A stretch of DNA of 40,548 nt from Roseobacter sp. (GTDB lineage Bacteria > Chloroflexota > Anaerolineae > J036 > Brachytrichaceae). Location of the stretch: the NCBI GenBank assembly GCA_043748055.1, contig JAYTNY010000164.1, positions 1 to 40,548 of the forward strand, in the 5' to 3' direction. Each line of letters opens with the position of its first letter. Within the stretch, counting starts at the first letter, position 1. The notes under the pieces are model-generated. The model ran no database searches. It was not told the origin of the DNA and saw only the letters and a list, made by a program, of their open reading frames with translations. Below are positions 1 to 40,548 of this stretch, one piece after another. The position numbers and the translations under genes were made by a program.

Positions 1-135
1 TTCTTTTGTCTCCAGGCCCATCAGCGTAGCCTGCGCCTCGTTGGTTTGATTAGGCGCGCGCACGAGAAAGACCACACCTGCGACCAACGCTACAACAACC
101 CCTAACCCCAACACACTCCATCCAAATTTCTTCAC
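1..135 (-). CDS. ABC transporter permease, N-terminal fragment (continues beyond the window)
   Basis: GTG at 135-133 opens VKKFGWSVLGLGVVVALVAGVVFLVRAPNQTNEAQATLMGLETKE with one clear hydrophobic helix. It lies 59 nt downstream of the ABC ATPase on the same strand, the usual ATPase-permease order. Confidence 0.45.
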   Translation of the reverse strand, partial: MKKFGWSVLGLGVVVALVAGVVFLVRAPNQTNEAQATLMGLETKE

Positions 136-147
136 ATCAACACCTCA

Positions 148-187
148 TTCAAACCTTCAAACCTTCAAACCTTCAAACCTTCAAACC
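148..187. repeat. Perfect tandem octamer (TTCAAACC)x5
   Basis: Read directly: five exact 8-bp units fill most of the gap between the ATPase stop (195) and the putative permease start (135). The complement GGTTTGAA recurs inside mutS at about 37163-37178. Confidence 0.95.
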
Positions 188-194
188 CAAACGT

Positions 195-1727
195 TTACGC
201 CTTCCCCATCATCAGCAACCCCAATTCTTCGCGCGTCGCCGTTGCATCGCGTTCGCCCACAATCTGGCCCTTAAACATCACCAGCACACGGTCACTCAAA
301 GACATCACCTCGTCCAACTCTGCCGAAATCAACAGCACCGCCACACCACTATCTCGCGCAGCGATGATACGTTTATGAATAAACTCAATCGAACCCACAT
401 CTACGCCGCGCGTGGGCTGCGCCGCAATCAGCAGCTTGATCGGGCGCGAAAACTCCCTCGCCACTACCGCCTTCTGCTGGTTGCCGCCGGACAGGCTGCC
501 AATCGTGGTCTTCTCGCTCGGCGTGCGCACATCGAACTCCTCGATCAAGTGCTGCGCATTCTCGGCAATCGCCTTCTCGTCCAGAGTCACACCTTTGGTA
601 AACGGCGCACGGTCAATCGTAGACAACACAAAGTTGTACGTCAGCGGATACCCGGCCACCATGCCAAACTTGTGGCGGTTCTCTGGAATGTGCGCGCCGC
701 CTGCCTCAATCAATGCGTGCGGGTTGTTGTTCGCCAGAGGCTGCCGGTTGATTGAGACATCACCGGAGTTACGTGGGCGTAATCCCGTAATCGCCTCAAT
801 CAACTCCGTTTGCCCATTGCCTTCCACACCCGCAATCCCCAAAATTTCGCCCGCCCGCACATTAAAAGAAAGATAATTCACCGCGACCTGTTTGCGATCA
901 CTCATCACCGTCAAGTCACGCACCTGCAACACCACCTCTGTAGGTTGGGCTGGTCCCTTGTCCACCTTGAGCAGCACTGAGCGGCCCACCATCATCGCCG
1001 CCAACGAGGACTCAGTGGCTTCATCCGGTGTCGTCGTCCCCACCACCCTACCCTGCCGCAATACCGTAATGCGGTTAGCAACGGCCTGCACCTCTTTCAG
1101 TTTGTGCGTAATAAAAATAATCGAGACCCCTTGCGCGGTCAGCGTGCGCAGCGTTTCAAACAGGTGGGTCACTTCGAGCGGTGTCAGCACGGCGGTTGGC
1201 TCATCCAACACCAACACTTGCGCGTTGCGATACAACGCCTTCACAATCTCCACGCGTTGCTGCAAGCCTACGCTCAAATCCTTCACATAGGCCCCTGGCT
1301 CAATCTCCAGCCCATAGCGCTTTGCAATATCCAGGATGCGCTCAGTAGGCTTCTGCAAATCAATAAAAGCGCCACGTTGCTCCTCTTGGCCCAGCGTAAT
1401 GTTCTCGGCCACAGTCAGCGTAGGCACCAGCATGAAATGCTGATGCACCATGCCGATGCCATTGGCAATCGCCACGCGCGGGTTCGCAATCTTCACCGGC
1501 TTGCCATCCAACAAAATCTCGCCGCTATCCGGCTGATACAAGCCATACAAGATATTCATCAGCGTAGACTTGCCCGCGCCGTTCTCGCCCAGCAGCGCGT
1601 GTATCTCGCCCTTGCGCAAATCAAAGCTGATGGCATCGTTGGCTAACACGCCGGGGAAGCGCTTGGTGATTGCGCGCATTTCGAGCGCAGTGGTGGTCTC
1701 ACTTGCTTGCAAAGAAGTTGTAGGCAT
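195..1727 (-). CDS. ABC transporter ATP-binding protein with two fused ATPase cassettes (CUT2/BMP-type sugar or nucleoside importer)
   Basis: 510 aa. Walker A GENGAGKST and a second P-loop GVEGNGQTE; signatures LSVGLQQR and LSGGNQQK; Walker B LVLDEPT. Confidence 0.9.
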   Translation of the reverse strand: MPTTSLQASETTTALEMRAITKRFPGVLANDAISFDLRKGEIHALLGENGAGKSTLMNILYGLYQPDSGEILLDGKPVKIANPRVAIANGIGMVHQHFMLVPTLTVAENITLGQEEQRGAFIDLQKPTERILDIAKRYGLEIEPGAYVKDLSVGLQQRVEIVKALYRNAQVLVLDEPTAVLTPLEVTHLFETLRTLTAQGVSIIFITHKLKEVQAVANRITVLRQGRVVGTTTPDEATESSLAAMMVGRSVLLKVDKGPAQPTEVVLQVRDLTVMSDRKQVAVNYLSFNVRAGEILGIAGVEGNGQTELIEAITGLRPRNSGDVSINRQPLANNNPHALIEAGGAHIPENRHKFGMVAGYPLTYNFVLSTIDRAPFTKGVTLDEKAIAENAQHLIEEFDVRTPSEKTTIGSLSGGNQQKAVVAREFSRPIKLLIAAQPTRGVDVGSIEFIHKRIIAARDSGVAVLLISAELDEVMSLSDRVLVMFKGQIVGERDATATREELGLLMMGKA

Positions 1728-1757
1728 ACAGCAAGCATTCTATTTTGTATGCCAACC

Positions 1758-1785
1758 TTGACGCAAGGTTGTTTGTGCATATAAT
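1758..1785 (+). promoter_or_regulatory. Sigma70-like promoter for the tRNA gene
   Basis: TTGACG (1758-1763), 16-nt spacer, TATAAT (1780-1785), ending about 21 nt upstream of the tRNA 5' end. Confidence 0.5.
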
Positions 1786-1806
1786 CACAATCGTTAGCTA
1801 AACCAA

Positions 1807-1878
1807 TGCGGGATAGAGCAGTGGCAGCTCGTCAGGCTCATAACCTGAAGGTCGTCGGTTCGAATCCGGCTCCCGCTA
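1807..1878 (+). tRNA. tRNA-Met (anticodon CAT), initiator-like; CCA not encoded
   Basis: Hand-folded cloverleaf:
- acceptor TGCGGGA/TCCCGCT
- D arm GAGC-AGTGGCA-GCTC
- anticodon arm TCAGG-CTCATAA-CCTGA
- variable AGGTC
- T arm GTCGG-TTCGAAT-CCGGC
- discriminator A
It is very similar to the E. coli tRNA-fMet sequence as I recall it, including A11:U24 and a 1:72 mismatch. Confidence 0.85.
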
Positions 1879-1890
1879 TAAAACGCAGAA

Positions 1891-1916
1891 AAAGCCCGCA
1901 TTGTGCGGGTTTTTTG
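1891..1916 (+). terminator. Rho-independent terminator after the tRNA
   Basis: Stem CCCGCA/TGCGGG (1895-1900 and 1904-1909), 3-nt loop, followed by a run of six T. Confidence 0.7.
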
Positions 1917-2244
1917 TTGTCAAAAGTGCAGGGTAGGCCCTCTATTTTCAGCGTGCATTTCTGCAGAAATACAGCGCACCACCTACTGCAAATATCCCCG
2001 AAAGGAAAAACAAAATGGGCGATTCACTTACATGAATCGCCCGCTGTGTAGGTATGCCAAAGAATCAGCTTTCTCTACGCGCAAATGACTCACGCGACTT
2101 ATCTTTGATTACGTGAGCAATGCCTAGAAGGTAACGGCGTGAACACAACCCTGGTCCGGGCGTATACATGATTGCTTCACTACAATTCGCGCTCATGGTG
2201 GTGCTGCCTGAGCGCACCAAGCCTCGAGACTTAGAGAAATACAC

Positions 2245-3039
2245 ATGAGCAAAAAACTAACCGTTCGCGATTTGATCCAGGCTAAAGGCAAGCGCAAGCT
2301 GGTTCTGACCACAGCCTTTGATGCGTGGACTGCCCGCGCCGCTGAAACTGCCGGGGTGGACATGATCCTGGCCTGGGGCAGCAACCTGGAACACAGCAAG
2401 TGGATCATTGATTCGGTCCGTTCGGGTGCGCCCAATACACTGATCGGCACAGGGTTGCCCAGCGCGGGTGCCTACTCCAGCGAAGCCGAGGCGCTGCGTC
2501 TGGCTGGTGAGATGCAAAGCGCGGGAGCCGACATCCTTTACTGTTCCGGCCTCGTCCCAGAGAAATTCGCCCCGCTCGCCAGGCAAAAATATCCCTGCGT
2601 CGGACATGTCGGTTATTTGCCGGTGCAAAACACTTGGTTTGGTGGCCCGCGTGCGGTCGGCAAGACCTGGGAGGAGGCCGTGCAGGTTTACAACGACACT
2701 GTGGCGTTGGAAAAAGCAGGTTGCATCGCCGTTGAAATGGAATGCGTGCCAGCCAAGGTTGCCGAAGAGATCACCAAGCGGGTCAAGCTGCTAACTTTCT
2801 CTATGGGCAGCGGTGCCGATTGCGACGGCCAGTTTCTGTTTTCAAGCGACTTGCTGGGCACGAACACAGGTCACTATCCGCGTCATTCGATTACCTATGC
2901 GCGGCTATTGGATACGGCAATACAGGCGTTGACGCGCTATCGCAACGATGTCGAGAGCGGCGCCTATCCAGCCCCGCAGCACATCATCAACATCAAGGAC
3001 GATCAATTCGAGCGCTTTCTGGAGAAGATTGGGGAATAA
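2245..3039 (+). CDS. PanB-like (3-methyl-2-oxobutanoate hydroxymethyltransferase family) protein, divergent
   Basis: 264 aa. Resembles PanB in GHVGYLPVQ, AVEMECVP, MGSGADCDGQ and the C-terminal VESGAYPAPQH. The canonical VGDSLGM motif is replaced by LAWGSNLEH. Confidence 0.7.
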   Translation: MSKKLTVRDLIQAKGKRKLVLTTAFDAWTARAAETAGVDMILAWGSNLEHSKWIIDSVRSGAPNTLIGTGLPSAGAYSSEAEALRLAGEMQSAGADILYCSGLVPEKFAPLARQKYPCVGHVGYLPVQNTWFGGPRAVGKTWEEAVQVYNDTVALEKAGCIAVEMECVPAKVAEEITKRVKLLTFSMGSGADCDGQFLFSSDLLGTNTGHYPRHSITYARLLDTAIQALTRYRNDVESGAYPAPQHIINIKDDQFERFLEKIGE

Positions 3040-3058
3040 ATTTGAGAGGTTCATATCC

Positions 3059-3205
3059 ATGACTATTCCAAACCTTCATCTCAACGACGGCCACACCATG
3101 CCCCAAATCGGTCTGGGCACTGCTTCGCTCAACGACGAGGCCGTCATTTCGGCGCTCGACATCGGCGCAGAGCCGCGGGCCGACTCCGACACGACGGGAC
3201 ATTGA
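3059..3205 (+). pseudogene. Aldo/keto reductase N-terminal remnant
   Basis: GAGAGG Shine-Dalgarno then ATG. MTIPNLHLNDGHTMPQIGLGTASL matches the AKR N-terminus. The frame loses similarity after ALDIG and stops at 3205, where the 12-mer repeat begins. Confidence 0.5.
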
Positions 3206-3239
3206 CGCTTGTACCGACGCTTGTACCGACGCTTGTACC
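3204..3239. repeat. Perfect tandem 12-mer (GACGCTTGTACC)x3
   Basis: Read directly. It sits exactly between the AKR remnant and the ATG (3241) of the Gfo/Idh/MocA gene. Confidence 0.95.
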
Positions 3240-3240
3240 T

Positions 3241-3819
3241 ATGAACAACTTGAAAATCGGCATTGTTGGCACAGGCAACGTCACCACGCAGAGCTATCTG
3301 CCGTATCTCTCCCAAGAACCCGATGTGGCGCTCGGCTATTTCAATCGAACACACGACAAGACCGTGGCGTGCGCAGCGCAATTCGGCGGGACGGCTTTCG
3401 ACACGCTGGATGCGCTGATGGCTTGGCAACCCGATGCGGTCATGATTCTGACGCGCGAGACGCAGCGTCTGGATGCGACGCGGGCCGTGCTACGTCACCG
3501 CCCGAAGCGACTCTTCTTTGAGAAGCCGCTAGTCGCGGCGCAGGGCCAGGAGAATGTATCGGAGCAGGATTTCCTCGATGCCAAACGATTGATGGCGCAG
3601 GCGGATGCGATGGGTTGCGAGACGGCCATGGTGTTCAACTACCGCTTCTTCGAGCACTCGCTGCTGGCCAAGCGCATTGTCGAGGAACGCGGCTTCGGCA
3701 CAGTGCGCAACATCAGCGGGCTGGTGCATTACGCCTGTTGGAGTCACTGCATAGACACGAATAAACCTAACCAACGATACGCACATCGCGCCACCCAATA
3801 CCGTCTTGAAAGTCAATAG
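3241..3819 (+). pseudogene. Gfo/Idh/MocA-family oxidoreductase, C-terminally truncated
   Basis: N-terminal Rossmann motif KIGIVGTGN, then EKP. Similarity ends near HYACWSHCID (about 3760) and the frame runs into unrelated sequence next to the IS110 remnant. About 190 aa, versus more than 320 aa as I recall for the family. Confidence 0.6.
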
Positions 3820-3982
3820 GCTTGAGAAGGATGAGGCGAAAAGAGAGGATCAAAAGGGAGGTTGGATTTGAGGACACCATAAGCGAGGCGGAGGAGTTTG
3901 CGCATGGTGGCGCCGACGATGAGCATGTTGTGTTTGGATTTGGCGGCGAGGCGGGCAGCGAGGTCGCGGACAAAAGGGTTGA
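3813..3982 (-). mobile_element. IS110-family transposase C-terminal remnant
   Basis: NPFVRDLAARLAAKSKHNMLIVGATMRKLLRLAYGVLKSNLPFDP resembles the conserved IS110 transposase C-terminus (..F..RL...GK..K.A..A..RKLL......L....PF). No N-terminal catalytic part is present. Confidence 0.55.
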
Positions 3983-3993
3983 GAGAGAGCAGT

Positions 3994-4058
3994 GAGGGGC
4001 GAAGCATTCGAGAGCGCGGACCCACAAACCCAACTGGGTTCTCGAATGCTTCGCCCTC
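3994..4058. repeat. Long inverted repeat (about 20-bp arms, 26-nt loop)
   Basis: GAGGGGCGAAGCATTCGAGA (3994-4013) pairs with TCTCGAATGCTTCGCCCTC (4040-4058) with a single-nt bulge. Confidence 0.9.
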
Positions 4059-4102
4059 TACCACCACTTTTGCAGCTTACGGCGTTATTACGCAGGAGGT
4101 CT

Positions 4103-4834
4103 TTACTTGGCTGCGGTTTGGAGGAGCTGGGGGCTTCCCGTGCCACGCAAGGGTTCCGAGACTTTCTCGCGTCGCTCAAAGAAGAGCGCAAAGCCCAGCC
4201 AGGCCAGCGCTATCCCCATCGGCACCGCCGCCAACCGCTCAAGCTGGTGCGGAAGTAGCGTAACCATGATGATCGCCAAGGGCCCCGAGAGGGCAAGCAG
4301 GCCAGCCGCCCAGCGCGGCAGGATGCGGGCGCGGAAAGTCGCGATGCCAAACAGCAGGAGGCCGAGCAGATACACGACCGATACCAGCGAATAGACTGTT
4401 GCGAGGGCTCCGAGGTTCATCGGGCCACCGGCCCCACTGGACAACCCCAAGACGCTCTCCACAAACCTCGGTGCCTCGGTCGTCAACAGCGGCAAGATAA
4501 GGGGTTCGGCGAATGAAAAACACATTTGGACTGCGTAGAAGAGGGTTAACAGAAGATAGCCGACCAGACCCAGCCAACCAGTCTTTTCCACTTGCCTGGC
4601 GTAGAGCCCTGTAATGCCGAGCAGGCCAAAGATGGACATCGCCGTCTTAAAAGAAGTGATGATGATGAATACGGGGGTGTTGACTGACGCAAGAACGTCA
4701 GGTGGATGGATCGGCTGAATGCCCGCGAAAATGATCCCTGCCACCGCAGCGGATAAACCTGCCGAGCGGATGAGGCTTGAGGCTGTTATCTTCATGTTGC
4801 TCTTCTTGATCGCGGTCTGTTGCTTAGTATTCAT
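4103..4834 (-). CDS. Integral membrane protein, unknown function (about 6 TM helices)
   Basis: 243 aa, repeated hydrophobic helices. Its start overlaps the upstream gene's stop by 4 nt. Confidence 0.7.
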   Translation of the reverse strand: MNTKQQTAIKKSNMKITASSLIRSAGLSAAVAGIIFAGIQPIHPPDVLASVNTPVFIIITSFKTAMSIFGLLGITGLYARQVEKTGWLGLVGYLLLTLFYAVQMCFSFAEPLILPLLTTEAPRFVESVLGLSSGAGGPMNLGALATVYSLVSVVYLLGLLLFGIATFRARILPRWAAGLLALSGPLAIIMVTLLPHQLERLAAVPMGIALAWLGFALFFERREKVSEPLRGTGSPQLLQTAAK

Positions 4835-5142
4835 GTGTTTGTTTCCTTTGTTGAATGAGTGTGATCGGTATCCGCATGGGTATGCGGTCGGTTCGATTGT
4901 TCGGGTTCAACGCGCATGAACGAGACCAATGGCATCCCAAGATCACGCACTTTCCTAAGCAAGCCATGTAGCGCAGCCTGATCAACTACCGGGCCAGTTA
5001 AGCGCGTATTGCCGTTGTCTTCTCGTGTGATGGTCAGGCCGCTAAACCAATCGGCCCACCGGTCATCCAGGTGTCCCTTAAAGCGAATTTCGTAAAGTTC
5101 CGGCTCTTGATGAGCCTCAGAGGGTGTTTGGGTTGTAATCAT
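4831..5142 (-). CDS. Small conserved hypothetical protein
   Basis: Start chosen at MITTQ (ATG 5142) with GAGG 6 nt upstream. The motif YEIRFKGHLDDRWADWFSGLTI...GPVVDQAALHGLLRKVRDLGMPLVS is one I recognise as recurring, but I cannot name the family. Confidence 0.6.
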   Translation of the reverse strand: MITTQTPSEAHQEPELYEIRFKGHLDDRWADWFSGLTITREDNGNTRLTGPVVDQAALHGLLRKVRDLGMPLVSFMRVEPEQSNRPHTHADTDHTHSTKETNT

Positions 5143-5334
5143 GGTGTGCCTCGTTGCCCTCCTGCGAATCGATGTCGGCGTTCTTTCCTTTGACGACACC
5201 CTACCAACGAATGTGATGAGGCATCGTCATCACAGGTGATGATTTATGACTCGGGGGGTAGGAGGAAAACAAAAAGCCCTGGCAAATGAGTTGACTCACC
5301 TGCCAGGGCGGGGGGTGCGCAGAAGTTTGAGGTG

Positions 5335-5412
5335 CTATAGATCAAGTTCTTCAGCCCGGCGGACGGCCGCCCGCCGGTTGTTCACCCCCAGGGCGATCAG
5401 AATCGCATAGCG
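5335..5412 (-). pseudogene. LuxR/GerE-type HTH C-terminal remnant
   Basis: The minus-strand frame reads RYAILIALGVNNRRAAVRRAEELDL*, like the last helix of a LuxR-type HTH. It has an in-frame stop upstream and no start. Confidence 0.35.
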
Positions 5413-5642
5413 AAGTCGGCCTTCGCCGACTGGGTTCTAGCCGACGTAGGTCGGAGATTTATCTCAGAGCAGTCATGCTCGCTGCAAGCGAAACTTTTTG
5501 CTTATTTTCGTGCCTATGGGTCGCAGCAGCGCTGCGTCCCTACCATGGCCTTTCGCAAGGCGTGTGCCCCTAATAAAAAATGCACCCGGTCTTTACTTGC
5601 AGCGTACTACAAGTGCAGCATCGGTAGCTATGCTTGCGCCAA

Positions 5643-5789
5643 CTACTGCCCCAATGCAAATGCTAACGCCTGTTCAAGCGTCATGTCTTGGCCTTCGTCA
5701 TAAGCCACCGCAAATGTCACCTGGCCCAGCGTTGTGCGCGCTTCGCCGATGAAGGCTTGTAACGTGCGTCGGTCTTTTGAGGGAATCAT
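5643..5789 (-). pseudogene. C-terminal remnant of a large TPR/ATPase-type regulator
   Basis: 48-aa frame MIPSKDRRTLQAFIGEARTTLGQVTFAVAYDEGQDMTLEQALAFALGQ*. The pattern ..AR..LG...F..A..EG..MTLEQA...AL is typical of the extreme C-terminus of SARP/MalT-like regulators. Confidence 0.35.
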
Positions 5790-5790
5790 T

Positions 5791-5869
5791 AGACCTCTTG
5801 CAAAAGTCCATTGGTGTGCGGCGCTCGTAGGGGCGTTGCATGCAACGCCCCTACTTTTGCAAGAGGTCT
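5791..5869. repeat. Nested inverted repeat (MITE/REP-like)
   Basis: Outer arms AGACCTCTTGCAAAAGT (5791-5807) and ACTTTTGCAAGAGGTCT (5853-5869). They enclose a perfect 28-bp palindrome GTAGGGGCGTTGCA/TGCAACGCCCCTAC (5827-5854). Confidence 0.9.
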
Positions 5870-5940
5870 ATTGAAAATGATCCAAGAGCACCACCTCCAG
5901 GCTTGCTAGGCGCACAAGCAAAACTTTCGCCTTAATGCTC

Positions 5941-5989
5941 TGTGGCTCACGTCTCGGAGCGATTAAATCGCTCCGAGACGTGAGCCACA
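5941..5989 (-). terminator. Perfect 24-bp-stem hairpin directly after the aminotransferase stop
   Basis: TGTGGCTCACGTCTCGGAGCGATT-A-AATCGCTCCGAGACGTGAGCCACA. It abuts the stop codon at 5991. There is no clear U-tract, so it may be a REP-like element or a terminator. Confidence 0.55.
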
Positions 5990-5990
5990 C

Positions 5991-7304
5991 TTACGCCACT
6001 GCCCGATCCAACGCCGCCGCAAAAATCTTCAGGCTTTCGTCAATCTGCTCGGCGTTGACGACCAGCGGCGGAATCCAGCGGATGACGTTTTGATAGGTGC
6101 CGCAGGTGAGCATCAGCAACTTCTGATCGGCGCACATCTTGACCACTTTGTTGGTCAGCGCCATGTCGGGGTTGCCTGCGTTATCCACAAACTCCGTCGC
6201 CACCATAAGGCCTATGCCGCGCACATCGCCCAGCACATCAAAGTCCTCTTGCAGCTTGCGCAGGCCGGTGATGAGTTGATCGCCGCGCTCGACGGCGTTC
6301 TGGATGATCTTCTCGTCCTTCATCACCCGAATGGTCTCGGCGGCGGCGGCGGCGCTGACGATGTTGGGGCCATACGTGCCACCGTGCGAGCCAGGCGGCC
6401 ATTTGGCCGCGATGTCTTTGCGAGTGAACACGCCACTGAGCGGCATGCCGGATGCCAGGCCCTTCGCCACAATAATCACATCCGGGATGACGCCGAAATG
6501 TTCGAGGGCGAAGAACTTGCCGGTGCGGCCAAAGCCGGTTTGTACTTCATCAAACACCAGCAAGATGCCGTTCTCGTCGCAAATGGCGCGTAGCTCTTGC
6601 ATAAAGCTCTTGGGCGGCACCACATAGCCGCCCTCGCCCAACACGGGCTCTAGCACAATGGCGGCGGTCTCGACGGCGCTGGTTTGGGTTTTGAGCATGT
6701 AGCGCAAGTGCTCCGGCGCATAGCCGCAGCAGCCGATGTCTTCAGGGCAGGCGGCGCTTACTTCGGCGCGACGCTCGCCGCTCATCGCTCGTTTTGCCAC
6801 CGGGCAGTGGTAGCAATGCGCAAACGGCGCGGCAAACACGCCTGCGGGCAGTGGCTGGTATTTTTGGCGATAGCTGTATTTGCTCATCGTCATTGCCATC
6901 GTCTGGGCGGTGCGCCCGTGAAAGCTGCCCTCAAAGGTGATGATGTTGGTTTTGCCAGTGGCTTGGCGGCTGAGCTTGACGGCGGCTTCAACGGCCTCGG
7001 CCCCGCTGTTGCTAAAAAAGAATGAGTCGAACCCAGGCGGCACAATCGTCTTGAGTTCCTCGGTTAAATCTAAAAGCGTTCGGCTCCAGCCCATCGCCAT
7101 CTGGCCGTGAATGAGTTTGGCGGCTTGGTTCTGAATCGCTTTGACAATGCGCGGGTGCGCATGGCCGGTATTCGTCACGCCAATGCCGCTGGTGAAATCC
7201 ATGTATTTGTTGCCCTGTGTGTCATACAAATAGATGCCTTCGCCGTGATCGAGTTCGATATCAAACGCGCGTGCCCAGACGGGGGAGAGGTTTTCTACAG
7301 CCAT
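5991..7304 (-). CDS. Class-III PLP-dependent aminotransferase (GabT/ornithine-type)
   Basis: 437 aa; SGAEAVEAAVKL, FHGRT, DEVQTGFGRTGK and a PLP-lysine context IVAKGLASG. Confidence 0.9.
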   Translation of the reverse strand: MAVENLSPVWARAFDIELDHGEGIYLYDTQGNKYMDFTSGIGVTNTGHAHPRIVKAIQNQAAKLIHGQMAMGWSRTLLDLTEELKTIVPPGFDSFFFSNSGAEAVEAAVKLSRQATGKTNIITFEGSFHGRTAQTMAMTMSKYSYRQKYQPLPAGVFAAPFAHCYHCPVAKRAMSGERRAEVSAACPEDIGCCGYAPEHLRYMLKTQTSAVETAAIVLEPVLGEGGYVVPPKSFMQELRAICDENGILLVFDEVQTGFGRTGKFFALEHFGVIPDVIIVAKGLASGMPLSGVFTRKDIAAKWPPGSHGGTYGPNIVSAAAAAETIRVMKDEKIIQNAVERGDQLITGLRKLQEDFDVLGDVRGIGLMVATEFVDNAGNPDMALTNKVVKMCADQKLLMLTCGTYQNVIRWIPPLVVNAEQIDESLKIFAAALDRAVA

Positions 7305-7335
7305 TTTTTGAAGAGATTAGAGATTAGTAATTGAT

Positions 7336-7490
7336 GTTATGCAGCAGCCACCTAACACCACTAGAAAGCATCCTGAGCGAAGTCGAAGGGTGCGGATGTG
7401 GTGAAACTCCTCTAGACAAGCTCGGCAGAGAGCGCATCCTTCGACTTCGCTCAGGATGCTTTTGACAGATCTTTTCTACCGCTGCATAAC
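7336..7490. repeat. MITE-like nested inverted repeat
   Basis: Outer 10-bp arms GTTATGCAGC (7336-7345) and GCTGCATAAC (7481-7490). Inner 29-bp arms at 7367-7395 and 7433-7461 (AAGCATCCTGAGCGAAGTCGAAGG.TGCG) have one mismatch. Confidence 0.85.
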
Positions 7491-7600
7491 GTGAGTTAGA
7501 GATTAACGCACTGATTGTAATAGCCAAACAAGGCGTTTCCGCCGGGTGCTAAAGTTCAGTCACAAAATAAATTATTTGTAGAACAGACTTTTGATACATA

Positions 7601-7640
7601 TTTCTATTGAGTGAGACGCTTTTTTTAGAGTTTCTATTGA
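7601..7640. promoter_or_regulatory. Two exact 10-bp direct repeats TTTCTATTGA, 30 bp apart, in the AT-rich divergent promoter region
   Basis: Copies at 7601-7610 and 7631-7640, between the aminotransferase and the Lrp/AsnC gene. Candidate Lrp-type operator. Confidence 0.3.
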
Positions 7641-7652
7641 CTAAACAGGTTG

Positions 7653-8147
7653 ATGCCAGTAGAAATGCACAGCCTTGAGCAACCTGTGGAAGCCTTAAAC
7701 GAAATTGACACCGCGATCTTAAACATCTTGCAGGAGGATGGTAGCGTGAGCGTGACCGAGTTGGCGCGGCGCATCAACCTCTCGCAGCCCGCCACGCACG
7801 CGCGGGTGCGGCGGCTGCAAGAGAGCGGGTTGATTCGCAAGTACGTAGCCCTGGTAGACCGAGAGAAAGCGGGTTTCGACATTCTTGTGTTTATTCACAT
7901 CACGTTGCAGCTCAACAAGAAAGAGGAACTGCGCAAATACACCGAGGCCATACAAGCCATGCCCGAAGTGTTGGAATGCCACCACATCACCGGCGAGTAT
8001 GACTACTTGGTGAAAGCCGCCGTGCGCAACCGCCACGAGCTTGAGCGCTTTGTGAATGGCAGGCTGACAGCCGTGCCTGGCATTGCGCGCATTCACACCA
8101 GCTTAGTGTTTACAGAGGTGAAGTCGACGACGGCTTTGCCGCTTTAG
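7653..8147 (+). CDS. Lrp/AsnC-family transcriptional regulator
   Basis: N-terminal HTH (LDxIDTAILNILQEDGSVSVTELARRINLSQPATHARVRRLQESGLI) plus a C-terminal RAM/AsnC_trans_reg domain. Start could be 7653 or 7665. Confidence 0.9.
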   Translation: MPVEMHSLEQPVEALNEIDTAILNILQEDGSVSVTELARRINLSQPATHARVRRLQESGLIRKYVALVDREKAGFDILVFIHITLQLNKKEELRKYTEAIQAMPEVLECHHITGEYDYLVKAAVRNRHELERFVNGRLTAVPGIARIHTSLVFTEVKSTTALPL

Positions 8148-8206
8148 TGAATGGGGATTGGTGATTAGTGAGTAATGGCAATCACTGATCACTAATCCCC
8201 ATTCAC
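8147..8206. repeat. Imperfect inverted repeat built from GTGATTA/GGGATT-type units
   Basis: GTGAATGGGGATTGGTGATTAGTGA pairs with TCACTGATCACTAATCCCCATTCAC with two mismatches. It overlaps the Lrp stop codon and lies upstream of metK. Confidence 0.8.
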
Positions 8207-8234
8207 CATCTACAAAAGGAACCCCAAAATAAAA

Positions 8235-9449
8235 ATGAGTACATTCATGACCTCCAAACAGCTCTTCTTCACCAGCGAAAGCGTGACCGAAGGGCACCCC
8301 GACAAGATGTGCGACCAGATCAGCGATGCCGTGCTGGACGCTTGCCTGAAGCAAGACCCGATGAGCCGCGTGGCCTGCGAGACCGCCGTCAAGACCGGCT
8401 TTGTGCTGTGCTTTGGCGAGATTACAACGAAGGGCTTTGTGAACTTCGAGCCGTTGGTGCGCGAAGTGGTGAAGGGCATCGGCTTTGATGACAGCAGCAA
8501 GGGCTTTGATGGCAACACTTGCGGCGTAATGATTGCGTTGGCGGCTCAATCCCCCGACATTGCCCAAGGCGTGGACAGCGCGTTTGAAGTGCGCAATAAA
8601 CGCGGCAAGAAAGACCGCGAGGCCGAGATTGCCAAAGTAGGCGCGGGCGACCAGGGCATGATGTTTGGCTTTGCCTGCAACGAAACGCCGGAGCTGATGC
8701 CGATGCCGATTGCATTGGCCCATCGGCTGGGCCGCCAGATGAGCGCGCTGCGCAAGAACGGCACCATCCCCTGGCTGCGCCCCGACGGCAAGACCCAAGT
8801 GACGGTCGAGTACTCGGCGGGCAAGCCGGTGCGCGTAGACACTGTGTTAATTTCCACACAGCACGCGCCGGATGTGAGCCAGGAAGAAATCAACCAAGAG
8901 CTGACCGAGCAGGTGATTTACCCGACGATCCCCGGGGAGTACGTGGACAAGAAGATGAAGATTTACACCAACCCGACCGGCAAGTTCGTCATCGGCGGGC
9001 CGATGGGCGACGCGGGGTTGACCGGGCGCAAGATCATCGTGGACACGTATGGTGGCATGGGGCGACACGGCGGTGGCGCATTCAGCGGCAAAGACCCCAC
9101 CAAAGTAGACCGCAGCGCAGCCTACGCCGCACGCTGGGTAGCCAAGACTGTGGTGGCAGCGGGATTGGCGGATCGCTGCGAAGTGCAGGTGGCTTATGCC
9201 ATCGGTGTGGCTCGCCCGCTCAGCATCAACATCGAGACGTTTGGTACAGGCAAGGTGAGCGATGAGAGCCTAGTGAAAGCGGTGAACGAAGTATTTGATC
9301 TGCGCCCAGGTGCCATCATTCACGATTTGAAGTTGCGCCGACCGATTTATCAGCAGACTGCGGCGTACGGCCACTTTGGCCGCACGGATATTGACCTGCC
9401 GTGGGAGCAGACGAACCGGGCAGGGGCGTTGAAGAAAGCGGCGAAGTAA
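8235..9449 (+). CDS. metK: S-adenosylmethionine synthetase
   Basis: 404 aa; [46 protein letters not shown]. Confidence 0.97.
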
Positions 9450-9458
9450 CACTGCAAA

Positions 9459-9487
9459 GTGCGACGCACCTCGGAGGTGCGTCGCAC
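9459..9487. repeat. 13-bp-stem hairpin just after the metK stop
   Basis: GTGCGACGCACCT-CGG-AGGTGCGTCGCAC. Confidence 0.8.
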
Positions 9488-9504
9488 GTCACTAAGTTTG
9501 ACGG

Positions 9505-9541
9505 CCTGGTGAGTTTATAACTCATCAGGCTGTTTTGTTTT
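9505..9541 (+). terminator. Rho-independent terminator of metK
   Basis: CCTGGTGAGTT-TAT-AACTCATCAGG (one G:U pair) followed by CTGTTTTGTTTT. Confidence 0.7.
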
Positions 9542-9568
9542 CAACAATGCTTTTCGTAAAATTAACAT

Positions 9569-10852
9569 ATGCCTATTTGGAAAGATGAATCCAGACAAAA
9601 AGTTGCACAAGAAAACATCAAGTTTCTAATTGCTGCATGGAATGGAAATGGTTGGCCCATTACTTGGGCAAACAGTTTTGCGTTAGCAGGCTTGGTTGCG
9701 TGTTCCGTTAGAAAATCTGGGTTAAACAATAACTTGGTCAGGCAAGTTCTCCAAAAGATGATTGCTTCAAATCAAGATTCAATTGCAGATTTTGAAGTTG
9801 GTTTTGAGAAATTAAAAAAATTAACTGCGCGAACTGCACAAACTTGGAAGATATTCATTCCAATTGCAATGGAACTTCATCCAGATTTGGAACTACCACT
9901 ACATCTAAAAATGTTGGGGGTTACGTTCAAGTTCATGACTCTGCAGCAAGTGGATAAGCATCTTAGTTCAGCAGTCCGTCAGCAAATACGCGATCCTAAT
10001 TACATCAAACTGCATACAGGAGCCACAAACAAAAAAACTCCTGATTTGTTTTGGTATATATCCGTGAATGCACAAAGTTTTGATGAAGCATGGAATGCGA
10101 TCTCACCTGCTCTTGATGCGCTCAGGGGCAATATTGAAATGTGTCTAAATTTGTATCGAATGCGCATATTAGGTAGTCGGCCTTCAGCAAGGAGAGTCTT
10201 TCCACAATCGTTGTGGATGCTTTGTCAAAAAGACAAGAATGAGCCACATTGGCGATACTTTATTAACGATGAAGTTCTCGATGCAAAACCTCATAAGTTG
10301 AGTAAAGAGAACTTCTTAGCAATTGTACAAAACTGCAAACCTCTTATAAAGACCCCATCCGAAGAGTCCACTCTCTCAGTCATTAGCGACTGTTTTAGAC
10401 TCTATTCACAGGCAATGGATGCACGTTTTCCCTACGACAGCTTTTTGGGGTTTTGGCAAGTAATCGAGGGCGTAGTGCAATCTGAGTCACTAGGTGGCGA
10501 CACAAAAAAGGTTATTGGTAGAGTCCATTGGCATCATAGAAGGTACAAACTTGCGAGTTCAGGGTTTCGAGAGACTTTGCTCGATCTTGCAGAATTACGA
10601 AACGACCTTGTTCATCGCGGTCTACGTGACGTTACTGAAGATCAAGTAAATTTCGCAAAATTTGCGGCGGAGGCTGCTTTGACTTGGTTATTTTACGTTT
10701 GTAAATTTCTCCCAACCAAGTTGCATTTGGAGCAGTTCTACAAATTAAAAGACGTCAGTCCGCAACAGTTAAAAATCATTCAGGAAACCTTGAACTACAT
10801 TAAGTTGAATACTCAATCGAAACAGGCTCAAAAGATAAAGACGAAAAGTTAA
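9569..10852 (+). CDS. Hypothetical protein with a C-terminal HEPN-like domain (Rx4H), in an AT-rich island
   Basis: 427 aa. ELRNDLVHRG (R344-x4-H349, nt 10598-10615) sits in a predicted helical C-terminal module (ISDCFRLYSQAM / FLGFWQVIEGVV / LAELRNDLVH / FAKFAAEAALTWLF). The N-terminal roughly 260 aa are unrecognised. Composition differs sharply from the flanks. Confidence 0.6.
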   Translation: MPIWKDESRQKVAQENIKFLIAAWNGNGWPITWANSFALAGLVACSVRKSGLNNNLVRQVLQKMIASNQDSIADFEVGFEKLKKLTARTAQTWKIFIPIAMELHPDLELPLHLKMLGVTFKFMTLQQVDKHLSSAVRQQIRDPNYIKLHTGATNKKTPDLFWYISVNAQSFDEAWNAISPALDALRGNIEMCLNLYRMRILGSRPSARRVFPQSLWMLCQKDKNEPHWRYFINDEVLDAKPHKLSKENFLAIVQNCKPLIKTPSEESTLSVISDCFRLYSQAMDARFPYDSFLGFWQVIEGVVQSESLGGDTKKVIGRVHWHHRRYKLASSGFRETLLDLAELRNDLVHRGLRDVTEDQVNFAKFAAEAALTWLFYVCKFLPTKLHLEQFYKLKDVSPQQLKIIQETLNYIKLNTQSKQAQKIKTKS

Positions 10853-10875
10853 AGGCTTTGATACGCGTTAAGTGA

Positions 10876-11448
10876 TTAGCGATCCATCCAAGTTGTCCGC
10901 AATATCGAGAACACCACCGTATCCGAAAACTGCCCGTCCGGCTCACGAAAATTTTCTCGAAAGAGCGCTTCTTGCACAAAGCCCAGCTTCTCTAGCACAC
11001 GGCGCGAACCGGTGTTATCAGGATGAATATGCGCTTCGACGCTGTGCAAGCCAAGCGTGGTGAAGCCAAAGTGCAACGCTGCACCCACCGCCTCGGGCAT
11101 GATGCCGCACCCCCAGAACTCTGGCGATAACTCATAGCCAATCTCGGCGCGATGATGATCCTTCATCAAGCGCCAGAAGCCGCAGGTGCCAACAAGTTCC
11201 GATTGCCCACGCAGCGTAATCGCCCAACGCACCGCTTCGCACTCCTCAAACGCCTTCTCCGTGTCACGAATCCGTTGCACAGCCTGATCCAAAGACGTCA
11301 TCGGCGCGCGGCCAAAGTAACGCATAGCCAGCGGGTCGGCCATGATGCGATACATGGCAGGGGCATCATCGGCGGTGGCGACGCGCAGGGTTAAACGCTC
11401 GGTTTCTAGCGCGGGGAAGGTGGCGAAAGCGGTGGTTACATCCAACAT
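10876..11448 (-). CDS. GNAT-family N-acetyltransferase (RimJ/RimL-like)
   Basis: 190 aa; LETERLTLR start, HRAEIGYEL, GCGIMPEA, GLHSVEAHIHPDNTGSRRVLEKLGF. Confidence 0.85.
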   Translation of the reverse strand: MLDVTTAFATFPALETERLTLRVATADDAPAMYRIMADPLAMRYFGRAPMTSLDQAVQRIRDTEKAFEECEAVRWAITLRGQSELVGTCGFWRLMKDHHRAEIGYELSPEFWGCGIMPEAVGAALHFGFTTLGLHSVEAHIHPDNTGSRRVLEKLGFVQEALFRENFREPDGQFSDTVVFSILRTTWMDR

Positions 11449-11592
11449 AGGATGTAACGTTAATGGGAATTTGTCTTTAGGGCAATAGAAGAAAGTAAGT
11501 GAGAGATAGCCTCAATTACAAGTACAAGCCATGTATGCAAGCCGCGCAGGGAAAATAAGCAAAAGCAATCTGAACTACAATCCCTTTATCAA

Positions 11593-12012
11593 ATGACTAA
11601 TACAACTCCCCCGCGTCGTCGGCCAAAATCCATCGTGCTGAAGAGTGGGTATCAGCCCCGCGTTTACAGAACCTATGAAGACTGGCTTGCCACACAAAAG
11701 TTGGACAAGCGCACGCCCGATGAACGCGGCATTCGTGTGGGTTCGCCGGTAATGTGGCGGCACAAACACAACGGCATCATCATCAGCGACCGGGTGACGG
11801 TGTTGGCGATCTCGGACAACACGTTGACGGTGAGCGTGAAAGATGTAAAAGAGCGCACCTGCAAAATTCATGTGGACGAAGTGGCGGGCGAGGAAGATCG
11901 CCGCCTCTCGATGTGGGGGACAAGCGAGCGCAACCTGGCCTCCGACGCCCCGCCAACAGCCCCTTCACCCGCCGAGCCTCCCAAGACACCCGCCGAGGCC
12001 CCCAAAGCATAG
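11593..12012 (+). CDS. Small hypothetical protein, paralog A (Pro/Ala-rich tail)
   Basis: 139 aa. The core RPKSIVLKSGYQPRVYRTYEDW...GIRVGSPVMWRHKHNGIIISDRVTVLAI..NTLTVSVKDV.ERTC is repeated in the next gene. Tail is ...PPTAPSPAEPPKTPAEAPKA. Confidence 0.6.
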   Translation: MTNTTPPRRRPKSIVLKSGYQPRVYRTYEDWLATQKLDKRTPDERGIRVGSPVMWRHKHNGIIISDRVTVLAISDNTLTVSVKDVKERTCKIHVDEVAGEEDRRLSMWGTSERNLASDAPPTAPSPAEPPKTPAEAPKA

Positions 12013-12079
12013 AAATTATTTCTCACCTAAAGCCTGCGCCGAAGCCCATTGCCTCGGCGCAAGTGTTTTTTCACTTAAC

Positions 12080-12463
12080 ATGCGTACTACTCGACCGAAA
12101 TCGATTGTGCTAAAAGGCGGCCAGCAACCGCGCGTGTATCGAACCTATGAAGATTGGCAAGCCGAGCAAAAGCGAGACACGCGCACGCCCAGCGAGCGAG
12201 GTATTCGGGTGGGTTCGGCGGTGATGTGGCGGCACAAACACAACGGCATCATTCTTTCAGATCGGGTTACCGTGCTCGCCATCAACCACAACACGCTGAC
12301 CGTGACGGTGAAAGATGTGCAGGAGCGCACCTGCGACATTGACATTAGCGAAGTAGTGGCGAACGACGATGATCGCATGTCGGTGCGTGAGACATCTGCG
12401 CCCGCAGACACCGCCGACAAAGAAGCCAAACCAGAAACCGAGACAAAGGACGAGGAAGAGTAA
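12080..12463 (+). CDS. Small hypothetical protein, paralog B (acidic tail ending DEEE)
   Basis: 127 aa from ATG 12080. By eye about 75-80% identical to paralog A over about 95 aa. Tail is ...APADTADKEAKPETETKDEEE. Confidence 0.6.
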   Translation: MRTTRPKSIVLKGGQQPRVYRTYEDWQAEQKRDTRTPSERGIRVGSAVMWRHKHNGIILSDRVTVLAINHNTLTVTVKDVQERTCDIDISEVVANDDDRMSVRETSAPADTADKEAKPETETKDEEE

Positions 12464-12469
12464 CGTTTC

Positions 12470-12556
12470 TTTTTTCGCGGAGATGCGGAGGAGCGGAGAA
12501 CGCAGAGAAATATAAAAATCTCCGTGCCTCCGTTTCCTCCGCCCCTCCGCGAAAAA
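12470..12556. repeat. Imperfect inverted repeat (about 38-nt arms, AT-rich loop)
   Basis: TTTTTCGCGGAGATGCGGAGGAGCGGAGAACGCAGAGA ... TCTCCGTGCCTCCGTTTCCTCCGCCCCTCCGCGAAAAA. It accounts for the spurious N-terminal extension MPPFPPPLREKP of the next ORF. Confidence 0.8.
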
Positions 12557-12580
12557 CCAGAGGAAATCAAACTAACCCTT

Positions 12581-14008
12581 ATGCTTTCAGCAGCCGACGA
12601 ACGCGGACTCAAAGGGCTATCGCTCGATGGCCGCGTTCGTCGCGCCTTCTACGATCTCTCGGCTAGCGCAATTTGGGAGCTGGCCGAGAAAGTGCCGGTG
12701 AGCGCACGCAACCACAAGCTGTTGTATTACCGCGACGGGCAAGAGGATGTCATCCCCGTTATCCTGCGGCCTACGGCCATATTGGCCGAGCAGCAAAATT
12801 ACTTTCACACCGTTTCGGTCACACTTTTAGAAGCATTAAAGCGCGTGCCGGATATGTATTTGGACAGCGCCATTGTGCGCGAAGCTGTGCCGCTGGATGA
12901 GGTTGAAGAGCAATGGCTGCACGACACGTGGACACCCGCGCACCGCAACAACCACTGCGTGTTTGGGCGGTTAGACGCATTGGTGGATTTCACCAGCCCA
13001 TCGTGGAAAGACACGCTGGCGTTTGTAGAGCCAAACCTGGTGGGCGTGGGCGGCATTAACTTGGTGCCGGCGATGGACGAGGTGATGATGGAAGTCATCG
13101 TGCCTGCCTTGCAGCGCGTCGCGCCCGATCTGCATTTGGAGGCCCGCGAGGACTGCCGCGAACTGTTTATGGACGAGGCGCGCGACCACCTGGAGAGCAT
13201 TGGCCGCAAAGACGGCGCGATTGCGTTGGTGGACGCCAAATACTCTGGCGATGGCCCCGCCGAATTTGCGGCGCTGGCCGAGTACTACACTGAGCGAGGC
13301 TTGAAGGTGTTCTATTGCGACCCCAGCGAACTCCATCTAAGAAACAACGAAGTGTATTACGAAGACCACCCAATTGATTTGGTGTATCGGGATTATGCCG
13401 TGCATGATTTTGCCGACCCCGAATATGAAGGCGATGTGGCCGTGCCCAAGCTGCTGTTCAAGCGCAACCAAATGGTGTCCTCGATGGCAGGTGAGTTTGA
13501 CCACAAGAGCACATTTGAGTTGCTGACCGACCCGCGCTTCGCCAGTTTCTTCACCAGCGGCGAGCGACAGATGTTGCGCCGACATGTGCTGTGGACACGC
13601 GTGCTGCGCGAGCGCAAGACCACCGACCCACACGGCGACGAGATTGACCTGCTGAAGTTCACCCGCGAGAACCGCGATATTTTGGTGATTAAGCCCAACC
13701 GAAGCTACGGCGGCGACAGCGTTTACATCGGCCCATCGGTTAGCGATGCCGAGTGGCTGAACGCGATGGACACGGCGCTGGCCGAGCCGGGCTGGTGGGT
13801 GGTGCAACGCATGGCAACGGTGACGGCCTACGAGTTTCCGGTGGTGCATGAAGACCGCTCGATTCACATCGAGCCGTTTTACATGGTGGTGGGGTTTGCG
13901 CCTACCAAATATGGCACTGCGGTGTTGGGGCGCGCCTCGCAGAAGCAAGTGGTGAACGTGGCGCAGAAGGGCGGCATGTGCGCGGTGCTGGTGGGACGAG
14001 TACGCTAA
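12581..14008 (+). CDS. ATP-grasp superfamily enzyme (glutathionylspermidine-synthase-like / circularly permuted ATP-grasp-like)
   Basis: 475 aa from ATG 12581. Segments typical of these ligases: ...NLVGVGG..., LVYRDY..., NQMVSSMAGEFDHKSTFELL, ILVIKPNRSYGGDSVYIG, WVVQR, VVNVAQKGG. The family assignment is by pattern only. Confidence 0.5.
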   Translation: MLSAADERGLKGLSLDGRVRRAFYDLSASAIWELAEKVPVSARNHKLLYYRDGQEDVIPVILRPTAILAEQQNYFHTVSVTLLEALKRVPDMYLDSAIVREAVPLDEVEEQWLHDTWTPAHRNNHCVFGRLDALVDFTSPSWKDTLAFVEPNLVGVGGINLVPAMDEVMMEVIVPALQRVAPDLHLEAREDCRELFMDEARDHLESIGRKDGAIALVDAKYSGDGPAEFAALAEYYTERGLKVFYCDPSELHLRNNEVYYEDHPIDLVYRDYAVHDFADPEYEGDVAVPKLLFKRNQMVSSMAGEFDHKSTFELLTDPRFASFFTSGERQMLRRHVLWTRVLRERKTTDPHGDEIDLLKFTRENRDILVIKPNRSYGGDSVYIGPSVSDAEWLNAMDTALAEPGWWVVQRMATVTAYEFPVVHEDRSIHIEPFYMVVGFAPTKYGTAVLGRASQKQVVNVAQKGGMCAVLVGRVR

Positions 14009-14009
14009 T

Positions 14010-14058
14010 AGCGGTCGGAGCGCGGCGATACAGACATCGCTTGAACGCTCCGGCCGCT
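14010..14058. terminator. Hairpin between convergent genes (possible bidirectional terminator)
   Basis: AGCGGTCGGAGCG (14010-14022) pairs with CGCTCCGGCCGCT (14046-14058), with one G:U pair. Confidence 0.45.
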
Positions 14059-14063
14059 GATAA

Positions 14064-14084
14064 CTGACGACTGACGACTGACGA
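14064..14084. repeat. Tandem heptamer (CTGACGA)x3
   Basis: Read directly. Confidence 0.95.
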
Positions 14085-14089
14085 CTATT

Positions 14090-15256
14090 CTAGAACTTCG
14101 CGTTCTTCGTCACCGAGTAGCTCTTGTCAATCGCGTCAATCTTGTCAGCATTGGCTTCGACACTGGCCTGTGGCACCAGAATGACAAAGCACGAAATCGT
14201 CTTGTCCACTTGGTCGGCGTAGGCGATGCCGCGCATGGGCACGCTGCCATTCTTTGCGGGCGAGGTGTAGCTGAACGTGACCGATGCGGTGTTGCCATCG
14301 CTCTTGGCTTTGTCGGCGGCAAAGTCGGCGTTCTGGCCTATAAGCAAGCCCACAAAGCCACTCACCAAACTCTCCAACTCTTTGCCCTTCAGTGTCATGC
14401 CTTTGTTCTTGGTGAGGTTGATGATGATGGCGCCGTTGCCCTCGGCCTGCGCAAATGTGACAAAGACATTGCCGGGGGTGCTGTTGTCGCCGGTCTCCCA
14501 ATCAGCAGGCACATCAATTTTGAAGGCACCGCTCTTGTGCTTGTAGGTTGTTATCTCGTCAATCACCAACTCGCCGCTGCTGCTCTTGCCAGTGTCCAGC
14601 GCATCAGCATTTGGCTTAAACGTATCCATCAAGGCATACATCTGCGTCTTCGTCTTCTCGTATTGCTCTTGCGGCACAATCCAGGTCAACATCGTCAGCA
14701 GCTTTTGGTCGGCATGGCGCATGTAGCTCTCGCCGACCATCTTGATGGCTTTGCCTTTGGAAGTCACATCGTAGCCATAAGCCACACCCACCAGGCCCTC
14801 GCTAATCATCTGCGGCTTGCCCGTCGAGAATTTCTTCTGGCTGCCCACGCGGTCTTTCACCACCTTCGTCATCAAGTTCGCCAAATCATCGTCGCTCATC
14901 TCCTCGGCATACGGGAAGGCCATGATGGTGAGCGCGCTGTTGCCGCTAGGGTCGGTGAACGTCACCTCCACCTCTTTGCCTTTGGTGCTGTTATCGGTCA
15001 CGTCCCAATTCGTAGGCATGTTGATGGAGAACCAGCCGCTGACATGCTCATACGTGTCAATCTCGCCAAATTCAACGGGCGTGGTCAGGTTGCCTGCCAG
15101 CTTGAAGTTGGTCTTGGGCTGCAAGGCTTTGTTGAGGGCCGCTGAGACCGGCGCAGGTGTGGCCGTAGGTGGGTTCTTGGTTTGGGCGAAAGCCTGCGTT
15201 GTGCTCGAAAGCAGAATGGCCGCCGCAGCGGCCAGGGTAATGAGGTGTGTTTTCAT
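14090..15256 (-). CDS. Secreted protein with two tandem homologous domains, unknown function
   Basis: 388 aa. Signal peptide MKTHLITLAAAAAILLSSTTQAFA. Internal duplication: EIDTYEHVSGWFSINMPTNWDVTDNST.. versus EITTYKHKSGAFKIDVPADWETGDNST... Confidence 0.75.
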   Translation of the reverse strand: MKTHLITLAAAAAILLSSTTQAFAQTKNPPTATPAPVSAALNKALQPKTNFKLAGNLTTPVEFGEIDTYEHVSGWFSINMPTNWDVTDNSTKGKEVEVTFTDPSGNSALTIMAFPYAEEMSDDDLANLMTKVVKDRVGSQKKFSTGKPQMISEGLVGVAYGYDVTSKGKAIKMVGESYMRHADQKLLTMLTWIVPQEQYEKTKTQMYALMDTFKPNADALDTGKSSSGELVIDEITTYKHKSGAFKIDVPADWETGDNSTPGNVFVTFAQAEGNGAIIINLTKNKGMTLKGKELESLVSGFVGLLIGQNADFAADKAKSDGNTASVTFSYTSPAKNGSVPMRGIAYADQVDKTISCFVILVPQASVEANADKIDAIDKSYSVTKNAKF

Positions 15257-15300
15257 GGTTCTGTTTTTGTGTATCTCCTGCGCTGTGTTCTACAGATTTG

Positions 15301-15540
15301 CTATCTCCGCCCTATCTCCGTAGAACCCCCGACCCCTAAAGGGGAGTCCTTGAGCTTTTCAATAACTTAGCCTTTATGAACAGGCAATCAGCGGAAGTCT
15401 GAAGAAGTGTAATAAGCTGGACTTACGCACGACCCCCATATGTGGCGTTGCTGCGTAAGTCCAGATAAGTTAATTGCAGACTTCGTCAACGACTCCTCTT
15501 TAGGGGTCGGGGGTTTGAGGAGACAACGCGGAGATACACG
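15301..15540. mobile_element. MITE-like element with about 47-nt imperfect terminal inverted repeats
   Basis: The left end CTATCTCCGCCCTATCTCCGTAGAACCCCCGACCCCTAAAGGGGAGTC matches the reverse complement of 15491-15540 at roughly 85% by eye. An internal hairpin CTGGACTTACGCA...TGCGTAAGTCCAG lies at 15418-15465. No coding capacity. Confidence 0.65.
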
Positions 15541-15666
15541 CAACCTAAAACATCGAGTATGGGATTGGCGAACCCTAACTATGTAGAGATTGAGCGTTAC
15601 TTGAGGGATTCTTCACTGCGTTCGGAATGACAGCGATTCGTACGTATACTCCATGAATACACCTCT

Positions 15667-18600
15667 ATGCCGTCCCCCTCCCACGAAATACAACGCACTA
15701 CACATACCTCACAGGTTCACCTGTTTGGCAGCTTGCGAGTCACGCACAACGGCGCGGCCATCGCCATTACCCGCAGCCGAGAACGTGCGCTCTTCACCTA
15801 TCTCGTCCTGCACCCCCGCACCGCGCACAGCCGAGAGAAGCTGGCGGAAATGCTTTGGCCCGATCGAGCCTCCGAGCGCTTGGCGCGCAACTTCAACAAC
15901 GTGCTCTACCGCTTGCAAACAGCGTTGGGCGCAGGGTGGTTGGAGGTGAACTCGAAAGCCATCGCGTTAAAACAGCGTGAAGATTTATTTGTGGATGCCT
16001 GGGCCTTCGAGCAATTAAGCGCCGCCAACGATCCCAACTCCCTCGAGAACGCCATCAACCTGTACGCCGCCGATGCGAACACGGGCGATGCCATGCTGCT
16101 GCCCGAAGCCTACGAGGACGATTGGCTGTTGCCGCTACGCGAGCAGTTCCACGAGCAATTTTTGAACGCATTGCTAACCCTCGCCGCCAGCCACGAGCAA
16201 TTTGCCCAACACGAGGCCGCGCTCAAAACCTATCGCCGCCTCATCCAAATGGATGCGCTGCGCGAAGAAGCCACGACCGGCGCGATGCGCGCATTGGCAC
16301 ATCTAAACCGCGTGCCAGAAGCCCTCAGCGCGTATGAACAACTTGAGGCAGCCATGCAGACCGAGTTACGTGCCAAGCCCAGCGCGGCGGCGCAGGCGTT
16401 GGTGGGGTTGTTGCGGGCGCGTTTACAGGTGGGGCGTTTGGGCATGGATGAGGCCACAAACGAGTCCACAGCGCACATTCCGTTTGTGGGCCGCGCCAGC
16501 GAACGCGCCCAACTGCTGGCCAAGTTGGAGCAAGCGCACAACCAAGCCGGTGGCCTGGTCGTACTGATGGGCGAGGCAGGCAGCGGCAAGTCTCGCTTGT
16601 TGGACGAAGTGGTGCGCAGCGCCAGCCGCCGAGGTTGGCAAATTGCCAGCGCGCGCGGCAACGAGTTCACCCGCCCCGCCCCGTTTGCGCCGCTGGCCGA
16701 GGCACTGGCCAACGCCCTCCCCAGGCCACGCCTGCAACAACTGGCGGGCGTGATGCAACCCATGTGGCTGCACCTGGTGCAAAGCATTCTGCCCAAAGAT
16801 GAAGCACCCACGAAAGCAGAAACCAGCGCGCTGGATGTATTCGCCAGCGACGCCGACAGCATTAGTACCGCCGTGCGGCGCGTGTGCGTGGGATTGCAAA
16901 GCATTGCGCCGCACTTGTTTATTTTGGACGATGTGCAATGGGCTGATGCAGGCTTTTGGGATGTGCTGGAAAGTTTGCGCGGGCCGTTGGCCGAGCTTTC
17001 GGTCTTGCTCGTCATCAGCGGGCGCTTGAACGAACTGCAACAACAGCCCGACGTGTGGCAACGGCTAAACGCGTGGGAGACCGCCGGCGTACCCACGCTC
17101 GCGCTCTCTGGCTTGCGGGCCGAGGAGCTGCGCGAGTTGGCGGCGGGCGTGGGGTATGGCATGCTCAACACGGTGCAGGCGGCGCAACTGGTCTCGGCCA
17201 CAGGTGGCAATCCGCTCATGGCGTTGGCGTTGCTGCGCGAGGCCAAATCCAAACACAGCCAGAACCCAACGCTGGCCTTGCAATCGCTGGCCGAACTAAC
17301 CCGCGAGGTGGGCAAGACCCGTTCGTCGTTGGATGGTTACTTCGAGTTGTTGCAGCGCCGTTTATCGGCGTTAAGCAGCGCGGCGCAACACGCCATCAAA
17401 CTAGCTGCCGTGTTGGGCTACCGGTTTGAGTACGAAGCCCTGAGCGCACTGGCGCAAGTAGACCACTTGCCCAGCGAACAATTGCCCGCTGCATTAAATG
17501 AGTTGGAACGCGGGCGCATGATTCATCTGGAGCCGGATGGCTACCGGTTTGACCACGATACGCTGCGCGCCTTCATCTATTCGCGTTTGCCCGAATCCAC
17601 GCACCGCGAGTTGCATCGTGCTGCCATTCGCGCACTGGTGCAACACACCCCGCTCAACAGCGAGCTGAACGCTGCGCCGCTTCTCTATCATGCCGAGCAA
17701 GCACACGACACAGATGCCATCGCCACCTACGCCCAACTTGCAGGCGAGCAAGCGCTGGGCATTCATTCGTTTGTGGCCGCGCTGCGCTATTTTGAGCAAG
17801 CGATTTCCGCATTAGACGACGGACGGCGGGCGACAGACGACGAGTTGCGCACCCAGTCGTCTGTCGTCTCGGCTTCCGAGCCGCCTCGTCCGTCGTCTAA
17901 TCTACTCAAACGTTTGTGCGCAGCATCTCTAGGCCGCACGCGCGCGCTGAATCATCTGGCCCAACGCGAGGCCCAACACGCCGAGTTGAGCCGCCTGCGC
18001 GAATGGGTGGTGGTGGCGGACGATGAAGCCATCGCCACCGACAGCGCCATCGAACACGCCGTGTATTACACCGCCACCACGCAATGGGCCGAGGCCGGGC
18101 GCTGGGTGGATGAAGCGATGGCGCACGCAGAACGATTGCACGACAACCGTCTAAAATTTCGCGCCGCCGATGCGGCCTACCACGCCCTGCACCGCCAATT
18201 TAAGAATGCTGAGGCGACAGAGCTGGCGCATCGCATGTTGGCTTTGGCCGAAGAGCTAAACGACGCTGCGGCAAAGGCCGATGCGTTGGCGAACCTGTGC
18301 GAGATTCGCAGTTTGATGGGGCAGTTCGACGAAGCATCAGGCTATGGACAGCGGGCGGTACAACTTTTTCAGCAGCAAAATAATTTGATTGGCGAGGCGC
18401 GCGGGGCGACGGCGTTGGGCGATTTGTATTTGCGCACCAGCGACTTTGGCCGCGCCCGCGCCAACTTGCAACGCGCCATGACGCTGTACACCGAGCTGAA
18501 TTTCAAGAGCAAGTACGCCCATTGCGCCAACGCATTGGGTGCTGCTGAATATTGGCTGGGCAATTTTCCGGCGGCGTTAGATTTGTACGAGTCGGGCTTG

Positions 18601-19386
18601 AAGAGCGCACGCGAGGCCAATGACCGCTGGTACATCGCCTACACATTAACAAATATCGGCGAGTTGTATTACGACATTGGCGAAATGGCGCTGGCCGAGC
18701 AGAACCAACGCGAGGCGGTGGGCGTTGCGCAAGAAATTAACTTCAAATGGGTGGAGGGCTATGCACGCTGTTATTTGGGGCGCATCTGCGCCCACAACAA
18801 GCAGTTTACGCTTTCCATTGATGAGGCGCGCACAGCAGTGCAGTGCATGGAGGACTCGAATAACGCCGACAACTGGTACTTCTGCCAATCGCGTTTGGCA
18901 CTGTGCTATTTGGATAGCGGCGATTTAGCTGCCGCCAGCAACGAGGTGGATGTGATGCTGGCGCGGCTGCAAATGGTGATGCCACGCAAGGTGCATTTGC
19001 AAGCCGCTCAAAACGCAGCGTATGCCGTGCGCAAAGCACAAGGCCGCTTGCCCGAGGCCCGCCAACACATTTGTTTGGCGGAGGCCGCCCTGCTGGGCCA
19101 AGCCAGCGAACTGCCACCGGATGCCCGTGAGAAATTTTTGAAGTTCGCCCGGCTGAACCAAGAGACGCTGAAGGCGATTAAGGCCGAGAGCGTGGTGGTG
19201 CAGCAAAAGCTGCTGCGCTTGGATGGCGCGGGTTATGCGACCGTGAACTGGACACTGCATCACCCCAGCGATGATGCACTGGCCGATGATGCGCGCCGCC
19301 GCGCCATGCGGCAACGCCTGGCGGATGAGGCGGCGGCGCAGGGGGCGCGGGCGACTGACGAGGATTTGGGGGATGCGGTAGCGTAA
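15667..19386 (+). CDS. SARP/AfsR-like STAND regulator: winged-helix + BTAD + P-loop ATPase + TPR
   Basis: 1239 aa. N-terminal VHLFGSLRV...ERALFTYLVLH...LAEMLWPD (OmpR/SARP-type DNA-binding domain), then a BTAD-like helical region. Walker A GEAGSGKS, Walker B LFILDDVQWAD. C-terminal TPR-like repeats. Confidence 0.85.
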   Translation: MPSPSHEIQRTTHTSQVHLFGSLRVTHNGAAIAITRSRERALFTYLVLHPRTAHSREKLAEMLWPDRASERLARNFNNVLYRLQTALGAGWLEVNSKAIALKQREDLFVDAWAFEQLSAANDPNSLENAINLYAADANTGDAMLLPEAYEDDWLLPLREQFHEQFLNALLTLAASHEQFAQHEAALKTYRRLIQMDALREEATTGAMRALAHLNRVPEALSAYEQLEAAMQTELRAKPSAAAQALVGLLRARLQVGRLGMDEATNESTAHIPFVGRASERAQLLAKLEQAHNQAGGLVVLMGEAGSGKSRLLDEVVRSASRRGWQIASARGNEFTRPAPFAPLAEALANALPRPRLQQLAGVMQPMWLHLVQSILPKDEAPTKAETSALDVFASDADSISTAVRRVCVGLQSIAPHLFILDDVQWADAGFWDVLESLRGPLAELSVLLVISGRLNELQQQPDVWQRLNAWETAGVPTLALSGLRAEELRELAAGVGYGMLNTVQAAQLVSATGGNPLMALALLREAKSKHSQNPTLALQSLAELTREVGKTRSSLDGYFELLQRRLSALSSAAQHAIKLAAVLGYRFEYEALSALAQVDHLPSEQLPAALNELERGRMIHLEPDGYRFDHDTLRAFIYSRLPESTHRELHRAAIRALVQHTPLNSELNAAPLLYHAEQAHDTDAIATYAQLAGEQALGIHSFVAALRYFEQAISALDDGRRATDDELRTQSSVVSASEPPRPSSNLLKRLCAASLGRTRALNHLAQREAQHAELSRLREWVVVADDEAIATDSAIEHAVYYTATTQWAEAGRWVDEAMAHAERLHDNRLKFRAADAAYHALHRQFKNAEATELAHRMLALAEELNDAAAKADALANLCEIRSLMGQFDEASGYGQRAVQLFQQQNNLIGEARGATALGDLYLRTSDFGRARANLQRAMTLYTELNFKSKYAHCANALGAAEYWLGNFPAALDLYESGLKSAREANDRWYIAYTLTNIGELYYDIGEMALAEQNQREAVGVAQEINFKWVEGYARCYLGRICAHNKQFTLSIDEARTAVQCMEDSNNADNWYFCQSRLALCYLDSGDLAAASNEVDVMLARLQMVMPRKVHLQAAQNAAYAVRKAQGRLPEARQHICLAEAALLGQASELPPDAREKFLKFARLNQETLKAIKAESVVVQQKLLRLDGAGYATVNWTLHHPSDDALADDARRRAMRQRLADEAAAQGARATDEDLGDAVA

Positions 19387-19387
19387 C

Positions 19388-19408
19388 GGAGATACCCCGG
19401 AGATACCC
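19388..19408 (+). repeat. Tandem direct repeat GGAGATACCC(C) x2, 11-bp period
   Basis: GGAGATACCCC GGAGATACCC, immediately after the regulator stop and 20 nt before ATG 19428. It resembles the outer part of the MITE terminal repeat at 15301-15322. Confidence 0.9.
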
Positions 19409-19427
19409 GTGCCTTACCCTCTCCCGC

Positions 19428-20996
19428 ATGGAATCTCTACGCAAAGCAATTCGTTCTGCTGCGGCCCCGGTGGGCATGGTCAGCGCGGTTATGGGGTTTA
19501 TTGGGGATGTGCTTTCGCCGCTGGGCGATTTTGCGCCGTGGGTGGCGGGGTTGTCGGTGGGGGTTGCGCTGGCCTCGCTCGTCGTGCTGGTGCTGCACTA
19601 TCGCAAGGCCCATCAGCTAAGCACAGACTCGCTTGTAACCGGCACGTTTGTGATGAGCGTGACTTCAGCCGTTATCTTCGGCGCATGGTCAGTCATCACT
19701 GAGTTGGCACCCGAGCGCGGGTTTGTGGCCAGCAATGTAGAACCGATTGCGCAGGTGCAGGCCAGCTTGCTAGGGCTGGAGAAAGATGTGGCCGAGATCA
19801 AAACCACCACGCAGAACACCTCGAACCAGGTGCAAGCCATTGCCACTGCGCAGGCCGCCGGGTTCGCGCAAATTCAAGGCGCGTTTGCGGCGTTGCAGGC
19901 CAATGGCAGCATCGTCGCCAGCCCGAAAACGCCGCAGGAGTGGTATAGCAACGCGCGCACGTACCAGCTCAAAGGCGACACGGCCAACGCCATCAAGGCC
20001 TACGAGGGCTTCTTCGCGTATCAGTTGGTTTTTGTAGATCCGCATCAGGCCTATGCCGATTTGCTGAAGGCCACCGAGGGCATGGCCCGCGCCAGCCAAC
20101 GGCTGAGCAACTTGCAACAGGCCCAGCCTAAGAACATGGCGGTTGAGTTGGTTGCGATTGGCTTGCAAGAATCGCCGCAAGAGCGGCTGAGCCAGTTGCA
20201 GGCGTTCACCTCGCGCCAGCCCCAGTTTGCCCCCGCGTTTCTGGCGCTGGCCCAGGAGTACGATCGCGCCCTGCAAGCCTCTTTCTCCACCGATTTATTG
20301 GAGAAGCAAAAGAACGCCTACGCCAACCTGTTTGCGTTGGAGAAAAGCCAAACCTTCTCGCGCTACTTCATAGATAAGGCGCTGGCGCAGGCCCAACTGG
20401 CGACGGCCCAAGAGCGCCTGCAAGCCTACGACCGCGCCCGCCAGGTGATGGGCAAAGTGGAGGTTCAACACGCGCTGTATCCCGATGGGGTGCGCTTCAC
20501 GATGGTCTCGGCGGATGCGGCCTTTGCCAAAAAAATGCTGGTGAGCGTGGACGACCCCGCGCCCAAGACCGAGAGTGGCAAGAACGCAGGCGGCACGGTC
20601 AACATCGCCGTGGGGCCGTTTAAGGTGGGGTTGGGCCAGCACACGTTTTACGCTCAAATTATTGATGCCAACGACGTCGCCAGCCCAGTCTATTCGCACA
20701 CCTTCAGCGTCGCGCCCATCACAGTGAACTTTGTGCAGCAGCCCAAAGACTTCTCCACCAACAGCATCCCCGGTTTGTTCAGCGTGGGCATTCTGGGTGG
20801 CACGGGCGCAGAGCCTGTGGTGTATCGCTGGAGCTTGAACAACGCAAACTTGGGCGAGACGTTAAACGGCGTGAGCCTGATGGCGATCCCGGTGAAAGAC
20901 CTGAAGCCTGGCGCAAACACGCTACACATTCAGGCCGAGTTCCCAGATGGCAAGAGTACCAATGTGGTGGCGTTTGAGTTTGCAGTGGCGGAGTGA
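19428..20996 (+). CDS. Membrane-anchored protein, unknown function (N-terminal TM helices, helical/TPR-like middle, two C-terminal beta-rich domains)
   Basis: 522 aa. Hydrophobic segments within residues about 15-95, a Q/A-rich coiled region, and C-terminal Ig-like-looking segments. Confidence 0.7.
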   Translation: MESLRKAIRSAAAPVGMVSAVMGFIGDVLSPLGDFAPWVAGLSVGVALASLVVLVLHYRKAHQLSTDSLVTGTFVMSVTSAVIFGAWSVITELAPERGFVASNVEPIAQVQASLLGLEKDVAEIKTTTQNTSNQVQAIATAQAAGFAQIQGAFAALQANGSIVASPKTPQEWYSNARTYQLKGDTANAIKAYEGFFAYQLVFVDPHQAYADLLKATEGMARASQRLSNLQQAQPKNMAVELVAIGLQESPQERLSQLQAFTSRQPQFAPAFLALAQEYDRALQASFSTDLLEKQKNAYANLFALEKSQTFSRYFIDKALAQAQLATAQERLQAYDRARQVMGKVEVQHALYPDGVRFTMVSADAAFAKKMLVSVDDPAPKTESGKNAGGTVNIAVGPFKVGLGQHTFYAQIIDANDVASPVYSHTFSVAPITVNFVQQPKDFSTNSIPGLFSVGILGGTGAEPVVYRWSLNNANLGETLNGVSLMAIPVKDLKPGANTLHIQAEFPDGKSTNVVAFEFAVAE

Positions 20997-21006
20997 GTGT
21001 CAAGCA

Positions 21007-21035
21007 GTAGGGGCTGGTCTGAGACCAGTCCCTAC
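21007..21035. terminator. Hairpin between convergent genes
   Basis: GTAGGGGCTGGTC-TGA-GACCAGTCCCTAC with one mismatch. It overlaps the stop codon of the TfoX gene. Confidence 0.5.
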
Positions 21036-21394
21036 ACAGGTTTGCTCTTGCTCCTTTTCTTGGGCTTTTTGGCTTTGGCGGATTGGGCCACCGCCAGCGA
21101 TTTTTGCGCCCAACCTCGCAGGCTCTCAGCGTCATCCAGCACATCTTCAGGCACCTCAAAGTACGACAGCATGGTTGGCCCAGAACCGGGCGACCAGGGT
21201 GGCATGCCCCGCGTTTCGTAGTCCGGGCGGTTGCTGTCGTTCACCTTCAGAAAGAAGCGATCATCATCCAGCACACCGATGATGAGGCCGCTGGCATAGA
21301 TACCCACCCCACCAAACATGCTTTTGCTGGTGACAGGCAGGCCTTGATTCAATTGGTCAAGCACATAGTCTCGGTAAGATTGAGTTACGGGCAT
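21032..21394 (-). CDS. TfoX/Sxy N-terminal-domain protein
   Basis: 120 aa; YRDYVLDQL...KSMFGGVGIY...FFLKV...YFEVPEDVLDD pattern, basic tail. Confidence 0.75.
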   Translation of the reverse strand: MPVTQSYRDYVLDQLNQGLPVTSKSMFGGVGIYASGLIIGVLDDDRFFLKVNDSNRPDYETRGMPPWSPGSGPTMLSYFEVPEDVLDDAESLRGWAQKSLAVAQSAKAKKPKKRSKSKPV

Positions 21395-21488
21395 AGTGCC
21401 TCCATATGCGGCAAAAGTTTGGTGCTCAGCATTCCTCGAACGCCTAGGCGTAAACGCCCAGGCTCAGCAGCGAAGCCCTGCGAGCTTT

Positions 21489-22256
21489 TTAGTTTTGCTT
21501 TTGCAAATAGAAAATGACGCCACGAAACAAAAACGTTGAATGCGTTCGACCCGCAAAGAACGGCACATACTGCGCAGACATCCACGCACGCACATCCTCA
21601 ATTCGCTCGGCCCCAACTTCAACCGCAGCGTTCACACCGCTCTGCGTTGTGGCGTAATCTACCAATTCATCCAACGTAAAGCGCTGCTGGTTTTCATACG
21701 GCTCTTGATGGCGCAACCCAAAGCCATGCGCCGCCGCCTGCACATCGTTCATCTCGTAGCTGTTGCGCGGCGGCGGCGGGTAGCGTTGCAAATACCCATC
21801 CAGCTTTCGCTGCCTAAACGTCTCGTCTTCAATCATGTGGGTGGTAAAGAAATTATCATAGACCACCAGCCACGCATCGGGCTTCAATACACGCCAAGCC
21901 TCATCCAAAAACGCCGCCTGGTTAAACCAGTGAATGCCCTGGCGGCTCACCGTCATCAAATCGCAGCTTGCGTCATCGGCGGGCAACTGCTCTGCCAATG
22001 CCAACTGGCAGGTGATTTGCGCATCGGGCAAGGCCTGCGCCAACATGGCCGCACTCGCATCCACGCCGATGATGCGCTGAGCGACAGGCTTGAGCGCCAT
22101 CGTCGAAAGACCAGTGCCGCAAGCCACATCCAGCGCCAAGTCAACCGGCTGCACAAGCTGCAAATACACCTTCACTCGCTCAATCACCAGTGGGTGAAAG
22201 TAAGGGCGGCCTTTGGCGTAACGTTCTGCCGCCGTTTGCGGCGCAAAATAATTCAT
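21489..22256 (-). CDS. Class I SAM-dependent methyltransferase
   Basis: 255 aa; motif I LDVACGTG, then IGVDAS and LKPDAWLVV. Confidence 0.85.
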   Translation of the reverse strand: MNYFAPQTAAERYAKGRPYFHPLVIERVKVYLQLVQPVDLALDVACGTGLSTMALKPVAQRIIGVDASAAMLAQALPDAQITCQLALAEQLPADDASCDLMTVSRQGIHWFNQAAFLDEAWRVLKPDAWLVVYDNFFTTHMIEDETFRQRKLDGYLQRYPPPPRNSYEMNDVQAAAHGFGLRHQEPYENQQRFTLDELVDYATTQSGVNAAVEVGAERIEDVRAWMSAQYVPFFAGRTHSTFLFRGVIFYLQKQN

Positions 22257-22361
22257 CTAGTACACGTTCCCGAAGATAAGCGACAAATTCGCCGCGTCGA
22301 ATTGCCCACAAAGTGACGTAGTGCAACTTGTCGGTCAACTTCAGGACGCTGTACTAGTCCG

Positions 22362-22736
22362 TCATCCCGCTGGTTGGAATAACTCAATCGGGTTGCCGGA
22401 TGGGTCGTCCAACAAAATTTGCTTGCCGCCCGGGCCGCTCAAAATCTCGTTGCGAAAGGTGGCACCTGCGGCTTTCAGCGTCGTCACCAGCGCGGCCAAA
22501 TCCTCCACCTCGATCACAAAGCGGTTCCAGCCGCCGGGTTCGGGCTTGCGGCCATCCGGCATGGGTTTGGCGGCACTGGTCAGTGGGCTGCTCAGCCACA
22601 CGGTTAAATCGCCACGCGTCACATAGGCAAAAGCTGGGCCCATCTGCTCTTTTAGCGCAAAGCCCAAATGCCCGGTGTAAAACGCAATCGCCTCTTCCAA
22701 ATCTCGAACCAAGTATCGAACCGCAATTCCTGCCAT
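22362..22736 (-). CDS. VOC/glyoxalase-family protein
   Basis: Start at MAGIAVRY (ATG 22736). FYTGHLGF..., ...DPSGNPIELF. Confidence 0.8.
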   Translation of the reverse strand: MAGIAVRYLVRDLEEAIAFYTGHLGFALKEQMGPAFAYVTRGDLTVWLSSPLTSAAKPMPDGRKPEPGGWNRFVIEVEDLAALVTTLKAAGATFRNEILSGPGGKQILLDDPSGNPIELFQPAG

Positions 22737-22746
22737 GTTTGTCTCC

Positions 22747-23250
22747 TCAAAATTTTTTGCGAATGTTGTCCATGTGCGTGTGCGCATGGTTGTAGCTCAT
22801 CTCCGCCAGCACATGCCACAGCGGCTTGTCGCCTTTCCACGAGAAGCCAGCCACTGTAGCCTTCGGGTCAGTTAAATCTTCTTCGGAAAGCGTTTGCACC
22901 GCACCCATCATCTGTGCCCGCACCTCGCGCTGTGTGCCCAATGCTTCGCCCATCGTCCACGCCGAGGTCTGCGCCACCAGCCATTCATTTTGTGGATCGT
23001 TATCTAGCTCTGCGGGTGGCACGTTCAAACCCCACACCTCGTTGGGCACGGGGGCACTCTTGCGCACATGCGCCAGCACAATCGCCGTAGCATAGCGCTC
23101 CCAAATCGCCACGTGCGCCACCCCATCTTTGATGGACCAGATGCCAATGACATTGGGTTGCATCTGCTGCTCTGGCGTAAACCCGCTAATAAACTGCTCC
23201 CACACCACTTGCTCTTCGCGCAGCTTGGCAATGAATTCAGCTTTGTTCAT
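22747..23250 (-). CDS. DinB/ClbS-DfsB-like four-helix-bundle protein
   Basis: 167 aa; WSIKDGVAHVAIWERY and C-terminal NHAHTHMDNIRKKF resemble DUF1706/ClbS and DinB_2 proteins. Confidence 0.55.
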   Translation of the reverse strand: MNKAEFIAKLREEQVVWEQFISGFTPEQQMQPNVIGIWSIKDGVAHVAIWERYATAIVLAHVRKSAPVPNEVWGLNVPPAELDNDPQNEWLVAQTSAWTMGEALGTQREVRAQMMGAVQTLSEEDLTDPKATVAGFSWKGDKPLWHVLAEMSYNHAHTHMDNIRKKF

Positions 23251-23681
23251 GGTTTAGAGATATCAGCCTTCTTCGCATACTCAACCGATTTCTGGATCAG
23301 TTCTTTCAACACCGTCAGGTCTACATCGCTCAGCTTGTTGATATACAGACACCCCTTGCCAAGTTTGTGCTTGCCCAACTTTTGCATCAGCAATGGCGCA
23401 TCTTGCTCCAAGCCATACAAGTGCAGATACAGCGTTAAGTTTTGCTTGCGCGGCGAGAACGCCACCACCATCCAATCACCCTCGCGTCCGCTGGCATATT
23501 TGTAGCGGTAACTGCCAAAACCCACGATTGCGCTGCCCCACATCTTGGGCTCGGCCTTTGTCACTTGCTGCATCAGCTTGGCGACGGCCCGGCAGTCTTT
23601 GCGCCGTTGCTCATCTTCAATGCCATTCAAAAAATCGTCAACACTCACGTCATTCTGTTTGGTTTTTAGCTCTGCAGGCAT
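23247..23681 (-). CDS. DUF1801 (YdhG-like) domain protein
   Basis: Start at MPAELK (ATG 23681). VDDFLNGIEDEQRRKDCRAVAKLM...MWGSAIVGFGSYRYKYASGREGDW...KQNLTLY. Confidence 0.8.
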   Translation of the reverse strand: MPAELKTKQNDVSVDDFLNGIEDEQRRKDCRAVAKLMQQVTKAEPKMWGSAIVGFGSYRYKYASGREGDWMVVAFSPRKQNLTLYLHLYGLEQDAPLLMQKLGKHKLGKGCLYINKLSDVDLTVLKELIQKSVEYAKKADISKP

Positions 23682-23716
23682 AGTGCATTCTCCTGTCTCC
23701 GAAAACTTTTGTCTGC

Positions 23717-24136
23717 TCACGGGTTGGTCTTCTTCATATGTTCAACCGATTTCTGGATCAGTTGCTTTAATACCGTCGTGTCAACCTGACTCAGCCTATT
23801 GATATACAAACACACCTTGCCCGTTTTGTGTTTGCCAAGCTTTTTCAGCAAATTGTCATATTCTTCAAAACCTGCTGTGATGTAGAGCGTGAGGTTTTTC
23901 TTGCGCGGCGTGAACCCCGTTAACATAGAGTCGCCCTCGCGCCCGCTGGCATATTTGTAGTGGTACTTCCCAAAGCCCACAATACTGTTGCCCCACAACT
24001 TGGGTTTTTGCTTTGTTACTTGCTGCATCAGCCGGGCCACCGCCTGGCAATCTTTGCGGCACTGTTCATCCTCAATGCCGTTCAAAAACGTCTCCACACT
24101 TACATCCGTCTCTTGTGTTTTATTTTCTCTCGCCAT
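23717..24136 (-). CDS. DUF1801 (YdhG-like) domain protein, tandem paralog
   Basis: 139 aa, clearly paralogous to the gene at 23247-23681 (VETFLNGIEDEQCRKDCQAVARLM...LWGNSIVGFGKYHYKYASGREGDS). Confidence 0.8.
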   Translation of the reverse strand: MARENKTQETDVSVETFLNGIEDEQCRKDCQAVARLMQQVTKQKPKLWGNSIVGFGKYHYKYASGREGDSMLTGFTPRKKNLTLYITAGFEEYDNLLKKLGKHKTGKVCLYINRLSQVDTTVLKQLIQKSVEHMKKTNP

Positions 24137-24139
24137 CGT

Positions 24140-24355
24140 TTAACTTTCCTTTTCTTTGGGTTGCAATTCTTCCAACAGCTCGCGCGTGGTTGCTGCAACC
24201 GCAGCTACAGCCTGCTCAAACGCGGCCTGGTTTGTGCGCGAGGGCGTGCGATACCCGCTCACCTTGCGCACAAATTGCAGCGCAGCAGCCTGCATATCTT
24301 CATCGCTTGCCAGCGGCGCATGGGTCCGGCGAAGTTGTTTGATGCTTCTACACAT
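24140..24355 (-). CDS. DUF2277-family small protein
   Basis: 71 aa; MCRSIKQLR....DEDMQAAALQFVRKVSGY matches the DUF2277 pattern as I recall it. Confidence 0.7.
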   Translation of the reverse strand: MCRSIKQLRRTHAPLASDEDMQAAALQFVRKVSGYRTPSRTNQAAFEQAVAAVAATTRELLEELQPKEKES

Positions 24356-24358
24356 GAT

Positions 24359-24724
24359 TTATCGGCTAGAAATCTGAAACCAATTCCCCTCGGGATCGCG
24401 CCCATTGCAAAACGAGAATGTCTCGTCGGGGATCACCATTGCGTCCATCTTCGCGCCTTTGCTCACAAGTTGTTCGCGCGTCGCGGACACATCCACCACC
24501 TTAAACACCAACTGCATATGCTTGGGTTTGCGCCCGCTACCCGCCGCCCCTTTGTGCAACGAGATGAAGCAGCCGCCCGCCTCAAAGCTCATCCACGTCT
24601 CATCGGCAAAGCCGTGCGGTGGCAAGCCCAGCACATCTTTGTAAAACGCAGCACATTTTTGCATGTCTTTCACAAACACAATCACGCGGCTTAATGGCCC
24701 GATTGGCCCAATCGCTTCACTCAT
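24359..24724 (-). CDS. VOC/glyoxalase-family protein
   Basis: 121 aa; VKDMQKCAAFYKDVLGL..., ...RDPEGNWFQI. Confidence 0.8.
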   Translation of the reverse strand: MSEAIGPIGPLSRVIVFVKDMQKCAAFYKDVLGLPPHGFADETWMSFEAGGCFISLHKGAAGSGRKPKHMQLVFKVVDVSATREQLVSKGAKMDAMVIPDETFSFCNGRDPEGNWFQISSR

Positions 24725-24733
24725 CGTAACGGT

Positions 24734-25402
24734 TTAACCCTCCTGCTTGTGCGTGTCCAACACCGCCAGCACCGCATCGTGCTTGCCCTCCGCAGCAAAG
24801 TGGCGCGCGGCTTTGCCCTCATCGGTTTGGCTGGATGGGTCTGCGCCCCAGTCCAGCAACAGCTTCGTCATCTCTGCGTTGCCGTTTTGGGCGGCAGCGT
24901 GAAGCGGTGTAAAGCCGCCTGCCTGCTTCGCGTTCACCTCAGCCCCGCTGGCCAGCAACAACTTGGTAATGGGAATGTGGTTGGCTGCCACCGAAGAATG
25001 CAGCGCCCTCAACTTCGTTGGGTTGCGCGAGACCGCGTTCACATTCGCCCCACGCGCCAGCAAAAACTTCACCCCATCGGCCTGGCTAAAAAACGCGCCC
25101 AGTTGCAGCGGCGTAAAGCCATCCTGCGAGTAAGTCTCTAGCAACTCTGGCTGCGCCTTAATCCACGCCATCACTCGCGCCTCATCGCCCACAGCCGCCG
25201 CCTCATGCACGCTCAGCTCTGGCTTGGCGGCCAGCAATATTTTTTTGATATCACGCTTGCCCCAATACGTCGCAATCAACACCGCGCTGGTGCCGTCGGC
25301 ATCTTTGGCATTCGCCAGCGCCGCGTCCTCGGCTAGCAGGACGCGCACGGCCTCGGCATCGCCCGATTTAATCGCGCCAATCATGTATTGAGGATTGCTC
25401 AT
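24734..25402 (-). CDS. Ankyrin-repeat protein
   Basis: 222 aa; repeated G.T.LH.AA..G......LL..GA..N units. Confidence 0.85.
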   Translation of the reverse strand: MSNPQYMIGAIKSGDAEAVRVLLAEDAALANAKDADGTSAVLIATYWGKRDIKKILLAAKPELSVHEAAAVGDEARVMAWIKAQPELLETYSQDGFTPLQLGAFFSQADGVKFLLARGANVNAVSRNPTKLRALHSSVAANHIPITKLLLASGAEVNAKQAGGFTPLHAAAQNGNAEMTKLLLDWGADPSSQTDEGKAARHFAAEGKHDAVLAVLDTHKQEG

Positions 25403-25923
25403 GGTTTACCCGCTTTGCGCGCACGCACCATAATCAAATCAAAGTCTCCCAATTCTCCGGAGTCATGGACAAACTGGCGTTTATCCACAACCTCAAACCC
25501 ATGCCGTGCATAGAGCCGTTGCGCGCCAGGGTTGTGTTCCCACACATCCAAATACACACGTGTGGCCTGCTTCAGGCTGGGATGTTCGAGCGCTGCGCTC
25601 ATCAACATTCCGCCAATGCCCTTGTTCTGAAACTCGGCCAATACATACAACCGCCGCAACTCTTGCTCGCCGCTTGAAGCCCCGTTTGCCAAGAGGCTGC
25701 CCGGCCCAAATTGCACAAAGCCCACCATGCGATCTTCCAGCTCGGCCACCAGAATCACGTCTTCCGCCAACATGCGCCCAACCTGCGTGGCAGAGAAATT
25801 GTTCTCTAAATGCGCCGCCAGATCCGCCGGACTAAACGAATGCCCAAACGCAGCGACATACGTTTGCCTTGCCAACTTAGAAAGCGCTTGTGTATCGTTG
25901 GGTTCAGCTTGTCTAATCTGCAT
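25399..25923 (-). CDS. GNAT-family N-acetyltransferase
   Basis: 174 aa; RLYVLAEFQNKGIGGMLM, VWEHNPGAQRLYARHGF. Confidence 0.85.
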   Translation of the reverse strand: MQIRQAEPNDTQALSKLARQTYVAAFGHSFSPADLAAHLENNFSATQVGRMLAEDVILVAELEDRMVGFVQFGPGSLLANGASSGEQELRRLYVLAEFQNKGIGGMLMSAALEHPSLKQATRVYLDVWEHNPGAQRLYARHGFEVVDKRQFVHDSGELGDFDLIMVRARKAGKP

Positions 25924-26311
25924 AGTCCTTCACCTTGGGGGCTTTGCCCGTCATATCAATCGCAAAGCCATCTTGCGTCAACAACGCCACATGAGCATTC
26001 AAGCCACCCGCATACGTAGCGATTAGCTCGCCATTCTTTTTGACAACCCGCCAGTAGGCCACTTTGTTACTGGCATCATTTGCAATTGCCTGCAATGCTT
26101 TTCTCAAGGCAACAGGGCATGTGGCTTGAACCTCGAATTGCTCAGCCAGCTTCTTTCGCAGAAGGTCTGTCGTAATCAATTTGTGCGCGGGCATTTTCTG
26201 GAGGAACGCTGCAACCGTGTTTGCGCTAGGGGCCAACATCTTGCCCGAACAGCCAAAAAACTTCTCGCGGGCCTGCGAAATATCGGCGATGACGTCTTCT
26301 TGCTGCTCCAT
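25913..26311 (-). CDS. MGMT-family DNA-binding-domain protein lacking the acceptor cysteine (alkyltransferase-like, ATL-type)
   Basis: 132 aa. VAYWRVVKKNGELIATYAGGLNAHVALLTQDGF aligns with the -PCHRV-...G.L.GY.GG......LL..EG motif, but PCHR is replaced by AYWR. Confidence 0.5.
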   Translation of the reverse strand: MEQQEDVIADISQAREKFFGCSGKMLAPSANTVAAFLQKMPAHKLITTDLLRKKLAEQFEVQATCPVALRKALQAIANDASNKVAYWRVVKKNGELIATYAGGLNAHVALLTQDGFAIDMTGKAPKVKDYAD

Positions 26312-26320
26312 ATCTTCTTT

Positions 26321-26794
26321 CTACCTCAGCGTACACAACGCCTGCCGAATTTCGCCCAGGTGATACGCTGTGTGCGCCGCCATCGCCATCGCCCCACCCA
26401 TCGCATTCTCCTGGCTCCAATCGGGCATGGCTTTAATCATGGCCCGCGTCTGTGCATACAGCTCGCGCACATGCTGTTTAATCGCCGCCCACTCCTCCGC
26501 CGAGACCGCACCCGTGTTGCGCCAAATCTCGCCCCAATCACTTTTTACATTTTGGCCCGTCTGCACAAAGCGCAGCAACACTTCCAGATAAAAGCCCACA
26601 TGCTTTACCTGCGCCGCCAGCGTGGCGCACTTGCCGCCCACTGCTACCGAGGCTTCCTCCGCCGTAATCGTCTCCAGCGTCTCGAACAACGAGGTGCCTT
26701 TGTCTAAAAAGAAGCCATGCACGTTTTCAAACGCTTCCTCCAGCACCAACAGCAACGCGCCAGTAAACCGTTCGTGATAAATCGAATCTACCAT
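26321..26794 (-). CDS. DinB-family protein
   Basis: 157 aa; helical bundle with His-containing motifs (..QVKHVGFYLE.., AHTAYHLGEIRQ). Confidence 0.7.
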   Translation of the reverse strand: MVDSIYHERFTGALLLVLEEAFENVHGFFLDKGTSLFETLETITAEEASVAVGGKCATLAAQVKHVGFYLEVLLRFVQTGQNVKSDWGEIWRNTGAVSAEEWAAIKQHVRELYAQTRAMIKAMPDWSQENAMGGAMAMAAHTAYHLGEIRQALCTLR

Positions 26795-26813
26795 TTGTGT
26801 TTACTCCCTAATT

Positions 26814-26858
26814 GGTAACGACTCAGCCCATCGCAAGGCGATGGGCTGAGTCGTTACC
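26814..26858. repeat. Perfect 21-bp-stem hairpin (intergenic)
   Basis: GGTAACGACTCAGCCCATCGC-AAG-GCGATGGGCTGAGTCGTTACC. Confidence 0.9.
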
Positions 26859-26871
26859 CTGCTTCCCTAAA

Positions 26872-27240
26872 TTACTCACCCGGCTTCTCGCCAAACGTAA
26901 GCAAAGCCCCGTTCAAGTCCACGATCGCAAATTCTTTCTGCCCCCACGGCTTTACTTGCAAGGGGGCATTGGGGTGAATCAGATTCTTCGCTTTGTATTC
27001 CTCGTATAGCTTCTCAATCTCGCTCACGCGGATATACACCATAAAGTCGCTCTTCGTCGGGTCAATCTTCATCGGAAAAAGATGAATCTCCACACCGTCC
27101 CGCTTCACGGTGGCGTAGTCGCCGTTCTCATACAGCCAGACATCGCCAAAGCCCAGCACATCCCTGTACCACGCCATGGCCTCGGCCACACTATTCGCAG
27201 GTAGCAACGGTGCCACATTTTTCATTGTCATTTCATTCAC
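26872..27240 (-). CDS. VOC-family protein, bleomycin-resistance-protein-like
   Basis: 122 aa; WYRDVLGF..., RDGVEIHLF, KPWGQKEFAIVDLNGALLTFG. Start may be one of the Met codons within MNEMTM. Confidence 0.75.
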   Translation of the reverse strand: MNEMTMKNVAPLLPANSVAEAMAWYRDVLGFGDVWLYENGDYATVKRDGVEIHLFPMKIDPTKSDFMVYIRVSEIEKLYEEYKAKNLIHPNAPLQVKPWGQKEFAIVDLNGALLTFGEKPGE

Positions 27241-27245
27241 CTCTT

Positions 27246-27761
27246 TTATTCAGGTCGATAAGGGGCCTTGTCATCAATGTTGCCTACAAAATCCGGCAAA
27301 CCCGTATGCCCCAACTGCTGCCGAATCGCCATGTTCTCGCCGGTGTGATACCAGTAGTGATAGATCGTCCGTTGCAGCAAATTCCCATAGAAACGCTGGC
27401 TGGGCGTGCCATCCGCTTTGGGCACCGCTTGCAACAGGGTGTCGCTCGTCACCGCGTCCAGCCAGGGGTCGGCGGCTTGGGTGATGGCGCTCCAGCTTGT
27501 CAACATCTCGCTGAGCAGCGGCGTGCTGGCGGGTGCGCCATAGGCAAATTGCTTCTCAACCTCCGGGTAAGGCACCTGCCCTTGCGCCATCCCCAAAAAG
27601 TAGCGCTGCTCTTGCCATGCCAAATGCCCCACGTTCCAGCTAATGCAATTCATCGGCAGAAAACGCTGGCTGGCTTCGTCGTCAGTCACGCCTTTCAAGG
27701 CCCGCTTAAACTCGCTGCGCGTAAAACGCAGTTGGTCAATCAATGGGTGAATCTTGGTCAT
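27246..27761 (-). CDS. DinB-family protein
   Basis: Start at MTKIHP (ATG 27761), overlapping the upstream gene's stop by 4 nt. ISWNVGHLAWQEQ and YHYWYHTGENMAIRQ. Confidence 0.75.
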   Translation of the reverse strand: MTKIHPLIDQLRFTRSEFKRALKGVTDDEASQRFLPMNCISWNVGHLAWQEQRYFLGMAQGQVPYPEVEKQFAYGAPASTPLLSEMLTSWSAITQAADPWLDAVTSDTLLQAVPKADGTPSQRFYGNLLQRTIYHYWYHTGENMAIRQQLGHTGLPDFVGNIDDKAPYRPE

Positions 27762-28213
27762 TTCAATAACGCCCTTAACTCTTCGGTCAATTGCTGAGCC
27801 GCCTCTGGCCTGCCGTGAAACTGCGCAGGTGTATTCTGAAACAGCGAGATGCGCCATTGCTCATCACGTCTTACTGCAACCAATGTCTGAATAGCATTGA
27901 CTGCCGGGTTGATGTCGGCTTGCCCGGCGGGCACCATGCCCACCACTGCCCGCAACAGCCCAACGTCCGCAGCCAGCAAACGCACCTCGCGCACAATTGC
28001 CACATACGCCGCCGTTTGGTGGTGCGTAAAAATTTGGCTGAGCGTTGCCTCAACCTCGATTGGCCCGCTCATCTGGCTGCCGTCAAACCCAATCACGGTG
28101 CAGTCCTCATCAAATAGCACCGCAAATGCTGTGGCATTCCGTTGGTTCCATGCATCCAGAATATCCGAATACAGCGCACGGATCCTCGTCTCATCAGCTT
28201 GGCTCATCATCAT
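27758..28213 (-). CDS. SgcJ/EcaC-family (NTF2-like, DUF4440) protein
   Basis: 151 aa; IRALYSDILDAWNQRNATAFAVLFDEDC...WRISLFQNTP. Confidence 0.75.
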   Translation of the reverse strand: MMMSQADETRIRALYSDILDAWNQRNATAFAVLFDEDCTVIGFDGSQMSGPIEVEATLSQIFTHHQTAAYVAIVREVRLLAADVGLLRAVVGMVPAGQADINPAVNAIQTLVAVRRDEQWRISLFQNTPAQFHGRPEAAQQLTEELRALLK

Positions 28214-28225
28214 TTTGTTTGCCTC

Positions 28226-28597
28226 TCAACACACCTCACTATTCGATTCTCGCGTTCCCACCAACAGCTTCTCCACAATATCAAAATCAATCTTGTTTGG
28301 GTTGCGATAGCGAATGCAGCCTTTGCCGATGCTGGACGCAGCAAAAGCATGACGATACACATCTAGCACATCCTTACGCAAGAGATACAGCGCAATGTTG
28401 TTCTTCTGGCTGGCAAAACCAACCTCTATAACGCCGTTGCGGCTGTAGCACGGCCCGCCATACAACATGCGCTCCTCAAAGCCCAGCAAATGCTTCAGAC
28501 AAAGTTCGCGCAATCGCATCAGCGCAGCGCGGCGGTCTGTAGGAACTTCCTCAAGGTAAGCTGCAACGGTTTTCGCGGTGCTTTGCATAGCATTCAC
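28226..28597 (-). CDS. DUF1801 (YdhG-like) domain protein
   Basis: 123 aa; TVAAYLEEVP.DRRAALMRLRELC..., FASQKNNIALY, GKGCIRY. Confidence 0.75.
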   Translation of the reverse strand: MNAMQSTAKTVAAYLEEVPTDRRAALMRLRELCLKHLLGFEERMLYGGPCYSRNGVIEVGFASQKNNIALYLLRKDVLDVYRHAFAASSIGKGCIRYRNPNKIDFDIVEKLLVGTRESNSEVC

Positions 28598-28603
28598 ACG
28601 CCT

Positions 28604-28654
28604 GGTTTTGCCAGGGACGACATCCCTACGAGGGATGTCGTCCCTGACAAAACC
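28604..28654. repeat. 24-bp-stem hairpin (one mismatch), intergenic
   Basis: GGTTTTGCCAGGGACGACATCCCT-ACG-AGGGATGTCGTCCCTGACAAAACC. Confidence 0.9.
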
Positions 28655-28669
28655 CTATTGAGATAGGTT

Positions 28670-29509
28670 CTAAATCTCCTGCAAAAACGCCGATACCACT
28701 TTGTTAAACCGATGCGGCTGCTCCATGCTTGGCAAGTGCGCTGCGTCCTCGAACATCACTTTGCGCGCACCCGGCACGCCTGTTGTAATCAGGTTAGCAA
28801 TCATGTGGGTGCTGTCGGTGTCTAAACCACCCAACACAACCAACACCGGCACAGCCACCTCGGCCAGCCGCAGGGCGGCGGGTGGGTCGAGGGGAATCGC
28901 TTTGGCGTTTCCGTCTTTTCGCTCGGAATTGGCCCGCACCGTTTTTAGCACCTGCGCATACACCGCAGCCGATGCGCGGCCTGTGGCCTGCGGGATGCCA
29001 TTCACCCAGGCATGCGTTTCGCGTTCGGCTAACTCATCAAACTTCTTGGCTTCCGATAATTCATCCAAGCTCATGAAGTATTTGCGCTCATCCGATGCCA
29101 TCCAGGCTTCCATCAGCTCCGGCACCTTATCTTCGCCACTCATGCCGCCACACACCGAAACCACCGCGCTCACGCGTTCCGGGTGGGCCAGCGCCATATC
29201 CAGCGCCAGTTGCCCGCCGCACGAACAGCCAATCAGCACGGCTTTGTCCATGCCTACGTGGTTCATCACATCCAGCAAATCTTGGCGGGGCGAGTACTCG
29301 GTGTCTTGGGTGCGGCTGGCGCCGTGGCCGCGCTGGTCGTACCGCAGCACACGATGTTGCTTTGTAAACGCCGCCATCTGCGCATCCCACATGCTGTAAT
29401 CGCAGATACAGGCATGAATAAAGACGACAGATGGAGCGTTAGCCTCTCCTTCAACTTCAAAATACAGTTCGGCATTTTGAACAGGGCAGTAGCCAGTTTG
29501 TTTGCTCAT
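28670..29509 (-). CDS. Alpha/beta hydrolase fold protein
   Basis: 279 aa; HACICDYSMW, nucleophile elbow GCSCGG, C-terminal FEDAAHLPSMEQP. Confidence 0.85.
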   Translation of the reverse strand: MSKQTGYCPVQNAELYFEVEGEANAPSVVFIHACICDYSMWDAQMAAFTKQHRVLRYDQRGHGASRTQDTEYSPRQDLLDVMNHVGMDKAVLIGCSCGGQLALDMALAHPERVSAVVSVCGGMSGEDKVPELMEAWMASDERKYFMSLDELSEAKKFDELAERETHAWVNGIPQATGRASAAVYAQVLKTVRANSERKDGNAKAIPLDPPAALRLAEVAVPVLVVLGGLDTDSTHMIANLITTGVPGARKVMFEDAAHLPSMEQPHRFNKVVSAFLQEI

Positions 29510-29524
29510 GGTTTACACATCAAC

Positions 29525-29941
29525 TTATTTACCTTTCTTGTTCAGATGATACGTGAGCGCCATCGCCACACATTCGCTCAACGCCTTTACAGGAATGTTG
29601 TCATCGGCATGAAAGACGATGCTTCGGTTGCCTTCATACTTAAATTCTGTGGAAAACAACGTTCGGAATGTTTCGACCAAGCTGGTCTGACAATTGAAAT
29701 ACATCGCATATTGGTCTGGCTGAGATTCCTTCCAATCAATACGAATCGTGCTGCCGCTCTTTGATTGCAAGGTGACGTAAGCAGGCTCGCCCCACTTCAA
29801 TGTCTCTTCCAATGCGCCAACGCCATTTGTCGCCAATGCGGTATCAAAAATCAGTTGGCGCAAAGCCATCAATTTGGTTTGCATCGCGGTTGGGTAGCTT
29901 TTGAACACCTCGGCAACTTCGGCCCTCTCAATTTTTTTCAT
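29525..29941 (-). CDS. DUF1801 domain protein
   Basis: 138 aa; ..YP.AMQTKLMALRQLI...ETLKWGEPAY... pattern. Confidence 0.7.
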   Translation of the reverse strand: MKKIERAEVAEVFKSYPTAMQTKLMALRQLIFDTALATNGVGALEETLKWGEPAYVTLQSKSGSTIRIDWKESQPDQYAMYFNCQTSLVETFRTLFSTEFKYEGNRSIVFHADDNIPVKALSECVAMALTYHLNKKGK

Positions 29942-29944
29942 CTT

Positions 29945-30337
29945 CTACCCCAAAGGCGCAAACAAATCTACCGAGTTGCCATCCGGGTCAATTACCTGCG
30001 CGTAACGCTGGCCCCAAAACGCATCCCACGGTTCTTTGCCACCGGCAAACCCAGCCGCAATCACGCTGGCATAAGCCGCATCCACATCGGCGGGGCTTTC
30101 GCACAAAAACGCCAACGCCATGCCCTGCCCCGCCGGCTTCTGCCAGTCCGGCGAAATTTGTTGGATGAGGCTCTCGCTGTCAAACATCAGCCGCAAGCCA
30201 TTGGGCAGCTTAGCTTCTACGTGGTCTTGCCCAGCCTCAGCATGCACAGTGGGCACTGGCACACCCAGCAAGCCATAAAACTGCAACGAGCGTTCAATGT
30301 CTTTCGCCACAATCCCTATTGCATCCAGTTGAATCAT
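29945..30337 (-). CDS. VOC/glyoxalase-family protein
   Basis: 130 aa; DIERSLQFYGLLG..., DAFWGQRYAQVIDPDGNSVDLF. Confidence 0.8.
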   Translation of the reverse strand: MIQLDAIGIVAKDIERSLQFYGLLGVPVPTVHAEAGQDHVEAKLPNGLRLMFDSESLIQQISPDWQKPAGQGMALAFLCESPADVDAAYASVIAAGFAGGKEPWDAFWGQRYAQVIDPDGNSVDLFAPLG

Positions 30338-30353
30338 ATTGACTTAATCTCCA

Positions 30354-30926
30354 TCAGTCTGTCAGATCTCGGCGCATCACTACGCGGTTATCCGAAGGGC
30401 GGCGAACTGCCGAAAAGCCACACGCCGCGAAGAGTGGCTCAACCCCAACCTGAACTTCCCCACCCGAACGGCGCTTCGCGCCTGCATACGGAAAGCCTTC
30501 GATGGCGGTCGCTCCATGCTCTTTGGCAAGCGAGACCGCCCGCTTAAGCAATGCACGGCTTACACCTGCCTGGCGAGCATCTGCACGCACAAAAAAGCAG
30601 GGCACAAGCCACACTGTGTCGTCCTCGCTTGCATCGCGGCCCTTTAACGTAGGCGTGCGTATGGCTCGAACAAAACGGGCACGCGGGCCAACCGCGCACC
30701 AGCCCACCGGGCTGCCATCTACATAAGCCAGAAGCCCAACTGGGCTGTCGCTGGTCTGAACAAGATCATTAAAGCGGGTGCGGTTTGCTTCAGACCCACC
30801 GGCGTGATAGTCCTTGACTGAAATGATGAACCACATGCACCAGCAGCCGCTCGCGGCAGAGTCTGTGCCGAACAGCACTCCAATGTCGGGAATCAAATCT
30901 TTACTAACAACCTTAATATCAATCAT
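30354..30926 (-). CDS. GNAT-family N-acetyltransferase
   Basis: 190 aa; FFVRADARQAGVSRALLKRAV.LAKEHGATAIEGFP. Confidence 0.75.
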   Translation of the reverse strand: MIDIKVVSKDLIPDIGVLFGTDSAASGCWCMWFIISVKDYHAGGSEANRTRFNDLVQTSDSPVGLLAYVDGSPVGWCAVGPRARFVRAIRTPTLKGRDASEDDTVWLVPCFFVRADARQAGVSRALLKRAVSLAKEHGATAIEGFPYAGAKRRSGGEVQVGVEPLFAACGFSAVRRPSDNRVVMRRDLTD

Positions 30927-30962
30927 GACTTGCCAAATATTAGCTCTCCGAAGCCTCTCAAA

Positions 30963-31016
30963 TAAAAAAAAACGCAGATTCAGATCAAGGATGATTTGAT
31001 CGTTTGCATCTGCGCT
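30963..31016 (-). terminator. Rho-independent terminator (minus strand) after the VOC gene at 31086-31490
   Basis: On the minus strand: GCGCAGAT...ATCTGCG stem (with an inner GATCAA/TTGATC stem) followed by a run of nine T (plus-strand A-run 30964-30972). Confidence 0.65.
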
Positions 31017-31085
31017 TTGTGATGAGCGAACTAACGGAATAATAGTGCTCTACGGCTTTGTCTCAATTCGGGTAATTGTGGGTAA

Positions 31086-31490
31086 TTACTTCGCAATCTC
31101 CCAAATATGCCCGCCGGGATCGCTAAAGCTGGCGGTTCGGATGCCCCACGGACGGTCCATCGGGCCGTTCAGCAGCTTCACGCCGCGTGAGATCAACTGC
31201 GCACACATGGCATCTACATCATCCACTTGGATAGTGAACACATAGCGAGACCCAGCCTCGCGGCTTGCCACTTTTGCAGGCTCAACCAACTCTCCCGCCG
31301 CCGTGATCCTCAACAGATTAATGAGTGTGTTCCCAAACTGGAACACGGCTGAGTTGTCATCCTCAAACACCACCGGCAGGTCGAAGACTTTCCCATAAAA
31401 CTGCTTCGTGGCCTCCAAGTCCTCGACGAACAGCGTGACAGCAAAGATGCTTTTTGCCCAAGAACTCGTTGCCGTAGCTTCGCTTATCAA
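31086..31490 (-). CDS. VOC/glyoxalase-family protein
   Basis: 134 aa; DLEATKQFYGKVF..., RPWGIRTASFSDPGGHIWEI. Confidence 0.8.
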   Translation of the reverse strand: MISEATATSSWAKSIFAVTLFVEDLEATKQFYGKVFDLPVVFEDDNSAVFQFGNTLINLLRITAAGELVEPAKVASREAGSRYVFTIQVDDVDAMCAQLISRGVKLLNGPMDRPWGIRTASFSDPGGHIWEIAK

Positions 31491-31507
31491 AAATCTCCTT
31501 CAACAGA

Positions 31508-32179
31508 TTAGCGGGCAAACAGCTTCCAGTGCCCCTCGGAGACAACTTCGACGGTGCCGTCGACCACTTTGATGGCGGTCTCGTCGTCAATCGCGTACGC
31601 CGGACCCGCGATCTTGGCCGCCCATCTCTCTGCGTCGGCCATGGTGTTCTCCGGCAGGAGCTCGTGATCTAGGTGCGGGAAGATCGAGAAGTCGACGATG
31701 CCCAACGTGCTGTCGCTACCGGTGGGCGCCTTCCACCCGACAAAGTCCTCTCCGATTCGGGGGGTCATCACCATGCTCCCGGCGCTCAGCCCCACCCAGA
31801 CCGTCTCGCGCAGCGACGGCAGTAAATCCGCCAGCCCGGACTGCCGCATCCAGTGGCACAGATACAGCGCGTCGCCGCCATTCACCAGCAGGACGTCTGT
31901 CTCTCGGACCCAAGTGATCCAACGTTCTTGGGCGATGCTGGGCAGCGCAGTGAGCTCCAGCACGCCCAAGGACTTCCATCCCAATTCGCACATGGGGCAT
32001 CTGGGTTCTCGTCCGCTGATAAAACGCCAAGCCCCACCAGGACTGACCTGGGGATGCCCGTACCCCGCAGTAGGAATGCAGAGGGCGCTGGACTCGGCGA
32101 TCGGTTTGCCCAGTAGGTCGACCAACGCATTGTGGATGCTCGTGTTCTTGATGCCAGCGGAAGTGAGCAGAAATTTCAT
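31508..32179 (-). CDS. Peptidase S51 / type-1 glutamine-amidotransferase-like protein
   Basis: Start at MKFLLTSAG (ATG 32179). ...LLVNGGDALYL...VWVGLSAGSMV... (nucleophile Ser context). Confidence 0.7.
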   Translation of the reverse strand: MKFLLTSAGIKNTSIHNALVDLLGKPIAESSALCIPTAGYGHPQVSPGGAWRFISGREPRCPMCELGWKSLGVLELTALPSIAQERWITWVRETDVLLVNGGDALYLCHWMRQSGLADLLPSLRETVWVGLSAGSMVMTPRIGEDFVGWKAPTGSDSTLGIVDFSIFPHLDHELLPENTMADAERWAAKIAGPAYAIDDETAIKVVDGTVEVVSEGHWKLFAR

Positions 32180-32297
32180 GATGCCTCTCCTTGCCGATTT
32201 AATGAGAGCCGACTTGATCAGTTGTGATCGGCAACGACGCAGCACCCTCCGCTTCAAACCGGCTGAGGTCGTCGTCGTGAGTTTCTATTCCAGCCAT

Positions 32298-32942
32298 CTA
32301 CGCCCGCCGGATGACACACAGCACCTTGCCCTGAATTTGGGCGCTGCGCGCATCCACATAAAAGGGTTTCATGGTGGGGTTCTCCGGCTTCAGCTTCAGG
32401 CGCTTGCCCTCAAAGTAAACCCGCTTGAGGGTGCTCTCGTTCTTATCCAGCAGAAACACGGCGGCCAAATCGCCATTGCGTACTTCGGCGCCCTTGCTCA
32501 TCACCACAATATCGCCGTCACTAATCAGCGCGTCAATCATGGAGTTGCCTTTCACTTCCAACGCATACAAATCCTCGGCATGGCCCACCATGCTGCGGGC
32601 AATTTGCAGGGTGTTCTCGGCATCGGCCAACGCATCGGCATCGGGCGTGGGGGCGGGTTCGCCGGCCACAATGCGGCCCACAATGGGGATGCTAACCATG
32701 TCTCGCGGGTTAATGCGATTGGGAGAAGTAATGACCACCCCACGCGAGCGCCGCTCGTAGCGGTTCAAAATCTGCGCACGTTCCAATGCCTTCAAGTGGT
32801 AGCTGACCATCGAGGTGGAGCTGATGCCCGCCCCCTTCTGAATCTCCCGGATCGTCGGCGGCACGTCGTTATCGTCCACATAGCGAGTGATGAACGCGAG
32901 AATTCGGCGTTGTGATTCGGGCAATTGCGTTTGGTCGGTCAT
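32298..32942 (-). CDS. lexA: LexA repressor
   Basis: 214 aa. N-terminal wHTH (IREIQKGAGISSTSMVSYHLKALE), Ala-Gly cleavage site in GRIVAGEP, catalytic Ser in KGNSM, Lys in TLKRV. Confidence 0.93.
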   Translation of the reverse strand: MTDQTQLPESQRRILAFITRYVDDNDVPPTIREIQKGAGISSTSMVSYHLKALERAQILNRYERRSRGVVITSPNRINPRDMVSIPIVGRIVAGEPAPTPDADALADAENTLQIARSMVGHAEDLYALEVKGNSMIDALISDGDIVVMSKGAEVRNGDLAAVFLLDKNESTLKRVYFEGKRLKLKPENPTMKPFYVDARSAQIQGKVLCVIRRA

Positions 32943-32991
32943 TGGGCTGCTCCATCAAATTCATACCCAAGTAGGCATAAATTCGAATTAT

Positions 32992-33003
32992 GAACTTTTG
33001 TTC
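32992..33003. promoter_or_regulatory. LexA box 1 (GAACTTTTGTTC)
   Basis: Exact GAAC-N4-GTTC palindrome 50 nt upstream of the lexA ATG. This matches the Gram-positive/Chloroflexi-type SOS box consensus. Confidence 0.7.
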
Positions 33004-33020
33004 TAGTGGCAGATTCTAGC

Positions 33021-33032
33021 GAACAAGCGTTC
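33021..33032. promoter_or_regulatory. LexA box 2 (GAACAAGCGTTC)
   Basis: Second exact GAAC-N4-GTTC palindrome, centred 29 bp from box 1, in the divergent intergenic region. Confidence 0.65.
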
Positions 33033-33195
33033 TATGTCAAGTGGGGAACGCGAAATTGGGAGCGCAAATCCTGCCGAAAGTTGCCATAAATAGCCGAATT
33101 CTTGTAAGTTCAATTTACGGGGGAATAAGTGGCGCGAACGACTGAGACTCATCGTTGCGCTTTCGCGCCTTTGCGAGAAAATACAGCACCTCTTC

Positions 33196-34629
33196 ATGCT
33201 GACCCTCACCGACATCAAAAAGCTGCTGAGCGCGGGCGCGGGCCTGCGCATCGAAGTGCTATCTACTAGTCTGGCAAATGCCGACCGCATGGCCCGCTCG
33301 CTCACTGCGTTGGCGAATGCGCGCGGCGGTGTGCTGCTGGTTCCCCTCAAGCCATTGCGCAAAGAGAAGGTGAAAGAAGTTGACCCCGAGGCCCTGCGCG
33401 ATGAGGCGATGAAAGCCTTGTTGATGTGCGAACCACGACTGATCGTGCCGCTGCCGTATTTCGTGGCCGACTCAAACCTCGCGGGTCTTGATGAGAAACG
33501 CGGCCAAAAGTCGGAACCTAATGCAGACCCGCGAGGTTTTGCAGCACTTGCCATCGAAGTGCCAGAGGGCTTGCCTAACGCCTACAGCTACGAGGGCCGC
33601 TATTACCTGCGCGATGGCGCACGCAACGCCATCATTGCGGCGCGGCCCTTGCGCGAACTGATGCTGTTGCGCGGCGAAGGCACCTGGGAAAGCAGCAGCC
33701 CCAGCGGCAGCAGCAAAGATGATTTGAACTGGAAAGCCATCGAAGACTACGCCAGCAAACTAAGCAGCGGCGAGGCCAGCGCGGAAGAGATAATGTTGAC
33801 GCGCGGGTGCGTGGTCGGCTCGCGCAAGCTCAAGCCCACGTATGCGGGCTTGCTGTTGTTTGGCAAACACCCGCAACGTTGGATTAAGGGCGCAGAAGTT
33901 TTGGCGGCACGGTTTAAGGGCAATGAGATGGAGGACGCGTTTGCGCGCCAGAGCATCGGCGGCACGCTGCCGGAGCAAATTCGCAAGGCTGAGGCGTTCT
34001 TAATCGAGAACATGAGCGTGCAGAGCAACATGAAAAGCTGGCAACGCAGCGACGAAGCGCCCTACCCCGCCAGCGCCTTGCGCGAGGCCGTTGTCAACGC
34101 GGTGGCGCACCGAGATTACCGGCTAACCGGTAGCCAGATTCACGTCTTCATGTTTGGGGATCGGGTCGAAGTGAAATCGCCGGGCAAGTTGCCGGGGCAT
34201 GTGACGTTGAAGAATTTGTTGCGCGAGCGCTACAGCCGCAACGAGGCGTTGGTGCAAGTGTTGGCCGACATGGGCTTCATCGAGCGGCTGGGTTATGGCA
34301 TAGACCGCATGCTGCGGGTGATGAAGGAGCGCAACCAGCCCGAACCACACTTCGAAGAAACCGACGGCGGCTTTATGGTGACGCTGTTGGCGAAGAAGGC
34401 AGCGTTGGAGAAACTACAAGAGGCCATGCCACAGAACGCGCAGCAACAACGGCTGCAAAAGATGATCGCATTTTTGAAAGAGCATGGCCGCATCACCAAT
34501 CGGGATTACCAGGAGATTAGCCCAGACGTAAACCCGGAGACGCTGCGCCGCGATTTTGTGGACATGGTGGACCGCGGCGTGGTGATGCGCGTGGGCGACA
34601 AGCGCGGGACATATTACATTTTGAAGTGA
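33196..34629 (+). CDS. AlbA_2 (Schlafen-like) domain + HATPase-like + C-terminal wHTH protein (COG2865-type putative regulator)
   Basis: 477 aa. The N-terminal module, then ALREAVVNAVAHRDY, KSPGKLPG, YSRNEALVQVLADMGFIERLGYGIDRM, and a C-terminal HTH (ITNRDYQEI) are typical of this architecture. Confidence 0.7.
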   Translation: MLTLTDIKKLLSAGAGLRIEVLSTSLANADRMARSLTALANARGGVLLVPLKPLRKEKVKEVDPEALRDEAMKALLMCEPRLIVPLPYFVADSNLAGLDEKRGQKSEPNADPRGFAALAIEVPEGLPNAYSYEGRYYLRDGARNAIIAARPLRELMLLRGEGTWESSSPSGSSKDDLNWKAIEDYASKLSSGEASAEEIMLTRGCVVGSRKLKPTYAGLLLFGKHPQRWIKGAEVLAARFKGNEMEDAFARQSIGGTLPEQIRKAEAFLIENMSVQSNMKSWQRSDEAPYPASALREAVVNAVAHRDYRLTGSQIHVFMFGDRVEVKSPGKLPGHVTLKNLLRERYSRNEALVQVLADMGFIERLGYGIDRMLRVMKERNQPEPHFEETDGGFMVTLLAKKAALEKLQEAMPQNAQQQRLQKMIAFLKEHGRITNRDYQEISPDVNPETLRRDFVDMVDRGVVMRVGDKRGTYYILK

Positions 34630-34684
34630 GGAAGTATGAAGTATGAGGGATGAAGAATCCCTCATACTTCATACTTCATACTTC
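34623..34684. repeat. Inverted repeat made of tandem heptamers (GAAGTAT)n / (ATACTTC)n
   Basis: GAAGTATGAAGTATGAGGGA-TGAAGAA-TCCCTCATACTTCATACTTCATACTTC. The stop codons of both convergent genes (34627-34629 and 34662-34664) lie inside the arms. Confidence 0.9.
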
Positions 34685-35216
34685 TCTTCCACTCATCTTT
34701 CAAAATGGCATAGAGCAAGTGATCGTGCCACTCGCCTTTGATGAACTCGCGCTCGCGCAGACGGCCCTCGCAGGTCATGCCAATTTTCTCCATAACGCGG
34801 TAGGAGCCGATGTTTTCGGCCACGCACCACGACCAGACGCGGTGCAGGTTAAGTTCCTCGAAGCCGAAGTTTACGATGGCGCAGGCGGCTTCGCTGGCGT
34901 AGCCCCGGCCCCAATAAGCGCTGCTGATCTCGTAGCCGATGTTGGCCTCGCCCTGCTCTGGGTCATTCACGCGGATGCCGCAATTGCCGATGAGCGCGTC
35001 CTCAGATTTAAGCGTGAGAGCGAGTTGAAATTTGCGGCGGGGCTGCTCGGCTTGCTGATCGAGAAACATCTGCACGAAAGACTTGGCACCGGCCTCGGTT
35101 TGCTCGACGAGCGGATAGTAGCGCAGGTAAAGCGAGTCGTTTTGATAGGCCAGCACGGCGGGCCAATCGCTGGCGACGAATTCGCGGAGGTGCAAGCGGT
35201 GGGTATCCAGCTCCAT
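34662..35216 (-). CDS. GNAT-family N-acetyltransferase (RimJ/RimL-like)
   Basis: Start at MELDTHRLHLREF (ATG 35216). ANIGYEISSAYWGRGYASEA, LHRVWSWCVAENIGSYRVMEKIGM. The last residues SMKYEV are encoded by the heptamer repeat. Confidence 0.85.
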   Translation of the reverse strand: MELDTHRLHLREFVASDWPAVLAYQNDSLYLRYYPLVEQTEAGAKSFVQMFLDQQAEQPRRKFQLALTLKSEDALIGNCGIRVNDPEQGEANIGYEISSAYWGRGYASEAACAIVNFGFEELNLHRVWSWCVAENIGSYRVMEKIGMTCEGRLREREFIKGEWHDHLLYAILKDEWKRSMKYEV

Positions 35217-35254
35217 GTCACGCACAGTATCATCGTTTGTTGAACGTGCGTAAA

Positions 35255-35596
35255 ATGGGATTGATGATTGAGGAAATCGAGACCAATTCGAAATTGATTT
35301 CAACGCTATGCGACAAGTACTTCGTGCAGCGGCTAGAGCTATTTGGCTCAGCGGCAACCAATCATTTTGACCCAGCCAAAAGCGACATTGATTTTTTGGT
35401 TCGCTTCAAGCCTATGCCAATGACGATGCGTGCAGACACATATTTTGGCCTGTTGTTTTCACTGGAAGATCTCTTTCAACGACATATCGATCTCGTCGAG
35501 CCAGATGCCATTCGCAATCCATATTTTCAGCAATCTATTCAAGAAAAGCCCAAGCAACTGATCTATGAAACTCGAAGTCAAGAAGCATCTGTATGA
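35255..35596 (+). CDS. mntA: MntA-type nucleotidyltransferase antitoxin (type VII TA)
   Basis: LFGSAATNHFDPAKSDIDFLV (GS...D.D minimal nucleotidyltransferase motif). Start is uncertain (TTG 35237, ATG 35255 or 35264). It overlaps the HEPN gene by 32 nt. Confidence 0.8.
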   Translation: MGLMIEEIETNSKLISTLCDKYFVQRLELFGSAATNHFDPAKSDIDFLVRFKPMPMTMRADTYFGLLFSLEDLFQRHIDLVEPDAIRNPYFQQSIQEKPKQLIYETRSQEASV

Positions 35597-35915
35597 CATT
35601 CAGGCAGCATCTGAACTCATCGTTCAATTTATTCACGCGAAGTCATTTGCTGATTACGAGGCTGATGTCATGCTTCGTTCGGCAATTGAGCGCCAACTCA
35701 TGGTTGTGGGCGAAGCTTTTGTTCGCCTTCGCAGCGAATTGCCGGAAGCTGATGAGGATGATCTCTTGGATCGCATCACAGATGCCCGTAAGATCATCGG
35801 CTTTCGCAACATCCTCGTGCATGGTTACGACGCAATCAAAAACGATATCGTTTGGATTGTGATCATCAAAGACTTACCCGCTCTTATTCGAGAAGTGAAC
35901 ACGTTGCTCAATTAA
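35565..35915 (+). CDS. hepT: HepT-type HEPN (DUF86) toxin
   Basis: 116 aa; GFRNILVHGY (Rx4H) near the C-terminus, DUF86-like helices. Confidence 0.85.
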   Translation: MKLEVKKHLYDIQAASELIVQFIHAKSFADYEADVMLRSAIERQLMVVGEAFVRLRSELPEADEDDLLDRITDARKIIGFRNILVHGYDAIKNDIVWIVIIKDLPALIREVNTLLN

Positions 35916-35952
35916 CTGTGATGATAACTGTGTTGAACTTTCAACTACTTAT

Positions 35953-38592
35953 ATGGCCCGATCCGCTCAAGACGAAGACACCCCCGTTCGCCGTCAATAT
36001 CTAGACCTCAAACGTAAATACCCGGATTGCATTTTGTTCTTTCGCCTGGGCGATTTTTTCGAGACGTTTGATGCGGATGCCGAGCTGATTGCACGCGAGT
36101 TGGATGTGGTGCTGACCTCGCGCCCAATCGCCAAAGACACGCGCATCCCCATGGCCGGGGTGCCGCACCACGCCGCCGAGGGTTACATTGCCCGCTTAAT
36201 CGAGAAAGGCTACCGCGTGGCGCTGGCCGACCAGTTGGGCAGCGAGGCCATCAACGGCTTGGTGCCGCGCGAGGTGCGCCGCGTGATTACCCCCGGCACC
36301 GTAGTAGAGCCGGGAATGTTGGACGCGGGCAGGCCGAATTATTTGGGGGCTGTGGTTGGTAATTGGGGATTAGGGATTAGGGATTCGGAGCAGCCAATCA
36401 CTCATCCCCAATCCCCAATCACTTCTGTTGGTTTCGCCTACTGCGATATTACGACCGGTGAGTTTTGGACCACGCAGTTGGAGAGTGCCATCGAGTTGGA
36501 ACGCGAGATGGCCCGCGTGCAACCACGTGAGGTGTTGCAACCGGAAACAACTGCACAGTCCCGTCAAACATCACCCATCACCAATCACCAATTACTCATC
36601 ACCCCCTACCCCGCTTATCGTTTTGAGCTAACCAACGCGCGCCAAATATTGCTCGACCAATTTAAGGTAAGCACGCTGCAAGGTTTTGGGCTGGAGGACA
36701 AGCCCTTTGCGATGCGGGCGGCGGGCGCGATTCTGGCGTATTTGCGCGAGACGCAACCGGCAGCGCTGCATCAGATGAACGACTTGCGCGTCTACTCTAC
36801 TGCGCACTTTATGGGGCTGGATGCAGTGACGCGGCGCAACCTGGAGCTGACCGAAGGCTCGCGCAGCCGCAACAAGCAGGGTTCGTTGCTGAGCATTTTG
36901 GACAAGACGATGACCCCGATGGGCGCGCGCCTAATGCGCAGTTGGGTGTCGCAGCCGTTGGTGGAGCAGCAAGCGATTGAGGAGCGGCTGGCCCGCGTGG
37001 ATGCGCTGTTTAATGATGCCATGTTGCGCACACAACTGCGCGATGGCCTAAAGAACATGCCCGACCTAGAACGCCTGACCGGGCGCGTAACCAGCGGCAT
37101 CGCCAAGCCAAAGGACTTGTTGAGCTTGAAGGCAGCCTGTGAACAGAGTTTGGAGGTTGGAAGGTTTGAAGGTTTGAACAACACCAACCTTCCAACCTTC
37201 CAACCTTCCAACCTGCAACCCATCATCGAGTTAATTTCGAGCGCCATCAAAGAAGAGCCTGATGACGATGGCTTTGTAAAGCCAGGGTTTAGTGAGGAAT
37301 TGGATGGCGTTCATCTGTCCTCACGCGAGGCGAAGACGTGGGTGGCGAATTTGGAGCGGCTGGAGCGCGAACGCACGGGCATTACGTCGCTCAAGGTCGG
37401 CTACAACAAAGTCTTTGGCTACTACATCGAAATAACCCACGCCAAAAAGGAGCTGGCCCCAGCCGATTACATTCGCAAGCAAACGCTGACGAATGCCGAG
37501 CGCTACATCACCCCGCAACTAAAAGAATACGAGACGCTGATTTTGAACGCCGATGAGCGCACGACTGAAATTGAATCGAGATTGTTGACGGAGATCAACG
37601 CGGTGATTGGCTCGCATGCCAAGCACTTGATGAGCGCGGCACATACGATTGCGCGGCTGGATGTAGCTGCATCGTTGGCCGAGGTGGCTGCACGCAACAA
37701 CTATGCACGCCCACAATTTAGCGCCGAGAACAAGATTGAGATTACAGCAGGCCGCCACCCGGTAATTGAGCAATTGTTGAGCGAGGTGCCGTTTACGCCC
37801 AACGACACCTGCCTGGATAGTAATGCGCGGATTCACGTCATCACCGGCCCCAACATGAGTGGCAAGAGCACCACCATGCGACAGGTGGCGCTGGTGGTGT
37901 TGATGGCGCAAATTGGGAGCTACGTGCCCGCCCAACGCGCCAGTTTGTGCTGCGTCGATCGCATCTTCACCCGCATCGGCGCGCAAGATGAATTAACCGC
38001 GGGCCAAAGCACCTTCATGGTGGAGATGGTGGAGACGGCCAACATTTTGCGGCACTGCACGCCGCGCAGCTTGGTGATCTTGGACGAAATTGGGCGCGGC
38101 ACCAGCACCTACGACGGCCTAGCGATTGCGTGGAGCGTGATCGAGTTCTTGCACAACCACCCCGACCGGCGGGCGATGACCCTGTTTGCTACGCATTACC
38201 ACGAGCTGATTCAGCTTTCCGAAACGTTGCCGCAAGTGCGCAACTTCAACGTGGCGGTAAGTGACGAGGGGGGCGATGTCGTGTTCCTTCATAAAGTAAT
38301 TGAGGGCGGCGCGGACAAAAGCTATGGGGTGCATGTGGCGCAGTTGGCGGGCTTGCCACCAGCGGTGGTGCATCGGGCGCAGGATGTGTTGAAGGGGCTG
38401 GAGGCGGGGAGCCAAAAGACAACAGACAACTCGGCTTCGGAGCCGCGACAACAGACGGCAGAGGAGCCTGCGCAGATTTCGATGTTTGCGGAGCGTTCGG
38501 CTGCGCTGGAGAAGCTGAAGGGGCTGGACCCGAATGCGATGAGTCCGTTGGAGGCGTTGATGGCTTTGTTTGAGTTGAAGAAGTTACTATAG
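35953..38592 (+). CDS. mutS: DNA mismatch repair protein MutS (carrying three in-frame repeat-derived insertions)
   Basis: 879 aa; TPVRRQYLDLK, GDFFETF, Walker A GPNMSGKST, STFMVEM, DEIGRGTSTYDG, FATHYHEL. Confidence 0.95.
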   Translation: MARSAQDEDTPVRRQYLDLKRKYPDCILFFRLGDFFETFDADAELIARELDVVLTSRPIAKDTRIPMAGVPHHAAEGYIARLIEKGYRVALADQLGSEAINGLVPREVRRVITPGTVVEPGMLDAGRPNYLGAVVGNWGLGIRDSEQPITHPQSPITSVGFAYCDITTGEFWTTQLESAIELEREMARVQPREVLQPETTAQSRQTSPITNHQLLITPYPAYRFELTNARQILLDQFKVSTLQGFGLEDKPFAMRAAGAILAYLRETQPAALHQMNDLRVYSTAHFMGLDAVTRRNLELTEGSRSRNKQGSLLSILDKTMTPMGARLMRSWVSQPLVEQQAIEERLARVDALFNDAMLRTQLRDGLKNMPDLERLTGRVTSGIAKPKDLLSLKAACEQSLEVGRFEGLNNTNLPTFQPSNLQPIIELISSAIKEEPDDDGFVKPGFSEELDGVHLSSREAKTWVANLERLERERTGITSLKVGYNKVFGYYIEITHAKKELAPADYIRKQTLTNAERYITPQLKEYETLILNADERTTEIESRLLTEINAVIGSHAKHLMSAAHTIARLDVAASLAEVAARNNYARPQFSAENKIEITAGRHPVIEQLLSEVPFTPNDTCLDSNARIHVITGPNMSGKSTTMRQVALVVLMAQIGSYVPAQRASLCCVDRIFTRIGAQDELTAGQSTFMVEMVETANILRHCTPRSLVILDEIGRGTSTYDGLAIAWSVIEFLHNHPDRRAMTLFATHYHELIQLSETLPQVRNFNVAVSDEGGDVVFLHKVIEGGADKSYGVHVAQLAGLPPAVVHRAQDVLKGLEAGSQKTTDNSASEPRQQTAEEPAQISMFAERSAALEKLKGLDPNAMSPLEALMALFELKKLL
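36361..36423. repeat. Heptamer-based imperfect inverted repeat inside mutS
   Basis: AATTGGGGATTAGGGATTAGGGATT ... AATCACTCATCCCCAATCCCCAATCACT, translated in frame as NWGLGIRDSEQPITHPQSPIT. The GGGATTA unit is the same as in the hairpin at 39866-39919. Confidence 0.85.
36569..36603. repeat. Degenerate tandem heptamer (CATCACC/AATCACC/AATTACT)x5 inside mutS
   Basis: CATCACC CATCACC AATCACC AATTACT CATCACC, translated as ..TSPITNHQLLIT... Confidence 0.8.
37152..37214. repeat. Octamer-based imperfect inverted repeat inside mutS
   Basis: GGAGGTTGGAAGGTTTGAAGGTTTGAA-CAACAC-CAACCT(TCCAACCT)x3, translated as LEVGRFEGLNNTNLPTFQPSNL. GGTTTGAA is the complement of the repeat unit at 148-187. Confidence 0.85.
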
Positions 38593-38612
38593 ATTTTTGT
38601 CGCTGTCGTTCA

Positions 38613-38677
38613 GACCTGTCAGATAGCGCAGGTATGCGCCAGTTAACCTAGTCTTTTGGTGCGCTACCTGACAAGTC
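38613..38677. repeat. Imperfect 18-bp inverted repeat after mutS
   Basis: GACCTGTCAGATAGCGCA (38613-38630) pairs with TGCGCTACCTGACAAGTC (38660-38677). The two differences are G:U-compatible. Confidence 0.75.
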
Positions 38678-38900
38678 TCAGTTACGTTCGATACGCCTCC
38701 GGCGCATACGGTCGCCAATCCACCTGCTCAAATTCACACCATAAGTCCATCGAGAAAGCCGCATTCGGGGCAATTGGCTATGCGCCAGTTTAAGAATGGC
38801 GTGAGTTGAATGCGGCCTGTGCGAAATTCCTCGATCGCTACAAAGCTCACATTTGTGCAACCCTTGCACAAACGCGCAGCAGTGCGGTTTAATTTGGCGT

Positions 38901-39863
38901 GTGAGCAACCGACCCGACACCGACGACCAACTCGACCTGCTGGCACAGGTGGCCGAGATGTATTACATGCAGGGGCTAAACCAATCCCAAATAGCGCACA
39001 AGACTGGCTACTCGCGTTCTATGATCTCGCGCTTGTTAACACAGGCGGTAAAACAGAAGATCGTCGAGTTCCATGTGTATCACCCCCTGGCGCGTTGCAC
39101 CCAGCTTGAGGCGGCGTTGCAGCGCAAATTCCGCTTAAAAGAGGTGCGCGTGTTGGCGCGTGGCGCGTTGGATTACCAGCAAATGTTGAACAAACTGGGC
39201 AAACTGGCCGCACAATTAGTGGATGGCGCACTGCAAAACGGGATGACCGTGGGCGTGAGTTGGGGCACAGCCGTGGCGGCAACGATCAACGCGCTCAAGC
39301 CCAAGCCTTGCACCAGCATCAACGTGGTGCAAATGATTGGCAGCTATGGCACACCCGACCCCGAGGTGGACGGCCACGAGCTGGCGCGCAAACTCTCGCG
39401 CATTTTGGGCGGCAAGTACGCCATCCTGCCTGCCCCGTTAGTTGTGGCGACGGAGACCATGCGCAACGCATTGCTAAACGACCAGCGCGTGAAACAAATT
39501 CTGGCAAGCGCGAAGCTCATGCAATTGGCTATCGTAGGCATCGGCAGCGTGGATGCGGGGCTGTCGTCTTTGGTGCGAGCAGGCTACCTCAGCAAAGCCA
39601 ATGTGCGCGAACTGGCCGCGCATGGCGCAGTAGGCGACGTGTGCGCGATTAACTTTGATTTGAAGGGGAATTTAGTAGACACGCCATTGGCGCACCGCGT
39701 GGTGGGGATTGATGCGCGAACGTTGCAAGGTGTGCCCACCAAGATTGGCATTGCCGGTGGCAGCGAGAAAGCCCCTGCTGTGCTGGGCGCGCTGCGCGGA
39801 AAATTTGTAAATGTATTGGTGACAGATGAGGCGGCGGCGACGGAAGTGTTGGGAATGGCATAG
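38901..39863 (+). CDS. SorC/DeoR-type sugar-binding transcriptional regulator
   Basis: Start set at GTG 38901 (the track's TTG at 38853 is possible). LLAQVAEMYYMQGLNQSQIAHKTGYSRSMISRLL HTH, then a sugar-binding domain (VGVSWG, IVGIG, GDVCA...). Confidence 0.85.
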   Translation: MSNRPDTDDQLDLLAQVAEMYYMQGLNQSQIAHKTGYSRSMISRLLTQAVKQKIVEFHVYHPLARCTQLEAALQRKFRLKEVRVLARGALDYQQMLNKLGKLAAQLVDGALQNGMTVGVSWGTAVAATINALKPKPCTSINVVQMIGSYGTPDPEVDGHELARKLSRILGGKYAILPAPLVVATETMRNALLNDQRVKQILASAKLMQLAIVGIGSVDAGLSSLVRAGYLSKANVRELAAHGAVGDVCAINFDLKGNLVDTPLAHRVVGIDARTLQGVPTKIGIAGGSEKAPAVLGALRGKFVNVLVTDEAAATEVLGMA

Positions 39864-39865
39864 CG

Positions 39866-39919
39866 GTGATTAGGGATTAGGGATTGGCGATGAATCCCTA
39901 ATCCCTAATCCCTAATCAC
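39866..39919. repeat. Inverted repeat of tandem heptamers (GGGATTA)n / (TAATCCC)n
   Basis: GTGATTAGGGATTAGGGATT-GGCGATG-AATCCCTAATCCCTAATCCCTAATCAC. The right arm has one more unit than the left. It fills the gap between the SorC stop and the E1-alpha start. Confidence 0.9.
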
Positions 39920-39924
39920 GTCTT

Positions 39925-40548
39925 ATGGCAAAAACAAAACAAGACACACATACGCTAGGCGCGCTAAAGCCCCGCGCAGACGAATTGCTGATGAAGATGA
40001 TGCTGATTCGCACCTTCGAGGAGAAGGCCGAGGAGCTTTACATTAACGGCAAGACGCACGGCACCATGCACCTCAGCATTGGACAAGAGGCGACTGCTGT
40101 TGGCGCAAGTGCGGCGCTGAAAGAAGGCGATTACTTGCTGAATACACATCGCGGGCATGGGCATTGTTTGGCCTGGTTTGGGGCCGACGTGAACGCGATG
40201 ATGGCCGAGTTTTTGGGCCGTGAGGCGGGCTATTGCCGAGGGCGCGGTGGCAGCATGCACATTGCGAACGTGGATACGAATAACTTGGGCGCGAATGGCA
40301 TTGTGGGCGGCGGCATACCCATCAGCACGGGCGTGGGCTACAGCATCAAAATGCGCAAGACCGACCAGGTGTGCCTCACTGTGTTTGGGGATGGCGCTTC
40401 GAACGAGGGGGCGTTCCACGAGAGTTTGAACATGGCGAGCATTTGGAAGCTGCCGGTGATTTATTTGTGCGAGAACAACCAGTACGCCATGAGCATGAGC
40501 ATCAAAAAGAGCGCCGCCGTGGAGCGGATTGCGACGCGGGCCAGCAGC
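39925..40548 (+). CDS. TPP-dependent 2-oxoacid (pyruvate/acetoin) dehydrogenase E1 alpha subunit, 5' part (continues beyond the window)
   Basis: ATG 39925, open to the window end (208 codons). [35 protein letters not shown] motif [26 protein letters not shown]. Confidence 0.85.

Follow-up and report, generated by a model that had tools for sequence, protein, structure and literature searches.

A gene of foreign composition in the window, as the whole 40,548-nt stretch of DNA analysed here is called, which comes from an uncultured Chloroflexota bacterium, encodes a 427-residue protein that on balance we regard as a horizontally acquired, self-contained HEPN RNase of three modules, with a sensor-effector logic resembling that of ApeA which would confer immunity of the abortive-infection type. 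The gene and the family to which its product belongs are real and maintained, and a horizontally acquired, stand-alone gene is the best reading of the locus. From its conserved residues and a structural model, the C-terminal domain is predicted to be an RNase domain of the HEPN type.

The gene and its junction

In the list of open reading frames the gene occupies positions 9569..10852 (+), with an ATG start and the stop codon included, as an earlier note on this DNA had given for its 427-aa protein. The ATG at 9569 is supported because alignments with homologues begin at residues 1-4. Upstream lies metK (8235..9449, +), and downstream a convergent GNAT ORF (10876..11448, −) is separated from the HEPN ORF by 23 nt; the coordinates agree with the earlier placement of the gene after the metK terminator and 23 nt short of a convergent GNAT gene. 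The upstream boundary (9459..9541, +) is formed by a perfect palindrome with 14-bp arms (9459-9487), followed by the metK terminator hairpin (9500-9534) and a T-run that extends to 9541. No direct or inverted repeats beyond chance flank the ORF, and neither an integrase nor a tRNA nor a small partner ORF was found at the metK/GNAT junction. The same had been said of antitoxin, integrase and flanking repeats in the earlier note, and both the inspection of the junction and 24 homologue loci without a common partner agree with it. An Rfam scan of the window returned tRNA-Met alone and no RNA element at the HEPN locus. A copy in an independent assembly (L001) is intact, has the same junction and is 99.8% identical, with a difference of 1 nt. 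The neighbouring genes of the window are of the housekeeping type (aminotransferase, AsnC, MetK, GNAT, ATP-grasp-like) and do not form a defence island.

Evidence for horizontal acquisition

The G+C content of the HEPN gene is 0.402, compared with approximately 0.56 for the window, and it stays between 0.39 and 0.43 in 400-nt windows across 9601-10800. Upstream of the ORF the G+C content is host-like up to approximately 9535; in 60-nt windows it falls at approximately 9540 from 0.60-0.67 to 0.30-0.48 and recovers past approximately 10860. The low-G+C block of about 1.3 kb delimited by the 60-nt and 400-nt windows (9535..10860, no strand assigned) coincides with the single HEPN gene and therefore consists essentially of this gene alone. 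Its GC3 is 0.376, whereas the 16 other genes of the window that were tested range from 0.66 to 0.77, and its codon-adaptation-like index of 0.434 is the lowest among 17 genes. Sliding-window G+C, GC3 and the codon-adaptation-like index all bear out the AT-rich single-gene island of foreign composition that had been proposed from hand counts. The strongly foreign composition implies a recent transfer.

A homologue was found at none of 80 related Chloroflexota/Bacillota metK loci (0/80), a result that goes against a core gene, syntenic in all relatives, which the earlier note had named as a refuting case. In the nearest genomes the synteny of the metK-GNAT junction is already gone (MetK identity ≤75%), and a GNAT gene lies nearby in only one of them (L013; 28% identical). 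Across the protein family the G+C content of the hosts, which include one Gammaproteobacteria MAG, ranges from 27 to 65%. The distribution is patchy and the members sit in rare singleton clusters. Searches by tblastn of 50,697 phage records and 72,556 plasmid records yielded no homologues, nor did IMG/VR; with no homologue in these collections, nothing ties the family directly to mobile elements.

An unannotated family with a three-module architecture

The gene had been thought to be an orphan, which it is not, since an exhaustive HMMER scan recovered 333 family representatives at the 50%-identity cluster level, most of them full length. Pfam, NCBIfam and PADLOC cover none of the 333, and every one of them is named 'hypothetical'. 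With E values allowed up to 10, the window protein gave 0 matches to the 5027 models of PADLOC-DB v2.0.0 (AbiD/F/U/V, PD-T4-2, PD-T7-3, ApeA, PDC candidates and others), and the PADLOC matches in 69 family members were isolated and at chance level.

In the AlphaFold2 model of the full-length protein (pLDDT 95.6, pTM 0.90), the chain is composed of an N-terminal helical bundle, a middle α/β domain and a C-terminal HEPN domain. The N-terminal bundle (aa 1-89, 9569..9835, +; helices 7-23, 33-45, 54-66 and 72-88 in the AlphaFold2 model) is the proposed regulatory or sensor part. Pairwise comparisons within the family give an average identity of 0.22 for this bundle; of the modules it is the one that most frequently escapes detection in divergent members, and it has no relatives in Pfam, PDB or BFVD. 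The middle α/β domain (aa 90-261, 9836..10351, +), defined by the secondary structure of the model and by conservation, contains the conserved residues W93, P98, A174-W175, D183, R186-G187, E190, P214 and W216, and a Foldseek search revealed no structural relative. The window protein departs from the PHPxW motif that is conserved in this domain throughout the family. The N-terminal portion of about 260 residues for which no known match had been recognised thus comprises 261 residues without a detectable relative in Pfam, PDB or BFVD. Matches of the full-length model to Cas7, CENP-N and kinases in Foldseek searches of PDB and BFVD had E values of 0.06 or higher, none of them significant, and were dismissed as noise.

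In all non-fragment members the middle domain and the HEPN module occur together, and nowhere in the family is the HEPN module joined to an alternative N-terminus. Members without the N-terminal or middle module are fragments or bear a divergent N-terminal helical domain. The protein ends in a long helix (398-426 in the model) with a Lys-rich tail (aa 396-427, 10754..10849, +), a poorly conserved region with an identity of 0.18.

The predicted HEPN domain and its active site

The HEPN domain (aa 262-395, 10352..10753, +), assigned from a domain model (pLDDT 96.5), Foldseek, weak profile matches and conservation, is the most conserved part of the protein (identity 0.39). In the model, helices H1 (268-284), H2 (288-302) and H3 (330-350) are followed by a loop (351-356), H4 (357-377) and an extra helix (384-393); the insert between H2 and H3 (305-323) contains two further helices, 305-308 and 312-323. 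The predicted catalytic motif R344-N345-D-L-V-H349 (10598..10615, +) is placed by conservation and by the model at the C-terminal end of H3. It is part of the stretch ELRNDLVHRG that had been noticed earlier, with R344 encoded by nt 10598-10600 and H349 by nt 10613-10615, just as reported.

Conservation was counted in 69 full-length members and in 82 further divergent members. Among the former, R344 is present in 68/69 and H349 in 69/69, the two residues on whose conservation the earlier note had let its proposal depend. V348 and G351 are likewise found in 69/69 and N345 in 65/69, and 2 of the members without N have H at this position. In the 82 divergent members R-x4-H is at least 90% conserved. 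Of three residues in helix 2 (10454..10468, +), W296 and E300 never vary and Q297 is conserved to 97%; E300 is predicted from this pattern to be an auxiliary acidic active-site residue.

HEPN domains are defined by R-x4-6-H, in which a polar residue (N, D or H) comes right after the R, and they further feature a motif that lies where H3 ends, an H2-H3 insert, and another conserved acidic residue, contributed by helix 2 and usually in the form Ex3[KR] (PMC3710099, Anantharaman et al. 2013). The RNases of this superfamily work without metal, produce 2',3'-cyclic phosphate ends and have a composite active site built by a dimer. The family displays R-x4-H, the polar residue after R, the helix order with the motif ending H3, and the H2-H3 insert. 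Position +4 from E300 is not K/R (consensus AEAITLS), so that the Ex3[K/R] form is absent. The other proteins of the window contain R-x4-H at a rate of 0.37 per 427 aa, and it turns up in 45% of shuffles of the HEPN protein, which itself contains two occurrences. A lone R-x4-H is therefore not beyond chance, and the motif derives its significance from family-wide conservation only.

Pfam profile matching across 150 members, which are only 21-38% identical overall, gave a small number of weak matches: 9 members to HEPN_RiboL-PSP (best 3.1e-6), 11 to MauJ (best 2.4e-6), 2 to HEPN_Apea (E 0.0021-0.0036) and 1 to HEPN_Cthe2314. All weak profile matches land on models of the HEPN type and on a solved ApeA defence protein. 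When the HEPN domain model was compared with the PDB by Foldseek, 9 of the 23 top matches were HepT or HEPN proteins, none individually significant. The best of these, to HepT, had E=0.11 and a probability of 0.91, and the HEPN matches had TM scores of 0.37-0.48, which have to be read in light of the ease with which four-helix bundles cross-match. The C-terminal HEPN domain with a conserved motif postulated in the earlier note is supported by these data: R344 is conserved to 99%, N345 to 94%, H349 and E300 to 100%, the topology of the model agrees, and the profile and structure matches, though weak, point to HEPN.

Relation to known HEPN systems

ApeA consists of a helical N-domain, an α/β Mid domain and a HEPN domain and acts as a ligand-activated tRNA anticodon nuclease; it forms a doughnut-shaped oligomer with a ligand pocket between the N-terminal and HEPN domains (10.64898/2026.01.26.701840). 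Like this single-gene anti-phage system, the family protein is one polypeptide without a partner gene, and its modules follow the same order: helical N-terminal, α/β middle, C-terminal HEPN. Both have in common an H1/H2 motif, [LF]R[LF][YF]...F..[YL]W..[LA]E..TL, and an active-site helix, [KL]RNxIVH, and for each of the two HEPN domains the HepT toxins 7AE8 and 5YEP are the nearest structures. The only PDB sequence-profile match above noise was to ApeA (9hxm, E=0.0018), aligned on H1/H2 and the RNxxVH helix. In contrast to ApeA with its approximately 600-670 aa, the window protein has 427 aa, and whereas ApeA carries large insertions between the HEPN helices, with about 100 residues between the two motifs, the window protein has about 45 and lacks these large insertions.

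Comparison with ApeA profiles by hhalign gave probabilities of 5-15% over 77-79 columns. The 28-sequence profile of the Ec4ApeA type aligned with a probability of 15% (E=0.0018) over 77 columns that extend from before H1 to H2 only, and a domain-first alignment reached 8.5%. The window protein does not match HEPN_Apea (PF18739); solved proteins of the Ec4ApeA type likewise fail this Pfam model. The ApeA N-terminal domain was not detected in family members, and ApeA is absent from the top 50 full-length Foldseek matches. Membership in the ApeA family, characterised by PF18739 and the ApeA N-terminal domain (Gao 2020), was rejected because the comparisons with 2- and 28-sequence profiles stayed sub-significant, which leaves a remote resemblance only. 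The earlier comparison with ApeA accordingly fails as an assignment to that family (HEPN_Apea weakly in 2/150, hhalign ≤15%), and that with AbiD/F fails as well, with no PADLOC match.

The HepT toxins of HEPN-MNT systems (6m6u, 7ae8, 5yep) are the best structural matches of the C-terminal domain, with probabilities of up to 0.91 and TM scores of 0.37-0.45, none of them significant (E≥0.1), and the active-site logic of R-x4-H is common to both. HepT is a stand-alone domain of about 130-150 aa that is paired with an MNT antitoxin, whereas the family protein has 261 extra N-terminal residues. An MNT or nucleotidyltransferase antitoxin gene adjoins neither the window ORF nor, as a conserved feature, the homologues at 24 loci, and on the lack of such an adjoining gene membership in HEPN-MNT (HepT-MntA) was dismissed. 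Weak profile matches are commonest to HEPN_RiboL-PSP (PF18735) and MauJ (PF17419), and they extend over H1-H2 and the core of the domain. For MauJ the window protein scores 20.6 bits against a cut-off of 28 bits, and about 87% of the members match neither model at E≤0.01. Both models describe the domain alone (about 116 positions in MauJ) and not the three-module architecture, and the literature on MauJ or RiboL-PSP together with HEPN offered nothing useful. An analogy may be seen with DARNA/PD-T7-3, in which one protein serves as a HEPN defence nuclease and also carries a sensing domain that is not catalytic; DARNA causes abortive infection by tRNA cleavage. Its domain order is the opposite one, an N-terminal HEPN domain and a C-terminal Pds5-like helical domain, and for this reason it was rejected as an analogue; the models for PD-T7-3 in PADLOC were not matched either.

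Genomic neighbourhoods of the homologues

No neighbour family is common to 24 homologue loci, and no partner gene is conserved. A defence-type gene directly adjoins the homologue at at least 6 of the 24 loci, a raw count without a matched background rate. These neighbours are DrmMII, followed by DrmA, of DISARM (L083), AbiTii (L100), the PADLOC candidates PDC-S68 (L126) and PDC-M05A (L094), a reverse transcriptase of the retron/DRT type (L098) and a type II or orphan MTase (L090); the adjoining methylases and reverse transcriptases are single PADLOC HMM matches that do not prove complete defence systems. Restriction-modification enzymes, an integrase and transposases occur within 6 kb of some homologues, a ParE-like gene is near some, and in two loci small ORFs of 51-55 aa follow the 3' end of the gene. 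Several homologues lie among metabolic genes, for example RecG/PhoU, AtuA, carboxyltransferase and lipoamide dehydrogenase. As to whether homologues sit in defence islands, a check that the earlier note had suggested, the adjoining genes at at least 6 of 24 loci are of the defence type, and the window's own locus is of the housekeeping type.

Proposed function and alternative explanations

The defence-type genes that adjoin the homologues at at least 6 of 24 loci, the patchy distribution and the foreign composition are the grounds on which a role in defence is proposed. In our model the predicted activity of the HEPN domain is that of a metal-independent endoribonuclease. R344, N345 and H349, where H3 ends, would make up the active site together with E300 on helix 2, and homodimerisation would probably complete it, by analogy with HEPN RNases that have been characterised. 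The N-terminal and middle modules, which are less conserved, would keep the nuclease off until an infection-associated cue is sensed. The released nuclease would cleave RNA (tRNA or mRNA) and arrest the cell, which would result in immunity of the abortive-infection type by the same sensor-effector logic as in ApeA. The ORF and its foreign composition, the family, the conserved motif, the HEPN topology, the lack of a common partner gene and the frequent defence-type neighbours of homologues are observed here, and from them we infer RNase activity, dimerisation, regulation by the N-terminal modules, the RNA target and the anti-phage role. By analogy the protein is probably an ApeA-like sensor-effector for abortive infection, and it is a plausible candidate for a new single-gene immune nuclease. 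Counting against the defence reading are the housekeeping locus in the window and the metabolic surroundings of several homologues, the lack of a PADLOC model, the absence of homologues from the phage, plasmid and viral collections, the weak link to ApeA, the non-significant structural matches and the departure of the window protein from the PHPxW motif.

Three other explanations have to be weighed. The HEPN RNase might fulfil a cellular role, for example in stress-induced RNA turnover, in RNA processing or as an accessory or regulatory protein similar to MauJ, and the gene would then be a patchily distributed accessory gene. We consider this unlikely, even though the genes on either side of the window locus and of several homologue loci are of the housekeeping or metabolic type, the commonest weak Pfam match is to MauJ, a protein of methylamine-utilisation clusters, none of the 5027 PADLOC models is matched and the gene is absent from the phage, plasmid and viral collections. 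Against a cellular role stand the strongly foreign composition, which implies recent transfer, the 0/80 related metK loci with a homologue and members in rare singleton clusters, the missing conserved operon or metabolic partner, and the directly adjoining defence-type genes at at least 6 of 24 loci. Still less likely is a selfish addiction toxin, in which a HEPN toxin would be neutralised by an unrecognised small ORF, an RNA (as in AbiF) or an intramolecular domain and the gene would persist as the remnant of a mobile element and not for immunity. HEPN domains are common toxins of toxin-antitoxin systems, the HepT toxins 6m6u, 7ae8 and 5yep match best in structure, and transposases, an integrase and the ParE-like gene near some homologues, as well as the 51-55 aa ORFs after the gene in two loci, would suit such a toxin. 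Yet an MNT or other conserved partner is found at 0/24 loci; only 23 nt separate the gene from GNAT and the 119 nt upstream are taken up by the metK terminator hairpins, so that no room is left for an antitoxin gene in the window. In addition, flanking repeats and mobile-element genes are absent from the window, and a protein of 427 aa and three domains is far larger than the minimal HepT toxins.

Finally, the C-terminal domain might be a generic helical bundle or an inactive, ligand-binding HEPN-like domain, and the protein then not a nuclease. Structural and Pfam matches that all stay below significance, an R-x4-H that arises in 45% of shuffles, and the absent Ex3[K/R] form of the acidic motif are compatible with this proposal. 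We nevertheless regard it as highly improbable, since R344, N345, H349 and E300 are near-invariant over 150 members that are overall only 21-38% identical; the position of the motif, the polar residue after R, the acidic residue in H2 and the H2-H3 insert fit the HEPN definition; and the weak profile matches all converge on HEPN families.

Significance

Should the protein not serve in defence, its gene would join the other uncharacterised accessory genes for HEPN proteins, and the interest would be modest. In either case the family represents an annotation gap, with at least 333 sequence clusters across phyla that are labelled 'hypothetical' and lack a Pfam, NCBIfam or PADLOC model. Were the family an immune nuclease, the HEPN defence repertoire would gain a compact, well-folded system encoded by one gene, which the high-confidence model of its 427 aa makes experimentally tractable. 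More tentatively, the family may constitute an undescribed group of single-protein anti-phage nucleases, compact and distant cousins of ApeA, in which a new sensor module would register infection through some cue, perhaps a small-molecule ligand, upon which the HEPN RNase would cleave host tRNA or mRNA and abort the infection. In that case, since no relative is known for the proposed sensor module, it might lead to an infection cue not seen before, or to the ligand-gated mechanism recently described for ApeA in a minimal form.

The gene and its junction

The earlier note had placed a single ORF between the metK terminator and a convergent GNAT gene, and the ORF list matches it exactly: the gene occupies 9569..10852 on the forward strand (ATG start, 427 aa), 119 nt downstream of metK (8235..9449, +) and 23 nt from the convergent GNAT acetyltransferase ORF (10876..11448; Acetyltransf_3, E=9e-39). 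The terminator-like hairpin with its T-run lies at 9500-9541 (hairpin 9500-9534). Distinct from it and located upstream, directly after the metK stop codon, is a perfect palindrome with 14-bp arms (GTGCGACGCACCTC/GAGGTGCGTCGCAC; 9459-9487), which may bind a protein or act as a second terminator.

The proposed foreign composition was borne out by sliding-window GC and codon analysis. In 400-nt windows the G+C content is 0.39-0.43 within the gene versus about 0.56 for the window, and the block of low G+C, at about 9535-10860, contains essentially nothing beyond the gene. Its overall G+C is 0.402 and its GC3 0.376, compared with 0.66-0.77 in all 16 other window genes tested; its codon-adaptation-type index of 0.434, with the pooled window genes as reference, is the lowest among 17 genes. 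The compositional anomaly is real and strong. Neither flanking repeats nor an integrase, as already noted, nor a junction tRNA were found at the locus. Elsewhere in the window, G+C also dips to 0.44-0.47 at 35201-36000, 23601-24000 and 7201-7600, the last of which is the divergent intergenic region between the aminotransferase and AsnC genes.

The host is an uncultured, Anaerolineae-like member of the Chloroflexota whose MetK is at most 75% identical to those of species-representative genomes. An independent assembly (L001, ENA ERZ28573525) contains the gene at the identical junction, with four mismatches to the window in 9.5 kb, one of them inside the gene (H242L), and a third assembly (L002) contains its 3' half; the host population therefore carries the gene intact and stably. 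No homologue was found within ±6 kb of 80 related metK loci, around which synteny is too eroded for an empty-site comparison.

The family and its predicted structure

A word-indexed homology search recovered the query alone. When 1.84 billion cluster representatives were scanned exhaustively with HMMER, 333 proteins passed E≤1e-3, 74 of them also E≤1e-30, so that the designation "orphan" has to be withdrawn. The members are mostly 400-430 aa long and align end to end with 21-38% identity; their clusters are rare and mainly singletons, and one member comes from a Gammaproteobacteria MAG. Source records label them "hypothetical protein", and no Pfam, NCBIfam or PADLOC model matches any of them at its curated threshold. 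In this unannotated family, a HEPN effector is joined to an N-terminal module that has not been described before.

The AlphaFold2 model, based on an alignment of 69 sequences, is very confident (mean pLDDT 95.6, pTM 0.90) and divides the protein into an N-terminal helical bundle (aa 1-89), a middle α/β domain (aa 90-261) and an all-helical C-terminal domain (aa 262-427), which reaches a pLDDT of 96.5 when modeled on its own. Family members share a mean pairwise identity of 0.22 in the N-terminal, 0.21 in the middle and 0.39 in the HEPN domain, and of 0.18 in the tail. The three-module layout was detected in 115 of 150 members; the others are mostly fragments, together with a few near-full-length proteins whose N-terminal region was missed by the N-domain model. 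In none of the 150 was the HEPN module paired with a different N-terminus. For the N-terminal 261 residues, Pfam, PDB and BFVD yielded no relative, in keeping with the earlier failure to recognize them. In the middle domain, the strongly conserved P-H-P-x-W motif of the family reads P-Q-S-L-W in the window protein (aa 212-216, 10202-10216), where P214 is conserved in 91% of the family; the deviation could affect regulation or folding of this copy.

Probable assignment to the HEPN superfamily

The motif ELRNDLVHRG is encoded where it had been reported (R344 at nt 10598-10600, H349 at nt 10613-10615). A single R-x4-H can arise by chance: the other window proteins contain 0.37 of them per 427 aa, and 45% of shuffled versions of this protein have the motif, of which the actual sequence carries two copies, so that a test at the level of the family was needed. 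In HEPN domains, helix 3 ends in an R-x4-6-H whose R is followed by a polar residue, helix 2 contributes a conserved acidic residue, typically as Ex3[KR], and an insert separates the two helices (Anantharaman et al. 2013; PMC3710099). These features map cleanly onto the predicted structure, although the acidic residue, E300, lacks K or R at +4. H1 (aa 268-284) is followed by H2 (aa 288-302), with W296 and E300 invariant and Q297 conserved in 97%, the helix 2-3 insert (aa 305-323; R318 97%), H3 (aa 330-350), which contains R344 (68 of 69 sequences), N345 (65/69) and the invariant V348 and H349 (69/69), and, after G351 (69/69) and a loop, H4 (aa 357-377). R318 begins the second R-x4-H, RVHWHH (aa 318-323, 10520-10537), whose H322 is kept solely in the closest relatives; a residue of this region may have an auxiliary substrate-binding or catalytic role.

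Among the 150 members, the only recurring Pfam matches were to MauJ (11 members, best 2.4e-6), HEPN_RiboL-PSP (9, best 3.1e-6), HEPN_Apea (two) and HEPN_Cthe2314 (one); individually weak, these profile matches nevertheless point consistently to HEPN-type models. The sole above-noise PDB match of the family profile was Ec4ApeA (9hxm_A, E=0.0018), collinear at the H1/H2 motif and the RNxIVH helix. The Foldseek comparison proposed earlier gave a divided answer: no match was significant, but HEPN proteins made up nine of the top 23 PDB matches of the isolated C-terminal domain (HepT 6m6u/6m6w, two chains of 7ae8, 5yep, two chains of 4nqf, 2hsb and 1wol), with a best probability of 0.91 and TM-scores of 0.3-0.5. 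The earlier claim of a HEPN-type R-x4-H domain was thus largely right, and the protein very probably belongs to the HEPN superfamily; assignment to a named HEPN family is not established.

Comparison with ApeA

The single-gene anti-phage protein ApeA consists of a helical N-terminal, an α/β Mid and a split HEPN domain, forms doughnut-shaped oligomers and cuts tRNA anticodon loops once it is activated by a ligand that binds between its N-terminal and HEPN domains. For its HEPN domain, the closest relatives reported are 7AE8 and 5YEP (10.64898/2026.01.26.701840). The window protein has the identical order of modules, and both structures are among the matches of its HEPN domain. However, it is about 200 aa shorter and lacks the HEPN insertions of ApeA. 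A 28-sequence ApeA profile was derived from 61 homologues of the Ec4ApeA-type plasmid genes of L127 and L128. Profile-profile comparisons between ApeA and the family gave a probability of 5-15% (E=0.002-0.009) over 77-79 columns, from the pre-H1 segment through H2, and ApeA was not among the top 50 full-length Foldseek matches. On these grounds membership in ApeA was rejected. The resemblance is one of logic and motifs, and possibly reflects a very remote common origin.

The Ec4ApeA-type proteins themselves (L127:1604-3430, on the Enterobacter cloacae IncC plasmid pCC32, and L128:1409-3427) are still annotated "hypothetical protein" despite a solved structure (9hxm), and have no Pfam match at E≤1e-3, HEPN_Apea included. 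The L127 gene adjoins the annotated anti-phage gene ppl.

Genomic neighborhoods

Relatives are encoded at 44 metagenomic loci, 24 of which had usable flanks. Apart from the synteny that three closely related genomes share, the 24 loci have no neighbor family in common. The gene thus does not depend on an obligatory partner, and the proposed single-gene status largely stands. The suggested check for homologues in defense islands gave a mixed result. The directly adjacent gene matches a defense model in at least six of the 24 loci, a raw count unadjusted for a matched background rate: DrmMII, followed by a nicking REase-like gene and DrmA (L083, the closest relative, 40% identity), AbiTii (L100), PDC-S68 (L126), a retron/DRT-type reverse transcriptase (L098), a type II or orphan methylase (L090) and PDC-M05A (L094). 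Single HMM matches to methylases or reverse transcriptases do not prove functional systems. Further R-M enzymes, an integrase and transposases occur within 6 kb of homologues; other loci have metabolic surroundings. In many loci the G+C of the homologue is below that of its flanks, by up to 0.17, and no homologues were found in phage genomes, plasmids or IMG/VR. Such a pattern is consistent with an accessory gene that moves horizontally and frequently arrives in defense islands.

At L083:2344-9638 a DISARM-like cluster follows the homologue after 25 nt and encodes the DrmMII cytosine methylase, a nicking-endonuclease/HhH-GPD protein and a 1355-aa DrmA. ORFs of 51-55 aa just downstream of two homologues (L130:1478-1633, L132:4966-5133) show no family-wide conservation, and the window lacks them.

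The window's own neighborhood is housekeeping, with a class III aminotransferase, an AsnC/Lrp regulator, MetK, GNAT, two small paralogous unknowns, ATP-grasp-like and PsbP-like proteins and a large BTAD-AAA-TPR regulator. The paralogues are tandem ORFs of 139 and 197 aa (11593-12463, longest-ORF call), about 76% identical over 288 nt, conserved in L001 and L002 and unmatched in Pfam. The regulator (15667-19386, 1239 aa, BTAD + AAA_16 + TPR, SARP/STAND-like) faintly matches BrxC/BrxD and a novel-STAND NTPase model; no other gene near the locus gives a defense-flavored signal.

Proposed function

By established HEPN biology, H349, R344 and N345, with E300, would cleave RNA independently of metal in a composite active site formed by a dimer. 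By analogy to ApeA and DARNA, the more variable N-terminal and middle modules may hold the nuclease off until an infection cue is perceived, after which cleavage of tRNA or mRNA would lead to abortive infection. We consider this reading as a whole somewhat probable. That the C-terminal domain is a non-catalytic helical bundle is very improbable. A cellular RNase without immune function, or an accessory role, would suit the homologues in metabolic surroundings and is unlikely; a selfish toxin with an unrecognized antitoxin is slightly less likely still. The gene is of foreign origin, has no partner gene, and its homologues often lie beside defense-type genes; its protein is confidently modeled as three modules and has the conserved residues of a HEPN active site.

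A defense function is plausible, albeit unproven. Predicted HEPN conflict proteins are numerous, and another will not surprise the specialist. With its high-quality model and clean single-gene architecture, and with ApeA as a precedent, it is nonetheless a tractable candidate.
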